A stretch of DNA of 64,000 nucleotides from Candidatus Zixiibacteriota bacterium (GCA_020351995.1 CP070674.1:1313852-1377851), one strand, 5' to 3'. Shown: positions 1-64,000, numbered from the stretch's first letter. Numbers and translations: made by a program. Notes: a model not told the origin generated them from the letters alone.

Positions 1-523
1 CCATTAGCAGGAAAGCACTGGCAAAAGCTCCCATAATGAAGTACTTAATCCCCGCTTCGTTCGATTCCAGCGACCGGCGAGCCATGCCGGCCATGATGTA
101 AAGCGGGACCGACATTACCTCGAGTCCAAGGAAGATTACGACCAGGTCGGTGGAGTTGGCCATGACCATCATGCCGACAGTGGCAATCAGAAGCAGGCCG
201 TAGTACTCGGGACGGTTTATACCCTTCACAACCAGGTAGCGATAACCCATGAACAACGCGATTGCGGACGTCAGGATAAAAATGTGCTTGAAGGCGACGC
301 CGAAATTGTCACAACTGACCATCCCAAAAAATCCGGACTGCTGACTGCCCCACTGTCCGGCGGCGAATATAGCCGCGGCGAGAAGGCCGGCGAACGCAAT
401 AAACGGTGCGAATCTTGTCGGACCCCTGAAGAAAGGCATGACGAATATTACAAACGAGGCTACCAGGAGAGCCAATTCCGGATAGATGATACTAAGATCT
501 ATTGTTGCTGACGTAATGTCCAT
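1..523 (-). CDS. nuoN: NADH-quinone oxidoreductase subunit N, 5' part (runs off left edge)
   Basis: Not in the ORF track. Manual translation from ATG at 523: MDITSATIDLSIIYPELALL...RPEYYGLLLIATVGMMVMANSTDLVVIFLGLEVMSVPLYIMAG...SNEAGIKYFIMGAFASAFLL, typical NuoN motifs; last gene of the nuo run. Confidence 0.95.
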   Translation of the reverse strand, partial: MDITSATIDLSIIYPELALLVASFVIFVMPFFRGPTRFAPFIAFAGLLAAAIFAAGQWGSQQSGFFGMVSCDNFGVAFKHIFILTSAIALFMGYRYLVVKGINRPEYYGLLLIATVGMMVMANSTDLVVIFLGLEVMSVPLYIMAGMARRSLESNEAGIKYFIMGAFASAFLLM

Positions 524-542
524 TGTGTTGTCCAGTTCGTTC

Positions 543-558
543 TGCGGCGACCGCCGCA
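543..558 (-). promoter_or_regulatory. Candidate SECIS hairpin for the glutaredoxin-like selenoprotein
   Basis: Minus strand reads TGCGGC-GGTC-GCCGCA (6-bp stem, loop starting with G), beginning 16 nt after the in-frame TGA at 575-577. Confidence 0.65.
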
Positions 559-565
559 CATAACA

Positions 566-784
566 CTAAAACCCTCAACCTCCGCCGAAACCGGCCTGTA
601 CTTTGCCATTCTCGACGATAACCGGTACAATTCTCTGTCCCCCGGTAAGTTCGATGACCTTTTCTTTGGCGCCGGGAGTGGAGATGTCTATCTCCGTGAA
701 GGCTATACCCTGATCAGCGTAATGCTGCATGGCGGCTGCGCAATAAGGACATCCTTCTTTTGTATAGATGGTGACATCACTCAT
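566..784 (-). CDS. Uxx-star-type glutaredoxin-like selenoprotein (72 aa with Sec)
   Basis: ATG at 784 with GGAGGAG RBS, overlapping the nuoM stop; CPYC motif and IVPVIV cis-Pro motif; ends GGT TTC GGC GGA GGT TGA GGG TTT TAG = GFGGG-U-GF-stop, followed by a hairpin. Confidence 0.85.
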
Positions 785-2369
785 CGGACTGCTCCTCCGT
801 ATCAAATGAAAGTTCATTATTCCCAACTTCAACGGTGGTCAGTTTCTCCTCTACCCGATAATCGTCATCGAGCCTCACGGCCTCGGCCCTTTCCATCTGC
901 TCAACGACGAGGTTCACCGACGGCTTGAGAATCTCGAAGAGCGGCTTGGGGTAGACGCCGATCCAGAAAACGAGCAATACCAGCGGAACCAGTATAACCT
1001 TTTCGCGCCAGCTGAGATCAAGCAGTTTCTTATTTTCGTCGTTCGTGACCTTGCCGAAGAACACACGCTGGTACATCCAGAGCATATAGCACGCGGCAAA
1101 CACGACTCCGGTAGCACCGATTATACCATAAACGTTGTTCTTATGGAAAGCGCCGAGCAGTATAAGGAATTCTCCCACAAAGCCGTTGGTGAACGGCAAC
1201 CCAATCGATGACAGTGTTATGATCATAAAGAAGGCTGCGTAGGCGGGCATGACCCTGGCGATACCTCCAAAATCTTCTATCAGGCGGGTGTGTCGTCTCT
1301 CATATAACATACCCACCAGTAAGAACAGGCCACCGGTGGAAATGCCGTGGTTTATCATCTGAATAATTGATCCCTGTATACCCTGTGTGTTCAGGGCAAA
1401 CATGCCCAGCATGACAAAGCCCATATGTGAAACCGAAGAAAACGCGACCAGCGATTTCACGTCTCTCTGCACCATGGCCACCAGCGCGCCATATATAATA
1501 GCAATCAGCGACAGTATACATATGTAGGGCAGATAAGTGATGGTTGCATCCGGGAAGAGAGGCAGACATATGCGAATGAAACCATAGGTTCCCATTTTCA
1601 GCAGAACCCCGGCCAGGATGACGGAACCAGCCGTAGGCGCCTGCACGTGAGCGTCGGGAAGCCACGTGTGGAACGGGAACAAGGGTACTTTTATGGCAAA
1701 AGCAAGAGCGAAGGCTCCGAACAACCAGAGCTGAGCCTGATACGAAAGCGGCAACTCACCGATAATCTTGAGCATGTCAAAGGAGAACACGCCGGAATAT
1801 TTCTGGTACTCGAAGAGAATGTAGATGATACCGACCAGCATCAGCAGCGAGCCGAACATAGTAAACAGAACGAACTTGATAGCCGCGTAGATCTTTCGCG
1901 GGCCGCCCCAGAGCCCGATGATGAAATACATCGGCACCAGCATCACTTCCCAGAAGACATAGAACATAAACAGGTCAAGGGCGCAGAAGACACCGATCAT
2001 ACCGGTTTCGAGCAGCAGCATGGAGATATAATAGCCTTTGACGCCGGTCTTTATAGAGTTCCACGAAGCCAGAATAGACAGGAAAGTCAGAATCGTGGTG
2101 AGCATAATAAGAAGCAGGGAGATACCGTCCACCCCCATATGATAGCTAATTCCCAGCGAGGTTATCCACGGTATATTTACCTCCATCTGCATCCCGTTGC
2201 CCAGCGGATCAAACATGTAGTAAAGCCAGGTCGAGAACAGGAATGTCACGAAGGATATAATTAAGGCGAAACCTTTTATACTGTCATGCCTGTCCCGTGG
2301 CAGGATGGTCAGCAGTACCACACCTACGAGAGGAAAGAATGTCACCAGTGTCAAAATCTCTTTTTCCAT
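777..2369 (-). CDS. nuoM: NADH-quinone oxidoreductase subunit M
   Basis: FWEVMLVPMY, AIKVPLFPFHTWLPDAHVQAPT, LLKMGTYG motifs; operon position. Confidence 0.97.
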   Translation of the reverse strand: MEKEILTLVTFFPLVGVVLLTILPRDRHDSIKGFALIISFVTFLFSTWLYYMFDPLGNGMQMEVNIPWITSLGISYHMGVDGISLLLIMLTTILTFLSILASWNSIKTGVKGYYISMLLLETGMIGVFCALDLFMFYVFWEVMLVPMYFIIGLWGGPRKIYAAIKFVLFTMFGSLLMLVGIIYILFEYQKYSGVFSFDMLKIIGELPLSYQAQLWLFGAFALAFAIKVPLFPFHTWLPDAHVQAPTAGSVILAGVLLKMGTYGFIRICLPLFPDATITYLPYICILSLIAIIYGALVAMVQRDVKSLVAFSSVSHMGFVMLGMFALNTQGIQGSIIQMINHGISTGGLFLLVGMLYERRHTRLIEDFGGIARVMPAYAAFFMIITLSSIGLPFTNGFVGEFLILLGAFHKNNVYGIIGATGVVFAACYMLWMYQRVFFGKVTNDENKKLLDLSWREKVILVPLVLLVFWIGVYPKPLFEILKPSVNLVVEQMERAEAVRLDDDYRVEEKLTTVEVGNNELSFDTEEQSDE

Positions 2370-2372
2370 ATT

Positions 2373-4310
2373 CTAATCCATCAGCATATAGGCCACAACA
2401 AGGACTACCCCAAAGATAAAAACGGTGGCATAGGTTCGCACTCGCCCGGTCTGACCGAAACGGAGGAACTCTGAGACTTCATGGTATCGCGATGCCAGCC
2501 CATTCAGAAAGCCGTCGATAACGACTACATCGAATACTTTCCATAAGAACAGTGACAGATACACAACAGGTCGAACCACAACAGCTCCGTAGAATTCGTC
2601 TACATAGTATTTGTTCAAGAGCGTCCTGTGCAGTCCCGAAAATCTTTCTCTAAGGGAAGTGGCAAGTTCGGTGCGCTTCTTATAAAGCAAGTGCGCAAAG
2701 TAAATGGAAACCGCCACCAGGACCACCGACAGCAACATGAGAGTCCACTCCATTCCCGTATCGCCACCGCCGGCCGCCAGGACATGGGATTCGGCGGCGC
2801 CCGCACTCGTCGCCATAACCGGTTCGAGCCAGTGCTCGAATTGATTGGTGACACCGAATATATGCGGAATTCCCACGAAGCCGCCGATGACCGAGAACAC
2901 GGCCAGAATGATTAGCGGTATTGTCATAGTCTTCGGAGACTCGTGAATGTGAGTTCGGGTTTTGTCGTCCATGCGTTCCTTGCCATAGAAAGTCATAAAG
3001 ACCAGCCGGAACATATAGAATGCCGTTAGACCGGCTGTCACGAATCCCAGAATCCAGAACAGGGGGTGACCAAAGTCAGAGGAAAAGGACTTCCAGAGAA
3101 TCTCGTCCTTGGAAAAGAAGCCGGATAGAGGCGGAATTCCAGCTATAGCCAGAGTGGCAATAAACATGGTTGAAAACGTGATGGGCAGGTATTTTTTAAG
3201 GCCACCCATGTTGCGCATATCCTGCTCATCGGACATGGCGTGTATAACCGAGCCGGCACCGAGAAACAGCAGGGCTTTGAAGAAGGCATGCGTCATGAGA
3301 TGGAAAATGCCGGCCGCAAAGGAGGCCACACCACAGGCAAGAAACATATAACCGAGCTGACTTACAGTCGAATACGCCAGGACACGTTTGATGTCATTCT
3401 GAGCCAACCCAATTGTAGCGGCAAAAAAGGCCGTAACCACACCTATAATGGCAACGACCAGTAAAGCATCGGGTGTCAGAATGAACAGCGCGTTGGTTCG
3501 GGCAACCATATAGACACCAGCGGTAACCATCGTCGCGGCATGAATCAGGGCCGATACCGGGGTCGGGCCTTCCATCGCATCGGGAAGCCACACATACAGG
3601 GGAATCTGCGCGGACTTTCCCACAGCACCCACAAAAAGCAAGATGCAGGTAGTCGTTATCAGCGCTCCACCGTAAGTAAATACCTCGGGGGCCTTCTCAG
3701 AGACAGTGAGGAAATCCAGCGATCCGACAGTCCAGAAGACAAGAAACATACCGAGAAGGAATCCGAAATCTCCGATGCGGTTGACGATGAAGGCCTTTTT
3801 GCCAGCATCGGAGGCGGATTTCTTTTCGAACCAAAAACCTATCAGCAGATACGAACACAACCCGACGCCTTCCCAGCCCACGAACATAAGAAGGAAGTTG
3901 TCAGCCAGGACCAGGGTCAGCATGGCAAAAGTAAACAGATTCAGATAAGTAAAGTAGCGACCGTATCCCGGGTCATTGTGCATGTACCCAACGGAATAGA
4001 CATGAATGAGAAAACCCACCCCGCTAACGACAAGGATCATCACTGCCGACAACGGGTCAAGCAACAGGCCGATGTTGACATGGAACGAGCCTGATGGAAT
4101 CCAGGTGAAAAGAACCTGCTCAATCACTCTCAAACCCGCAGGCATGGCCTTGAGCTCGAAAAAGACCATAACGGACAGGGCAAACGAGAGAAAGACGGTC
4201 GAACAGCCAACGAAAGATATTACCGGTTTTGGGAGACGACCGATGAGCAGGCCATTGGTTATAAACCCGATCAGCGGAAAGAGTGGAATGAGAAACAGAT
4301 AGTCAGACAT
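2373..4310 (-). CDS. nuoL: NADH-quinone oxidoreductase subunit L
   Basis: GWEGVGLCSYLLIGFW, GKSAQIPLYVWLPDAMEGPTPVSALIHAATMVTAG. Confidence 0.97.
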   Translation of the reverse strand: MSDYLFLIPLFPLIGFITNGLLIGRLPKPVISFVGCSTVFLSFALSVMVFFELKAMPAGLRVIEQVLFTWIPSGSFHVNIGLLLDPLSAVMILVVSGVGFLIHVYSVGYMHNDPGYGRYFTYLNLFTFAMLTLVLADNFLLMFVGWEGVGLCSYLLIGFWFEKKSASDAGKKAFIVNRIGDFGFLLGMFLVFWTVGSLDFLTVSEKAPEVFTYGGALITTTCILLFVGAVGKSAQIPLYVWLPDAMEGPTPVSALIHAATMVTAGVYMVARTNALFILTPDALLVVAIIGVVTAFFAATIGLAQNDIKRVLAYSTVSQLGYMFLACGVASFAAGIFHLMTHAFFKALLFLGAGSVIHAMSDEQDMRNMGGLKKYLPITFSTMFIATLAIAGIPPLSGFFSKDEILWKSFSSDFGHPLFWILGFVTAGLTAFYMFRLVFMTFYGKERMDDKTRTHIHESPKTMTIPLIILAVFSVIGGFVGIPHIFGVTNQFEHWLEPVMATSAGAAESHVLAAGGGDTGMEWTLMLLSVVLVAVSIYFAHLLYKKRTELATSLRERFSGLHRTLLNKYYVDEFYGAVVVRPVVYLSLFLWKVFDVVVIDGFLNGLASRYHEVSEFLRFGQTGRVRTYATVFIFGVVLVVAYMLMD

Positions 4311-4333
4311 CGCTTTAATTATTTCCTCTCAGG

Positions 4334-4636
4334 CTACCATTTGAGCAGATCGTACCGATCGATATTAATCGTTTCTCGATTGCGGAAAAGCGTAATGACC
4401 ATCGCAAGGCCGACGGCCGCTTCCGCCGCCGCAATCGTTAGAACCAAAAACACAAAAACGTGACCATCGAGAACATTCATAGCGCGCGAGAAAGCGATCA
4501 GAGTCAAGTTGGCCGCGTTCAGCATGAGCTCAACCGACATGAAGAGGATAATTAGATTCCTGGATATAAGCACTCCGATGGTTCCGATTCCGAACAAGAC
4601 AATTGCCACTATTACATAAGCCGATAGCGTAATCAT
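4334..4636 (-). CDS. nuoK: NADH-quinone oxidoreductase subunit K
   Basis: 100 aa, MSVELMLNAANL and AAAEAAVGLA motifs. Confidence 0.97.
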   Translation of the reverse strand: MITLSAYVIVAIVLFGIGTIGVLISRNLIILFMSVELMLNAANLTLIAFSRAMNVLDGHVFVFLVLTIAAAEAAVGLAMVITLFRNRETINIDRYDLLKW

Positions 4637-5232
4637 TGTTCTCCCCCAGTTTCCTGCTCAATGTCGGGCGCCTGGGAATCCGGCGCCGAGCCGATCCTAA
4701 GTGAATCACCTCTCTGGGAATCCCTGGTCATGACCACCGCCCCGACAATCGCCGCCAGCAGGAGTATACCGGCCAGTTCAAAAGGATACACATACTTGGT
4801 GAACAGCAGGGTTGCCACTGCTTTCACCGAACCGAAATCTTCAGCCACCGTGGTCATCATACCGATAGGTGACTCGGACCGGATAAAACCAGTTTTTACG
4901 ACCGCGATGAGCTCGAAAACGAACAGAATAGAAAGTACAAACTTAGTAAAACGGCTAATCGGTTGCGAACCATGACCGAGATCCTCCGTCCCGCGCAGGT
5001 TCAACAGCATAATCACGAACAGGAAAAGGACCAGAATAGCGCCGGAATAGACGATGATCAGAATAGCCCCCAGGAAGAGGGCGCCCAACTGGACATAAAG
5101 AACAGCCTGAGCTACCAGAGACAGAATCAGATACATCACCGAGAGCACCGGGTTACGCTGAGCAATCATCATGGTGCCCCCGAAAACGGCCACGACGGCC
5201 GAAATTATGAATATCAAGGTATCAAGATTCAT
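4633..5232 (-). CDS. nuoJ: NADH-quinone oxidoreductase subunit J
   Basis: IIVYSGAILVLFLFVIMLL and YPFELAGILLLAAIVGAVV. Confidence 0.96.
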   Translation of the reverse strand: MNLDTLIFIISAVVAVFGGTMMIAQRNPVLSVMYLILSLVAQAVLYVQLGALFLGAILIIVYSGAILVLFLFVIMLLNLRGTEDLGHGSQPISRFTKFVLSILFVFELIAVVKTGFIRSESPIGMMTTVAEDFGSVKAVATLLFTKYVYPFELAGILLLAAIVGAVVMTRDSQRGDSLRIGSAPDSQAPDIEQETGGEQ

Positions 5233-5735
5233 TTCGATTTATCCGTCACTCCGTAGACTCGTCTCACTCTCCGATAGATTCGTTTCAAGGGATTATCTTT
5301 GCGCGGGTGCGGCACGAGCATATCATCTTTTCCGACGATGAACGAATTGCGGTTATCCTCCGAGAATTCGTAAACCTGTCCCAGGAAGATGGCTTCTTCA
5401 GGGCAGGCTTCTTCACAGAACCCACAAAAGATGCACCTGAGCAAATTAATCTCATACATTTTCGCTCGTCGTTCACCCTTCTCATTTTCCTCCGGTTCCA
5501 TGTAGATAGCATCAGCGGGGCAGGCGGCAGCGCACAGACCACAGCACACGCAGCGCTCGGTGCCATCGTCATACCGCTCGAGATAGTGTTTCCCCCGATA
5601 GCGAGCCGTCATGGGATTCTTCTTACGGGGATAGTCGAGCGTTATCGGCTTCTTAAACAGATGCTTGAACGTGACCACGAATCCCTTGGGCATTTTCAGA
5701 AAAATATTGCCGACCGCTTTGAGTACTTCATTCAT
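5229..5735 (-). CDS. nuoI: NADH-quinone oxidoreductase subunit I
   Basis: RYRGKH plus two 4Fe-4S motifs, CVCCGLCAAACP and CIFCGFCEEACP. Confidence 0.97.
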   Translation of the reverse strand: MNEVLKAVGNIFLKMPKGFVVTFKHLFKKPITLDYPRKKNPMTARYRGKHYLERYDDGTERCVCCGLCAAACPADAIYMEPEENEKGERRAKMYEINLLRCIFCGFCEEACPEEAIFLGQVYEFSEDNRNSFIVGKDDMLVPHPRKDNPLKRIYRRVRRVYGVTDKSK

Positions 5736-5746
5736 ATCCAGTTACC

Positions 5747-6781
5747 TCAAAACCACCCCATAACTACGAACAATCCGGTTACCATTGTATTTAAAAGCGC
5801 CAGAGGCAGCAACACTTTCCATCCAAAATTCATCAACTGGTCGTATCTGAAGCGCGGCAGCGTGCCTCTCAGCCAGATATACACGAACATAAACACGAAC
5901 ACCTTCAAGGCAAGCCAGAAGATTCCGATAAATGGTATTTCATTAACAAAGGGACCCTGCCATCCGCCGCAGAACAGGGTCGCGCCAACGGCGGACACGG
6001 CGATCATATTGGCATACTCGCCGATGAAGAACATGGCGAAGCGCATTGAGGAGTATTCGGTGTGATACCCGGCTACGAGTTCCGACTCGGCCTCGGGCAG
6101 GTCAAACGGGAGCCGATTGGTTTCCGCTATGGCGCACGTCACGTACAGGAGACATCCAAGCGGTTGCTTGAAGATAAACCAGTTGGAAAAGAACCATATT
6201 GAGTCAGACGCCTGCTGCTCGACCAGTTCCCTGAGCGAAAGTGTATTCGCTATCAGCAGAACACCGATGATGGAGAGGCCGTAGCTTACCTCATAGGAAA
6301 TCATCTGGGCCGACGACCTGATGCCGCCCATTAAAGAGTACTTGGATCCCGAAGACCATCCGGCAAGGACGATACCGTAAACTCCCAGTGAGGTTATGGC
6401 GAATACGAAGAGGATACCGATATTAAGGTCCGACAGAACCATTTTTACGTCGTAGCCAAAAACGGTATTGTCTTTTCCGAAAGGTACGACCGCAAAAGTC
6501 AGCAGCGCGGGAATGAAAGAAACCAGTGGGGCCAGGGCGAAAGTAGCTCTTTCGACCTTATCCGGCACGATATCCTCTTTGAACATGAGCTTGACCGCGT
6601 CGGCAATGGGTTGCAGAAGGCCATAGGGGCCTGCGTACGAAGGTCCGATACGGTGTTGCAGATGGCCGACTACTTTGCGCTCCATGTAGGTCGCGTAGGC
6701 ACAGCCAGTCAAAACTGCCGCCAAGACAAAGATCACTTTGATACCGGCTGCGATTATTATCTCGACCATGATATCACTCAT
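5747..6781 (-). CDS. nuoH: NADH-quinone oxidoreductase subunit H
   Basis: ERKVVGHLQHRIGP, GLLQPIADAVKL, AETNRLPFDLPEAESELVAGY. Confidence 0.97.
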   Translation of the reverse strand: MSDIMVEIIIAAGIKVIFVLAAVLTGCAYATYMERKVVGHLQHRIGPSYAGPYGLLQPIADAVKLMFKEDIVPDKVERATFALAPLVSFIPALLTFAVVPFGKDNTVFGYDVKMVLSDLNIGILFVFAITSLGVYGIVLAGWSSGSKYSLMGGIRSSAQMISYEVSYGLSIIGVLLIANTLSLRELVEQQASDSIWFFSNWFIFKQPLGCLLYVTCAIAETNRLPFDLPEAESELVAGYHTEYSSMRFAMFFIGEYANMIAVSAVGATLFCGGWQGPFVNEIPFIGIFWLALKVFVFMFVYIWLRGTLPRFRYDQLMNFGWKVLLPLALLNTMVTGLFVVMGWF

Positions 6782-9341
6782 CTACCTTCGATATCTTCAC
6801 CCTGTCCACTCGCTTCTTGCGCATCAGCAGAGAAGTAACGTTGGATGAAGAAAAGTTGCGCGGAACCAGCACGACATTGTTTTGCGTGTGCTCCGATATT
6901 CTGGCCGGCAAAATGACTTTGCCAACCTCAGACTCTACCCGCACTGAATCTCCATGAGCGATCTTAAGCTCCGACGCCAGTTGCGGCGGAATTTCAATAT
7001 AAGGTTCGCTGGCGAAGTTCGCAAGCGACGGGGCTTTCTCCGTAAGATGTCCTGAGTGATGCCAATCATCAATAATGTACAGTGGAAGATTATAGTCACC
7101 CTGACTGCCGTCAGTATCGGCCTTGACCTCGAGAAAATCATCCGGATAGGCAATCACGGAATCGAGTTCGAGCAACTGCCGCACTTCGCTGTGAATCTGC
7201 TGCTCGTTCTGGAACATCTCCGGGTCCAAAGCCTCGCCGATCAGGGAGGCAATTTCATAGCCGGGTTTGGCCTGACCGATTGGCTTAACCGCCCGAGCGG
7301 CCTTCTGGGTGCGACCTTCCAGATTCACGTAGTAGCCCTCATACTCGGCCCAACTGGCCAGGGGAAGAACCACGTCCGCCAGTTCCGTGGTCTCCGTTTC
7401 AAAGAGGTCTGCCACAACCAGGAAATCCAGCTTCTCGATGCCTTCCTTGACGAATTCACGGTCAGGGTAAAGCATCACAGGGTTGGAACCGAGTATCAGG
7501 AAGCCTTTAATTTCTTCTTTCTTTATCAGCGCCATCATAGCATCGGTATTGCGGGCCGGGGACTCGGGATATTCTCCCCACAGGCCTCTCAGCTTATCGA
7601 CGACAACAGTTCTCGGATTAGGCAACAGGCCCAGCTTTTCGGCGCCCTTGGAATTGGCATATCTTGCCAATGCCGACATCTGAGCTCTGCCTTTCAACCC
7701 GAATAATCTGTGGAGATTGATGAGAGCCGAAGCAATAAGATCCCGCTGCCGTGACCGGGTTATTATCTCGCCGGTGAAGAAAGTTATCTTCTTCCCTTCC
7801 GCGAGAGCCTCAGCTACGGTCCTCAGGCTCTCTCTATCCACTCCAGACACTTTGGCGGCTTCAGCGGAAGATTTCGTTGGCGTTTTAAGCTTGAACTTTT
7901 CTCCCCGTTTTGCATCCACAAGGTTATCTTCGATTGCGGCCAGACAGATTCCATTTACAACCGACTCTTCCGTCCCCGGCAGATAAACCAGCTCCAGCGA
8001 CGAGACATCAGCGGATTTCGTCTGGTAAGGGTTGACAGCGAATATACGGGCGTTTCCGAAATTAAACGCCTTTCTTATACGAAGGTACTCATTGGCGTGT
8101 TCTCTTATCAGATCCGAACCGAAAGTTACGATTACATCAGAGTCATCGATATCAGCAATCTTAAAGGGACGTGAACATAGTCTCATGAACGGGGATTCTG
8201 AGCTTTCCGGCAGGTATCGATAGTCACCACGGAAATCGATGTTGTTCGATTTGAAACCGACCCTCATAAGTCGTGACGCCGCGTGAAGACTGGCATTGTC
8301 GAGGCCCGGGGAAACCAGAGCTCCGACACATACTCCCCCGAGCCGTTCCTTGATTTCGCCGAACCGTTTCCCGATGATTTCAAGAGCCTCTTCCCAGGTT
8401 GCTTCAACCTGCTTGCCTTCTTTCTTCACCAGCGGTGTTGTGAGCCGGTCAGGCGAATTGACAATCTGGTAACCATAGCGAGTAACATCAGGCAGCCAGC
8501 CATCATCGATATCATCGCTGGGTCGGGAGGTCACCCGATATATTTTATTGTGATGATTCTCTTTGAAGAAGAGAGTGTTAATCCCTGAGCTGGTATAATT
8601 GCAGATCGACGGCGTAGTTGATGTCAGCCACACCCGTATTTTATAACGCCAGTCACTGTTGGTCAGGGCACCGACCGGGCAAATCTCGACCAGGTTTCCC
8701 GAGAAGGGGTTATCGACCTGTTCACCGGGGGCGGCGTTGATTTCGGCGATACTGCCCCGCTCATAAACTCCGAGGTCGTACTCACCAAAAGCCTCTTTAT
8801 TGGCACGAACACATTTGTAACACAGGATGCATCTATTACGATTCAAGATTATCTCCGGGCCAATGCGCCTGTCGTCGAAGGTCGTGGTCATTCCCTCATC
8901 GACAAAGCGATATTTCTGGAATTCGAAACGGCTGTCATCGACGCCATGAGCGAAGGTGAGATTCTGCAGATCACACTCACCGCCCTTATCGCAGGTTGGA
9001 CAGTCCAGAGGATGGTTGAGCAGAATGAATTCGATGATGGCTTTACGGCCTTGCTTGACCGTATCGGAATCCGTGTGGACCACCATTCCGTCCATTACCT
9101 CGAGCGCACACGACACCTGAAGCTTGGGCATTTTCTCGACCTCGACATAACACATGCGGCAAGCCCCAACCGGTTTCAGCTTGGGATGCCAGCAAAAAGT
9201 CGGTATGTGAACACCCAGTTCCTTAGCCGCCTGAAGGACAGTCGTTCCTTTCGGGACGGTTGTCTCTCGACCGTTGATCGTCAGAGTAACCATATTTTCG
9301 GCGGTCTCAGTCGGCATATCCTTTTTAGTAGCTTCGGCCAT
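6774..9341 (-). CDS. nuoG: NADH-quinone oxidoreductase subunit G
   Basis: 2Fe-2S motif (FCWHPKL..GACRMC), HPLDCPTCDKGGECDLQ, CILCYKC...ICPVGAL, and a long molybdopterin-oxidoreductase-like C-terminal region. Confidence 0.95.
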   Translation of the reverse strand: MAEATKKDMPTETAENMVTLTINGRETTVPKGTTVLQAAKELGVHIPTFCWHPKLKPVGACRMCYVEVEKMPKLQVSCALEVMDGMVVHTDSDTVKQGRKAIIEFILLNHPLDCPTCDKGGECDLQNLTFAHGVDDSRFEFQKYRFVDEGMTTTFDDRRIGPEIILNRNRCILCYKCVRANKEAFGEYDLGVYERGSIAEINAAPGEQVDNPFSGNLVEICPVGALTNSDWRYKIRVWLTSTTPSICNYTSSGINTLFFKENHHNKIYRVTSRPSDDIDDGWLPDVTRYGYQIVNSPDRLTTPLVKKEGKQVEATWEEALEIIGKRFGEIKERLGGVCVGALVSPGLDNASLHAASRLMRVGFKSNNIDFRGDYRYLPESSESPFMRLCSRPFKIADIDDSDVIVTFGSDLIREHANEYLRIRKAFNFGNARIFAVNPYQTKSADVSSLELVYLPGTEESVVNGICLAAIEDNLVDAKRGEKFKLKTPTKSSAEAAKVSGVDRESLRTVAEALAEGKKITFFTGEIITRSRQRDLIASALINLHRLFGLKGRAQMSALARYANSKGAEKLGLLPNPRTVVVDKLRGLWGEYPESPARNTDAMMALIKKEEIKGFLILGSNPVMLYPDREFVKEGIEKLDFLVVADLFETETTELADVVLPLASWAEYEGYYVNLEGRTQKAARAVKPIGQAKPGYEIASLIGEALDPEMFQNEQQIHSEVRQLLELDSVIAYPDDFLEVKADTDGSQGDYNLPLYIIDDWHHSGHLTEKAPSLANFASEPYIEIPPQLASELKIAHGDSVRVESEVGKVILPARISEHTQNNVVLVPRNFSSSNVTSLLMRKKRVDRVKISKVDE

Positions 9342-9346
9342 GCGTT

Positions 9347-10681
9347 CTACTTAAAGTCGAAATTCGTTTTTACCATACACTGTTTCTGGTCAATGTGATA
9401 TTGCCACTCGTCACGCCAGTGTTTGATGGCGGACTGGATGGGCATCACGGCGGCGTCACCAAGCGGGCAGATGGTCCGGCCGAGAATATTGCCGCATACA
9501 TCCTCGATTTTCTCAATATCGCCCGGTTGGCCTTCCCCGCTTTCAATTCGATTAATCATCTGTTCGAGCCAGCTCGTACCCTCACGGCATGGTGTGCACT
9601 TTCCGCACGATTCGTGTCGGAAGAAGTGAATCAGTTTCTTGATGACCCAGACGATACAGGCATCTTCGTTAAACACTATAACGGCGCCGGAACCAAGCAT
9701 GGAGCCGACCGTTTGTAACGACTCGTAATCGAGGCCAACGTCAATCATGTCGGGTGTCAAGAACGGGGTTGAAGCCCCACCGGGTATCACGCCTTTGAGC
9801 TTCTTGTCCTCAAGCATGCCATTACCGTAAGCGGGATCGTAGATGAGCTTCTTGAGGTTGAAACCCATCTCGACTTCGTAGTTTCCCGGGCGTTTGACGT
9901 GACCTGAGAGGGAGAATATTTTTGTCCCTTTGGATTTTTCAGTTCCGAGCGAACCATACCAGTCGGCTCCCCTGTTAATTATGTGCGGCACACTGGCCAG
10001 GGACTCGACATTGTTGACAATGGTCGGGCAGGCATAGAGCCCCTCTATAGCCGGAAAGGGCGGACGCATGCGCGACATACCGCGCTCACCTTCAACAGAA
10101 TTGAGCAGGGCTGTTTCCTCGCCGCAGATATATGCTCCACCACCGGTGTGAACGATCATCTCAAGGTCGTAGCCGCTGCCGTGAATGTTCTTGCCCAGAT
10201 GGCCGTGCTGGTAGGCCTCGTTCATGGCCTGTTCCATGCGCTCACGACAGTGGTTGAATTCCCCGCGTATGTAGATGAACATCAGGTGACAGCCGATAGC
10301 ATAGGCAGCGATGGCCATGCCCTCGATAACGCCGTGCGGATCACGCTCCATCAGAACACGGTCCTTGCAGGTACCCGGCTCGGATTCGTCGGCATTGCAG
10401 CAGAGGTAGCGCGGCTTGGGGGATGCCTTAGGCACAAATCCCCATTTCATGCCGGTTGGGAACCCGGCGCCACCGCGGCCCCTCAGACCCGATTTCTTGA
10501 CTTCTTCGGTTACCTGATCAGCGGTCATGCCGTTGAGCACTTTTTTCCAGGCTTTGTATCCGCCGTGAGCTTGATAAGTACCGATCTCGTGCTGCTTGGG
10601 GTCTTCCACATACTTAAACAGATGCAGGTCTTTATGGCTGGCCACCTCGGCGGCGTTTGTTATGACCGGTGAATAAAACAT
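9347..10681 (-). CDS. nuoF: NADH-quinone oxidoreductase subunit F
   Basis: GLRGRGGAGFPTG, NADESEPG, GAYICGEETAL, ESCGKCTPCREG. Confidence 0.97.
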   Translation of the reverse strand: MFYSPVITNAAEVASHKDLHLFKYVEDPKQHEIGTYQAHGGYKAWKKVLNGMTADQVTEEVKKSGLRGRGGAGFPTGMKWGFVPKASPKPRYLCCNADESEPGTCKDRVLMERDPHGVIEGMAIAAYAIGCHLMFIYIRGEFNHCRERMEQAMNEAYQHGHLGKNIHGSGYDLEMIVHTGGGAYICGEETALLNSVEGERGMSRMRPPFPAIEGLYACPTIVNNVESLASVPHIINRGADWYGSLGTEKSKGTKIFSLSGHVKRPGNYEVEMGFNLKKLIYDPAYGNGMLEDKKLKGVIPGGASTPFLTPDMIDVGLDYESLQTVGSMLGSGAVIVFNEDACIVWVIKKLIHFFRHESCGKCTPCREGTSWLEQMINRIESGEGQPGDIEKIEDVCGNILGRTICPLGDAAVMPIQSAIKHWRDEWQYHIDQKQCMVKTNFDFK

Positions 10682-11157
10682 CAGGCTTCCGACCTCAATG
10701 TCTCGAGTATACCGTCTACTTTCTCCCGCGTCAAATTCTCGTGGAAGTCATGATTGATTTGCATCATGGGCGCGGTCGAACACGAACCCAGACATTCCAC
10801 AGAAATAAGGGTGAACAGGTTGTCCGCGGTGGTCTCCCCTTTCTTGATTCCCAGCTTGTCCTCCAGGTACGAGATCAGAGAATCGGCTCCAAGCAAGGCG
10901 CACGAGATGTTATGGCAAACCTGGATGAGGTACTTGCCCCTCGATTTCTTGGGGAACATAGTATAGAAAGTAGCCGCCTCGGCGATTTCCACGTACGGAA
11001 CTTTGATCACTTTCGAAATCTCGTGATAAATCTCATCGTCGACATAGCCGAGTTGCCGGTAAGCCACTGTCAGAGCCGGCAGGATCCCCGATTTCTTACG
11101 AGGGTATTTCGCAGTCTTTTCTTTGATTTCCTGTATTGATTCTTGCGTCAGAATCAT
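10681..11157 (-). CDS. nuoE: NADH-quinone oxidoreductase subunit E
   Basis: ATFYTMF, CHNISC and ECLGSC 2Fe-2S ligands. Confidence 0.97.
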   Translation of the reverse strand: MILTQESIQEIKEKTAKYPRKKSGILPALTVAYRQLGYVDDEIYHEISKVIKVPYVEIAEAATFYTMFPKKSRGKYLIQVCHNISCALLGADSLISYLEDKLGIKKGETTADNLFTLISVECLGSCSTAPMMQINHDFHENLTREKVDGILETLRSEA

Positions 11158-12326
11158 CTGTCAACCTCGCCCAGTACAATGTCAACCGAGCCGATGGCAC
11201 ACACAACGTCCGAAAACAGCCCACCTTCAACCAGTTTTGGCAGAGAGGCCAGGTTGATGAACGACGGCGGGCGTACCCGTACCCGGTTAGGTTTGTTGGT
11301 CCCGTCGCCGGCAATATAGAATCCAAGCTCACCTTTAGGTGCCTCAACAGCCTGATAAACGGAGCCACAGGGGGCCTTAAACCCTTCGGTAATAATCTTG
11401 AAATGGAAAATCATTGACTCCATTTTATAGAGGATGTCCTCCTTCGGCGGAAGAACAACACCTGGGATATGAGCCCGATAAGGTCCCTCGGGCATGCCAT
11501 CAATAGCCTGCTGTATTATCCGTAGCGACTGTTTGATCTCCTCAACGCGTATCAGGTAGCGGTCGTAGGCATCACCCTTTTTACCGAGCGGGATCTGGAA
11601 GTCGAAGTTTTCGTACCCGCTATAAGGATTGGCTTTGCGAACGTCATAATTGACCCCACTGCCACGAAGCATCGGACCTGACAGGGAATAATCGATAGCA
11701 TCTCCGGCCGATATAACCGCCACGTCCCTTGTTCTTCGAATAAAGATCTCATTGGCCGTGAGGAGATCTTCATAGTCTTTGACACCCTGCGGAATTTGTT
11801 TGAGGGCTTTTCTGACAAGTTTGTCAAAATCCCTGGGCAGTTCATGGGCCAGACCACCGATTCTGATATACGATGTCATCATCCTCTGGCCGCCGCAGGC
11901 TTCATAGATGTCGACGATTGATTCGCGCTCGCGGAAGGCGTAAAGAAGCATCGACATGGCCCCCAGGTCAAGAGCGTGCGTGCCGAGCCAGACGAGATGT
12001 GATTTTATGCGAGTCAGCTCCGCGAGACAAACTCGTGCCCACTTAACCTTCTCCGGAACATCAATATCCATCAGCTTTTCCACCGCGAGGCAGTAGCCGA
12101 GGTTGTTGGACATCGGAGAGAGATAATCCATGCGGTCGGTAGCCGGCAAAGCCTTATAGTAAAGCTTGCTTTCCATGGTCTTCTCGATACCGGTGTGGAG
12201 GTATCCGATGACCGGAGTGGCCTTGATCACGCGTTCACCGTCCAGCTCCAATACAACCCTGAGCACACCGTGGGTTGACGGATGCTGCGGGCCCATATTA
12301 AGGGTGACAGTCTTGCCGGCGCTCAT
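11154..12326 (-). CDS. nuoD: NADH-quinone oxidoreductase subunit D
   Basis: NMGPQHPSTHGVLR, GYLHTGIEK, C-terminal DIVLGEVDR. Confidence 0.97.
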   Translation of the reverse strand: MSAGKTVTLNMGPQHPSTHGVLRVVLELDGERVIKATPVIGYLHTGIEKTMESKLYYKALPATDRMDYLSPMSNNLGYCLAVEKLMDIDVPEKVKWARVCLAELTRIKSHLVWLGTHALDLGAMSMLLYAFRERESIVDIYEACGGQRMMTSYIRIGGLAHELPRDFDKLVRKALKQIPQGVKDYEDLLTANEIFIRRTRDVAVISAGDAIDYSLSGPMLRGSGVNYDVRKANPYSGYENFDFQIPLGKKGDAYDRYLIRVEEIKQSLRIIQQAIDGMPEGPYRAHIPGVVLPPKEDILYKMESMIFHFKIITEGFKAPCGSVYQAVEAPKGELGFYIAGDGTNKPNRVRVRPPSFINLASLPKLVEGGLFSDVVCAIGSVDIVLGEVDR

Positions 12327-12856
12327 CTGATCACCTCAGGCGGTTCGTCTTTATTCCAGCTGAAAGCGGGAACTTCCCATGTAAGGGGGAAATCCTTACG
12401 CAAGGGGTGGCCTTCGAGATCATCCGGCGTCAGAATCTTTGTCAGGTTGGGATGTCCATCAAAATGGATTCCCATGAGGTCGAACACCTCGCGTTCCAGC
12501 CAGTTGGCGCCGGCCCAGAGGCCGGTCAGAGACTGGACAGTTGGCTGCTCCTCAGGCAAAGGCACTTTAATAAAGAACCGATACCGGTTTGAGATGGAAT
12601 AAAGGTTGTATACGACCTCGAAGCGTCCGTCCTTTTCCTGCTCGTGATTCAGCCAGTCGAGAGAGGTTATGTCCGACAGGTACCTGACATCGAGCTCTCC
12701 GTCATCGAGCAAGGCCTGGCAAATGTCCAGCAAGCGGTTGGGCTTTATGTAGAAGGATTGCTGGTGTCTGAAGTTGTCTTCTTTAATTACCGCGTCGGCG
12801 AATCGCGAGTCGAAAAAAGCTCTTACCTTATCTACCATAGCCGTCGAAAGTTCCAA
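12323..12856 (-). CDS. nuoC: NADH-quinone oxidoreductase subunit C
   Basis: ANWLEREVFDLMGIHFDGHP and GHPLRKDFPL. Confidence 0.96.
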   Translation of the reverse strand: MELSTAMVDKVRAFFDSRFADAVIKEDNFRHQQSFYIKPNRLLDICQALLDDGELDVRYLSDITSLDWLNHEQEKDGRFEVVYNLYSISNRYRFFIKVPLPEEQPTVQSLTGLWAGANWLEREVFDLMGIHFDGHPNLTKILTPDDLEGHPLRKDFPLTWEVPAFSWNKDEPPEVIR

Positions 12857-12903
12857 TTTTCACAAGCTCCGATTTCAGTATTACCTTGGTTGGCGGCGCG
12901 GTT

Positions 12904-13407
12904 TTAAACAGCTTTCCGTCCCCATTCCTGGCGAGAATCTTTCAGGGATTCCTTTTCAACCTTCTCTTGTAGCTTAAGAATACCTTGCATTAGCTGTTCC
13001 GGGCGCGGAGGGCAGCCAGGAACATATATGTCAACAGGGATGATGCGGTCGACACCCTGAAGTATCGCGTAATTATTAAATATTCCACCGCAAGAGGCAC
13101 ATGCTCCCATAGCGATGACCCATTTAGGATTGGGCATCTGTTCATAAAGTGTCTTGATGACGGGGGCCATTTTCATCGAGACTCTGCCCGCCACTATCAT
13201 CAGGTCGGCCTGACGAGGGGATGGTCGCATGACTTCCATGCCGTACCGGGCCAGATCAAAATGGGCAGCGAAGGTCGAGATCATCTCGATAGCACAACAG
13301 GCCAGGCCGAAGCCCAGCGGCCACATTGAGCGCTTGCGAGCCCAGTTTACCATCTTATCCAGGGTGGTAAGTATTATTGAATCCGGAATCTTTTCTTCTA
13401 ATCCCAT
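12904..13407 (-). CDS. nuoB: NADH-quinone oxidoreductase subunit B
   Basis: [33 protein letters not shown]. Confidence 0.97.
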
Positions 13408-13754
13408 TTGAACGCTCCGCGGCCAAGCTCATAGAGATAGCCAATAAGGATGACACCGACAAAGACCGAGATAATAATGAAACCGTACAGGCCCAGATCT
13501 CGCGAGACGACAGCCCATGGATAGAGGAATATGACTTCGATATCAAAAAGGATAAATGAAATAGCGACCAGATAGAATTTAACCGGAATTGGGTCTTTGG
13601 TGGAGCCGACCGGTTCCATTCCGCACTCGTACGGGTCGTTTTTCTTGCCCATTCTGGTTCTGCGGCCGAGAATAACAGAGAGTACGGCGAAAGCGACGGC
13701 TATCACGCCAGCCAGAATTAAGAGCAATAAGATTGGGAAAAAAGTCTCAAACAC
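13398..13754 (-). CDS. nuoA: NADH-quinone oxidoreductase subunit A
   Basis: PYECG and [15 protein letters not shown]. Confidence 0.96.
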
Positions 13755-13785
13755 CGATGTAAATCCTCAAGTAAAACAATCCGTA

Positions 13786-13814
13786 ACTTTAGCCAATATA
13801 CGTATACTTGTCAA
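13786..13814 (-). promoter_or_regulatory. Sigma-70-type promoter of the nuo operon
   Basis: Minus strand TTGACA-17 nt-TAAAGT about 30 nt upstream of nuoA; the spacer contains the palindrome TATACGTATA. Confidence 0.7.
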
Positions 13815-13962
13815 GGTATTTTGGCCTTGCCCGATGATTATTTATTGCTCGCGCCAAAATCCCTGCCCGACGAAGTTACTGTATGACACGATCTTATTGG
13901 GCACCTAATTGGGAGCAGCAAAACGCCAGGCGTGACCTTGGTCCAGGCGGGGTCGTCAACGC

Positions 13963-14376
13963 TCATTCGTCGATGGTGATTTGATAGCCACTGACGTTCT
14001 CGTGGTTTTCGAAAAGATATACTATATCTTCGGGATCGAACGGTCCGTAAGCGGTAGAATAGCCATAGAATCTGAGGTGCTTCTGCCCCGGCTTTTCCTC
14101 CATCCAGCCGCCCCCCCGGAGGCGGTAGGAATCGGCGTATATACCGTACAAATCCGGTTTTCTTATCCAGCCGGAGGGAATGCCACTGATGTCGCAAAAA
14201 CGCTTGACAAGTCCCGCGTGGTAAGAAAACTCCTTAACCGAACCATAAACGAAGATTAACCGGTCATCGAAAGAGAAAATAACGAATTTTGAGATTACAG
14301 ACTGTTCAGGGTTTTCGTGCGACTCCCCGGTAGGGCCGCCCGAAGAGAGGTTGATAATTTGCGCTGACTGAGACAT
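13963..14376 (-). CDS. PHPT1/Janus-Ocnus-like protein, putative phosphohistidine phosphatase (137 aa)
   Basis: ATG at 14376, 2 nt after the upstream stop; motifs SKFVIF, FSYHAGL, LRGGGW, KHLRFYGYSTAYGP occur in the same order as human PHPT1 FKYVLI, EYHADI, LGGGR, KKIHVYGYSMAYGP. Confidence 0.7.
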   Translation of the reverse strand: MSQSAQIINLSSGGPTGESHENPEQSVISKFVIFSFDDRLIFVYGSVKEFSYHAGLVKRFCDISGIPSGWIRKPDLYGIYADSYRLRGGGWMEEKPGQKHLRFYGYSTAYGPFDPEDIVYLFENHENVSGYQITIDE

Positions 14377-14378
14377 AA

Positions 14379-15434
14379 TCAGGTTTCGGTGGCAATCCTG
14401 ATATGATTTGAGAATATCCACCCGCGCCCATTTTTCCATACTTCTATCCTGTAAATACCTTGCCTGACATCGGTAAACTCGAGGTAATCAGAATGGCATT
14501 CAACGACAGTACGGCCGTTATGAACCAGTTTGATCTGCGCAGGCTCGGGAAGTCGGGTCTTCAGGCGGACTCCCTCAGGGTACGGTAGCCAACCCCCGCA
14601 ACTGACAGTTTTAGACGATGATTCGGCTACGAACTCGAAGTCATCCGCAATCCCCCAGCGCATATTAGAGAAAAAGAGCCTGCAATCGCGGATAGCCTCG
14701 TACAGTTGCTTTTTGGCCACCTCGAAATCAGACGACATCCTTTCTTTCAGGAGCAAGTGGGATCGCAGACATCGGAAGTGCACTTTATAGGGGAAGATTT
14801 CCACGGTGAAGGGCCCGGCTTTGATTGGGAACGCATGAGCGTCGGCACCAGCCAGGCCAACTACTTTCCGGAACATGTTGAGTTCATCCCATTTCCGCAG
14901 GATCCTATCAGTAGGACCTTCCATTGACCTCCTTGGTGAGAACGACATCATCAGCTTGTTATAACGAGTGAGTTTTTCCATCCATTCCGACATCTGATTC
15001 CACAACTCAATCCCCACAAATCCGTCGACGGACCAGTCAGTCCAGGGGTAAGCCGGATGGTCTTCCAGCGCCGTGCGAATCTCGTCAGGATGAGCGAGAA
15101 TCCCCAGTGCTCCATCGCGGGCACCGGCTGCCACGTATTCAGCGACAGTCATGTCAGCCGGATAAACTCCGGGCGATTCGAACAGGAGATAATGATGGTG
15201 GTCTCTGACGTCATTATGTTCATAGCCAATTACGACAAGGGTGTCGCCGTAGAAGCCTTCCAGGCCGCGCTCGCGGTTGCTCAGCGTCATGTGGTCGCTG
15301 AACATCATGAATTCGAGTCCAGCATCGCGCCCGATCCGGACAACCTCGTCGAGCGTCTTGGTCCCATCGGATTCGGTGGTATGAATGTGGATGGCCCCGC
15401 TATAAGCGTACCAATCACCGACTTTCTTCGGCAT
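14379..15434 (-). CDS. PHP-domain metallohydrolase (CehA/McbA-like)
   Basis: HIHTTESDG, FSDH, LAHP, GADAH metal-binding motifs plus a beta-rich C-terminal domain. Confidence 0.85.
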   Translation of the reverse strand: MPKKVGDWYAYSGAIHIHTTESDGTKTLDEVVRIGRDAGLEFMMFSDHMTLSNRERGLEGFYGDTLVVIGYEHNDVRDHHHYLLFESPGVYPADMTVAEYVAAGARDGALGILAHPDEIRTALEDHPAYPWTDWSVDGFVGIELWNQMSEWMEKLTRYNKLMMSFSPRRSMEGPTDRILRKWDELNMFRKVVGLAGADAHAFPIKAGPFTVEIFPYKVHFRCLRSHLLLKERMSSDFEVAKKQLYEAIRDCRLFFSNMRWGIADDFEFVAESSSKTVSCGGWLPYPEGVRLKTRLPEPAQIKLVHNGRTVVECHSDYLEFTDVRQGIYRIEVWKNGRGWIFSNHIRIATET

Positions 15435-16752
15435 CTTCTCTCCCGTGGGTATCCGGTACTTTCCTAAATATGTAGAGTCCGATGAGCATTATCAAGCTTA
15501 GTGATAATACGGCCATTTTATACGGCAGTTTGACGTAGTCGTCGGGGTGAATGTCCAGAAGGTTCACTGCCATCTTTCCCAACACTCTGTCGGCATTAAA
15601 CAGGTATACGATAGTGGTCCATACGAGTGGTCCGATGATAGCGGCCGCCCGTCCGGAGAGCGAAAATAGGCCGAAGAAACGACCCAGTTCAGCCCTGGGC
15701 ACCAGCTCAGCCAGCAGCGGACGAGTGGTGGTCCAGAGCCCGCCAAGCAGAATGCCTATGATCGAGCCTAATATCCAAACCACTGTTACACTATTAGTGA
15801 ACACGAACGTGGCGAGCGATATAATCCATCCCCAGATGATCAATATGAGCAGTTTCTTCAGGGACCAGTGCTCGGCAACTTTGCCCATAATGAACGAGCC
15901 GAGAACCGCCGAGCCTATCGAGATCATGAGAAAGTAGTGCATGTGCGCCTCTCGAAAGCCGATCACAATTGAGCAGTAGAGACCAATATTTATAATAACG
16001 GTCATGGCGGAATCTTCGAAGAAGTAGTCAGAAATCAAGAAGCGGAGTACTCCGGGGTACTTGCGGGTAGCCGTGACTCCTTCCCAGACTTCTCTGTAGG
16101 ATTGTCTAAAATTGGTTCTCCGCGGAACAGTGATCTTGGCTTCCCGGACCCACCAGAATAGCGGAAGTGAGAATAACATAAAGAGGAACGCTGTGGGGAG
16201 AAACGACGCGACCTTTCCCCCGCCTTCGAGAAAAGGAATGTTGATCGAGAATACCTCACCGGTGACAAAAGCAAGACCCACGACGGTACCAACCGCCGAG
16301 CCGACATATCCAAGAGCCACGCCCGCTCCTGACACGAACCGAGCCTTCTGGCCATCGGCAACGGAATAAAGCAGGGCGTTATAAAACGGTTGGCCGGCCT
16401 CATAGGAGAAGTTAGCCACAATAAAGAGCATAATGGTAAGTATCAGCATCGATGCCGGTACGAAGGCCATCAATCCCACCGCCGCACAGCAACTCAGTGT
16501 GAACAGAAATACGAATAGTTTCTTCTTGGTGGAGTGATCCGACATGGCTCCGAGAGCCGGGAGGAGCACAGCGGCTACCAGCATTGATACGGAAAAGGGA
16601 ATGTCGAAATAGCGATCATCCTTACCCAGATCTTCGATGATATATCGCTTGAGATAAAGCGAAACGATATTCATGGAATAGATGGTATTGGCGAAATCAT
16701 AGAGAGTCCAGCCAACAACATCTTTCCTCCACACGGAGGTGCTGTTGTCCAT
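15415..16752 (-). CDS. MFS transporter (UMF1/Atg22-like)
   Basis: WTLYDFAN N-terminal motif, about 12 hydrophobic segments, FFGLFSLSGRAAAIIGP. Confidence 0.9.
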   Translation of the reverse strand: MDNSTSVWRKDVVGWTLYDFANTIYSMNIVSLYLKRYIIEDLGKDDRYFDIPFSVSMLVAAVLLPALGAMSDHSTKKKLFVFLFTLSCCAAVGLMAFVPASMLILTIMLFIVANFSYEAGQPFYNALLYSVADGQKARFVSGAGVALGYVGSAVGTVVGLAFVTGEVFSINIPFLEGGGKVASFLPTAFLFMLFSLPLFWWVREAKITVPRRTNFRQSYREVWEGVTATRKYPGVLRFLISDYFFEDSAMTVIINIGLYCSIVIGFREAHMHYFLMISIGSAVLGSFIMGKVAEHWSLKKLLILIIWGWIISLATFVFTNSVTVVWILGSIIGILLGGLWTTTRPLLAELVPRAELGRFFGLFSLSGRAAAIIGPLVWTTIVYLFNADRVLGKMAVNLLDIHPDDYVKLPYKMAVLSLSLIMLIGLYIFRKVPDTHGREDAEESR

Positions 16753-16755
16753 TAC

Positions 16756-17316
16756 CTACAAACCGAGTTGATCTGATATGGTCATCATGCCATCACGGAC
16801 CAGTACAAGGAACTCTCTTAGTTCCAGGCCGAGGTTAGACGAGGCAGCCATGTTTTCCCGGCTGGCTCCAGCCGCGAAACGCTTTTCGTCAAAGCGGCGC
16901 AGCATAAAGTCACCGTCGACAGAGGCCAGCTTTTTATCGGGGTGCATCAGGGCGCAGGCAACAATAAAGCCGGTGGCCGGGTCAACCGAATAGAGCGCCC
17001 AGTCCATCTTGTTGTTACATGGCACGTGGCCGGGGTGGGCATGAATAGCGTACAACATATCCTCGGGGAGGCCGAATTCTTCCAGCCACTTTTCGGTGAT
17101 GTAGGTATGGTTAGCTTCGTCGTTTTTGGTCTCATTGTAGTCGAGATCGTGCAGAAGACCGGTCATTCCCCAGTACTCGATATCCTCACCAATATGATCG
17201 GCTAACTTGCGCATGCCGGCCTCAACAGCAAGGATGTGCTTTAACAGATTATTGACGCCTATCTTTTCTTCAACCAGCTGATAGGCTTGCTCGCGAGTTA
17301 TATTAAGTTGTGGCAT
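16756..17316 (-). CDS. HDIG/HD-domain metal-dependent phosphohydrolase
   Basis: LLKH..AVEA, GLLHDLD, AIHAH, KRFAAG motifs. Confidence 0.88.
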   Translation of the reverse strand: MPQLNITREQAYQLVEEKIGVNNLLKHILAVEAGMRKLADHIGEDIEYWGMTGLLHDLDYNETKNDEANHTYITEKWLEEFGLPEDMLYAIHAHPGHVPCNNKMDWALYSVDPATGFIVACALMHPDKKLASVDGDFMLRRFDEKRFAAGASRENMAASSNLGLELREFLVLVRDGMMTISDQLGL

Positions 17317-17377
17317 AAAAGCAAATAAATTATTCGATGAACCCTAAGTCAAGCGCCTTATCGACGCGGGGATAAGC

Positions 17378-19402
17378 TTAATCCATGAAATTCCATGTCA
17401 GACCAAAGAAACTGTAGCGACCGGGAATGAGGAGTCCTTCCCGGGCATAGTGCTCAGCCGAAAGCGCATTCTGGATCACGAAATGAAAGCGAAAACCCTT
17501 AATGCGAAAAGAGAGCTTGACATTGGCGACCAGAACGTCGCCGTAACCCCCATAATGGTAACCATCGTATTCCGAGCAATAGCTTATCTCGCCATAAACG
17601 TACAGATGCATTATACGCTGTGGCCAGTAGCAATGCAGTTCGAGGCCAGAGAATAACTGGTAGTCGGGAAGATACGGTTTGTCTTCAATATTCGCGTAAT
17701 TAACATTGTGATACGCCAGTCCTGACCGAAGATTGAGAATGTCGGAAAGACGGAGTTTTTGCTGTACGGAAGCATTGAGAAAATCAATGTCACCGTTGGC
17801 GGGCTGGAATAGAGTGTAAACTGACTCACCGGAAATCGGAATCCGGGCATTTTGCCAGTCGATTCCGCCGTTGATTTTTCCGCCGGTCAACGTGAATTTG
17901 ATATTTGTATGTATCCCGCCCAATTCAACCAACCCGGAAGCAACCAATTGTTTTTCCTTCTCCAGGGCGCCATTGCCGGCATCGGCATAATCTTCAACAT
18001 CGTCCGAATACATATAGACGCGCTGGAATCGCAGGTGCAGCTGATGTAGAGACGGTGCCTGTTCGGAATATCCCGCCGACAGGAGCATATACCAGCCCGG
18101 CCTGTCCAGTGTAATGACAAGGGCGACCGACGGCAACCAATCAAAGCCATCAATGTATCCGGTGCCAGCCATGACAGCGTAGCGCAGCTGTGGCAGGTAC
18201 TTTACATAGCGCGCCGATACTCTGCCATCATCGCGGATAAAATCCTCGTAACCATTATTATAATTGAGATGGCTACTGCTTACTTCTACCTTGAGCAGCG
18301 AACTTCCGCTTACCCACTCCCGCGCTACGAAGAACCCCCGGCCGCCGTAGTCAAAGGCGCCCCGATAGGTGCCCATCATATGCGACCCCTGCCGAAGGTA
18401 ACGATAGCCAAGCAGGTAGCGAGCAGTGTGATCGGCATTATGCCGCTCAAACGAGATTTCGGCTGAGCGATCGATACGCTCCCTGGCGAAAGTCGCGTAC
18501 GAAGTTCCTGCTCCGGTAGTCCGGGCGACCCAGTATTGACCTCCCCGATCATATAGATGACCGGAAGCGCTGAAACCGTAGTCGAGACCCAGCGGTTGAT
18601 ACAGTCGTCCAGTATAGTGATAGGTGTCATCTTTTCGCAATGCGAATTCACCATCACCATTCCGATATCCGATGGACAGATCTATTTCTCTGCCCGACGA
18701 AAACAACCGGGAATAACTACCCCGGACATGATTGAACTCAAAAGAGCCCTGGTCGACAAGAAAGGCGCTCTCATAGGCGCTGGAATCGGGTCTTTGCGGA
18801 TAAGTAATCAAAGAAGCGGTACTATTACTCCCCTCGAACAGCATTCCTGCGGCTCCGGGAACAACGTACTGATCGTGGTCACCAGCAGTAGGTATATCAT
18901 TGAGGTCTATCTGGCCGTCCGGCTCGATATAATGCTCGAAAGGGTGAAGCGGTAACCCGTTGCTGATAACATTTAGCCGGTCTCCAGAGAGTCCGAACGG
19001 CTGGACGGTTTTGCGCATCGGTGACGAGACATAATCGATCACAAAGTAAGACGGGTCGAAGCGAAAATAATCGCCGGCATCAACATAGTAGGATTGCTCC
19101 ACGCTCGCCCGCTGGTTGAGACGCGGTGAAAGGAAATATGTCGAGAGACTGTCAAGAAAGCACAGATTCGGTCTCCGCTCGACTTTTTCCTCCTCATATT
19201 CTTTTCTTTTTTCTTCGAACTGAAGAAGGGCTTCTTCGGCCCCGGTAAGGGAGTCAGGCTGAATAAGCGAGTCAGGCTCGGGCGCTGGCTGGCGGGTCGA
19301 ATCCGGCTCCGGGGGGATAAAAGCGGTATCCTGATCCTGGCCGAAGCCGATCTTCGCCATCGCCAGAAGGAGCACAATTACAAAAGGTACAACGTTTCGC
19401 AT
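17378..19402 (-). CDS. Outer-membrane beta-barrel protein, TonB-dependent-receptor/putative-porin-like
   Basis: Signal peptide, plug-like segment (PFGLSGDRLNVISNGLPL...IDLNDIP...VVPGAAGMLF), alternating aromatic beta strands, C-terminus IQNAL...PGRYSFFGLTWNFMD. Confidence 0.75.
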   Translation of the reverse strand: MRNVVPFVIVLLLAMAKIGFGQDQDTAFIPPEPDSTRQPAPEPDSLIQPDSLTGAEEALLQFEEKRKEYEEEKVERRPNLCFLDSLSTYFLSPRLNQRASVEQSYYVDAGDYFRFDPSYFVIDYVSSPMRKTVQPFGLSGDRLNVISNGLPLHPFEHYIEPDGQIDLNDIPTAGDHDQYVVPGAAGMLFEGSNSTASLITYPQRPDSSAYESAFLVDQGSFEFNHVRGSYSRLFSSGREIDLSIGYRNGDGEFALRKDDTYHYTGRLYQPLGLDYGFSASGHLYDRGGQYWVARTTGAGTSYATFARERIDRSAEISFERHNADHTARYLLGYRYLRQGSHMMGTYRGAFDYGGRGFFVAREWVSGSSLLKVEVSSSHLNYNNGYEDFIRDDGRVSARYVKYLPQLRYAVMAGTGYIDGFDWLPSVALVITLDRPGWYMLLSAGYSEQAPSLHQLHLRFQRVYMYSDDVEDYADAGNGALEKEKQLVASGLVELGGIHTNIKFTLTGGKINGGIDWQNARIPISGESVYTLFQPANGDIDFLNASVQQKLRLSDILNLRSGLAYHNVNYANIEDKPYLPDYQLFSGLELHCYWPQRIMHLYVYGEISYCSEYDGYHYGGYGDVLVANVKLSFRIKGFRFHFVIQNALSAEHYAREGLLIPGRYSFFGLTWNFMD

Positions 19403-19926
19403 CAGTTCAGTTTCCCCTTATTATACAAGAGACGCACCGGTCGGAACAGAACTGAAAAAATAACCATATTCGCCACGAGTGAGATCACCGCCCACAGCAT
19501 GCCGCCAATGAACCGCGGCCAGAACGGCTGATAAAGCCAGGCATCAATGACGTTAACGGGTAGATAGAATAACAATGTGCACACTATGGCCGCCAATAGC
19601 AGGTATCCAGACAAGGTCTTTCCAGACAGCAGATGCCAGTTGTACGCCCGAAACGCCGCTCCCACTACTCCACTCAGAGCCATGCCGATCACCTGAGCCA
19701 CCATCACCTGCAGATAGGCCGGACCGAACGGGTTAAACAGTGTCCAGAGGGCCATTCCCAGAGCCCCAACCAGCGCCCCGGGAAGAATTCCCCAGAAAAC
19801 CCCGGCGTAGAACGCAATGAAAAAAGCCAGGTTGATATTCGGCAAATACGATGTTCCCCAGGAGAATACATAAATCAAGGCAGCGAACAACGCGATTCGC
19901 GGTATCAACCTGAGCCTGGAATTCAT
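19402..19926 (-). CDS. ECF transporter S component
   Basis: 174 aa hydrophobic; IALFAAL (AxxxA) first helix followed by LPNI; FNPFG loop. Confidence 0.75.
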   Translation of the reverse strand: MNSRLRLIPRIALFAALIYVFSWGTSYLPNINLAFFIAFYAGVFWGILPGALVGALGMALWTLFNPFGPAYLQVMVAQVIGMALSGVVGAAFRAYNWHLLSGKTLSGYLLLAAIVCTLLFYLPVNVIDAWLYQPFWPRFIGGMLWAVISLVANMVIFSVLFRPVRLLYNKGKLN

Positions 19927-22004
19927 CGAATGACCAGAACCTTGGTTCTTCCTTCGGCTATTATCTGCCTGTGCTCACTATCGCCAAATAATCGGCCGTA
20001 CGCGATATAAACACCAGAGGCAACCGGATCACCGGCACCGTTTTTGAGGTCCCATTCCGTCCAGTACTGACCCATCCTTTCACCACCCAGATCGAAATCA
20101 AGAAGCTCCAGGGTTCGAATATACTCACCGGCGACGGTGAATATATCCACATATAAAGACACGCTCGACGAATCAGGGTAGATCGGGAAACTCTCGTCGT
20201 CAGTGGGAACCTGGAATTTGAATCTGACACCGGCGTCACCAAGCTCGCTAACGACCGCAGGGTTTGGATATGGAGCCAACATCGCGCCAGGGAGCGAGAT
20301 CAGACTGCTGTCAACAATTGCCAGGTCAGTGGCGATCTGGTAACCGATATCGAACTCACCGTTCACATATTCAAATAACGTATTGTCATCAGACGCGGGT
20401 GTAAGGATAAATGACATGGAGGCATAAGGCTCGAGGTCACTCAAATAGAAATCTATCAGGTCGCCGAAATTGGCCGGAAGAGTTAATTCCTCAACGTCGG
20501 AACCCGGAGAACCGTAGTTTTCATACACGATATTCAGTCCCCACGCGTAAGGAAAATCCTGGTCCAGGTCAAACCCAACCGAGAATACCGAGTCGATGTG
20601 CATAATGTCATAAGGATCGTTGGGATCAAGGACCTGTATCGAATCAAGGCAGGCCGGGAAGGACCCGTCAAGGCACAGCCAGTAGGTTGTGTCAGGCTGG
20701 AGATTCTGAATATCATCAAGTTTAAGGTAGAAGGCGGCGTTATGATACGGATTGTACGGATTATCGGCGCCGTCAACGATTATCGAATCGGTAAAATTCC
20801 TGTAGACAGCGATGATGCTGTCGATCCCCGAATCGCGGAACTCATCGTATTCCGCGCGCTCCTCGTATCCATAACTCGGAGGGGCCCAGCTGGCTCTGGA
20901 GCCGGTAAAATAATTCCACAGGGTAAACTCATGGAAACTGGAGGCAAATGATTCCTGTCCTGAGGTGAAGGTACCTATGACCTCGTGGGCAGCCTCAAGC
21001 AGATTATCCTGGTAGGCCCCCAGCTGGCCACAGCGGATCCATATATCCCTGATCAGATCACGGTCATGTCTTTCCGCCAGGAAAAGCGGATAAAGCATAG
21101 ATGCGTAGGGGTGCAGATCACTCGATCCTGTAAAGCGCTCGATCGATACGGCCGCGCTGTCAAAGAAGTACGGCAAATAGAAGTAGTAGTCGTTGATGTG
21201 ATCGTACTTCTCTTCTTCCATGTAGGTGGCCGTCATTTCCATCCAGTAGCTGCGCCAGAAGCCGTCCGGGGACTGCGAGCCTTCGGTGAAATCGATCCCG
21301 AATTGCACCACGTGAAAGAACTCATGGGCACACGTAACCCTGACTGCCATCAGCGGGTTGCTGACGTACGGGGGAATCTCCTGATAATCATTATCCAGAA
21401 TCTGAAAGGCCGTAGCGCTGGTTGGATGTTGAGCGTCGATCGGGTAATAATCAAGATAGGTCAGCCCGAAATACATTCCACCAAGGTCCTGGAGATAAAC
21501 ATCAAAAGCGGCGCTGCCGCCTTCAGGGTAGAAATCGTCCGTTGGGGGGTCAGGATAACCGAGGGTATCAACGAGAAAAGCATACACTTCGTCGTAGATC
21601 TTCGCGACCGAATCCGCGTACCCCGGGAATCCGTCATAGACGGCATCGGACCCATTGTCCGTATAATGGATAAGAAAGCGCCCCGAAGGTGAGGGAACGG
21701 TAAGGTTCAAATTGGTGGGGCGCGGTACGATCAATTCGCTGAGAATCTTGGCAAGGTCGGGATCGAATTTGTCCCGATTGAAAACGAAGTCCATTATGGC
21801 CGGCGTTCCGCACTTGATAGGGACCTCACGCGTCGGGATTTCTCCGGTTCCGATAGCCAGAGATTCCAAACCTTCCGTTTGCCCTGTTGCCATCAGGTAA
21901 TTTTGAATAATCTCGATTTGCCTCTCCCGGCTGAGCTGGTCAGCGGAGACGCCCGCCACGGCAATAGCCAGGACAACGAAAACAGACACAACTTTCTTTA
22001 TCAC
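19923..22004 (-). CDS. Secreted zinc metalloprotease (MXAN_6640-like) with FlgD/T9SS-type C-terminal domain
   Basis: Signal peptide, KCGTP, AHEFFHVVQF (HExxH) plus downstream WMEMTATYME; C-terminal PYPNP...WDLKNGAGDPVASGVY...KVLVIR. Confidence 0.8.
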   Translation of the reverse strand: MIKKVVSVFVVLAIAVAGVSADQLSRERQIEIIQNYLMATGQTEGLESLAIGTGEIPTREVPIKCGTPAIMDFVFNRDKFDPDLAKILSELIVPRPTNLNLTVPSPSGRFLIHYTDNGSDAVYDGFPGYADSVAKIYDEVYAFLVDTLGYPDPPTDDFYPEGGSAAFDVYLQDLGGMYFGLTYLDYYPIDAQHPTSATAFQILDNDYQEIPPYVSNPLMAVRVTCAHEFFHVVQFGIDFTEGSQSPDGFWRSYWMEMTATYMEEEKYDHINDYYFYLPYFFDSAAVSIERFTGSSDLHPYASMLYPLFLAERHDRDLIRDIWIRCGQLGAYQDNLLEAAHEVIGTFTSGQESFASSFHEFTLWNYFTGSRASWAPPSYGYEERAEYDEFRDSGIDSIIAVYRNFTDSIIVDGADNPYNPYHNAAFYLKLDDIQNLQPDTTYWLCLDGSFPACLDSIQVLDPNDPYDIMHIDSVFSVGFDLDQDFPYAWGLNIVYENYGSPGSDVEELTLPANFGDLIDFYLSDLEPYASMSFILTPASDDNTLFEYVNGEFDIGYQIATDLAIVDSSLISLPGAMLAPYPNPAVVSELGDAGVRFKFQVPTDDESFPIYPDSSSVSLYVDIFTVAGEYIRTLELLDFDLGGERMGQYWTEWDLKNGAGDPVASGVYIAYGRLFGDSEHRQIIAEGRTKVLVIR

Positions 22005-22831
22005 TACCGCCTCACTTCTTTTGTCGCTTTTAACTGTTCCAAGTATTCAAAAGGCACTTTCTGGGTGCCGATCATTGCGTAGCGACCGTTCGCACCATGG
22101 AAATCCGAACCACCCGTCATCACTAACCGATACCTCCGGGCCATATGCTTGTAACGATCCACCAGGCCCTGGGAATGATAAGGATGATAAACCTCGATTC
22201 CGTCAAGACCGAGGTCAACCAGCATTTCGACGTATTTATCCTTGCCATCAATGGCGGGGTGGGCCAGAACCGCCAACCCGCCGGCCCCGTGAACGAGATT
22301 GATGGCCTCATCGGGAGTCAGATTGGCTTTAGGCACGTAAGCCGGGCCGTCATAGCCGATGTAACGCTCGAAAGCTTCCTCGTAATACCGGGTGCTTTTT
22401 CTGTCAAACATCGCTCTGGCGACGTGGGGCCGTCCGACAACTCCGCCACCGGAATGCTTCTCCACATCTTCGTATGTGACCTCTATTCCAAGAGCATTGA
22501 GTTTGTCAACCATCAGACGTCCGCGTTCGCTACGCCGCTGTTGAAAACCACTGAGAGTCTCCGCCAGTCGCCCGTTTTCGGGTTCGATAAGGTAGGCCAG
22601 GATATGCATATCCCCGCTGTCCACGGTCACGGAGAGCTCCAATCCCGGAACCAATTCCGGGTCCTCATCGGCCCTCAGATCGCGAATGGCCCGATAACCA
22701 TCGAGAGTATCGTGGTCGGTGACGGAAAATGCCACAAGGTCACTACCCCTGACCATGCTCAATAACTGTTCAGGTGTGCTGGTTCCATCTGAAAAGGTTG
22801 TATGCATGTGCAGGTCGACGTACCTTTTCAT
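22004..22831 (-). CDS. PHP-domain phosphoesterase (TrpH/YciV/RNase AM-like)
   Basis: DLHMHTTFSDG, TDHDT, GRPHVA, LAHP, TGGSDFHG. Confidence 0.9.
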   Translation of the reverse strand: MKRYVDLHMHTTFSDGTSTPEQLLSMVRGSDLVAFSVTDHDTLDGYRAIRDLRADEDPELVPGLELSVTVDSGDMHILAYLIEPENGRLAETLSGFQQRRSERGRLMVDKLNALGIEVTYEDVEKHSGGGVVGRPHVARAMFDRKSTRYYEEAFERYIGYDGPAYVPKANLTPDEAINLVHGAGGLAVLAHPAIDGKDKYVEMLVDLGLDGIEVYHPYHSQGLVDRYKHMARRYRLVMTGGSDFHGANGRYAMIGTQKVPFEYLEQLKATKEVRR

Positions 22832-24331
22832 CTACAATTTGCTTTCCACCCGTTGCTTGATTCTGGCCGCTATTTCCCGGCCGTCTTTGATAATGCGGTT
22901 GGCTTCGGTGCTGAGCTTCTTGACGAAGCCCTTATCTTCAATTGATGTCAGGTTGATCTTGACGTTGTACCCGGCACCGTCTATGGAGGCCATAGCCATC
23001 AGGCCGGCAACCCCGGCATCGGTAATCGAGTTTTCGTTCCCCTTATTGGCCACGGTTTCAATCATTTTAAGGGCCTCCAATGACTTGTCCATCACCGTAA
23101 GGGGAACCGAGGCCGCTTCCTTGTTGGCATCTTCAATCACCTTATCATCCTTGGTCTTGAAGGCCTCCATTACTTTATTGAAAGCGTCTTTATCAGTATC
23201 GATGAGAGTTACCAGCTCCTCACGGAGGACATCGCATTTGTCGCGTATCTCTGAAAGCTCATCCTTAACATCGGCGTACTGCTTCTTACCGACGCTCAGA
23301 CGGCAGACCATGGCTGATAGAGCCGCCGCCAGAGCCCCGGCTGATGCGGCTACCGAGCCACCACCCGGTGCCGGCGCCGATGAGGCCACCTCGTCGTAGA
23401 AAGATTCACCACCGTCACCCATTACCGTGCCGGCTTCTTTGAGCTTCTCTTCGAGGATCTGGGCTTTGGTGAAATTCTCCAGCCGGAGATAGAAATCGCC
23501 GACATCTACAAGCGCGTCATTGGGGACCAATCCGACTATCTCGGACGACGTTACCATCACGCCGTATCGTTCGGCCTCAGACTTGATCGTTTCGAAAACG
23601 CGAAAAATAGGGGTCCTGGTGTAATTCACCAGGTTCATCGAAATTTGAACCTGATCGCGTTCCTTGATGGCAAAACCGAGGGCCTTAACAAAGCGATAGC
23701 CGCCTTTGAGAGACTTAACGGCCTCGGCAATCCGGTCGGCAATCCATTTCCTGTTGGTACCGAGATAGACATTGAATGCGACCAGCGGAAAGCGAACGCC
23801 TATCGCAGTCGCACCCGACTTGAGATTCATTCTGGCCGGTCCATAGTCGGGCCGACGGCTTTTTTCGTTTTCTATGGAATCGCGAATGCCCTCGTATTCT
23901 CCCTGTCGGACCTTGGCGAGGTTCTTTCGCTTAGGCGAGGTCGCAGCATCTTCGTACAGGTAGACCGGAATCTTCAGTTCTTCCCCAACCCTCTGACCAA
24001 GCCTGTTGGCCAGCTCGATAGCATCTTCGATTGTCACATCCGAGATGGGAATAAAGGGACAAACATCACAGGCACCCATACGCGGGTGCTCACCCTTATG
24101 GGTTGTCATATCGATCAGCTCCGCGGCTTTCTGGTAGCCGCGAAAGGCTGCCTCGACAGCGTTATTGGGATGGCATACAAAAGTTACGACAGCACGGTTA
24201 TGATCGGCATCCATTTCCTTGTCAAGTAAGACGACTCCGTCAACAGAAGTGATTGCGTTGCATATGGCGTCGACAACTTCGGGTCGACGTCCTTCGGAAA
24301 AATTAGGTACACATTCGATGAGTTTTGCCAT
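22832..24331 (-). CDS. ftcD: Glutamate formimidoyltransferase-cyclodeaminase (bifunctional)
   Basis: IECVPNFSEGR, DHNRAVVT, HPRMGACDVCPF; C-terminal cyclodeaminase APGGGSVAA and NVKINL. Confidence 0.95.
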   Translation of the reverse strand: MAKLIECVPNFSEGRRPEVVDAICNAITSVDGVVLLDKEMDADHNRAVVTFVCHPNNAVEAAFRGYQKAAELIDMTTHKGEHPRMGACDVCPFIPISDVTIEDAIELANRLGQRVGEELKIPVYLYEDAATSPKRKNLAKVRQGEYEGIRDSIENEKSRRPDYGPARMNLKSGATAIGVRFPLVAFNVYLGTNRKWIADRIAEAVKSLKGGYRFVKALGFAIKERDQVQISMNLVNYTRTPIFRVFETIKSEAERYGVMVTSSEIVGLVPNDALVDVGDFYLRLENFTKAQILEEKLKEAGTVMGDGGESFYDEVASSAPAPGGGSVAASAGALAAALSAMVCRLSVGKKQYADVKDELSEIRDKCDVLREELVTLIDTDKDAFNKVMEAFKTKDDKVIEDANKEAASVPLTVMDKSLEALKMIETVANKGNENSITDAGVAGLMAMASIDGAGYNVKINLTSIEDKGFVKKLSTEANRIIKDGREIAARIKQRVESKL

Positions 24332-24349
24332 GTCGATCTCCGTCAGGTA

Positions 24350-25309
24350 TTATTTCTTAAACTTCTTTCTCAAGCCCCACGCAAGGAGTGGAATCATAAT
24401 TTCGTGATGCCCCACGAAATTGAAACCCTTGCCGGATTTGAAGGTAGGTCTGTCCACAACATTCACGCGGGGTCGATAGTGCATGATCATGTCAAAATTC
24501 GCGGTGGTAAGGTCGCCTCCGCCTCCGTAAACATTACGGGCAACGGTCAGCGCTTTTAAGAAGACTTCCGGTAGTATCACAGCAGAGCCTATGTTGGCCA
24601 CAGCTCCACCGCGATTGATGTCACGACATATGCTGGATAGAATCCTGAAATCCACGTGCGAGGCCTCGCCCAGTTGGGCGGCGTTGAAGTCCGGCTGCTG
24701 AGAAACGATATCGGTGCCGATTCCGACATGGACGGTAGCCGGAAGGCCCAGTTCATGCGCGGTCGCAAAGATCGAGTGCTTGCGGAATCGCGCTTTAACG
24801 GTATGCAAGTAGGACCCGGCCGCTTCTCCCAGACCAATACTCTTCTCTGAGGCCAGTTGGCCGACGGCGGCTACGACCTCGGCCGTCTCTTTTACCATAC
24901 CGAAACTTCCGTTCTCAAGTCCGGCCTGCACGTCCTCAGAAGTCTCCCCCCAGAAGGCAAGCTCCACATCATGAATCAGTCCAGCACTGTTAAGCGAGAC
25001 ACCGGTAACGATCCCGCGGCGCATAAGGTCATTGATCACCGGCGACAGGCCCACTTTGATAGTATGGGCCCCGAGCAGTAGATGAAAAGGTCGTCGGTTC
25101 TTCCTTGCTTTTGCCACCCGCGCTATGAACTCATTAAAATCGGAGGCTTTCAAGAAGTCGGGGAGGGATTCAAAAAAGTCCGCACGGTCAACGGCAGCCA
25201 TCGGACGGCCAAACGCTTTGACCCGGGTGCGGTTCTTGCGACCGCGAATGGAGTAGGTTCTCACCTTTGTCAGGTCAATCGGTTTTATGGTGCGTTTATT
25301 CTGAGGCAT
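24350..25309 (-). CDS. Conserved hypothetical protein, deoxyhypusine-synthase-like
   Basis: GAHTIKVGLSP, AGLIHDVELA, TVHVGIGTDI, IGSAVILPEVFLKAL; ATG at 25309 directly after the upstream stop (GTG 25330 is an alternative start). Confidence 0.65.
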   Translation of the reverse strand: MPQNKRTIKPIDLTKVRTYSIRGRKNRTRVKAFGRPMAAVDRADFFESLPDFLKASDFNEFIARVAKARKNRRPFHLLLGAHTIKVGLSPVINDLMRRGIVTGVSLNSAGLIHDVELAFWGETSEDVQAGLENGSFGMVKETAEVVAAVGQLASEKSIGLGEAAGSYLHTVKARFRKHSIFATAHELGLPATVHVGIGTDIVSQQPDFNAAQLGEASHVDFRILSSICRDINRGGAVANIGSAVILPEVFLKALTVARNVYGGGGDLTTANFDMIMHYRPRVNVVDRPTFKSGKGFNFVGHHEIMIPLLAWGLRKKFKK

Positions 25310-25310
25310 G

Positions 25311-26153
25311 CTAAAAGACTTCGATATCACCGAGGCTATATTCGCTCAGTTCAGCCGATATGGATCCCACCAATACTTTTGATTTCATCAGAACCGGCAT
25401 TTTGAGCCGGTCATCGGTAAGCCAGACCGTCAATTTACCTTCGTGTTTGAAGACACCAACCGACTGCAGAAGCGGCTCCACAACAATACAATCAAATGTG
25501 CCTGCCGGGACGGTTTTCTCTTCTTTGCGAAGCACCTTGATTTCCAGCGAATACATCTCGTCATCGGTAAAGTTATCGACGAAGACGGATTTGCCAACTT
25601 CAAGCTCCTGGGTTCTGACATAAAACAGTACCGACAGGGCATCCTGAATGAACGGTGACACCTCAACGGTATCCTTGCCGGAATAGGCGAGATTCCGGCG
25701 CTGATCAAAGGTGATCTGCTCGTCGGCCCGGTATTTGCCTTCCCTCAAGTTCTTCTCAAATCGCCAGCTGAACAGACCAATAGCGTCAATTATCGACTCC
25801 ACGCGATCGTCCACCCGGAAGAAAGTTGAAAAGAAACTGTTCGAAAAGGCGTGCGTAACAACCTGGTAACAAGGCCGGTTATTGTATTCGATCAGGCGGG
25901 CGACTTCCATAGTGGCACCGCCGGCATTGATGAAACCGTAGTTAATCTCAAAAGTGAGCTTTTCATTAATACCGAAGGCCACGTTCTCCACGTAGCGGTC
26001 CAATGGATCCTCTGGCGACGCTATGTTTCCGCTGTCACTGACCTCGGCACGGGCCACGCCGATCTCAATAGTAGCAAAATAGAGCAGCGGCACCAGCCCC
26101 AAGAAAACAATGCTCAGCACAACGAAATTAAGTGTTTTGGAATTACTTCTCAT
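25311..26153 (-). CDS. DUF3108-like exported protein
   Basis: N-terminal hydrophobic segment, EKLTFEINYGFINAG, QDALSVLFYVR, VPAGTFDC, VWLTDD..KMPV. Confidence 0.8.
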   Translation of the reverse strand: MRSNSKTLNFVVLSIVFLGLVPLLYFATIEIGVARAEVSDSGNIASPEDPLDRYVENVAFGINEKLTFEINYGFINAGGATMEVARLIEYNNRPCYQVVTHAFSNSFFSTFFRVDDRVESIIDAIGLFSWRFEKNLREGKYRADEQITFDQRRNLAYSGKDTVEVSPFIQDALSVLFYVRTQELEVGKSVFVDNFTDDEMYSLEIKVLRKEEKTVPAGTFDCIVVEPLLQSVGVFKHEGKLTVWLTDDRLKMPVLMKSKVLVGSISAELSEYSLGDIEVF

Positions 26154-26637
26154 TGATGGTCTCGTCAATTCGTCTTACAATCTCGTCGCGTGATTTGCCT
26201 AAGTATTCTCCAATTTCGAGGAACGTCGCATTGTACCGCTCCAGGCTCTGCCCGATCGGATCGGCAACCGGTTCGCCCTCCAAACCTTCTTCCGGGAAAT
26301 TTTTTAGAAGAAATGTCTTACTCGCCGCGTCTCTTCGCAAGCGGATAACCTCCCGAAAGTGTTCCGGCGTCATAACCAGAACAAGATCCGCTTTGTCCAG
26401 CAAGGCTCCTGTGAGGGGTTGGGAAATGTGCCCGGAAATGTCAACATTCCACACCTTAGCCGCCTCAATAGCATAGAGGGTAGCGGGGAATCCCGAGGCA
26501 GCAGCGGTACCAGCAGAAATCACTTCGAACTTCCCGGACCGCTCCTTTCCAAGAATGGAACGCAGCGCTCCCTCCGCCATCGGCGAACGACAGGTATTAC
26601 CGGTACAGACAAACAAAACTGTATACTTCCCCTTCAT
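26143..26637 (-). CDS. Low-molecular-weight protein phosphatase (Tyr/Arg, YwlE-like)
   Basis: VLFVCTGNTCRSPMAE P-loop, ISAGT, ADPIG. Confidence 0.92.
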   Translation of the reverse strand: MKGKYTVLFVCTGNTCRSPMAEGALRSILGKERSGKFEVISAGTAAASGFPATLYAIEAAKVWNVDISGHISQPLTGALLDKADLVLVMTPEHFREVIRLRRDAASKTFLLKNFPEEGLEGEPVADPIGQSLERYNATFLEIGEYLGKSRDEIVRRIDETINEK

Positions 26638-27275
26638 ATCAACTGGCTATCCAGGAGGCTGAATAATTCCTGGTCGGGAATGGCGCCCTGCCTTATAATC
26701 GCGGCATTGTCAGAACTGACATCGACTACCGTAGAAACCGGGTTGTCGAGGACCCCAACATCAATGTAAAGTTCAATCTTACCTCCGAAAGCGCGAGCAA
26801 TCTCATCAATGGTGTCGAGCTCCTCGCCCCCCGACGGGTTGGCCGAGGTGGCCGTAACCGGGAAGGTTACCTGCCGAAGCAATTGCGTGATGAACGGAGC
26901 AGCAGACATCCTTATACCGATTTTCCCTTCGACAACGAGCGGTTCATCCAGCACCGCGGACGCTCTCAATACCAGGGTGAGGGGACCGGGCAAATACTTC
27001 TCGGCCAGCCTTCGCGCAGCGGCGTTAACGGTGCCATATCGGGCAGCATCGGTAATACTCTTAACAAATATCGCCGTGGGCAAACTGGCTGGACGACCCT
27101 TGACACTATATAACCGGGAAACTACCGTTGCCTGATCGGCTCTGGCCAGTAATCCATAGCGTGTCTCGGTAGGAGCCACCACCAATCCGCCTTCGCCAAG
27201 TATCGTAGCGGCCCTGCCGACCACTTTTTTATCAGGCGAAGAATAGTCGATTGCCTCAATCTTAGGGCCCGTCAT
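26634..27275 (-). CDS. tsaC: L-threonylcarbamoyladenylate synthase (TsaC/Sua5/YrdC)
   Basis: APTETRYGL, KGRP, PGPLTLVL, TATSANPSG, STVVD; ATG at 27275 chosen over the track start. Confidence 0.92.
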   Translation of the reverse strand: MTGPKIEAIDYSSPDKKVVGRAATILGEGGLVVAPTETRYGLLARADQATVVSRLYSVKGRPASLPTAIFVKSITDAARYGTVNAAARRLAEKYLPGPLTLVLRASAVLDEPLVVEGKIGIRMSAAPFITQLLRQVTFPVTATSANPSGGEELDTIDEIARAFGGKIELYIDVGVLDNPVSTVVDVSSDNAAIIRQGAIPDQELFSLLDSQLI

Positions 27276-27894
27276 CTTCGAACAATTCCTCAGCTTCATA
27301 CAGAACGGTATCAATAATTTCCGGGAGTGCGGTCTCATCGTAAAGGGGGGCTGTTTCCTTGACCCGCACATTAACCATTACTACCCAGGCGTCGGTGTAC
27401 CCGGCCGCCTTGGCTCGCATCAGATACTCCTCAGCTTCGTCACGATCGGCAAAACTGCCCACTCGAACCTTGAAGTACGGCACTTCATAATCCATAAAGA
27501 CCGGACGGTCAAATATCTCCTCGGCCACCTGCCGTGCCAGGTTGGCTTCGCCGTAAACCTTGGCGGTGAACAACTGGATTCGATAAGCCTGGTTATACAA
27601 CGAATCAACTGTGGCAGGCGAACCATCGGACGGACGATAGGTTGTGTCGGAAACCGACGGTTGCGCCTCCACGAATTCCGTGCGACCGGAGATCTGCCCG
27701 GGTCGAGGGTGCTCAATCGGCACAACCTCACGGTCTTCGGGGAGTTCAAGAGGGTCAAATCCGCGCGGGTCGACGCCCGATACGGGTGGTCGCTGCGGCT
27801 CTTCTTCGGCGGCAGGTCGTTTCACCCGACATCCCATTGCCACGAGAAGCAGGCAGAGTAAAGTGATATTACAGATATTGCCGCGTGTTTTCAT
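27262..27894 (-). CDS. SPOR-domain lipoprotein
   Basis: Lipobox LLLVAMG-C after ATG 27894; YRIQLF...PYFKVRVGSF...AGYTDAWVV. Confidence 0.85.
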   Translation of the reverse strand: MKTRGNICNITLLCLLLVAMGCRVKRPAAEEEPQRPPVSGVDPRGFDPLELPEDREVVPIEHPRPGQISGRTEFVEAQPSVSDTTYRPSDGSPATVDSLYNQAYRIQLFTAKVYGEANLARQVAEEIFDRPVFMDYEVPYFKVRVGSFADRDEAEEYLMRAKAAGYTDAWVVMVNVRVKETAPLYDETALPEIIDTVLYEAEELFEDDGP

Positions 27895-28948
27895 TTTCTT
27901 CCAGTCTTGCCAGTATTTCTTTAACACGATCCGCCTTCGTTTTGTGCACAACCAAGGTAATATTTGCCGAACGAACCACGATCAGGTCTGACACCCCCAG
28001 ACACGTGATTATTCCATCCCCCTCATTATACACCACAGTCTCGTAAGAGTCCAGTACAAGCGCATCTCCGACAACAACATTATTGTCATTATCACTGTCC
28101 CGGTGTCTCGAGAGCGAGTTCCAGCCACCGATATCGTCCCAAATAATGTCAGCCTTAACTGTTAGGACATTGGTGGCTTTTTCGAGAACCGCGAAATCTA
28201 CGGAAATCGAAGTAGCTTTTTCGTAGAGGGATTCCCGGGCAGCATTTTCACCGGGGGTGCCGATGTGGGTGGCATACTCGACAAGAAGCTCGCCGAGATC
28301 GGGTTGACATTTCTTGATAGCCGCCAGGATAGATTTAGCTGACCAGACAAACATACCGCTGTTCCATAAGTAATCGTGACTATAGTAGTACTCGTGGGCC
28401 ACGGCTGCCTTCGGTTTTTCGGTAAACGCTGAGACCCGGTAAAAGATAAAATCCTGCTCGTGCTTATAAATGTCTCCCAGCTTGATATAGCCATAGGCTG
28501 TCTCAGGGCGAGTCGGTACTATGCCAATTGTAATCAGGCAATCCTCGGCACTGGCGATGGCGGCAGCGCTGTTGAGAATACGGAGCAGCTTTTCGGGCGG
28601 TTTCACCAGATGGTCGGCAGATAGTGTCACCAGAACAGCATCTTCGTCATCGTGTACGAGATGTACCGCGGCTAAACCAACCGCCGCGCAGGTGTTGCGC
28701 CCAAAGGGCTCGGCCAGAATATGGCGCTCATCGAGACCCTTGACGTTTTCTCTGGATAACTTGCTCATGGAGCGACCGGTTACAATTCGTATATTTTCAA
28801 AGGGAATCAGAGGTAGAACCCGGTCGATTGTCTCTTCAATCATGGTCTTGTCGGAAATGAGCCTCAGAAACTGCTTGGGTCGCTCGGCGAGAGAAAGCGG
28901 CCAGAATCTTTCTCCTTTTCCACCAGCCAGAATAACCCCGTATAACAA
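27869..28948 (-). CDS. manC: Mannose-1-phosphate guanylyltransferase
   Basis: ILAGGKGERFWPLS...PKQF, EPFGRNT, FTEKP, WNSGMF, WDDIGGW. Confidence 0.95.
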   Translation of the reverse strand: MLYGVILAGGKGERFWPLSLAERPKQFLRLISDKTMIEETIDRVLPLIPFENIRIVTGRSMSKLSRENVKGLDERHILAEPFGRNTCAAVGLAAVHLVHDDEDAVLVTLSADHLVKPPEKLLRILNSAAAIASAEDCLITIGIVPTRPETAYGYIKLGDIYKHEQDFIFYRVSAFTEKPKAAVAHEYYYSHDYLWNSGMFVWSAKSILAAIKKCQPDLGELLVEYATHIGTPGENAARESLYEKATSISVDFAVLEKATNVLTVKADIIWDDIGGWNSLSRHRDSDNDNNVVVGDALVLDSYETVVYNEGDGIITCLGVSDLIVVRSANITLVVHKTKADRVKEILARLEENENTRQYL

Positions 28949-28983
28949 TGCTATCTCCTTTACTAAATTCTCGTAATTTGCTG

Positions 28984-29012
28984 ATAATAATTGGGTTAAA
29001 TCAATTAGTCAA
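28984..29012 (-). promoter_or_regulatory. Sigma-70-type promoter upstream of manC
   Basis: Minus strand TTGACT-17 nt-TATTAT. Confidence 0.65.
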
Positions 29013-29058
29013 GAAAAGAATGGCCCGGTCGAGTGCTGCCTGTCGTTGTAATGACATC

Positions 29059-30015
29059 CTACCTGTCGGAAGCGACCGCTAACGCCGCCAGGACAATGGA
29101 ATTAAAGCGGTTATCAGTTGTATCGGAGCGAGAATTCAACACCAATGGAACCTTGCCGCCAACAATCATCCCCCCCATGGCGGCGTTACCGAATAAGGTC
29201 ATAGCCCTGTAAACACCGTTGGCGGTGGCGATGTCCGGGGCGATCAGGATATCGGCCTGGCCAGCTACGAGGGAGTCTTCGATCCCTTTTGCGCGAGCCG
29301 CAGCAACATCCACAGCGACATCAAACGAAAGCGGTCCGTCGACATAGGCTCCCACGATTTGTTTGCGATCGGCCATCTTGGCTATGATAGCCGCATCAAT
29401 CGTGACCGGCATCTGAGGGGAAATCACTTCTACCGCAGCGATGATGGCAACCCTCGGCATACTGATTCCAATTACGTCGGCGACTCGCACAGCGTTATCG
29501 ACTATAGCGAGTTTGGTTTGCAGAGCAGGCTCCATGTTTACAGCCGCATCGGACAGGAGCAGAAGCTTGTCATAAAGTGAAGGTTTCATTACAGCAACAT
29601 GAGACAAGACACTACCTTCAGGCAGATATGAGTTCTCCCTGTTGAGAACCTGTTTTAGAAGCTCAACGGCTGGAACGCGGCCGTTAATAAGGATATCCAG
29701 CTCCTCCCCCACGGCCATTCTAATAGCAGTCTGCACGGCCGCTTCTGGCTCGCTGATGTTTACAAAATTGACTGAGCCTACGTCAATCCCATTCTGGAGG
29801 GCGGTCTGTCGGGCGAGCCTCTCATCCCCTATCATGTAAGGCTCAATCAGCCCTTCGTGGTCCGCGCGGGCAACCGCCCTGAAGGTATGAATATCAAGAG
29901 GCACCACGACAGCCGCCCGAGGTTTTCCCTTTTCACTCACAATCCTGGCGGCTTTATCGCGGATCTGTTCAAATGAACGCACGCTGGGGACAGCAGATTC
30001 AGAGGTACCAGACAT
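29059..30015 (-). CDS. Phosphate acyl(butyryl)transferase family protein, paralog 1
   Basis: VLSHV, IAAVE, DGPLSFDVA, VAGQADILIAPD, VPLVLNSRSD; downstream of buk. Confidence 0.85.
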   Translation of the reverse strand: MSGTSESAVPSVRSFEQIRDKAARIVSEKGKPRAAVVVPLDIHTFRAVARADHEGLIEPYMIGDERLARQTALQNGIDVGSVNFVNISEPEAAVQTAIRMAVGEELDILINGRVPAVELLKQVLNRENSYLPEGSVLSHVAVMKPSLYDKLLLLSDAAVNMEPALQTKLAIVDNAVRVADVIGISMPRVAIIAAVEVISPQMPVTIDAAIIAKMADRKQIVGAYVDGPLSFDVAVDVAAARAKGIEDSLVAGQADILIAPDIATANGVYRAMTLFGNAAMGGMIVGGKVPLVLNSRSDTTDNRFNSIVLAALAVASDR

Positions 30016-30020
30016 GCAGA

Positions 30021-30971
30021 TTATATCCCCTTTCCGGTGTGACTAATGTAATCGGATAATACACACGCCAGCGCCAGGGAGGCTTTCTTATTCTTCATTG
30101 TATCTGTTCGTGAGACAAGCGATATCGGCACTTTTGCCCCGACAATAACTCCAGCGTGAACGGCTCTGGCAAACTGTATAAGTGACTTGGCAACGATATT
30201 GCATTCCTCGATGGAGTCAACGAGATAAATATCGGCATCGCCCACTACCGGTCCTTCTGTCTGCTGCGGGTCGGCAACCGCTTTCGAGGTAGCCAGGTCG
30301 AAGGGAAGGGGTCCCTGAATGACGATGTCCTCAAGCTTCTTCATAGCCTCGGGGATGATGAAATCCATATCGGAGAAGGCGTGAGAGAGTTTTTCTGATG
30401 GTTTGTCGTATGCGGCCGAAATAGCAATCTTGACCGGGGAAAGTCCCAGGGCACGCCCAACAAGGACAGCGTTTTCCAGTATCTGAAATTTTTGTTCGCT
30501 GTCCGGTTTGACGACCACGCCACCATCGGTAAGATTCAGCAGCTTATGGTAACCTGGAATGTCAAGAACGGCACAATGCGAAAGGGTATTCTTCCCGCAT
30601 AGGCCATAGCGTTTATCAAGTACGATCTTAAGCAGCGCCGACGTTGGCAGGAAGCCTTTCATGATAACGTCGGCCTCTCCATTTGCGGCCAGATTAACTA
30701 CGACATGAGCCGCGCGATCAGTATCTCTCTCATTGATAATCCTCATGCCGCTTACGTCAATCGCATTTTCGGAAGCTAACCTCTCGATACCTGTAGCTTC
30801 ACCAACAAGCATGCCTTCCAGAAAGCCGTCAGCGGCCGCTTCGGAAACAGCAGCGATAACGTCGATATCCTGAGCCACCGCGACGGCTACGCGTTTCTTT
30901 CGACCCTGGCCGGCGATGTCGGCGGCTCTCTCTATGAGTTGATCTGAGGAGTGTATCGGTTCCACTGTCAT
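30021..30971 (-). CDS. Phosphate acyl(butyryl)transferase family protein, paralog 2
   Basis: IMKG, LSHC, LTDGG, QGPLPFDLA, VGAKVPISLVSRTD. Confidence 0.85.
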   Translation of the reverse strand: MTVEPIHSSDQLIERAADIAGQGRKKRVAVAVAQDIDVIAAVSEAAADGFLEGMLVGEATGIERLASENAIDVSGMRIINERDTDRAAHVVVNLAANGEADVIMKGFLPTSALLKIVLDKRYGLCGKNTLSHCAVLDIPGYHKLLNLTDGGVVVKPDSEQKFQILENAVLVGRALGLSPVKIAISAAYDKPSEKLSHAFSDMDFIIPEAMKKLEDIVIQGPLPFDLATSKAVADPQQTEGPVVGDADIYLVDSIEECNIVAKSLIQFARAVHAGVIVGAKVPISLVSRTDTMKNKKASLALACVLSDYISHTGKGI

Positions 30972-30982
30972 AAAGGTCTATC

Positions 30983-32050
30983 CTAGTACTTCTTGAGTTT
31001 CTCCCGGCCCGTCAGAAAACGAAGCCCGGCGGCGGCCAGAGCCTCCATCTCATACTCCCCAGCCACCACTACGATTCGCCCCAGAAAGCCGACATATTTC
31101 GCGATTTCGTCGATCAGCATCCGCGAATGGGCCATGCCGCCGGTCAGCACGATGGCTTCAAACTTTCCGTGCAGACAAACAGCGGCGGCACCAATCTCCT
31201 TGGCAATCTGATAGGCCATGGCAGCGAAGTATAATCTTGCCTTATCGTCTCCGCTCTGTATCATCCGTTCGACCTCACGGAGATCGGCTGATCCAAGATA
31301 TGCCACCAAACCGGATTGTCTGGATAACTTGTCAAGCATTTGCTTTTCCGTGAACTTGCCGCTGTAACATAATCTCACGAGGTCGCCGATCGGTACGGCA
31401 CCAGCCCGATCGAATGAGAAAGGTCCCATACCCAGCAGGGCGTCATTAACGTCAATGACCTGACCGCCCCGGAGAGCCGCGACCGATACACCACCACCCA
31501 TATGCACGGCCACAAAGTCCACCTCGTGCAGTGTCTTTCCCAGCTTGTGCGCCTCTCGGCGACAGACTTCCTTGATGTTGAGAGCATGAAGCCGAGACTT
31601 TCTCTCTATTTCCGGAACACCACTTACCCGAGCTATGTCAATGAAGTTATCCACGGTGCTCGGATCCGATATTAGCGATGGAATGCCATACTTGTCGCCG
31701 AGATGGTGGGCAATGACAGGTCCCAGATTTGAGGCATGGTTGGAATACCGCATACACCTGACGTCGGCCAGCATTTTCTCGTTAATTTCATACGAGCCTC
31801 CCTCAAGAGGCTTGAGTGGGGCGCCGCGGCCGATAACGGCTGCGATTTCCGTAGCCTGGTCACCCAGGGATTCGATCCAATCTTCTATTAGTCTGGTACG
31901 ATACTCGAACTGGTCGGCCACGTTGTCGAAGCGGGCCAGTTCGGCACGATCATGGCTAACGGCGACTTCCGCCAGCCTTACTTCGCCTTCGAAAAGTGCT
32001 ACTTTGGTCGATGTCGACCCAGGGTTAATGATCAACATCTTCTGAGACAT
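30983..32050 (-). CDS. buk: Butyrate kinase
   Basis: IINPGSTSTK, HASNLG, HALN, HMGGGVSV, LTGGMA; ATG at 32050 with AGGA RBS. Confidence 0.95.
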   Translation of the reverse strand: MSQKMLIINPGSTSTKVALFEGEVRLAEVAVSHDRAELARFDNVADQFEYRTRLIEDWIESLGDQATEIAAVIGRGAPLKPLEGGSYEINEKMLADVRCMRYSNHASNLGPVIAHHLGDKYGIPSLISDPSTVDNFIDIARVSGVPEIERKSRLHALNIKEVCRREAHKLGKTLHEVDFVAVHMGGGVSVAALRGGQVIDVNDALLGMGPFSFDRAGAVPIGDLVRLCYSGKFTEKQMLDKLSRQSGLVAYLGSADLREVERMIQSGDDKARLYFAAMAYQIAKEIGAAAVCLHGKFEAIVLTGGMAHSRMLIDEIAKYVGFLGRIVVVAGEYEMEALAAAGLRFLTGREKLKKY

Positions 32051-32218
32051 TTTATCCTGACCCTCCACCAGAGCTGGTATCGCTTGCGGCCCGGGCTCAA
32101 GGTCGGCAAAATCCGCATCACTCGATTTTGCCCCGTTTGTTTGCTGAAAGTTGCGTTGTTCTTTGCCCTTTTCCCCCGCCGGCCGAAGATGTAAGATGGT
32201 GCGCCATAAAATCAAGGC

Positions 32219-32236
32219 GTGCGAATTATTTCACGA
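32219..32236. promoter_or_regulatory. Rex-box-like palindrome in the buk / hypothetical divergent region
   Basis: GTGCGAA-TTAT-TTCACGA, 3 mismatches to TTGTGAA-N4-TTCACAA. Confidence 0.3.
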
Positions 32237-32293
32237 TAATAACAGGAAGGGTTAGACCGGGCAAGGCTTTTTTGGCTGGCCGCATTGTCGCTC

Positions 32294-32310
32294 TTGGCAG
32301 TGATACTGCT
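32294..32310 (+). promoter_or_regulatory. Possible sigma-54 promoter
   Basis: TTGGCAGTGATACTGCT has GG-N10-GC spacing, 30 nt upstream of ATG 32341. Confidence 0.4.
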
Positions 32311-32340
32311 CAATTCCTTGTCACATGCTTTAAAGACTCC

Positions 32341-32706
32341 ATGACCGTCAAAGTCACTGCGATAGCGGAAAAAGATTTTTTCAGCATTGCTTCGGTCTGG
32401 GATTTTCCCGATGACCTTCTCATATTCCAGATGGAGGGTAGCAGCGAAAACCTCTGTCGGGAGATCTGCCGACTGTTGCACGGGCGGGCGAAGGAGATGG
32501 TTATTGAGGGCGGCTTCTATCGTGGCCTGGCATCGCTGGTGTGTCTGGATCAGCTTGGCGGAAAGTGTCTAAACCACACAGCCCAGGGGCGGCTGCTGGC
32601 CATAGAAATGGAACGCCAGCTCGACGAACAGACCTATACCGCCATCGAAACACTGGCCAAAAGACACGGACTATACTGGTTCTCCGCATCGGGAAACCTT
32701 CGTTAG
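32341..32706 (+). CDS. Hypothetical protein (121 aa)
   Basis: Fills the gap between buk and the cytochrome gene; globular composition; no family recognised. Confidence 0.6.
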   Translation: MTVKVTAIAEKDFFSIASVWDFPDDLLIFQMEGSSENLCREICRLLHGRAKEMVIEGGFYRGLASLVCLDQLGGKCLNHTAQGRLLAIEMERQLDEQTYTAIETLAKRHGLYWFSASGNLR

Positions 32707-32828
32707 TCGGAATTTAAAATTCACCTGTGCTTGGCAGCCATCTTTAATTCCTTGTCATCCGGCCAATTATCGATTTTATTAACAACTAGAATCGCATACC
32801 ATCTTAAGATGACAAGCGGGGTCAAGAG

Positions 32829-34718
32829 GTGAGAACAAGAAATCTTTTTCCGACAATACTCCTAATTTTGACAATACTGGTGATAATTGCTGCGTTCAAC
32901 TGGTCCTCGCTGATTCACAAGATGTTGCCATCCGACAGCAGGCCCTCAGCGATCACCTTTGTCGCAGAAGCCATCTCGCCGGAGAAGCTTACCACCTTAG
33001 GGCATGAGATAACCACCGACTACGATGGGAACTTTGGCCATATCGACTATTTTCTTGACGCCGGCATATACAGTTATGAGGGTCCCGCAACCTGCCTCGG
33101 ATGCCACGCCGAGATAGAATACACCGACGCACATACCGGGCAGACAGTGGCAACCGAGCTGATGGAGAATCTGACGAGCTCAGCCCACTACCGTTTCTTC
33201 ACCAGCAGGCATCCGAATGTCTACGGCTTCAACGGTGAGTTGGCCGACAATTTTCCGATGGGCAAGATCAACCGGCCGTGCCCCAAGCCAGGTTCCTTCG
33301 CCATGACAGCCTGGGCCGAAATAGTGGTTACAGAAAACGGTGACACTTTGTCCGAAGGTTGCGGGCAATGCCACATCGGTGGTCAGTATCAAGCTCCCCT
33401 GGGCGAGATGATGCCGATGTATAAGACCACTCAGGTGGAAAAAGACGCCATTGATTGCCTCATCTGTCACGCGGCGGCCTATGACATGAACGAGAAACAG
33501 GTTGTGGTTGATGGCAACGGACTTAAACGATGGGAGCAGGACCGATCAATGCGAGCAGCCCTATCCGTGACGACGCCTTCCGCTCAAAGTTGCCTGCGAT
33601 GCCACCAGCATAATTTCGGCGGCGATATTTATATCGATGAAGGCGACCCTTCATACATGGAAAGCCTGCGTAACACCGGCGACAATCGACCCCGGGTGCT
33701 TCACCCCGGCTCCAAGCGTGGAACACCGTACTCGCCGGCATGGGATGTTCACGCGGCGGCGGGAGTGTCGTGCATAGAATGCCACACCACCCAGGGACAC
33801 TACATTGCCAAAGGGACACATTCTACGACGATTATGGCCAACGACCTGCCTGAGGCTGAAGTTGCCTGTGAAAACTGCCACGGTGCCAAGCCGCATGCCG
33901 AGGACAGCGCAACAGCCAGGTATTTAAATCAACATGTCGAGCGAATCGCCTGTCAGACCTGCCACATTCCCAGCCTGCACGATGACAATGTCACCATGCG
34001 GGATTTCGGCAATGCCGAATTCGAAGAGCATCCGGGAATCTACATTTACAGTGACATTGTCAAGGAGTCACTGCCAGGATCAGGAATCGAATATCGCTGG
34101 TGGAACGGTGATGCCACTTTTCTAGGCAATCCGATCGGCGACAATCCGAACGGTTCCAACCTTTACAGGTTTTATACCGCCAACCGGGTCTGGCCGGAGT
34201 ATGCGGGATTTGACTATGAAGCGTGGTACGAAAAGATAATGAGACCGATAGCTAAGAGTGGGCGGCCTTCGAAAATATATGCCATGAAAAAATTCAACGG
34301 CAGACAACATATCGACCTGTCCAATATGGGGCCATTCGGGGGCATGTTTGTGCCTTACAACCTGCCGGCCTACTACGCATCGGGCGATCCCGACAGGGCA
34401 GCTTCGATCGAGATGGACAAGAGCATGATGGAGATGATGTACGGAATTATGTTCAAGTATTACATGCTCGACAAGTTCATGTCGTTTATGGATATCGATG
34501 GCTGGAACACAGGCGCGTACGAAGATGTTCGAGAGATAAAGAATGTGGAGCCGCGCTGGATTCCCAACGATGCATCGCTGGAGATAAGCCACGCTATTCG
34601 CAGAGTGGGAGCGCTTTCGTGCGGCGACTGCCATACCGAATCCGGCGTTCTCGATTTCGCAGGATTAGGGTATACCACCGACGAGATAGAGACGCTTCGG
34701 TCACACCCTCTTGAATAG
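32829..34718 (+). CDS. Octaheme cytochrome c, OTR (octaheme tetrathionate reductase)-like
   Basis: N-terminal hydrophobic segment; eight CxxCH motifs (CLGCH, CGQCH, CLICH, CLRCH, CIECH, CENCH, CQTCH, CGDCH), seven clustered and one C-terminal; GKINRPC between hemes 1 and 2. Confidence 0.85.
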   Translation: MRTRNLFPTILLILTILVIIAAFNWSSLIHKMLPSDSRPSAITFVAEAISPEKLTTLGHEITTDYDGNFGHIDYFLDAGIYSYEGPATCLGCHAEIEYTDAHTGQTVATELMENLTSSAHYRFFTSRHPNVYGFNGELADNFPMGKINRPCPKPGSFAMTAWAEIVVTENGDTLSEGCGQCHIGGQYQAPLGEMMPMYKTTQVEKDAIDCLICHAAAYDMNEKQVVVDGNGLKRWEQDRSMRAALSVTTPSAQSCLRCHQHNFGGDIYIDEGDPSYMESLRNTGDNRPRVLHPGSKRGTPYSPAWDVHAAAGVSCIECHTTQGHYIAKGTHSTTIMANDLPEAEVACENCHGAKPHAEDSATARYLNQHVERIACQTCHIPSLHDDNVTMRDFGNAEFEEHPGIYIYSDIVKESLPGSGIEYRWWNGDATFLGNPIGDNPNGSNLYRFYTANRVWPEYAGFDYEAWYEKIMRPIAKSGRPSKIYAMKKFNGRQHIDLSNMGPFGGMFVPYNLPAYYASGDPDRAASIEMDKSMMEMMYGIMFKYYMLDKFMSFMDIDGWNTGAYEDVREIKNVEPRWIPNDASLEISHAIRRVGALSCGDCHTESGVLDFAGLGYTTDEIETLRSHPLE

Positions 34719-34731
34719 GTTAGGTGAGATT

Positions 34732-35070
34732 ATGCCCTACAAGTTCAGCCGGTGCTTCGCCATGGAGCATCCCCAGAGCACGGAACTAATCCGATTTTAC
34801 CGCGAGCAAATAGGCCTCAAAATCGTGGAGGCCGGCCCCGACCAGGTCGAGTTCGGCACAGATCCGGTTAGACTTTTTGTCAACCAGGGTGACCAGCAGA
34901 CCTTGATTTTTGAGTTGATCGTCCCGGATCTGGAAAAAGCCCGGGAAGACTTAACAGCCAAAGGCTGCGAGATCCTCCGGTGGGAAGGCAAGGGGAAGAC
35001 CTGTTATGTTCGCGATCCCTTTGGATTTGTTTTCAACATATGGGAAGACCCATCCGCCTTCGGCGCGTGA
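34732..35070 (+). CDS. VOC/glyoxalase family protein
   Basis: FYREQIGL and CYVRDPFGFVFNIWE motifs. Confidence 0.85.
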   Translation: MPYKFSRCFAMEHPQSTELIRFYREQIGLKIVEAGPDQVEFGTDPVRLFVNQGDQQTLIFELIVPDLEKAREDLTAKGCEILRWEGKGKTCYVRDPFGFVFNIWEDPSAFGA

Positions 35071-35146
35071 GCAAGGAATTCCCCTGCTGTTGGTCAGGAT
35101 AGTGTTGTCTGCTCGAGGGCTGGCTGTGACCCGAAAACGGTAAAAC

Positions 35147-35701
35147 CTATCCGAGGATAGTTTTTACTGCCAGGCCTATCAGAATCAATCCGCCGAAAAT
35201 GCCAGCTTTTTGACTGAACCTTAGCCCCAGAGCGCGACCAAAGACAAGACCCAATACCGTCATAGACGCCGCTACTACTCCAATAATCAAGGTTGGGTAG
35301 AGAATTTGAATGCCCACCAAGCCAAGTGTAAAACCCGCGGCCAGAGCGTCAATAGAAGTAGCAAACATCAGGATTATAAGACTTAGCCCCCGGGTGGGGT
35401 CACCCTTCCACTGCCGGCCGTCGGGGTCAAATTGCTCGTAGATAAGTCTGGCACCAATTCCGGCCAGAACGATGGCCGCGAGCCATCGGGCGTATTCGCC
35501 GATTACACCGGACAGGTACTCGCCGGCCATCCACCCGACAATCGGCATTCCAAACTGGGCAAATCCAAAATGCCAGGAGAGCCGAAAGATGACCCACCGG
35601 TCGAGGCGGCCGAGTTTAATTCCGACCGCAACCGCCACCGCGAAAGCGTCGAAGGCCAGTGCGAAAGCCAGCAGGATAACGTTTACAAATTCAATGCCGA
35701 T
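35147..35701 (-). CDS. mntP: Manganese efflux pump MntP (probable non-canonical start)
   Basis: LAFDAFAVAV, FGFAQFGMP, ATSIDALAAG; the first helix lies upstream of the track GTG and is reachable only from ATC 35701, ATT 35695 or CTG. Confidence 0.85.
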   Translation of the reverse strand: MGIEFVNVILLAFALAFDAFAVAVAVGIKLGRLDRWVIFRLSWHFGFAQFGMPIVGWMAGEYLSGVIGEYARWLAAIVLAGIGARLIYEQFDPDGRQWKGDPTRGLSLIILMFATSIDALAAGFTLGLVGIQILYPTLIIGVVAASMTVLGLVFGRALGLRFSQKAGIFGGLILIGLAVKTILG

Positions 35702-35844
35702 GTTGGTGTCCTACAATTCCAATGTGTTTCAAGGCATTAGGCAGGCACACAGGCTCTTTGAGGCCGCCCGGTCACTGAAAACAACAAAATAACTCACAAC
35801 GGTCGGAATTGGGAAACTTTTTTTTAGGCAGACGGTTATAAATA

Positions 35845-35868
35845 AAAGCATACAAAACAGTAAAGTAT
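35845..35868. promoter_or_regulatory. Candidate Rrf2/IscR-type operator upstream of the suf operon
   Basis: AAAGCATAC-AAAACA-GTAAAGTAT, an imperfect AT-rich palindrome resembling IscR type-1 sites. Confidence 0.45.
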
Positions 35869-35917
35869 TCGTATTAGCTGTAGGGAATTATATCAAGCCT
35901 TTGGAAGTGGTAGAATT

Positions 35918-36457
35918 ATGAGAATATCAGCCCTTGAGGAGTATGGTTTGAGGTGTTTGCTGGCGCTGGCCAGAGTGGGGTGCGACGGGCAGTTGTCGAT
36001 TGCGGATATCGCTGAAAGGGAAGCGATATCAGTGCCGTACGCCTCAAAACTGCTCTCCACCTTGCGCAAGACCGGTTTGGTCAAAGCGGTAAGAGGTCGT
36101 GGCGGCGGCTTCTGTATAGCCCGTCCCGCGTCAGAGATAAACCTGCTGGAAGTTATAACCGGAATCGGCGGGCCGCTCATCGATCCCAATCATTGCCGCC
36201 GGTACTCGGGGAATCTTGAAAAGTGCATTCACACCGATAATTGTTCCGTTCACTATACGTTGGTTGGGCTGTCCCGGCTCGTGGGAGAGTTTCTTAGCAA
36301 GACTACCCTTGAAGACGTTCTGAATACTCCCGGAATTCAGGATCTTACCAAGATTGAGTCGAGAGTAATGCTTGCCGCGGCGTCGGCAAAACCATCCAGA
36401 TCAAGCGCTGATGTACCTGGTAATCCGGTTACCGGGCAGGCAAATATCAAAAACTGA
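35918..36457 (+). CDS. Rrf2-family Fe-S-sensing transcriptional regulator
   Basis: EEYGLRCLLALA, VRGRGGGF, three Cys (C-x9-C-x5-C); heads the suf operon. Confidence 0.93.
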   Translation: MRISALEEYGLRCLLALARVGCDGQLSIADIAEREAISVPYASKLLSTLRKTGLVKAVRGRGGGFCIARPASEINLLEVITGIGGPLIDPNHCRRYSGNLEKCIHTDNCSVHYTLVGLSRLVGEFLSKTTLEDVLNTPGIQDLTKIESRVMLAAASAKPSRSSADVPGNPVTGQANIKN

Positions 36458-36490
36458 AAAAGGACTATTGAAAAAGGAAATAAACCAGTC

Positions 36491-37261
36491 GTGAAGAATA
36501 GGAAAGCGGTCTTTTCGTTTAGCGACATTCATGTCGAAGTCGAGGGGAAGGAAGTTGTCAAGGGGGTGTCTTTAGCAATTGCCCCGGGGGAGATACATGC
36601 TATAATGGGACCAAACGGGTCCGGCAAGTCCTCTCTTTCCAACGCATTGATGGGCCATCCGGGATACGAGATTACCGGGGGTGAGGCTTATCTCGACGGT
36701 AACAATTTGCTCGAGATGGAGGCTGACGAGCGTTCCCGTGCAGGTTTGTTTCTGGCCTTCCAGTACCCCCTCGCGATTCCGGGTGTGACGGTGGCCAATT
36801 TCTTGAGAGCAGCCCTTAAATCACAGCGGGGACCCGAGGCCGATATGTCGGATTTCCGCAAACTGCTCAAGAAGAAGATGGCGGGTTTGTCGATTGATGA
36901 GTCATTCGCGACCCGTTATTTGAACGACGGCTTTTCAGGCGGCGAAAAGAAGCGAATAGAAATTCTCCAGATGTCAGTTTTGAATCCCAAGGTAGCCCTT
37001 TTGGATGAGACCGATTCCGGTCTAGATATCGACGCCCTGAAGACGGTCGCCGCGGGTATCAACCAGTTCCACGATGAAACCAAAGGGATCCTGCTGGTCA
37101 CTCATTATCAGCGCCTTTTGAATTACGTAAAGCCACATCACGTGCATGTGATGATTGACGGTCGGTTGGTGAAATCCGGGGGCCCGGAACTGGCCCTGAA
37201 GCTGGAGGAGTCGGGCTACGATTGGGTTGGCGCCGAGGCCGGTTTGAAAGCGGGGGCATAA
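36491..37261 (+). CDS. sufC: Fe-S cluster assembly ATPase SufC
   Basis: [34 protein letters not shown]. Confidence 0.97.
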
Positions 37262-37263
37262 GT

Positions 37264-38697
37264 ATGTCAGAATCCCTCAGGCAGCAGAATCAGCAACTCA
37301 GGGCTATAAACGAGGACTATGCTACCCGGTACGGTTTTCGTGACCCGGTAGACTATTTTCATAAGGGAGCCAGAGGCCTCAGCCACGAGGTGGTTGAGAT
37401 GATCTCCCGGATGAAAAATGAGCCGCGATGGATGGCTGACCGTCGTCACGAAGCACTCGATATCTTCTACAGCAAACCGATACCGAAATGGGGTAACACC
37501 CTGCTTCTGAATGAGATCGACTTCGATAACATCTATTATTTCATGAAGCCAATCGAAAATCAGCAGACCAACTGGGACGACGTTCCGGAGTATATCAAGA
37601 AGACTTTCGACCGACTGGGCATACCGGAAGCCGAGAAGAATTTTCTCGGGGGGGTATCAGCACAGTACGAGTCTGAAGTAGTCTATCATTCCTTGAAAGA
37701 GGAGCTCAAGCAGCAGGGAGTGGTCTTTCTGGACATGGATGGAGGTCTGCGCGAGTATGGTGATATCGTCAAGAAGTACTTCGGCACGGTGATTCCGTCG
37801 GCCGATAACAAGTTCGCCGCCCTCAACACCGCTGTCTGGTCGGGTGGGTCGTTTATTTACGTGCCGCCTGGAATCGATGTCGAGATACCTCTTCAGGCAT
37901 ATTTCCGCATCAACGCGGAAAACATGGGCCAGTTCGAAAGGACTCTAATCATCGCCGACAAAGGCTCGCGGGTGCACTATATCGAGGGTTGCACAGCGCC
38001 CGTCTATTCGACAAACTCGTTGCACTCGGCAGTCGTTGAGCTTATCGCCCTGGATGACGCGTACATCCGCTATACCACCATTCAGAATTGGGCGCGGAAT
38101 ATATATAATCTTGTCACCAAGCGTGCCACGGCCCACAAGAATGCCACCGTGGAATGGGTCGACGGCAATCTGGGGTCTCGCCTGACGATGAAATATCCAT
38201 GCATACAGCTAGTTGGCGAAGGCGCCAGAGGTGAAATACTATCAGTCGCCTTTGCCGGTGTCGACCAGCATCAGGATGCGGGCGCCAAGGTCATTCACGC
38301 CGCGCCAAACACGTCATCAAGAATAACCTCTAAGTCTATCTCGAAAGACAACGGTCGTGCCTCATATCGCGGGCTGGTCAAAGTCCACAAGACTGCCACT
38401 AATGCCAAGGTGTCGGTGGAGTGCGACGCTTTGCTGATTGGTGAAGAAGCGCGCAGCGACACCTATCCGACTATGGAAATTGACAACGAGCACGTACGGG
38501 TTGAGCACGAGGCAAGAGTATCCAAGGTGGCCGAAGAGCAGTTGTTTTACTTGACCAGTCGTGGTCTGACCGAAGACGATGCCCGGTTGCTGATTGTCAA
38601 CGGCTTCATGGAGCCGTTTACCAAAGAGTTGCCGCTGGAGTACGCGGTTGAATTGAATCGATTGATCGAGCTGGAAATGGAAGGATCGATCGGCTGA
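37264..38697 (+). CDS. sufB: Fe-S cluster assembly protein SufB
   Basis: [35 protein letters not shown]; ATG at 37264. Confidence 0.97.
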
Positions 38698-38717
38698 TAG
38701 GCCGCTGGAGAAGACAT

Positions 38718-40034
38718 ATGAGCGAAGCAAAGCACGACATCATCATTCCGGACATTATCCCGGAACTCGAACGCGGTCCACTGTGGCTTCGACAGAAAAG
38801 AAGATTTTCCCGGGAAGCCTATAACGACGCTCCTATCCCTCCCCGTGGTCTGCATCTGTGGCGTTATACTGACCCGGCAGCGTTTGTTGTTGACCGCACC
38901 ACATCCAGTGACACGGCCTACCATGATAATTACGATGTCATCGAAAAGGTCGAACTCCACAACCTGAGTGAGGGCCACCTGTCCGGATTGGTGAGTGATT
39001 TCGGTGGCCGCGAAATTCGGTTTCACGGCTTCGACAGGCTGAGAGATCAGGGGATAGTAGTGACCACTCTATCAGAGGCTGTTGAGCGTTATCCCGGACT
39101 GGTAGAAAGATATCTGTACGAGCTTGTTAATGCCGGCGTGGGAAAGTTCGAAGCCATGAACGGGGCACTCTGGAACGACGGAATTTTCATTCACGTCCCC
39201 GACGGAGAGGTAATCGAGAAACCGATTCACCTGTTAAGAGAGGCGGGTTCATCGGATTCGGCCCAGTTTCCTCGGGCGCTTGTGGTAGTCGGTCAAAACG
39301 CACAGTTAACTTTGATCGATGAATATGGCGGTGGCGCGGCGGGCAACGGCAGCGGGGGAAGTTATAGCAACGGGGCCGTAGAGATGTTCGGTCTGCCTGA
39401 CAGCCGCACACGCTACGTGATGCTTCAGCGGCAGAGCTCAGTGACAACTTCCTACTTGACTCATCGGGCTCGGATAGACCGCGGCGCGAATATGTTGACG
39501 ATCGCTCTGTCGTTCGGAGGAGCTGTTACCAAACAGAATTTCGGCGTCACGCTGAACGGTCCCGGTGCCGAGAGCAACATGTACGGACTGCTTTTTGGTT
39601 CCGGCAATCAGCACTTCGATAATCATACCATCCATCATCATGCCTCCGGTCAGACCCGCTCTGACATTGACTTTAAGGTGGTCCTGCGTGATCGGGCGGT
39701 ATCAGCCTACACCGGTCTGATACGTATCGATCGGATGGCCAAATCATGCGAAGCCTATCAGGAAAATCGCAACTTGCTGCTTAACCTGGGAACGCGGGCG
39801 GAAACGATCCCGGAACTCGAGATTCTCAATGAAGACGTCATGTGCTCGCACGGCGCCACCATCGGGCCTATCGACCCAATGATGGTCTTTTACCTGCAGG
39901 CTCGCGGAATCAGACACCAGGAAGCAGTGCGAATGATTGTGTCCGGGTTTGTTTCTGACACCCTCAGACAGGTCCCTCGGGATCTTCAAGAGAGAATTAC
40001 AGGGTTTGTTACCCAGAGATTGGAGCACATATAA
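38718..40034 (+). CDS. sufD: Fe-S cluster assembly protein SufD
   Basis: WRYTD, PELEILNEDVMCSHGATIG, FYLQARGI. Confidence 0.95.
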   Translation: MSEAKHDIIIPDIIPELERGPLWLRQKRRFSREAYNDAPIPPRGLHLWRYTDPAAFVVDRTTSSDTAYHDNYDVIEKVELHNLSEGHLSGLVSDFGGREIRFHGFDRLRDQGIVVTTLSEAVERYPGLVERYLYELVNAGVGKFEAMNGALWNDGIFIHVPDGEVIEKPIHLLREAGSSDSAQFPRALVVVGQNAQLTLIDEYGGGAAGNGSGGSYSNGAVEMFGLPDSRTRYVMLQRQSSVTTSYLTHRARIDRGANMLTIALSFGGAVTKQNFGVTLNGPGAESNMYGLLFGSGNQHFDNHTIHHHASGQTRSDIDFKVVLRDRAVSAYTGLIRIDRMAKSCEAYQENRNLLLNLGTRAETIPELEILNEDVMCSHGATIGPIDPMMVFYLQARGIRHQEAVRMIVSGFVSDTLRQVPRDLQERITGFVTQRLEHI

Positions 40035-40345
40035 TGGCTGAATTTATCAAGGTGGCGGCAGTCGAAGATATCCCGGTCGGTTCGGTGAAGTCAGTTTGGG
40101 CCCACGGCCGACGTATTGCTGTGTGTCATACCGAGGATGGGTTTTTCGCTGTGGCGGACGAATGTTCCCACGACTATTCCCCAATCAGTTCCGGTCAATT
40201 AAGAAATGGTGAGATCGTCTGCCCGCGTCACGGTGCCCGGTTTGATATTCGAACGGGCGAGGCGAAAGCGCCACCGGCCGTGATCGGTATAGATAGGTTC
40301 GAGATAAAGATTCAGGATGAACATATCTTTGTGTCGGTAGATTGA
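40034..40345 (+). CDS. Rieske 2Fe-2S ferredoxin
   Basis: CSH...CPRHGARFD. Confidence 0.93.
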   Translation: MAEFIKVAAVEDIPVGSVKSVWAHGRRIAVCHTEDGFFAVADECSHDYSPISSGQLRNGEIVCPRHGARFDIRTGEAKAPPAVIGIDRFEIKIQDEHIFVSVD

Positions 40346-40363
40346 CCTGGGGGAAAACAGTAT

Positions 40364-41641
40364 ATGAATCCGGACATCAGAAACGACGCCACAGCCCTGA
40401 AGGGCAGATCTGGCCAGATGGATATCGACAGAATCAAAGCCGATTTCCCGATTCTCAAACAACCGGTAAACGGTCATCGCCTGGTTTACCTCGACAACGC
40501 CGCGACATCACAGAAACCAAAGCAGGTTATCGATGCCATCGTGAAATACTACAACGAGTCCAACGCCAATATTCACCGTGGGTTGCACACACTGGCCGAG
40601 AAAGCCACATCAGCCTACGAAAATGTTCGCGTCCATGCGGCACGGTTTATCGGTGGCGTCGACAATAGTGAAGTTATTTTTACCAGCGGTACGACTGAAT
40701 CGATAAACACGATAGCGCGGACGTGGGGAGAAAAGAACATCCGTTCGGGAGATGAGATTGTAATCACCGAGATGGAGCATCACGCCAACCTTGTACCCTG
40801 GCTGGTGTTGAGCCAGAACACGGGGGCCACGTTGAGGAGAATTTCTCTAACGCCGGACGGCCAGCTGGATCTGACAAACATCAACGATATCATTACCGCC
40901 AGGACAAGGCTTGTTGCAGTGGCTCACATGTCAAATGTCCTGGGCACAATCAATCCAGTTGCTGATATCGCTGAACTGGCTCACAGGCGAGGCGCGATCG
41001 TCCTAGTCGATGGCGCCCAGGCGGCTCCTCACATGCCCGTTGATATCAAACAGACAGGTGCCGATTTCTATGCGTTCTCCGCGCACAAGATGCTTGGCCC
41101 GACCGGTGTTGGGGTTCTCTGGGGACGAAAGACTCTTTTGGAGGATATACCGCCGTTTACCACAGGTGGTGAGATGATACGCGAGGTTAGGTTCGACCGT
41201 GTGACCTGGAACGACGTCCCGCACAAATTTGAGGCTGGCACGCCCAACATAGCCGGAGTAATTGCCTTCGACCGGGCTCTTTCATATCTCGAGGAACTGG
41301 GTATGGAAAACATCAGGAGTCATGAGATTGAGTTGTCCGGATACGCTATCAACAGGTTGCTGGAATTGGATGGAATTGAAATTCAGGGCCCGCTGGATCC
41401 GCACCTTCGCGGCGGAGCGATATCGTTTACGGACGCCAAGATTCATCCCCACGATATCAGCACTTTTTTGGATTCGCGAGGCATAGCCATTCGGGCCGGG
41501 CACCACTGCGCCCAACCTTTAATGCGGACCATGGGGAAAGTCGCCACGGCTCGGGCATCACTCTACATTTATAATGACAGGATGGATATCGACGCCCTGA
41601 TAGACGCCTTGAAGGAGACGAGGAGATACTTTGGAGTATGA
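40364..41641 (+). CDS. sufS: Cysteine desulfurase SufS
   Basis: YLDNAATSQKP, FSAHKMLGPTG, RAGHHCAQP. Confidence 0.97.
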   Translation: MNPDIRNDATALKGRSGQMDIDRIKADFPILKQPVNGHRLVYLDNAATSQKPKQVIDAIVKYYNESNANIHRGLHTLAEKATSAYENVRVHAARFIGGVDNSEVIFTSGTTESINTIARTWGEKNIRSGDEIVITEMEHHANLVPWLVLSQNTGATLRRISLTPDGQLDLTNINDIITARTRLVAVAHMSNVLGTINPVADIAELAHRRGAIVLVDGAQAAPHMPVDIKQTGADFYAFSAHKMLGPTGVGVLWGRKTLLEDIPPFTTGGEMIREVRFDRVTWNDVPHKFEAGTPNIAGVIAFDRALSYLEELGMENIRSHEIELSGYAINRLLELDGIEIQGPLDPHLRGGAISFTDAKIHPHDISTFLDSRGIAIRAGHHCAQPLMRTMGKVATARASLYIYNDRMDIDALIDALKETRRYFGV

Positions 41642-42117
41642 CCAATTCACTGGATGAATTATACCGGGAGATAATTCTCGACCACTATCGTTCGCCGCGC
41701 GGCAAGAAGCCGGTCGACAAAGTTGATATCGCTTCGGATGGGCAGAATCCCTCGTGTGGTGATGAAATCGCGGTGCAGGTCACCATGGATGATGGAACGG
41801 TCAAGGATGTTCATGTGGACTGTAAAGGATGCGCTATTTCGATAGCCTCAGGCTCCATGCTGGCCGAATACACGAAGGGCAAATCACTGGGTGAGGTGAA
41901 ACAATTGGCCGACACGGTAAAGAAGATGTTGAAAGGTGAGGGGGATGAAATTCCGCCCGAACTCGAAGATCTGGATGCCCTGAAGGGAGTACGGAAGTTT
42001 CCGGTTCGGATCAAGTGTGCTCTATTAGCATGGATGACCCTGGTTGAAGGGCTCAAGAATTACGAGAACGGTAAAACCGGTCAAACACCCCTGGTTTCGA
42101 CCGAGGACGAGAGTTAG
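41638..42117 (+). CDS. sufU: SufU/NifU-family sulfur transfer protein
   Basis: LYREIILDHY, NPSCGD, GCAIS, RIKCALL. Confidence 0.95.
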   Translation: MTNSLDELYREIILDHYRSPRGKKPVDKVDIASDGQNPSCGDEIAVQVTMDDGTVKDVHVDCKGCAISIASGSMLAEYTKGKSLGEVKQLADTVKKMLKGEGDEIPPELEDLDALKGVRKFPVRIKCALLAWMTLVEGLKNYENGKTGQTPLVSTEDES

Positions 42118-42122
42118 AAACC

Positions 42123-42434
42123 ATGGCCCTGCCAACAGAAGAACAGATATACGAAGTTCTCAAGCCGGTTCAAGACCCGGAAATCCGGATAGGAATCATG
42201 GATCTAGGTCTAATATATGATGTGCTGATCGAGGAAGAGGGCAAAGTCGTGGTTAAGATGACACTCACAACTCCGGGGTGTCCTTATGGCGAAATGCTCA
42301 TGACCCAGGTACACCAAGCGGTCGCGCAGCTTGAAGGTGTGAGAGAGGTCGAGGTCAAACTGGTGTGGGCTCCCCCGTGGGATCCGAGAGAAATGTGCTC
42401 CGACGAAGTTAAGGATCGATTGGGAATATGGTAG
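42123..42434 (+). CDS. DUF59/SufT-type metal-sulfur cluster biosynthesis protein
   Basis: DPEI..DLGLIY, MTLTTPGCP, LVWAPPW. Confidence 0.93.
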   Translation: MALPTEEQIYEVLKPVQDPEIRIGIMDLGLIYDVLIEEEGKVVVKMTLTTPGCPYGEMLMTQVHQAVAQLEGVREVEVKLVWAPPWDPREMCSDEVKDRLGIW

Positions 42435-42471
42435 GACCGCAACTCTGGCCAATTGTGTGAAATAACACCAT

Positions 42472-42500
42472 TTGCATTTGCAGCACCCGGGTATTATAAT
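42472..42500 (+). promoter_or_regulatory. Sigma-70-type promoter of the ABC exporter operon
   Basis: TTGCAT-17 nt-TATAAT, 42 nt upstream of the MFP gene. Confidence 0.7.
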
Positions 42501-42542
42501 ATCAGAACCCTTTCCCTTTAACGCAGTTTACTAATTACGATT

Positions 42543-43733
42543 ATGGCAGAAGAAAACAAAGCTGATCTCGCCTCACTGAAGATTGACCGGGACAAACGAT
42601 ACGATGACAGGCCGGGGAGTAAATTCTGGCGATATTTTATCCCTGGCATGGTGATTGCGGTTGTTGTCGTAGGCTATTTTCTGCTGAAAGATTCGGTCAG
42701 CCCGGCAACTAAAGTGAAAGTGGCCGTGGTTACTCACCTCTCGGGGTCGGAGTCCCAGGCAAGCCTGGTCGCATCGGGCTACGTCGTAGCCCAGCGCAAA
42801 GCTGAAGTGGCTTCGAAGGGTACGGGACGCCTTAAGTACCTCGGCTTTGAAGAGGGTGACACCGTGCTGGCTAACCAGGTGATTGCCGAGCTGGAAAACG
42901 ACGACATCAAGGCTAATCTCGAATTGGCCAGAGCCAACCTGCTCAGTGCTGAGGCCGACTCACTCAATGCCGGCCGGAACTTCCGTCGCCACAAGCAGCT
43001 TTACGAATCCGGCTCCATCACTCTGGCCTTATACGAGGATGCCGAGACAGCCTTCACGCTTGCCAGAGCATCGGTCGCCGCCTCCGTTGCCGCCGTGGCA
43101 GCGGCTGAAGTCGAACTGGAGAATACCTATATCAGAGCTCCATTCACCGGCACTATCCTGACCAAGAACGCCGATGTCGGCGAGATGGTAACACCTTTTG
43201 CCTCGGCGGCTTCTTCGAAGGGTTCGGTGGTGACGCTGGCCGACATGGGTTCACTTGAGGTTGAGGCTGATGTATCGGAGTCCAATATTCACAAAGTGAA
43301 AGTCGGGCAGAAGTGTGACATAATACTCGATGCCTATCCATCGGTGAGTTATCCCGGGTATGTCAAGAAGATAGTACCCACAGCGGATCGCGCCAGGGCG
43401 ACGGTTTTGACAAAGGTTGCCTTCGAGCAGATTGATGACCGGGTTTTGCCGGAAATGTCGGCGCGCGTGAATTTCTTTGAGGCCGGACAGCCGGTGGCTG
43501 ACGCCAGTCTAACAAAAGCTATTGCCGTAAACAAGGACGCCGTGACCAGCCGCGATGATCAGAAAGTTGTTTTCGTGGTAGAGGACAACGAGGTGCGCAT
43601 GGCAAACGTCGAAACGGGTCGCATGCTGGCTGACAAAGTCGAAATTATCACCGGGCTCACGGCAGGTGACGTGGTCGTCCTCTCCCCTCCCGGCAAGATG
43701 GTCTCCGGGCAAAAGGTTGAAATCGCCAACTAA
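42543..43733 (+). CDS. Efflux periplasmic adaptor (membrane fusion protein)
   Basis: Single N-terminal TM, ASGYVVA, coiled hairpin, IRAPFTGTI, LEVEADVSE. Confidence 0.93.
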   Translation: MAEENKADLASLKIDRDKRYDDRPGSKFWRYFIPGMVIAVVVVGYFLLKDSVSPATKVKVAVVTHLSGSESQASLVASGYVVAQRKAEVASKGTGRLKYLGFEEGDTVLANQVIAELENDDIKANLELARANLLSAEADSLNAGRNFRRHKQLYESGSITLALYEDAETAFTLARASVAASVAAVAAAEVELENTYIRAPFTGTILTKNADVGEMVTPFASAASSKGSVVTLADMGSLEVEADVSESNIHKVKVGQKCDIILDAYPSVSYPGYVKKIVPTADRARATVLTKVAFEQIDDRVLPEMSARVNFFEAGQPVADASLTKAIAVNKDAVTSRDDQKVVFVVEDNEVRMANVETGRMLADKVEIITGLTAGDVVVLSPPGKMVSGQKVEIAN

Positions 43734-43750
43734 AGCTACAAAGGAAATAG

Positions 43751-44431
43751 ATGTCTAAATCATTCGTTCAACTTCACAACGTGAACAAATCCTACTGGCG
43801 CGATACACTGGAGATACCGGTACTGCACAATATAAATCTCGATGTCCCCGAGGGCGAGTTCGTTGCCCTGATGGGACCGTCGGGTTCAGGCAAAACCACT
43901 CTTCTGAATCTCATCGCGGGCATCGACCGGCCATCCTCGGGAGAAGTATCCGTAAACGGTGAAAGTGTGTCACGTTTGTCCGAGAGTGCCCTGGCCCGGT
44001 GGCGCAGCCGCAATATCGGTTTTGTCTTTCAGTTTTACAACTTGATGCCCGTGTTAAACGCCTTTGAAAATGTGGAGCTGCCGCTCTTACTGACAAAGCT
44101 GAACAGGCGCGAGAGACGCCGGCAGGTGGAGACAGCGCTGTCTATCGTCGGGCTGGCCGATCGTATGAAACATTACCCCAACCAGCTATCGGGTGGGCAG
44201 GAACAGAGGGTGGCTATCGCGCGGGCAGTTGTGACTGACCCCAGACTGATTCTGGCCGATGAACCAACCGGCGATCTGGACAAACAGTCGGCTGAAGAAG
44301 TTATGGAGTTACTGAGTCGACTCAACAAGGAATTCAACAAGACCATTATTGTGGTTACCCATGACCCGCGCGCGGCAGAAAAGGCCCACATCCAACGGCA
44401 TCTGGACAAAGGGGAACTCAACCATCTATGA
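43751..44431 (+). CDS. ABC transporter ATP-binding protein (MacB/LolD-like)
   Basis: [37 protein letters not shown]. Confidence 0.95.
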
Positions 44432-45585
44432 AAGTCCTCAAGCTCGTCAGCAAGAATGCCACCCGGCATCTGCTGAGGACATTTCTCACTATTCTGGGAT
44501 TGGCAATAGCCGTGATGGCTTTCGCCGTGATACGCACCAGTATCGATGCCTGGTATGCCGGGGCCAACGCGTCCTCACCCAACCGGCTGGTGGTGACCAA
44601 TAACATCTCTCTGGTGTTTCCCCTGCCGCTGGCATACAAAGAGAAGATAGAACAACTCGATGGTGTCACAGGGATATCGTGGGCACAGTGGTTCGGAGGG
44701 ACTTATGTTGACCCGAAAAATTTCTTCGCCCAGTTCGCAATCGACGGCGAATCATACCTGGCCCTCTACCCCGAATACATAATCCCCGCCGTACAAAAAG
44801 AGACTTTTCTTAAGGAACGCAACGCCGTTATTGTCGGCCGGGCCCTGGCAGACCGTTTCGGCTGGTCAGTCGGCGATCCAATAAGACTTATCGGAACCAT
44901 ATATCCCGGAGAATGGGATTTTGTTATCAGGGGAATATATACCGGCAAAGAGGAGACAACCGACGAAGCCCAATGGTTTATGCGTTACGAATATCTGGAT
45001 GAACGTATGAAAGCCGAAACACCGGGCCGCGCCGGTCAGGTGGGGTCGTTTATTGTCCAGATCGCCGATCCGTCGAAAGCCGCGCAGATGTCGGCTACTA
45101 TCGACAGCATTTTTGTCAACTCGCTTGCAGAAACCAAGACCCAGACAGAAGAAGCGTTTCAGCTCAGTTTTGTGGCCATGGCCAGTTCTATCGTAACCGG
45201 GCTACGCATAGTATCATTTATGGTTATCGGGATCATTCTACTGGTGCTGGCCAACACGATGGCTATGACAGCCAGAGAGCGAGTCTCCGAGTACGCGGTC
45301 ATGAAAACGCTCGGGTTCAGGCCAATTCATATTCTCGGTCTCATTTTCGGGGAGTCACTCGTGATCGCCGGCATCGGGGGACTTCTGGGCATACTCGTCA
45401 CTTTTCCCATCAGCAATCTACTTTCAATTGTAATAAAGGATTTCTTCCCCGTATTCAAGCTGGAGATCATCACCCTTGCCATCGGAATGATTGCCTCTAT
45501 CACAGTGGGCATTGTGGCGGACATATTCCCGGCCCTTAAGGCCGTTAAAACCCCAATCGTAGAGGGACTCCGAATAGTCGACTGA
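44428..45585 (+). CDS. ABC transporter permease (MacB/FtsX family)
   Basis: TM-periplasmic-3TM layout, [16 protein letters not shown]. Confidence 0.93.
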
Positions 45586-45588
45586 GAA

Positions 45589-46752
45589 ATGCTGCTTATT
45601 CACTACTCATATAAGAATATTCTTGCGCGCAAACTGACATCGTTGCTCACCGTTTTCGGTATTGGCCTGGTCGTATTCGTTTTCTGCGCCGTGCTGATGC
45701 TCTCCAACGGTCTCGGTGAGACGCTGATAGCTACCGGCGAGGACGGTAACGCCATTGTCATCCGGAAAGCATCACAGACCGAGGTGCAGTCAATAATTTA
45801 CCGGGATGTGGCCAACGCCATTAAGGCCGACGCAGCGATAGAAAAAGACGCCGATGGAGTCCCAATTGTCACGAGCGAGATTCTGGTCCTGATTAACCAG
45901 AACAAACGCAGCAACAACAAACCAAGCAATGTCCCGGTTCGTGGCGTAACCGGGATGTCAATCAATATCAGACCCGCGTTCAAATTAGTCGAAGGACGGA
46001 TGTGGCAGCCGGGAACGTCGGAGATTATCGCCGGCTCAAAAGTCGCCGAGTCTTTCCAGGGATGCGGCCTGGGCGAAACGGTGCGGTTCGGCATGAGAGA
46101 CTGGACCGTGGTGGGTCTCTTTGAAACCGGTGGCTCCGGGTTTGAATCAGAGTTATGGGGTGATATCGACCAGCTTATGGATGCTTTCGGCCGACCGGTT
46201 TTTTCGTCGCTTACCATGCGACTGGCGAATCCGGAGGAATTCGAAGTTTTCAGAGCACGGCTGGAGGGTGACCCTCGTTATACAGTTGAGGTGATGCGTG
46301 AAAAAGAATATTACGAGGAGCAATCTAAATTCACGACCATCTTCATTAACGCAATGGGCGTGACTATCTCCATCATATTCTCCCTGGGAGCCATTGTCGG
46401 CGCGATGATTACTATGTACGCCGCGGTAGCAAACAGAACCACAGAAATTGGCACGATGCGTGCACTCGGATTCAGCCGGCGGACGATTCTCTTCGCGTTT
46501 CTGACTGAGTCACTTCTGATAGCTCTGATTGGCGGAGCGATCGGGGTGCTTACGGCGACGTTTTTGAGACTCGTGGAAGTTTCGACCACCAATTGGAACA
46601 CCTTCGCAGAACTCGCTTTTTCATTCGAAATATCCTCAGAGATAGTTCTCTACGCATTTATCTTTGCGATAGTGATGGGTATTGTCGGTGGTTTCTTACC
46701 GGCCGTCAGAGCGGCTCGTTTCCGAATTGTGACTGCTCTCAGGGCCAAATAG
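45589..46752 (+). CDS. ABC transporter permease (MacB/FtsX family)
   Basis: TM-periplasmic-3TM layout, RTTEIGTMRALGF. Confidence 0.93.
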   Translation: MLLIHYSYKNILARKLTSLLTVFGIGLVVFVFCAVLMLSNGLGETLIATGEDGNAIVIRKASQTEVQSIIYRDVANAIKADAAIEKDADGVPIVTSEILVLINQNKRSNNKPSNVPVRGVTGMSINIRPAFKLVEGRMWQPGTSEIIAGSKVAESFQGCGLGETVRFGMRDWTVVGLFETGGSGFESELWGDIDQLMDAFGRPVFSSLTMRLANPEEFEVFRARLEGDPRYTVEVMREKEYYEEQSKFTTIFINAMGVTISIIFSLGAIVGAMITMYAAVANRTTEIGTMRALGFSRRTILFAFLTESLLIALIGGAIGVLTATFLRLVEVSTTNWNTFAELAFSFEISSEIVLYAFIFAIVMGIVGGFLPAVRAARFRIVTALRAK

Positions 46753-46817
46753 GCCGAAGATCCAAATCCAATCTTTGCTCAAAAAACAGCCAAAGCGTGG
46801 GATGAAATCCCCGGAAC

Positions 46818-46833
46818 TGTACCCAGGGGTACG
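46818..46833. promoter_or_regulatory. Candidate enhancer (UAS) 1 for a sigma-54 activator
   Basis: Palindrome TGTACC-CAGG-GGTACG centred about 110 bp upstream of the -24 GG at 46935. Confidence 0.55.
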
Positions 46834-46932
46834 TGACGGCGCCCTGGGAAGTGTTCCTGACAAAAGCCCACAGAAAGCGTCTGTTTTGGCAAGGTGAAAG
46901 CGGCATAGTGGGTTCCGTGGCACAATCTTTGG

Positions 46933-46949
46933 CCGGTATGAAGTTTGCA
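46933..46949 (+). promoter_or_regulatory. Sigma-54 promoter 1
   Basis: CCGGTATGAAGTTTGCA, GG-N10-GC with TTGCA. Confidence 0.6.
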
Positions 46950-47018
46950 CATTGTCGGGTACTTGGTCAAGGGGAAGCCAGGAATCAGTTAACCCGCAAC
47001 TTAAGGAGGACAGCAGAA

Positions 47019-47321
47019 ATGCGAAGAACTACTGTGATTTTTCTCGTGCTTGCTGTGGCCCTGTTCATGTTGCCCTCTGCCACCCTGGCAGTTAACGGCA
47101 ACTTTTACCAGTGGCTTCACGACGATGATGGGGACGGGATTCCGAACTGTTTAGACCCTGACTGGTATCCGCCTGAGGACGGATCCGGTTATAAGAACGG
47201 GAATGGCCAAACTATCGAGGCAACGGATGCCTCTGACAATGGCAGCAATGGAGATTGTGACCGCCTCCAGTTGAAGGATGGAACCTCCGGAAACTGCCCT
47301 GACACCTGTCACATTCCGTGA
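47019..47321 (+). CDS. Small secreted acidic protein with a DxDxDG Ca-binding-like motif (100 aa)
   Basis: AAGGAGG RBS; signal peptide MRRTTVIFLVLAVALFMLPSATLA; DDDGDGIPNCLDPD; Gly/Asp/Asn-rich; four Cys. Confidence 0.8.
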   Translation: MRRTTVIFLVLAVALFMLPSATLAVNGNFYQWLHDDDGDGIPNCLDPDWYPPEDGSGYKNGNGQTIEATDASDNGSNGDCDRLQLKDGTSGNCPDTCHIP

Positions 47322-47356
47322 GGGAATGGGCCAGATCAAAAAATCCGCAATTACGG

Positions 47357-47387
47357 GCCCCCTGCCATCACGAAGGAGGGGGCTTTT
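47357..47387 (+). terminator. Intrinsic terminator
   Basis: GCCCCCT...AGGGGGC stem followed by TTTT. Confidence 0.6.
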
Positions 47388-47445
47388 AACTTGAAAAACG
47401 CACCGCCCCCAAGTTCACATCCGCATCCCTAAATGTACCCTGACA

Positions 47446-47461
47446 TGTACCCGCCGGTACA
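47446..47461. promoter_or_regulatory. Candidate enhancer (UAS) 2 for a sigma-54 activator
   Basis: Perfect inverted arms TGTACC-CGCC-GGTACA (TGT-N10-ACA) with an extra TGTACCC half-site at 47434; centred about 119 bp upstream of the -24 GG at 47572. Confidence 0.6.
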
Positions 47462-47569
47462 CGAATGTCTCCGCGGTGAGCCTCCCCGTTCACTTTGAGA
47501 CTGTGAGCAAGGCTGTCTATCAAAAGGTAACTAATTGAGTCGTAATTGTCTTGATAATTATGGTTCTTC

Positions 47570-47586
47570 TTGGCCCGAAGTTTGCA
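47570..47586 (+). promoter_or_regulatory. Sigma-54 promoter 2
   Basis: TTGGCCCGAAGTTTGCA, close to consensus TGGCAC-N5-TTGC; shares GAAGTTTGCA with promoter 1. Confidence 0.7.
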
Positions 47587-47646
47587 GGACTAAAAATGTC
47601 TGATTTTTAGGAAGGCTTAGAACTTGCGACTCAAGGAGACGGAAGA

Positions 47647-47784
47647 ATGCGTAGATTGTGGATCATCTTGTTAGTACCGACTTCGTATCTGCTATTCTCT
47701 TCCGGCAAGCTTCTGGCCTGCTCCGTAGTACCTTGTTGAGGCTGGTTTTTGTGGTGGCGGAAACGGCGGCGGCAGACTACATAA
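47647..47784 (+). other. Unannotated signal-peptide micro-ORF with in-frame TGA (30 aa, or 45 aa by readthrough), or an internally deleted gene remnant
   Basis: AAGGAG RBS; MRRLWIILLVPTSYLLFSSGKLLA-CSVVPC, TGA at 47737-47739, then GWFLWWRKRRRQTT and TAA. Confidence 0.5.
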
Positions 47785-48523
47785 GTGAGTAGCCGCCGTC
47801 GACTATTACTGTCTGGCCGGTAATCCAAGTCGCCTTCGGCCCCGCCAGGAACACCACAACATCCGCAATTTCCTCCGGTCTGCCGACCCGTTTGAACGGA
47901 GTGCGATCGGACACCTCCTGAAGCATCTGCTGATAATTCGGAAAGCTTTTCAAAGCATTGGTATCGATGAATCCGCCGGACACGCAGTTGACTGTTATGT
48001 GTCGCGAGGCCAGTTCGATAGCCATATACTTGACCATGTTTTCAATAGCGGCTTTGGACACACCGATTGAGGCGTAACCGGGAATGTACCGAATGGAGCC
48101 GAGCGATGATAATGTTACGATGCGGCTGTGGTCGGGCATGATGGGCGAAGCCAGTTGGACACTATTGAGAAAGGCCCGGGCGTTGGTATGCATGGACAGG
48201 TCCCAGGCTTTGTCATCGATGTCAATCATACTGGTAAACAAGCCGAGGGCGGCATTGGATATCAGGATATCTAGCTTGCCGAAACGTTCTTTAATACCTT
48301 CGAATATGGGCGGTAGCTGATCGTGGTTTCCCATGTTGGCCCGGTGAGCATAACTCTCGACACCGAAGCTTTTGATCTTTTCAACGGTTTCATTGGCGGC
48401 CTGGCGTAAGCGGAAATAATTGACGACGACATGGGCTCCTTGCTCGGCCAGCTTTTCCGCCACACATCGACCGATTCCTTTCGTCCCTCCCGAGACGAAG
48501 GCAACTTTACCTTTGAGTTCCAA
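47777..48523 (-). CDS. fabL: Enoyl-ACP reductase, FabL-like SDR
   Basis: GGTKGIG, ISNAALG, SSLGS, Y-x6-K (YASIGVSK), NCVSGG..DT. Confidence 0.8.
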   Translation of the reverse strand: MELKGKVAFVSGGTKGIGRCVAEKLAEQGAHVVVNYFRLRQAANETVEKIKSFGVESYAHRANMGNHDQLPPIFEGIKERFGKLDILISNAALGLFTSMIDIDDKAWDLSMHTNARAFLNSVQLASPIMPDHSRIVTLSSLGSIRYIPGYASIGVSKAAIENMVKYMAIELASRHITVNCVSGGFIDTNALKSFPNYQQMLQEVSDRTPFKRVGRPEEIADVVVFLAGPKATWITGQTVIVDGGYSLM

Positions 48524-48541
48524 CCCGGTTTGCCCCCTGTT

Positions 48542-49246
48542 TTATATCACATTTCCGCCAGCCTGCGACTCGATATCCTCGGCGATTTCGTCCAGTCGGA
48601 CAGGATAAAATGCTGTCTCGAACACATCCGTATAGGCCTCGATCAATTGCCGGCCAAATTCCGCCATATCGATCTGATGACCCACCAGGGCTTTTGCCGA
48701 GGTCATAACGTCGGCATCAAGCCCGCAAGGGCTGATTCTCTTGAAATCGCTCAGGTCGGTATTAAGATTGACGGCGGCACCGTGAAAGGATATCCAGTTT
48801 CTCACCGCCACACCGACAGAGGCAATTTTCTTCTTATCCACCCAAACGCCGGTGTGTTCTTCATCCTTTCTTGCCTTTATTCCAATCTGTTCCAGGGTTC
48901 TGATAATTCCATCCTGTATATTGGACATAAAGGCGTGAATGTCGCGCCCCCGCCGGCTCAGGTTGAAAATAAAATAAGCTACAAGTTGGCCCGGCCCGTG
49001 ATACGTAACATCTCCCCCGCGCTCGATGAAATATGGCTCGCAATCAAGAGCTTCAAAGTTCTCAGGATGACCGTCCTTGCCCACCGTTATAACCGGCGGG
49101 TGCTCAACCAGAATCAGGGTATCGCGTACCAAACCCTCCTTGCGGAGTTTGACCAGCCCGTGCTGCCATTGAAGGGCTCGCTCAAACTCGACCCTGCCGA
49201 GTTGCAAGACCCAGCCGAGATATTTTGCTTTTTCTTCGATTACCAT
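48542..49246 (-). CDS. lipB: Lipoyl(octanoyl) transferase
   Basis: EHPPVITVG, ERGGDVTYHGPGQLV, KIASVG, HGAAVN, PCG. Confidence 0.95.
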   Translation of the reverse strand: MVIEEKAKYLGWVLQLGRVEFERALQWQHGLVKLRKEGLVRDTLILVEHPPVITVGKDGHPENFEALDCEPYFIERGGDVTYHGPGQLVAYFIFNLSRRGRDIHAFMSNIQDGIIRTLEQIGIKARKDEEHTGVWVDKKKIASVGVAVRNWISFHGAAVNLNTDLSDFKRISPCGLDADVMTSAKALVGHQIDMAEFGRQLIEAYTDVFETAFYPVRLDEIAEDIESQAGGNVI

Positions 49247-49248
49247 TC

Positions 49249-50604
49249 TTAACGCAGCTGCATCAGCAGCAACCTGGGATCAGCCAGATATTCATGGATA
49301 CGGTGTAAGAACTGCACCGCGATATGGCCATCGATAAGCCGGTGGTCAAAGGACAAGCCGAAATTAGAGATGTCGCGGATCACAATCTCGCCTTTTACCA
49401 CCCATGGCTTTTTGATAATGGCGTGGACCCCGAGAATAGCCACCTGCGGCTGATTTATGATGGGGGTGGATGATGCGGCACCGAACATACCGGCGTTGGT
49501 GATTGAAAAGGTACCGCCGCTAACGTCGTCGGGCATCAACTGATTAGTTCGCGCTCTTTCTCCTATAGAGTTTAGCTCCACCGCCAGCTCAACGATGGTT
49601 TTTTTGTCGGCATTCTTGATTACAGGTACGATGAGCCCTTCTTCGCGCGCGACGGCAACACCGATGTTATAGTAGTTTTTGAAGATTATCTCTTTTTCGG
49701 TCATCGAAGCGTTTATTTTTGGAAATTCCTTTAAAGCGAGGCAGGCCGCCTTGATGATAAAGGGCATGTACGTAATCTTGGCACCGTAATTGGTCACAAA
49801 GCTGTTCTTGATCTCTTCGCGATACTTAACCAGCTCGGTGAAATCTATGTCCTCGAAAGTCGTTACATGAGGCGAGGTATGCACGGATTTAACCATGTGA
49901 TCGGAAATCATCTTGCGGATTCCAGCTAACGGCGTTCGCGTCTCGCGCTGCGCGGCAGGTAAAGGCTCAAATACAGGAATCTCAACCTTGACGAGGGGTT
50001 CTCGGGCTTTCTCCGGGGCCGGGGCCTTTTCGGCCGGAGGAGCGGAGGGCACAGCTACCATAGGTGCCGGAGGCGCCGGAATGGGACCCGGAGTAAACCC
50101 GGCGGCCTGCGAGCGCTCTTCGACAGCTCGCATGACATCATCGACAGTCACCCGTCCTTCTTTGCCAGTCGGAGTAACCGTCAGAGGATCGACCGAGTAT
50201 TCGCGAATCATCATCCTGACCTTGGGCGACATCTTCCCCTTGCCCATCTCAGCAGTTGCTTTGATTTCGGCTCGCGGTTTGGGGGTGGGCGGGGCGGCCG
50301 CAGGTTGTGCGGGTGCTTCCGGGGCGGCTTTCTTTGGAGCAGCTTCGGCCTTAGTCGCCGGTCCCTTGCCATCATCGATAACAGCGATACGCGTTCCGAC
50401 CGGGACTACTTCTCCCTCTTTGGCAAACTGATGAGTGAGAATCCCTTCGATTTCGGCGGGAATTTCCACGTTGACTTTATCCGTCATCAACTCCACAAGA
50501 ACCTGATTGAGTTTGACCGGTTCGCCAACCTTGACCTTCCACTCCAGAATCGTGCCTTCGAGGACCGATTCTCCCATCTGCGGGACCAACACGTCAAGCG
50601 CCAT
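49249..50604 (-). CDS. Dihydrolipoamide acyltransferase (E2) of a 2-oxoacid dehydrogenase
   Basis: Lipoyl domain (TDKV), Ala/Pro linkers, peripheral-subunit-binding domain, SFDHRLIDG. Confidence 0.95.
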   Translation of the reverse strand: MALDVLVPQMGESVLEGTILEWKVKVGEPVKLNQVLVELMTDKVNVEIPAEIEGILTHQFAKEGEVVPVGTRIAVIDDGKGPATKAEAAPKKAAPEAPAQPAAAPPTPKPRAEIKATAEMGKGKMSPKVRMMIREYSVDPLTVTPTGKEGRVTVDDVMRAVEERSQAAGFTPGPIPAPPAPMVAVPSAPPAEKAPAPEKAREPLVKVEIPVFEPLPAAQRETRTPLAGIRKMISDHMVKSVHTSPHVTTFEDIDFTELVKYREEIKNSFVTNYGAKITYMPFIIKAACLALKEFPKINASMTEKEIIFKNYYNIGVAVAREEGLIVPVIKNADKKTIVELAVELNSIGERARTNQLMPDDVSGGTFSITNAGMFGAASSTPIINQPQVAILGVHAIIKKPWVVKGEIVIRDISNFGLSFDHRLIDGHIAVQFLHRIHEYLADPRLLLMQLR

Positions 50605-50658
50605 ATTTGGATCCTTTTATTTCTAAGCTCATGAGATTACTTATTGTGAAACATAGGC

Positions 50659-50688
50659 AATATATAGAAGGTTCACCACTATAGTCAA
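50659..50688 (-). promoter_or_regulatory. Possible sigma-70 promoter upstream of the E2 gene
   Basis: Minus strand TTGACT-18 nt-TATATT. Confidence 0.45.
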
Positions 50689-50710
50689 TATTCGCCCCGA
50701 AGGTGATGAA

Positions 50711-51790
50711 TCAGTTGACTTCGAGCATTTTCTCAAGAGCCAGCAGAGCCTCCCCCCGAACAGGCTCCTTGACTTTGATCGGTTTGATTTCGCCTAAGTT
50801 TTCCAACGTATATGCCAAGTCATTAATAGTGGTGCGATACATATTGGCACAAACAGGACAAGTCTGACCCGATAATTCAAATATCTTCTTGTCCAGGTAC
50901 TGGTGAGCCATTCGGTTGATCAGATTGATCTCAGTCCCGATGGCTATGGTTGCCCCCGAAGGTGCCTTTGCGCAGTACTCGGTGATGAAACGAGTGGAAC
51001 CGGCAGCATCAGCCAACTCAACCACCTCACGCGGGCATTCCGGGTGAACCACCACTAGAACTCCAGGGTACTTTTCCCTCACTTCGCGAACATGCTCTGC
51101 TGTGAAGTTAGTGTGGACGTGACAGTGGCCCTTCCATAGTATGACCCTGGCCCTGTCTATCTGTTCGGTCGTCAAGCCACCGCCATCGCGAGAGAAATCC
51201 CAGATTACCATTTCCTCCGGTTTGAGGCCATACTTGATGCCACTGTTGTAACCAAGATGCTCATCGGGGAAGAAGAATAGCTTTTTGCGACGCTCGAAAG
51301 CCCACTTGTAGGCGGCGTCGGCATTTGAAGAGGTGCAGATAAGTCCCCCGTGGCGCCCGGTAAAGGCCTTAAGCCCGGCCGCCGTGTTCATGTAGGATAT
51401 GGGCATGAATGTCTTATCGCCACCGAATTCTTCAAGATATTCCCACGCCTCCATTACATCGGCCATCTCCGCCATGTCGGCCATCGGACATCCCGCCAGC
51501 GGATTGGGCAGATAGACATTTTTGGATTCGTCGGTAAGGATATCAGCCGATTCGGCCATAAAATGCACTCCACAGAATACAATCGTTTCAACATCCTTCT
51601 GCTCCGCCGCAATCTTGGAAAGACCGTAGCTATCACCGATGTAGTCGCCGAACCCCACGACTTCAAGGCGCTGGTAATGATGGGCGAGAATGACCAGTTT
51701 ATTACCCAGTCGTTCCTTGGCCGCAGCAATTCGTTCTTTCAGATCCTCATTGGTAGATTCACGATATTCTTTTGGAAGCGAAAAATACAT
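50711..51790 (-). CDS. nadA: Quinolinate synthase
   Basis: LAHHYQ, FCGVHFMAE, AGCPMA, CTSSNA, HPEC, GTE, CANM. Confidence 0.96.
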   Translation of the reverse strand: MYFSLPKEYRESTNEDLKERIAAAKERLGNKLVILAHHYQRLEVVGFGDYIGDSYGLSKIAAEQKDVETIVFCGVHFMAESADILTDESKNVYLPNPLAGCPMADMAEMADVMEAWEYLEEFGGDKTFMPISYMNTAAGLKAFTGRHGGLICTSSNADAAYKWAFERRKKLFFFPDEHLGYNSGIKYGLKPEEMVIWDFSRDGGGLTTEQIDRARVILWKGHCHVHTNFTAEHVREVREKYPGVLVVVHPECPREVVELADAAGSTRFITEYCAKAPSGATIAIGTEINLINRMAHQYLDKKIFELSGQTCPVCANMYRTTINDLAYTLENLGEIKPIKVKEPVRGEALLALEKMLEVN

Positions 51791-52849
51791 TTACTTATCT
51801 CTCCGATTATTATCGGCTTTCTTTTTCTCCCGGGCTATCTTTCTCATCACCAGTTCATGCTTATCCGTTGAGTGACCCGGGCTTACTTTGGCCTTTGGGT
51901 CAATATAATGCTTGGCGTTGTTGACGGCAATAGCCGCCTCGCCGCAGCCGATAGATATAAGCTTCAGTTTGCCCTCGTAGGTTACAATATCACCTGCTGC
52001 ATAAACGCCTTCGATGTTGGTACGCATACGTCCGTCCACTTTGATGGAATTTTTGTCGATTTCAAGACCCCAATCGGCGATTGGCCCCAGATTTGTGATA
52101 AAACCGATATTAAGGACAACCGCGTCAACTTTCAGCCTCTCCTGCTCGCCGGTTTGCGTCTGGACGATAGTACAATGTCTTACCCAGTCGTCACCCTCAA
52201 TCTGCTTCAACTCCCAGAAAGGATATTTGAGACGCACTGATGATTGTTTGACCTTGCGCACGGTGTCCTCGTGAGCGGAAAAGAAATCGTTACGATGTAT
52301 GTGCGTTATAGATTTTGCGACCGGTTCAAGCATAAGGGCATAATCAAAAGCGGAATCGCCGCCACCCACAATCAAGATATCCTTGTCTTTGAAATCATTC
52401 AGGCGACGCACGAAATAGTAAACTCCGGCCCCTTCCAGCTCTCTGACATTGGGAATATCAAGTCTTTTGGGGATGTATGCGCCAAGACCAGCACAGACTA
52501 TTACGGTTTTTGAAAGATGCTCAGCCTTCGGTGTGGTTAATCTTACCGTGCCGTCAGGTAGCTTCTCGAGGCCGATGACCTTCTCTTCGAGGCAATAAGT
52601 GTGCTCGTACTGATCTGCCTGTTGTCTCAACTGCTTGACGAGGTCCTTGGCAAGGATTTTCGGAAATCCCGCCACGTCGTAGATGTACTTCTCGGGGTAT
52701 AGAGCCATCAGACCGCCCCCGACTTCACCCAGCATATCGATGACTTTCGATCTGGTTCGTCTCAGTCCGCTGTAGTACATGCCATAAAGAGCCACCGGTC
52801 CGGCCCCGACGAAGGTAATGTCGTAAATGTCGTTGCTATGCGTGCTCAT
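51791..52849 (-). CDS. Thioredoxin-reductase-like ferredoxin-NADP+ reductase (YumC type)
   Basis: GAGPVAL, LYPEKYIYDVAGFP, VYYFV in place of CxxC, GGGDSA, C-terminal PGHST; ATG at 52849. Confidence 0.88.
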   Translation of the reverse strand: MSTHSNDIYDITFVGAGPVALYGMYYSGLRRTRSKVIDMLGEVGGGLMALYPEKYIYDVAGFPKILAKDLVKQLRQQADQYEHTYCLEEKVIGLEKLPDGTVRLTTPKAEHLSKTVIVCAGLGAYIPKRLDIPNVRELEGAGVYYFVRRLNDFKDKDILIVGGGDSAFDYALMLEPVAKSITHIHRNDFFSAHEDTVRKVKQSSVRLKYPFWELKQIEGDDWVRHCTIVQTQTGEQERLKVDAVVLNIGFITNLGPIADWGLEIDKNSIKVDGRMRTNIEGVYAAGDIVTYEGKLKLISIGCGEAAIAVNNAKHYIDPKAKVSPGHSTDKHELVMRKIAREKKKADNNRRDK

Positions 52850-52853
52850 TGAT

Positions 52854-53315
52854 TCAACTTGAGAACTCAATCACGGCCAGGATATCATCGTAGCTAGCCT
52901 GTCCTCTCTCGGCGAAAATTACCTTGCCCTGAGGGTCGACAGCATACACCGTCCTCAAGACCCCTTTGCCTCCGGCTTTCTGACTATTATAAGCCGCCAA
53001 CACTTTCTCACCCGGGTCTGACAGGATCGGAAAACCGAAACCCTTTTTTGCGGCGTAGTTTTTGTGCGATGAAGGGGAAGCTGAGTTGATAGCTAAAACC
53101 TGTGTGTTGTGGGCCTCGAACCGAGGCCGATAGTGCTCCAAGCCGGCGAGCTGACTGTTTCAGCCGGGGGTATTGTTCTTAGGGTAAAAGACAATAACCG
53201 CGAATTTGCCTTTCAGGTTCGCCAGGGATAACCTGCCGCCATCATACGCTTCGAGCTCAAAATATGGCGCCTTTTGTCCCAGAGGAAGCAGCGCTTTTTC
53301 CGAATTACCGGCCAC
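52854..53315 (-). CDS. Selenocysteine-containing peroxiredoxin (BCP/PrxQ type, 153 aa)
   Basis: GTG at 53315 overlapping the glnS TAG; MAGNSEKALLPLGQKAPYFEL...VFYPKNNTPG-TGA(53160-53162)-NSQLAGLEH...FPILSD...VLRTVYAVDPQG; TGA sits at the peroxidatic Cys position of FYPKxxTPGC. Confidence 0.9.
53112..53128 (-). promoter_or_regulatory. Candidate SECIS hairpin in the peroxiredoxin mRNA
   Basis: Minus strand GGCCTC-GGTTC-GAGGCC starting 31 nt after the TGA; a weaker hairpin (GCTC...GAGC) lies between. Confidence 0.5.
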
Positions 53316-55066
53316 TACTTACCCCCTTTCTTTTCAGCTTTTTCGATTTTGGCCCAGGTGTCGCGCAACGATACGGTGCGATTGAATACCGGCCTTTCGC
53401 TGCTGAAATCCTTGGAATCCACACAAAAATAACCGTGTCTCAGAAACTGGAAACGCTCTCCCGCCTTCACATTTTTCAAGTTTGGCTCCACCTGACATCC
53501 GGACAGGATTTCCAGAGATTGCGGATTTATACACTGTCTGAAATCTTCGCAATCGTCGGGAGACTCAACGGTGAACAGGTTATTATAGATCCTGACCTCG
53601 GCGGGAACGGCGTGATCGCACGAGACCCAGTGCAGGGTACCCTTGACCTTCCGCCCATCATGTGCTTCGCCGCTTTTGGTCTGGGGGTCGTAGGTGCATC
53701 GCAGTTCGAGTACCTCACCGGTCTTATCATCTTTGATCACACGCTCGCATTTAATGAAATAGGCGTGCTTGAGACGTACCTCTCTTCCGGGTGATAGCCT
53801 GAAGAATTTCTTCGGGGGGTCCTCTCGGAAGTCATCGTGTTCGATATATATTTCGCGCGAGAAGGGAATTCTCCTCACACCCATAGACTCGTCCTCTGGA
53901 TTATTGATAGCCGTCAACTCCTCGACCTGACCTTCGGGGTAGTTCTCAATTACCACCCTGAGCGGCTTCAATACGGCCATTACCCTCGGTGCTGCTATAT
54001 TCAGATCCTCGCGGACACAGTGCTCAAGCAGGGCGATATCAACGACACTTTCCCTCTTGGCCACGCCAACCTTGTCTAAAAAGCTCCGGATTGACTGCGG
54101 CAGGTATCCTCTTCGGCGCATACCCGAAAGGGTGGGCATCCGGGGGTCGTCCCAGGCGTCAACATGACCTTCCTCAACCAGGACCCTTAATTTGCGTTTG
54201 CTCATTACTGTGTAGTTAATATTGAGGCGGGCGAACTCGATCTGCTGGGGGTGAAAAACGCCAAGTTGCTCCAGGTACCAGTCATACAGGGGACGATGAT
54301 CCTCAAACTCGAGCGAGCATAACGAGTGCGTAATCCCCTCAATGGAATCAGACTGCCCGTGGGCCCAGTCATACATGGGGTAAATGCACCACTTGTCGCT
54401 GGTGCGGTGATGGGTGGCATGGAGCACCCGATACATCACCGGGTCACGCATATTGAGATTACCAGCGGCCATGTCAATCTTTGCCCTCAACACCCGTGAG
54501 CCATCAGGAAACTCGCCGGCTTTCATACGCTGGAACAGATCAAGATTCTCTTCAACGGGCCGGTTACGGTAGGGACTTTCTCTGCCCGGCTCGGTAAGAG
54601 TACCACGGTACTCCCTGATCTGGTCAGCGCTGAGATCGTCCACATAAGCTTTACCATCCTTGATGAGTTTCAAGGCCCATTCGTAGAGCTGATCAAAGTA
54701 ATCCGAGGCATAGAACAACCTGTCTTCCCAATTGAAACCGAGCCACCGGATATCTTCCATAATCGAATCTACGTACTCGGTATCCTCTTTGACCGGGTTG
54801 GTATCGTCGAAGCGAAGATTATACAGGCCGTTGTAATCTTCAGCAATACCGAAATTGACAAACATGGATTTGGCGTGACCGATGTGAAGATAGCCGTTTG
54901 GCTCCGGGGGAAAACGGGTATGAATTCTTCCGCCATTCTTGTTATTGCCCAGGTCCTCGTCGATTATGTCACGGATGAAATTGGAAACGCCAGGCTTTTC
55001 ATCCGTTGCCTTTTCGGGACCCCGGGGTTTATCGTCCTCTTGCGATGTCGAACCGGGTTTCTTCAT
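53315..55066 (-). CDS. glnS: Glutamine--tRNA ligase
   Basis: [36 protein letters not shown]. Confidence 0.97.
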
Positions 55067-55203
55067 TTACTCTAGTCCTTGTTTCATTTCGATAGTGCTG
55101 TTGCCCATTCAATAAATGGATATCGAAAGCCCTCGTATTGAGTATATGCGTAAAAACAATCAGCACTCATGAAGGTTCACAGGATTGACCGGCCGCGCGC
55201 ACT

Positions 55204-55704
55204 CTATTGCAGTTTGGCCAGTTCCTCTAACAAACGCTCATTATCGGGCAGTTGGGCCAGATTTACATGCTCGATGTATCGGATTATTCCCTTCTTATCA
55301 ATCAAGAAAACAGCTCGCCCGCTATACCCTCGCTCTGTGAGAACACCATACTTTTCAGCTACGGCACCGTGGGGATAATAATCCGACATCAACGGAAAGG
55401 ACAGACCGCCGAGCGATCGCGCCCAGGCCTTGTGGCAGGGGACAGAATCAACCGACACACACAGGAGCTGGCAGTCATGTTCTTCAAACCGGTCGGCAAG
55501 CTTCTCGTATTGCGGTATCTGGTTAGCGCAAACCGGGGTCCAGTCACCGGGGTAAAAAGCCAACACCACGTTTTTCCGTCCCTGATACCAGGCGAGATTC
55601 AACTCACCCTCATTGTGCGTGGGCAAAGTAAAGTCCGGGGCCGGGTCATTTACGGACGGCCCTTTACAATCGCGGTCAATGTGCTGCACTTTATCACCAC
55701 TCAT
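55204..55704 (-). CDS. Cys-containing peroxiredoxin (AhpC/TSA, AhpE-like)
   Basis: [31 protein letters not shown]. Confidence 0.92.
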
Positions 55705-55895
55705 TCTTCGTAATCCCCGTACAGGTCACTTTCAAAACTGTCGCCATCACCTTCTACGGTTTCATCAGAGAGAAAATCCGGATCCTCCTCAGTCCACTCT
55801 GTGAACTTGCTCTTCGGAGCACCACAAACGGGGCACATATCGGGCAGGTCTTCCCCGTCGTGGACATAACCACAGATTTCACATACATATTCCAT
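55701..55895 (-). CDS. Rubredoxin-like protein with acidic tail (64 aa)
   Basis: [10 protein letters not shown]...[11 protein letters not shown]; AGGAGG RBS before ATG 55895. Confidence 0.9.
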
Positions 55896-55930
55896 GCTGT
55901 ACTCCTCCTGCACCACTCAACGAGACTACC

Positions 55931-56431
55931 TTAGTGTTCTTGCGGTGACGTATCACCGTAATCAAACCAATAATAATTGCCCGACAAGGCCTCTTTCTCT
56001 GCCATCAGTAATTCGTAGTGATTGTGTTCTTCCCCGGCCAACTGGTCGAAGATATCGCGAAATATGACATCATCTACCAGATCTCTTTCCTGCTGATAAT
56101 ACCTGGTCGCGGCCAGCTCAGCCTCTATAGCCAGATTGATGAAGTCCATCTCCGTCTTGTGTTCTTCGAGGTGTCCTTTACGAAAGACTTCGGCCAGAGC
56201 CGTAATACCTTTAGCGGGCAGCTCGCCCACTTCACCGCCGACATGCTTGTCATACATTTCCAACAGGGTGGCTTTGTGTCTGCGTTCATCATCACGAAGG
56301 CTCTTGAGCTTACGCCTGGCCTCCTTGTTAGTGGTTTTCTCAGCTAACAGATTGTAAAAGAAATACCCGTCCTGTTCACCCTTAATGGCCATCCTCAGCA
56401 CTTCCGCCACCCGTTTTTTCTGTTCCGACAT
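55931..56431 (-). CDS. Ferritin-like (rubrerythrin-family) diiron protein
   Basis: Two E...ExxH repeats (AIKGE...DERRH; AIEAE...EEHNH); no rubredoxin domain. Confidence 0.9.
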   Translation of the reverse strand: MSEQKKRVAEVLRMAIKGEQDGYFFYNLLAEKTTNKEARRKLKSLRDDERRHKATLLEMYDKHVGGEVGELPAKGITALAEVFRKGHLEEHKTEMDFINLAIEAELAATRYYQQERDLVDDVIFRDIFDQLAGEEHNHYELLMAEKEALSGNYYWFDYGDTSPQEH

Positions 56432-56448
56432 TGGTCCCTTTCACTTAT

Positions 56449-57897
56449 TCAATGATACTTGTTTTCGATATATGTTACGGCTTTTCTCATTCTTTCGATA
56501 ACGACCGGCTTTGTCAATAAGACAAGAATATCGTACAGACCCGGGCCACCCGGCACACCCGATACGGCAAGCCGGGTGGGGTGAATTAGTTTCGCCCTCT
56601 TTATGCCCTTATCCTCGGCCAATTCGTCCAGGGTGCTTTCGGTGTTTTCATGAGTAAACTCGCTCAACAATTCGAATCGGCCGGTAAGCTCGGACAGCAG
56701 CGTGCCGGACTCAGGGGTAAAGGTTTTCTCCACGGCCTGCTCGTCGTAGTGATAATCGAAGCTGAAAAAGTAATTCCCGAGGGTGACGAAGTCTGTTAAC
56801 CGGCGGACGCGGTCTTTCAGGGCGCGGATGACGGCCCTGAGATACTCCCACCTTGTCTCCAGCCAGTACTTCGTGGTGCAACCGGATTCTATCAGGAGCG
56901 GGGCAACCAGCGTGGCCAGTTCATGATCGGTCTTCTTAAGAATATGTTCCCTGTTAAACGCAACCAATTTCTCCTCATCGAAAATAGCATTCGAGGTATT
57001 GAAGTTATCCGGCGTAAATATCTCTATCAGTTCGTCGGCGGTGTAGATTTCCCGGTCGGTCTTGGGCGACCAGCCAAGCAGACAGAGGAAATTAAACATG
57101 GCCTCGGGAAGAATACCCTCGTTTTTGTACTGCTCAACGTCCTTGTCGCCCAATCGCTTCGAGACTTTCCTCTTGTCAGGCCGCAGAATCAGCGGGATAT
57201 GACCGAATTGCGGCAGTTCATAACCCAGCGCCCGGTAGATGTGAATCTGTTTGAAGGTGTTGGTGATATGGTCATTACCGCGAATCACATGAGTAATACC
57301 CATGTCATGGTCATCCACCACTACAGCCATGTTATAAGTGGCGCTACCGTCTGAACGCGCAATAACAAAATCCTCAATTTCAGTGTTGGCCCGTCTCAAC
57401 TGCCCGGACACCATGTCGGTAAAAGTCGTCTCACCCTCGGGGATTTTTATACGGATGGCGAACGGCTCTCCGTTTGACAGCTTCTCTTCTATATCCACTT
57501 CCGTAAGGTTCAAACAGCGCCGATTATAATGCAGGGGAAGCTTCTTTTCTTTGGCTATCCGGCGGTCTTTTTCGAGCTGGTCGGGCGAGCAGAAACAGCG
57601 ATAGGCATGGCCACTGTCCAGAACCTGCCGGGCCTTCTCGCCGTAAAGCTCAAGACGAAGAGACTGATATATTATATCGCTATCCCACTGAAGACCCAGC
57701 CATTTCAGGGCGGAGAGAATCGGTTCAATCAGGGCCTTATCGGACCGTGAAGCATCGGTGTCCTCGATGCGGATCAGGAATTGTCCACCGAAGTGACGCG
57801 CGAAAAGGAAGTTGGCAATGGCCGTGCGGGCAGTTCCGACATGGAGGTACCCCGATGGCGAGGGAGCAAGGCGTACTCTGACAGGCTGATGGCTCAT
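56449..57897 (-). CDS. gltX: Glutamate--tRNA ligase
   Basis: RLAPSPSGYLHVG, RIEDTD, THVIRGNDH, KVSKR, RLAVSG. Confidence 0.97.
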   Translation of the reverse strand: MSHQPVRVRLAPSPSGYLHVGTARTAIANFLFARHFGGQFLIRIEDTDASRSDKALIEPILSALKWLGLQWDSDIIYQSLRLELYGEKARQVLDSGHAYRCFCSPDQLEKDRRIAKEKKLPLHYNRRCLNLTEVDIEEKLSNGEPFAIRIKIPEGETTFTDMVSGQLRRANTEIEDFVIARSDGSATYNMAVVVDDHDMGITHVIRGNDHITNTFKQIHIYRALGYELPQFGHIPLILRPDKRKVSKRLGDKDVEQYKNEGILPEAMFNFLCLLGWSPKTDREIYTADELIEIFTPDNFNTSNAIFDEEKLVAFNREHILKKTDHELATLVAPLLIESGCTTKYWLETRWEYLRAVIRALKDRVRRLTDFVTLGNYFFSFDYHYDEQAVEKTFTPESGTLLSELTGRFELLSEFTHENTESTLDELAEDKGIKRAKLIHPTRLAVSGVPGGPGLYDILVLLTKPVVIERMRKAVTYIENKYH

Positions 57898-57914
57898 GGG
57901 AAAATATTATACCG

Positions 57915-58427
57915 TTAGCTGTTGGGTTGGCCTTCCTGGGATTCATCGACACCCGGTTCTGGTCCGGGGGACTTAGTTTCCCCTTCTGGAGGAGAGGGGG
58001 GCGGCTCAGTAGTGACCGGTGGGGGAGGTAAAGGCCTATCAATGACGGATTCCGGCTTAGAGGGCGCCAGCCGAGTGGGATCGGGCAACTGGGCAGATTC
58101 CACAGTCGGTTCCAGGTGACACTCTACTCCACCGATAATCTTGGCCGTAAGATTATAAACCAGGCCGAGTATTATTACGAACAAGGTCCCGAAGCAGGCA
58201 CACCAGAGGGCCGACAGAAACGGGAGCATCATTGCGGCAGCGCCGGTAGGCCCCGCGTCGATGTCAATGTACCCGGTATCGTACGCAGCCATGGCGTTTA
58301 CAAACGCCAGTAAAGGAACCATAAAGACCGCCAGGAATATCCCCCCGATGAAACCGACAATAAGGTTCACGAAGAAAGCCAGCCTGGTCAGGGGCCATAT
58401 CGGAATTGATTTAATCTCGTAATTCAT
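57915..58427 (-). CDS. Small membrane protein (DUF3566-like) with Pro-rich tail
   Basis: Two hydrophobic helices, LVYNLTAKIIGGV, C-terminal PPPP-rich tail. Confidence 0.7.
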   Translation of the reverse strand: MNYEIKSIPIWPLTRLAFFVNLIVGFIGGIFLAVFMVPLLAFVNAMAAYDTGYIDIDAGPTGAAAMMLPFLSALWCACFGTLFVIILGLVYNLTAKIIGGVECHLEPTVESAQLPDPTRLAPSKPESVIDRPLPPPPVTTEPPPSPPEGETKSPGPEPGVDESQEGQPNS

Positions 58428-58464
58428 ACCGCTCACACTGGGGGTTTGTGCCTATTTTCTCACA

Positions 58465-58493
58465 ATGGTATATAACAAACAATTTTCAGGCAA
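58465..58493 (-). promoter_or_regulatory. Possible sigma-70 promoter for the DUF3566-gltX unit
   Basis: Minus strand TTGCCT-17 nt-TACCAT. Confidence 0.45.
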
Positions 58494-58501
58494 CAGCAAA
58501 A

Positions 58502-58606
58502 AAGTCAATAATCGATAGACTCCCGAGGGGCTCACTCGGGGCCGGTAGCCAATTTTCAATTGAGGAAAAGATAGCATGCCCTGTCGGGGACGCAAGTCAA
58601 TAATCG
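58502..58606. repeat. Pair of 13-bp direct repeats flanking small hairpins
   Basis: AAGTCAATAATCG at 58502-58514 and 58594-58606. Confidence 0.6.
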
Positions 58607-58628
58607 CCACGACCCCAAAGACATGGGG

Positions 58629-60743
58629 CTAAAGGACGCACTCCTTGATGATGAACCTGGCATCGACCGCCTTGCACATCTCTTTAGCCGGCGAGGCAAT
58701 GAAGGGGTTTATATCAATTTCGGCAAAGCAATCAAAATCGCTCACCAGCTGCGACAGTCGGAGCAGGGTTTCTTCGATTGTGGCCAAATCTACCGGTGGC
58801 GCTCCCCGAAAACCTGTCAGCAGGGGGTACGATCTTATAGATCGAATCATGTCTTTGGCAGCCTCGTCGGTAAGGGGATTAATCTTGAAGGAGACGTCCT
58901 TCATCACCTCCACGTAGATACCTCCCAGACCAAACATGACCAGCGGCCCGAACGAAGGATCAATCGTCATGCCCATGACGGTCTCGATTCCTCCGGATAT
59001 CATTCGTTGCATGGCCACGGTAAATTTTTCCCTTTTTTTGAGTGTCCCGATTCGCTTCTTTAATTCGTTGAAGGCGTCGCGGACTTCCTTATCTGTTCGG
59101 AGGTCCACCATGACGCCACCCAACTCCGTTTTGTGCAAGATTGGAGGGGTATTCACTTTCATCACAACCGGGTAACCAATTTTGTTAGCGCGCGTGACGG
59201 CTTCCTTCGCGTTCGACGCGTATGTGTATCCGGCCGCGGGTATCCCGTAAGCTTTTAGAATAGCTGTGGCGGCGTCTCCGACCAGGGCTCGATCACCGTT
59301 ATCAAGGGCGGTCTTAATGATGCTCCGGACCTCGTCAGAGTCCACTTTGAAGTTCCGGTATTTGCCCTTCGGCTTGCTGAGCCACTTCTTGTGACTGGAA
59401 ATAGTGGCGAGGGTTCTTGCTATCGCCTCGGGAAAAATATAGACCGGTATGTTATTGTCTTTAAGATACTCAATACCCTCAGATTCCTCACCGGCCCCCA
59501 TGAAGCAGGCCAGCACAGTCTTCTTGGTATCTTTTAGAGACTGGTGTATTTTCCTGGCGACTTCCAGCTGGTCCACGGTCACGGGTGGAACAAATATGGG
59601 AATAATCGAGTCATATCGTTTATCGTTCTTGACCACATCAAGTGTCATTTTGAATACCTCGGCGCCCGCGCCCGCGACCAGGTCCATCGGGTTGGAAAAA
59701 GAGGCCTCCGCCGACACAAACTTCCTGAGCTTGGTGACTGTCTGAGGCGACAGTGAAGGCATTGCCATACCATTGTTTATGAGGGCATCAGTGGCCAGAA
59801 TACCGGGACCGCCGGCATTGGTGACAACAACAACCCGGTTGCTTTCGGGCAAAGGTTGCTTGGAAAGAGCGGCCGCAACATCGAAGAGCTCTTCGACGGT
59901 GTCAACTCTCATAACGCCGGTCTGTTCAAACAGCGCGTCAACGCCCACATCAAGTCCCGCCAGGGCGCCGGTGTGCGAGGAGGCCGCTTTGGCACCAAGC
60001 TTGGTACGTCCGGATTTGACCGCAACGATAGGTTTGATGCGAGAGACTTCACGGGCTATGCGAGTGAAATTGAGAGGATTACCGAAATTCTCAAGATACA
60101 TCAGGATCACGTCCGTGTCGGGGTCGTCTTTGAGGTAGGCCAAAATATCATTGGAGGAAATGTCCGCCTTGTTACCGATCGAGGCCACATATGAAAACCC
60201 AATTCCGAGCTCATTGGCGTGGTTCATAATTGCCTCGCCCATGGCGCCGGACTGAGTGATAAAACCGGTCCGGCCTACCCTGGGATAGACTTTGCCAAAG
60301 GTCGCATTGAGACTGACCTCCGGGTTGGTATTGACTACACCGAAGCAATTAGGTCCGATCATCCGCATGCCGTACCCATGGACTATTTCCAAAACTTCCG
60401 TTTCGCGTTTCTTCCCCTCCGGGCCTACTTCAGAAAATCCAGCCGAGATGACTATCAGACCCTTGACACCTTTATCGCCGCACTGCGCGACAACATCCTT
60501 GACGTATTCCTTGGGGACGATCACAATGGCCAGATCAACAGCATCAGGCACATCAAGAATGGTCGAGTAGGCTTTGATAGAGTGGATGACCTGTGCTTTT
60601 GGATTGACTGGGAATACCTTACCGTTGAACTCGGCTAAAAGGATATTGTGAAGAGTTTCACGACCTATCTTTCCTGCGGAACTGGTCGCACCGATTACAG
60701 CAACCGATCTCGGTTTGAATATGGCATCTAATTGGTGTCTCAT
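58629..60743 (-). CDS. ADP-forming acetate/acyl-CoA ligase (fused alpha-beta)
   Basis: PRSVAVIGA, GPNCFG, SHTGALAG (phospho-His), TNAGGPG, ATP-grasp HKTELGGV, EIDINP; no GNAT domain. Confidence 0.93.
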   Translation of the reverse strand: MRHQLDAIFKPRSVAVIGATSSAGKIGRETLHNILLAEFNGKVFPVNPKAQVIHSIKAYSTILDVPDAVDLAIVIVPKEYVKDVVAQCGDKGVKGLIVISAGFSEVGPEGKKRETEVLEIVHGYGMRMIGPNCFGVVNTNPEVSLNATFGKVYPRVGRTGFITQSGAMGEAIMNHANELGIGFSYVASIGNKADISSNDILAYLKDDPDTDVILMYLENFGNPLNFTRIAREVSRIKPIVAVKSGRTKLGAKAASSHTGALAGLDVGVDALFEQTGVMRVDTVEELFDVAAALSKQPLPESNRVVVVTNAGGPGILATDALINNGMAMPSLSPQTVTKLRKFVSAEASFSNPMDLVAGAGAEVFKMTLDVVKNDKRYDSIIPIFVPPVTVDQLEVARKIHQSLKDTKKTVLACFMGAGEESEGIEYLKDNNIPVYIFPEAIARTLATISSHKKWLSKPKGKYRNFKVDSDEVRSIIKTALDNGDRALVGDAATAILKAYGIPAAGYTYASNAKEAVTRANKIGYPVVMKVNTPPILHKTELGGVMVDLRTDKEVRDAFNELKKRIGTLKKREKFTVAMQRMISGGIETVMGMTIDPSFGPLVMFGLGGIYVEVMKDVSFKINPLTDEAAKDMIRSIRSYPLLTGFRGAPPVDLATIEETLLRLSQLVSDFDCFAEIDINPFIASPAKEMCKAVDARFIIKECVL

Positions 60744-60991
60744 ATCTCTTTACATTCTATTATCTTATGAGGCCGGGGCGACTACGGCCGGGTTTTCTCA
60801 AAGGCCATTCGTCGCGGCCGCCCGTTATTTATATCCACACTTCCCCACAAGAAAATCAACATGATCTTTGTCAAAAGTCAAGCTAAAGCCAGGCAAAATG
60901 GTTGAATTTTTCAGCCCGGAGACAAATTCAGCCGCCCAGCAACGTCGCCAGGCGGCTGGAACAGTTGTTCAGAACTCGTCAGGTCTTCTTT

Positions 60992-63817
60992 TTACTCTCT
61001 TTCGGCCGAATCGTTCTCCGTCAGTGCGGCCTGAGCAGCAGCTAACCGGGCGATGGGCACACGATATGGCGAGCATGAGACATAATCCAAGCCTATCCTG
61101 TGACAGAAATGAATCGACTCGGGATTGCCTCCGTGCTCTCCGCAAATGCCAACTTTGAGGTCGGGACGGGCCTGCTTCCCCTTTTCCTTCCCCATCTGAA
61201 TCAGTTGGCCGACTCCCGTCTCGTCGATCTTTACAAATGGATCAAAGGGAAGAATACCCTCGCTGATATAGTAATTCAGAAACTTGCCGGCATCGTCGCG
61301 GGAGAATCCCATAGCCATTTGAGTAAGGTCATTGGTTCCGAAGCTGAAGAACTGCGCCTCAGTGGCAACCTCGTCGGCGGTAAGAGCGGCCCGGGGTATC
61401 TCAATCATGGTACCCACGAGGTACTCGAGCTTCTTTATCTTTTTCCGATGAAGAACCTCGTTGGCAATCCGGTCGATGACCTCCTTCTGGTTCTTGAACT
61501 CATTGACATGACCAACGAGGGGGATCATTATCTCGGGGCGGACCTGCTTTTTATCCTTGAGAAGCTCGCAGGTAGCTTCCAGAATAGCCCGGGTTTGCAT
61601 CTCGGTTATTTCGGGATACACAATCCCCAACCGGCATCCGCGGTGGCCGAGCATAGGGTTAAGTTCACTCAGTTCATCGATTCTGCGGAGAACTTTCTTG
61701 AGACGCTCAAGGTCTTCTTCGTATTCGTCACTCTTGCGATCAAGTGTTTCGATCTTCTCTTCTATCTCGGCGCGCCGGGGGAGAAACTCGTGCAGGGGCG
61801 GGTCAAGAGTACGAATGGTGACCGGAAGACCACCCATGACATCGAATATCTTCTTGAAGTCCTTTTTCTGGAAGTTCAGGAGCCGATCGAGAGCCGCCTG
61901 GCGTTCTTCTGTCGAATCAGCGAGGATCATCTCCCGGACGATTGGGATTCGATCCTCGGCGAAGAACATATGCTCCGTGCGACACAGTCCAATGCCCTCG
62001 GCACCAAACTTTATGGCCTTCTGCGCGTCGCGGGGCGTGTCGGCATTGGTTCTTACACCAAGCTTTCGGATACCATCAGCCCAGTCCATGAACTCGGCGA
62101 ACTCACCTGACAGTTCCGGCTCAATCGTCGGTACTTCGCCTAATATGATATCACCGTTAGAGCCGTTAATGGTAATTGTCTCTCCCTCTTTGATCACCAG
62201 CTTGCCGACCTGGAAGCGTTTCTTGGCCGCGTTGACCCTGATGGCTTCAGCGCCTGACACGCAGCATTTACCCATTCCGCGTGCCACCACGGCCGCGTGT
62301 GATGTCATGCCCCCGCGGGCCGTAAGGATACCCACAGCCACGTTCATGCCTTCGATGTCATCGGGGTTGGTTTCCTCGCGTACTAGAATAGCCGGATGGT
62401 TGTTTCCATGCCGAACAACATCATCAGCTGTGAAATACACTTTACCGGAGGCAGCCCCGGGTGAAGCCGGTAGGCCTCGGGCAATGACTTCGAAGCTTGC
62501 CTTCGGGTCGATACTCGGGTGGAGCATCTGGTCAAGCTGCTTGGGCTCAATACGCATAATAGCTTCTTCTTTGGCGATGAGCTTCTCCTTGACCATATCT
62601 ACAGCGATCTTAATAGCTGCCTGTACCGTTCGCTTGCCGTTGCGCGTCTGCAGCATATAAAGTTCGCCTTCCTGGACAGTGAATTCAAAATCCTGAAGGT
62701 CACGGTAGTGAGTTTCCAGCCGACTCGTTATGGTCTTAAGCTGTTTGTAAACCTGGGGCATCTCATCGGCCAGCTGTTCGATCGGCTGGGGAGTCCGAAG
62801 TCCGGCCACGACATCTTCTCCCTGGGCATTAACAAGGTACTCGCCGTAGAATTCCTTATCACCGGTCGAGGGATTTCGAGTAAAGCCGACACCGGTACCC
62901 GACTTGTTACCCATGTTGCCGAAAACCATGGCCTGTATATTGACGGCCGTACCAAGATCGGAGGGGATGTTGTTCATCCGGCGATACGAGATTGCCCGCG
63001 GGGTATTCCAGCTGCGAAAGACAGCGTCTCGCGCCATGCGGAGCTGGTCAAAGGGGTCGTCGGGAAAGGCTTCGCCGGATTTCCGCCTGATAATCTGCTT
63101 GTACTTCTTGATTATATCCTTGAGGTCATTCACCTGCAAAGAGCTGTCCTGACGAACGCGGCGCTCCGATTTCTTCTTGGTAATGACGCTCTCAAAGAGA
63201 TCCTTATCGATACTTAGCACAACATTGCCAAACATCGAGATGAAGCGGCGGTAGTTGTCCAGGGCGAACCTCTGGTTACCGGTCTTTTTGCCAAGTCCCT
63301 CGACAGTCTTCTCATTAAGCCCCAGATTCAAAATGGTATCCATCATGCCGGGCATGGAGAATTTGGCCCCCGAGCGCACGGAAAACAGAAGCGGATCCTC
63401 CGAATCGCCGAATTTCTTGCCAGTGGCTTTCTCCACCACGGCAACATACTTTTCCAGTTCCTTATCAATTGCCTTCGGTACTTCAAGATTCTTCTCGTAG
63501 TAGATATTGCAGACTTCGGTAGTAATCGTGAATCCGGCCGGAACCGGGATACCAGCGTTGCACATTTCGGCCAGGTTGGCGCCTTTTCCGCCAAGCAAAT
63601 CCTTCATTGAAGCGTCGCCTTCGGCCTTTCCTGGACCAAAGAAGTAGTAATATTTATGGGAAGATGATGCCCTGTGTTCGGCCGCCCTGGCGGTCTTGGC
63701 CCGACGCGCCCTTTTTATTTTCGAGGCCTTCTTGGCTGTCCTGGGCTTACTAACAGTTTTCTTCCTGCCCCTTCCGGCACCGGACTTCTTGCCAGAAACC
63801 TTTTTCTTAGCAGACAT
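60992..63817 (-). CDS. ppdK: Pyruvate, phosphate dikinase with basic N-terminal extension
   Basis: LLGGKGANLAEM, SVRSGA, GGMTSHAAVVARG, GLCRTEHMF, FSFGTNDLTQ, GICGEHGG. Confidence 0.97.
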   Translation of the reverse strand: MSAKKKVSGKKSGAGRGRKKTVSKPRTAKKASKIKRARRAKTARAAEHRASSSHKYYYFFGPGKAEGDASMKDLLGGKGANLAEMCNAGIPVPAGFTITTEVCNIYYEKNLEVPKAIDKELEKYVAVVEKATGKKFGDSEDPLLFSVRSGAKFSMPGMMDTILNLGLNEKTVEGLGKKTGNQRFALDNYRRFISMFGNVVLSIDKDLFESVITKKKSERRVRQDSSLQVNDLKDIIKKYKQIIRRKSGEAFPDDPFDQLRMARDAVFRSWNTPRAISYRRMNNIPSDLGTAVNIQAMVFGNMGNKSGTGVGFTRNPSTGDKEFYGEYLVNAQGEDVVAGLRTPQPIEQLADEMPQVYKQLKTITSRLETHYRDLQDFEFTVQEGELYMLQTRNGKRTVQAAIKIAVDMVKEKLIAKEEAIMRIEPKQLDQMLHPSIDPKASFEVIARGLPASPGAASGKVYFTADDVVRHGNNHPAILVREETNPDDIEGMNVAVGILTARGGMTSHAAVVARGMGKCCVSGAEAIRVNAAKKRFQVGKLVIKEGETITINGSNGDIILGEVPTIEPELSGEFAEFMDWADGIRKLGVRTNADTPRDAQKAIKFGAEGIGLCRTEHMFFAEDRIPIVREMILADSTEERQAALDRLLNFQKKDFKKIFDVMGGLPVTIRTLDPPLHEFLPRRAEIEEKIETLDRKSDEYEEDLERLKKVLRRIDELSELNPMLGHRGCRLGIVYPEITEMQTRAILEATCELLKDKKQVRPEIMIPLVGHVNEFKNQKEVIDRIANEVLHRKKIKKLEYLVGTMIEIPRAALTADEVATEAQFFSFGTNDLTQMAMGFSRDDAGKFLNYYISEGILPFDPFVKIDETGVGQLIQMGKEKGKQARPDLKVGICGEHGGNPESIHFCHRIGLDYVSCSPYRVPIARLAAAQAALTENDSAERE

Positions 63818-63855
63818 TCAGGTCTCCCTTATCTTACTGGTCAAAACTTTGGCGG

Positions 63856-63884
63856 AATGTATCAAAAAAGGACCCATGACGCAA
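63856..63884 (-). promoter_or_regulatory. Possible sigma-70 promoter of ppdK
   Basis: Minus strand TTGCGT-17 nt-TACATT. Confidence 0.5.
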
Positions 63885-63885
63885 T

Positions 63886-63924
63886 AAAAAAGGCGATTGA
63901 GTTAGTTCGTTTTTCTCAACCGCC
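63886..63924 (-). terminator. Intrinsic terminator of the gene upstream of ppdK
   Basis: Minus strand GGCGGTTGAG-13 nt-CTCAATCGCC followed by TTTTTT. Confidence 0.75.
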
Positions 63925-63945
63925 CTAAGCTTGCTCAGGGAAAAC

Positions 63946-64000
63946 CTACATCGTAAAGAACCTTTCCCCCCTGATGATCTTTTCCAGGATCCTTATTGTC
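63946..64000 (-). CDS. Probable 3' end of an unidentified gene entering from the right edge
   Basis: Open frame TIRILEKIIRGERFFTM-TAG just before the terminator; too short to identify. Confidence 0.35.
   Translation of the reverse strand, partial: TIRILEKIIRGERFFTM

Follow-up and report, generated by a model that had tools for sequence, protein, structure and literature searches.

This locus raises the question of why a small glutaredoxin-like gene lies between nuoM and nuoN of a complex I operon and whether the in-frame TGA near its end is read as selenocysteine (Sec). The gene was found in a 64,000-nt stretch (the window) of the genome of a Candidatus Zixiibacteriota bacterium, which is assembled as a single contig of 3.61 Mb. 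To our knowledge, these organisms are known from metagenome-assembled genomes only.

Gene order at the nuoM-nuoN junction

The gene, referred to here as grx, occupies positions 566..784 of the window on the minus strand, as do all features of the operon described below. It starts with an ATG at 784..782 and reads MSDVTIYTKEGCPYC...VQAGFGGG up to a TGA at 577..575, which is followed by GGG (574..572), TTT (571..569) and the stop codon TAG (568..566). With TGA translated as U, the reading frame comprises 72 codons plus the stop, and the predicted product is MSDV..GCPYC..GFGGG-U-GF*. The codons of the CPYC active site (Cys12, Pro13, Tyr14 and Cys15) are located at 740..751; the in-frame UGA, as judged by comparison of related loci, would encode Sec70 and would be followed by Gly71 and Phe72. 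Between the grx stop codon and nuoN, the spacer contains a hairpin at 543..558, assigned as SECIS type from its fold and covariation, with the arms UGCGGC (558..553) and GCCGCA (548..543) enclosing the loop GGUC (552..549). The distance from the UGA to the hairpin is 16 nt.

The upstream gene, nuoM (777..2369), matched TIGR01972 with 640.3 bits (cut-off, 263.8). Its TGA stop at 779..777 lies within the first codons of grx, which gives an 8-nt overlap, ATGAGTGA. Downstream, nuoN begins with an ATG at 523..521, and its 5' part (1..523) runs off the start of the window; the full open reading frame (ORF) of 481 codons, taken from the genome, scored 448.6 bits against TIGR01770 (cut-off, 332.6). 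The genes nuoA-B-C-D-E-F-G-H-I-J-K-L are located at 2373..13754, with an NCBIfam match for each subunit. The presence of nuoE, nuoF and nuoG indicates a 14-subunit NADH:quinone oxidoreductase operon, in which grx is gene 13 of 15. This operon is complete, with nuoN as its final gene and the next gene convergent. The overlap with the nuoM end and the location within the operon indicate that grx is placed for production together with complex I. The initial annotation had described the CPYC ORF overlapping the nuoM stop, the TGA followed by two codons and TAG, and a hairpin about 20 nt upstream of the nuoN ATG; each of these details was found at its position on the minus strand, and the spacing between the hairpin 3' end and the ATG was measured as 19 nt.

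Two further features of the window were recorded. NuoM carries an acidic C-terminal extension of about 40 residues (residues ~490-530; 777-900, minus strand), which is poorly conserved and in which the alignment consensus is undefined. A thioredoxin-reductase-like ORF at 51902-52825 (minus strand) matched TIGR01292 with 149.1 bits, below the cut-off of 343, and a trxB scoring 360.7 bits is located elsewhere in the genome.

Reading of the UGA and the downstream hairpin

As a first check of the Sec reading, the initial annotation had proposed a search for the Sec machinery, and selA, selB, selD and tRNA-Sec were all detected above cut-off in the same genome. The selA (509 bits) and selB (335 bits) genes lie side by side. 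The tRNA-Sec gene scored 69.5 bits and was classified by ARAGORN as SeC with the anticodon TCA. The selD gene (371.5 bits; C1:1967464-1968384) has an in-frame TGA of its own (..VSCAG-U..). The hairpin after it is small, has a G-U loop and is comparable to that of grx, indicating that the selenophosphate synthetase is also a selenoprotein.

If the UGA were a plain stop, grx would encode an ordinary 69-residue glutaredoxin, and the hairpin would be an mRNA stability or processing element. Gene callers do end the protein at GGG, and the best of the 8926 matches (E <= 0.001) obtained in a profile search of 1.84 billion representative proteins were mostly 69-71 residues long. Sec decoding is usually inefficient, and a truncated form is therefore probably made as well. 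However, the in-frame TGA was followed by exactly two codons and a stop in all 73 loci collected from the phylum, and a tail with two residues and a stop after the Sec (or Cys) position was present in 74 of 80 loci from named genome records. The first codon after the TGA encoded Gly in 69 of the 73 loci and did so by all four synonymous codons (GGA, 38; GGT, 11; GGG, 10; GGC, 10), and the second encoded Phe (53 loci), Ile (11) or Tyr (9). An amino acid that is kept through synonymous codon changes is a mark of translated sequence, in this case after the UGA. The curated family model NF041212 also spans the tail.

The true stops of the 73 loci were TAA (41), TAG (18) and TGA (14). Because nuoM also ends in TGA, TGA is an ordinary stop in these genomes, and an alternative genetic code was rejected.

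The tails of homologues also bear on this question. Two of the short matches (P0003 and P0004) end in ..GGG, as expected if gene callers stop at the TGA. The tails of 18 of the 150 matches listed were examined, and 10 of these 18 had a Cys tail. Tails of the Cys-x-x-stop form included ..GTCGV, ..GSCSF, ..RGCAF, ..VGCAF, ..HGCPV and ..QGCFV, with Cys at the Sec position in P0021, P0042, P0047, P0052, P0067 and P0133. The UGA position is therefore taken by Sec or, in some homologues, by Cys, which is difficult to reconcile with a plain stop. The pattern named in advance as evidence against a selenoprotein, a TAA or TAG directly after the GGG of homologues that lack a conserved (U/C)xx tail, was not seen among the homologues examined. 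A monothiol CxxS/T site was found in 7 of the 10 homologues with a Cys tail; these Cys-tail proteins (the six named above and P0056) are mostly monothiol, and the Sec forms keep CPYC.

The hairpin provides a further line of evidence. As a single sequence, its fold was unremarkable (z = -1.62), and 11 of 200 shuffled sequences folded at least as well. The evidence against chance comes from the comparison of the 73 loci. In the aligned regions, 91.4% of the cells of the six-pair stem were paired, compared with 72.6% after shuffling and at most 58.9% when the partner columns were slid. Changes on both sides of the stem were found in 89 cells, compared with 25.9 in shuffles, none of 500 of which reached 89, and all six stem pairs showed such changes. 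In the loop, one G was invariant, and the next base was T in at least 90% of the 73 sequences; GGTC (32 loci) and AGTT (14 loci) were the commonest loops. Perfect stems of 4 to 9 pairs began 6 to 17 nt past the TGA. A conserved G-U loop on a covarying stem at a SECIS-like distance argues against a plain stop, as does the lack of a T-tract after the hairpin. For the same reason, and because it was not flagged as terminator-like, a reading of the hairpin as a terminator was rejected. No Rfam family matched around grx at an E value of 10 or lower, and none reached the gathering score across the whole window. The sequence comparison thus identifies a conserved stem-loop with a G-U apical loop soon after the UGA, as is characteristic of bacterial selenoproteins, to which SelB is predicted to bind.

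These results indicate that grx very probably encodes a real, translated selenoprotein, and termination at the UGA as the sole outcome is extremely improbable. Since gene callers routinely shorten selenoproteins with Sec near the C terminus, most Zixibacteria assemblies probably list the product as an ordinary glutaredoxin of 69 residues.

The initial annotation had also suggested that the hairpin could tie nuoN translation to the selenium supply. In that case, the UGA and the SECIS element, lying a short way upstream of the nuoN ribosome-binding region, would make nuoN translation dependent on selenium supply or SelB occupancy, and the small protein would be secondary. The median distance from the end of the hairpin to the nuoN start was 17 nt, with 63 of 70 loci at 31 nt or less, and SelB bound to a SECIS-like element is known to repress selAB translation in E. 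coli. The gap was, however, 48-244 nt in the other 7 of the 70 loci, indicating that close spacing of the hairpin and nuoN is not obligatory. Stopping at the UGA instead of the true stop moves the termination site by 9 nt only, so that the coupling to nuoN would hardly be altered. Strong purifying selection over the whole length of the protein and the ordinary nuoM-nuoN junction of lineages without the element also point away from a mainly regulatory function, which is very unlikely. Selenium coupling of nuoN is considered possible but minor.

Protein family, fold and proposed chemistry

The grx product matched NCBIfam NF041212, the Uxx-star family glutaredoxin-like (seleno)protein, with 110 bits (cut-off, 66) over the full profile (1-70 of 70), in agreement with its initial description as a C-terminal-Sec glutaredoxin-like protein of the Uxx-star kind. 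In a six-frame search of the genome, the family was detected with 102.8 bits, and grx was the sole Uxx-star gene. The Pfam glutaredoxin family PF00462 matched with 51.9 bits. The kind of protein is already known, since the Uxx-star family is curated and named. Like other Uxx-star proteins, the grx product has a small glutaredoxin fold, a CxxC-type site near the N terminus and Sec as the third residue from the C terminus. In contrast to the named Uxx-star families 1 to 3, it fell below their cut-offs (NF041114, 69.4 versus 72 bits; NF041211, 76.8 versus 100; NF047338, 66.3 versus 97) and appears to form a nuo-embedded clade in Zixibacteria. The product was also far below the cut-offs of the Grx3, NrdH and mycoredoxin models. 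NrdH-redoxins and similar small proteins, for which thioredoxin reductase is the reductant, resemble it in size (about 75 residues), CxxC site and glutaredoxin fold (TIGR02194, E = 2.7e-10; 1h75, 4hs1 and 4fiw were among the structural matches), but the TIGR02194 score of 40.3 is below the cut-off of 85.75, the gene has no ribonucleotide reductase context and NrdH lacks a Sec tail.

An AlphaFold2 model built with the alignment of 73 relatives (pLDDT, 91.2) had a glutaredoxin fold that ends after the fourth strand. The best Foldseek matches were the glutaredoxins cGrx2 and cGrx1 of Clostridium oremlandii (4tr0, 4tr1 and 7c10), with a TM score of about 0.8 and 33-35% identity, which share the fold and the position of the active site. 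Other solved structures matched were the glutaredoxin domain of the Haemophilus hybrid Prx5, an Archaeoglobus glutaredoxin and E. coli Grx3. Cys12, Pro13, Cys15, the cis-proline Pro54 and Sec70 were invariant in all 73 aligned proteins, in which the mean column identity was 65%.

The grx product differs from known glutaredoxins at its C terminus. Classical glutathione-dependent glutaredoxins have a C-terminal helix after strand 4, with a GG-x-D-D glutathione-binding motif. This helix and its motif were absent from the sequence, which ends in GFGGGUGF, and from both predicted models, full length and cut at residue 69, which stop after the strand at 61-64 without a further helix. The site of Sec also differs: the known selenoprotein glutaredoxin carries it in an N-terminal UxxC site, as listed in a table in the available part of a 2026 review (PMC13188914), whereas the Zixibacteria protein has a CPYC site and Sec on the C-terminal tail. 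The same part of the review names UXX-star families 1 and 2 plus a fusion form and, on these families, mentions no complex I context (PMC13188914).

The geometry of the tail was read from the secondary-structure strings of the two predicted models, in which Cys replaces Sec. The full-length model had short bridge segments at residues 52-53 and 70-71, and neither was present in the model cut at residue 69, indicating that in the model Sec70-Gly71 pairs with Ile52-Val53, before the cis-proline. In glutaredoxins, this site is where the Cys-Gly moiety of glutathione is bound through the backbone. The glycine-rich tail may thus fold back so that Sec70-Gly71 would pair with Ile52-Val53 in the glutathione groove. 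Sec would first attack an oxidised target (peroxide, sulfenic acid or mixed disulfide) and would then form a selenenylsulfide with Cys12. Cys15 would resolve the Se-S bond, leaving a Cys12-Cys15 disulfide to be reduced by thioredoxin reductase or a thioredoxin. The monothiol site in 7 of the 10 Cys-tail homologues fits a resolving function of the tail residue towards the first Cys of the active site. In the genome, trxB was present, whereas searches with models for gshB (TIGR01380) and E. coli-type gshA (TIGR01434) found nothing; this gshA model is narrow, and glutathione may be absent. In principle, the proposed relay resembles animal thioredoxin reductase, whose flexible Sec, part of a C-terminal Gly-Cys-Sec-Gly tail, carries redox equivalents to the buried dithiol centre of the enzyme. 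That enzyme, however, is an unrelated flavoenzyme, and its Sec pairs with the neighbouring Cys of the tail. This particular Sec-Cys-Cys chemistry is put forward tentatively and is rather doubtful in its details.

Conservation, loss and the possible link to complex I

The NF041212 family was detected above cut-off in 40 of the 41 genomes of the order, including that studied here, and, across Zixibacteria as a whole, in 191 of 285 species genomes. Of the 73 loci, 72 had nuoM upstream and 70 had nuoN downstream, and all four misses were at contig ends. An overlap of 1-13 nt between the start of grx and nuoM was present in 43 of 72 loci, and in 23 more grx began at most 13 nt after nuoM; the remaining six spacing values were outliers. 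Recurrence of the nuoM-grx-nuoN order, which the initial annotation had named as a point to be checked, was thus observed across most of the phylum wherever the flanks were readable.

A second nuo operon in the genome (C1:2026571-2036574) has 11 subunits (nuoABCDHIJKLMN), lacks nuoEFG and has nuoM and nuoN adjacent, with no glutaredoxin gene between them. A second 11-subunit operon without grx was also present in all five other genomes examined, and grx was found in the nuoEFG-containing operon only. In five other Zixibacteria genomes, the second nuoM-like locus was about 46-50% identical and ran straight into nuoN.

A further 80 loci were obtained from named records, partly of the same genomes; 51 were flanked by nuo genes and 29 had no nuo gene nearby. 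The latter were labelled Thermoleophilia, Anaerolineae, Syntrophomonas, Thermincola, Pyrinomonadaceae and others. Some contigs with the Zixibacteria-type nuoM-grx-nuoN order were labelled Ignavibacteriales, Calditrichota or FCB group, and such labels need care. In a tree of the 80 short proteins, the nuo-flanked ones clustered (3 changes, compared with 23.9 when shuffled), and a single clade of these proteins was not rejected (p-AU, 0.797). In two loci labelled actinobacterial (L134:18-2498 and L141:178-2100), the Uxx-star gene directly follows a P-type ATPase (E1-E2 ATPase), one of which has two heavy-metal-associated domains. These ATPase neighbours hint, from gene context, at a metal-linked role for other Uxx-star members.

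The conserved position might also be explained without a special tie to complex I. The selenoprotein could be a general cytoplasmic protein with a redox function or one in the handling of thiophilic metals. Its gene would have entered the nuoM-nuoN junction once, in an early Zixibacterium, and would have stayed because a gene that overlaps nuoM and is followed by a compact spacer is hard to move. The occurrence of the subfamily in many phyla with unrelated neighbours, the two loci after heavy-metal P-type ATPases and the single clade of nuo-flanked copies, which fits one insertion, are consistent with this explanation. According to the review, the Sec of UXX-star proteins may serve to bind metals or substrates as yet unknown (PMC13188914). 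A general role is less easily reconciled with retention at one site across a deep phylum (191 of 285 species genomes) and with a location confined to the NADH-type operon, the second operon being consistently without the gene. In addition, grx is the sole copy in its genome, and a housekeeping redox gene would more often lie elsewhere or be duplicated.

The losses of the gene also bear on this explanation. Nine families of the phylum (f7, f8, f11, f12, f14, f16, f17, f19 and f20) had no above-cut-off NF041212 match, and most of their genomes still had a close nuoM match. Twelve loci were read, drawn from six of these families and a single genus of f15; in each, the orthologous nuoM ran directly into nuoN, with junctions of 0 to about 110 nt and no glutaredoxin ORF. 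This confirms that nuoM and nuoN, described at the outset as normally adjacent, are direct neighbours in lineages without grx. Within the order, five genomes had no family match, and selB was above cut-off in all five. Their nuoM-nuoN junctions were inspected (L173, G073; L174, G013; L177, G156; L175, G081; L176, G186), and remnants of grx, left by internal deletion, were found in three. In one, the first ten codons are fused in a different frame to the tail ..IGFGGN-TGA-GF-stop, another has the tail ..VGFGSS-TGA-GL-stop and the third has the start MIDVAIYT followed by the hairpin. The fourth genome has an 82-nt junction with a hairpin-like repeat only; in the fifth, the junction measures 56 nt and no trace of grx could be recognised. 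The remnants, together with the retained selB and operon, indicate a secondary loss of grx in genomes that kept both the Sec trait and the operon. This indicates that grx is useful, not essential, and is dispensable for the enzyme. Repeated loss of this kind, with the operon and selB kept, is also compatible with a selenoprotein of general function, an explanation that is possible, albeit the less probable one.

Cysteines of NuoM and NuoN were also compared between loci with and without grx. NuoM position 395 was Cys in 82 of 124 loci with grx and in none of 12 without, and NuoN position 71 was Cys in 59 of 122 loci with grx and in none of 11 without, both comparisons being confounded by relatedness. 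No cysteine of either subunit cleanly tracked the presence of grx in these loci (124 and 122 with, 12 and 11 without, for NuoM and NuoN, respectively). With partial candidates only, the idea of a target Cys tracking grx was dropped.

Judged by gene order, grx is encoded within, and conserved with, the core operon, as would be expected for a complex I partner. Since it is made beside NuoM and NuoN and occurs only with the NADH-type enzyme, complex I is the candidate client. A functional tie to complex I, for which the evidence is this conserved gene order, is accordingly plausible in our view. Candidate roles that the protein might have at complex I are the removal of peroxide and the repair of oxidised thiols. 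The thiol-repair, assembly or redox-control function suggested in the initial annotation would likewise draw on conserved gene order. Thioredoxin-fold proteins that serve or sit on complex I are known from mitochondria, in which Grx2 acts on complex I thiols and NDUFA2 is a thioredoxin-fold accessory subunit. These precedents are eukaryotic, are not selenoproteins and are not encoded with the core subunits, and the likeness to the grx product lies in the shared fold.

No report of a glutaredoxin or selenoprotein gene inside nuo, or of grx in Zixibacteria, was found in the literature; the paper of Haft and Tolstoy published in mSystems in 2025, which reportedly defines the Uxx-star families, may already describe it. 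The phylum-wide complex I context of grx appears to be undescribed.

Taken together, grx probably encodes a genuine 72-residue Uxx-star selenoprotein, which would be produced next to the NADH-oxidising complex I and would have a role in redox protection or repair. It is improbable, at this stage, that the protein is a dedicated complex I selenoprotein whose Sec-Gly tail replaces glutathione, so that a self-contained selenol/dithiol relay beside NuoM and NuoN guards or resets the thiols of the enzyme or removes peroxide formed at the flavin; if this holds, respiratory complex I would have its first selenoprotein partner. Among the contexts examined, the fixed place in the operon is the clearest lead to a physiological partner for the Uxx-star family, and complex I research gains a candidate bacterial redox accessory factor.
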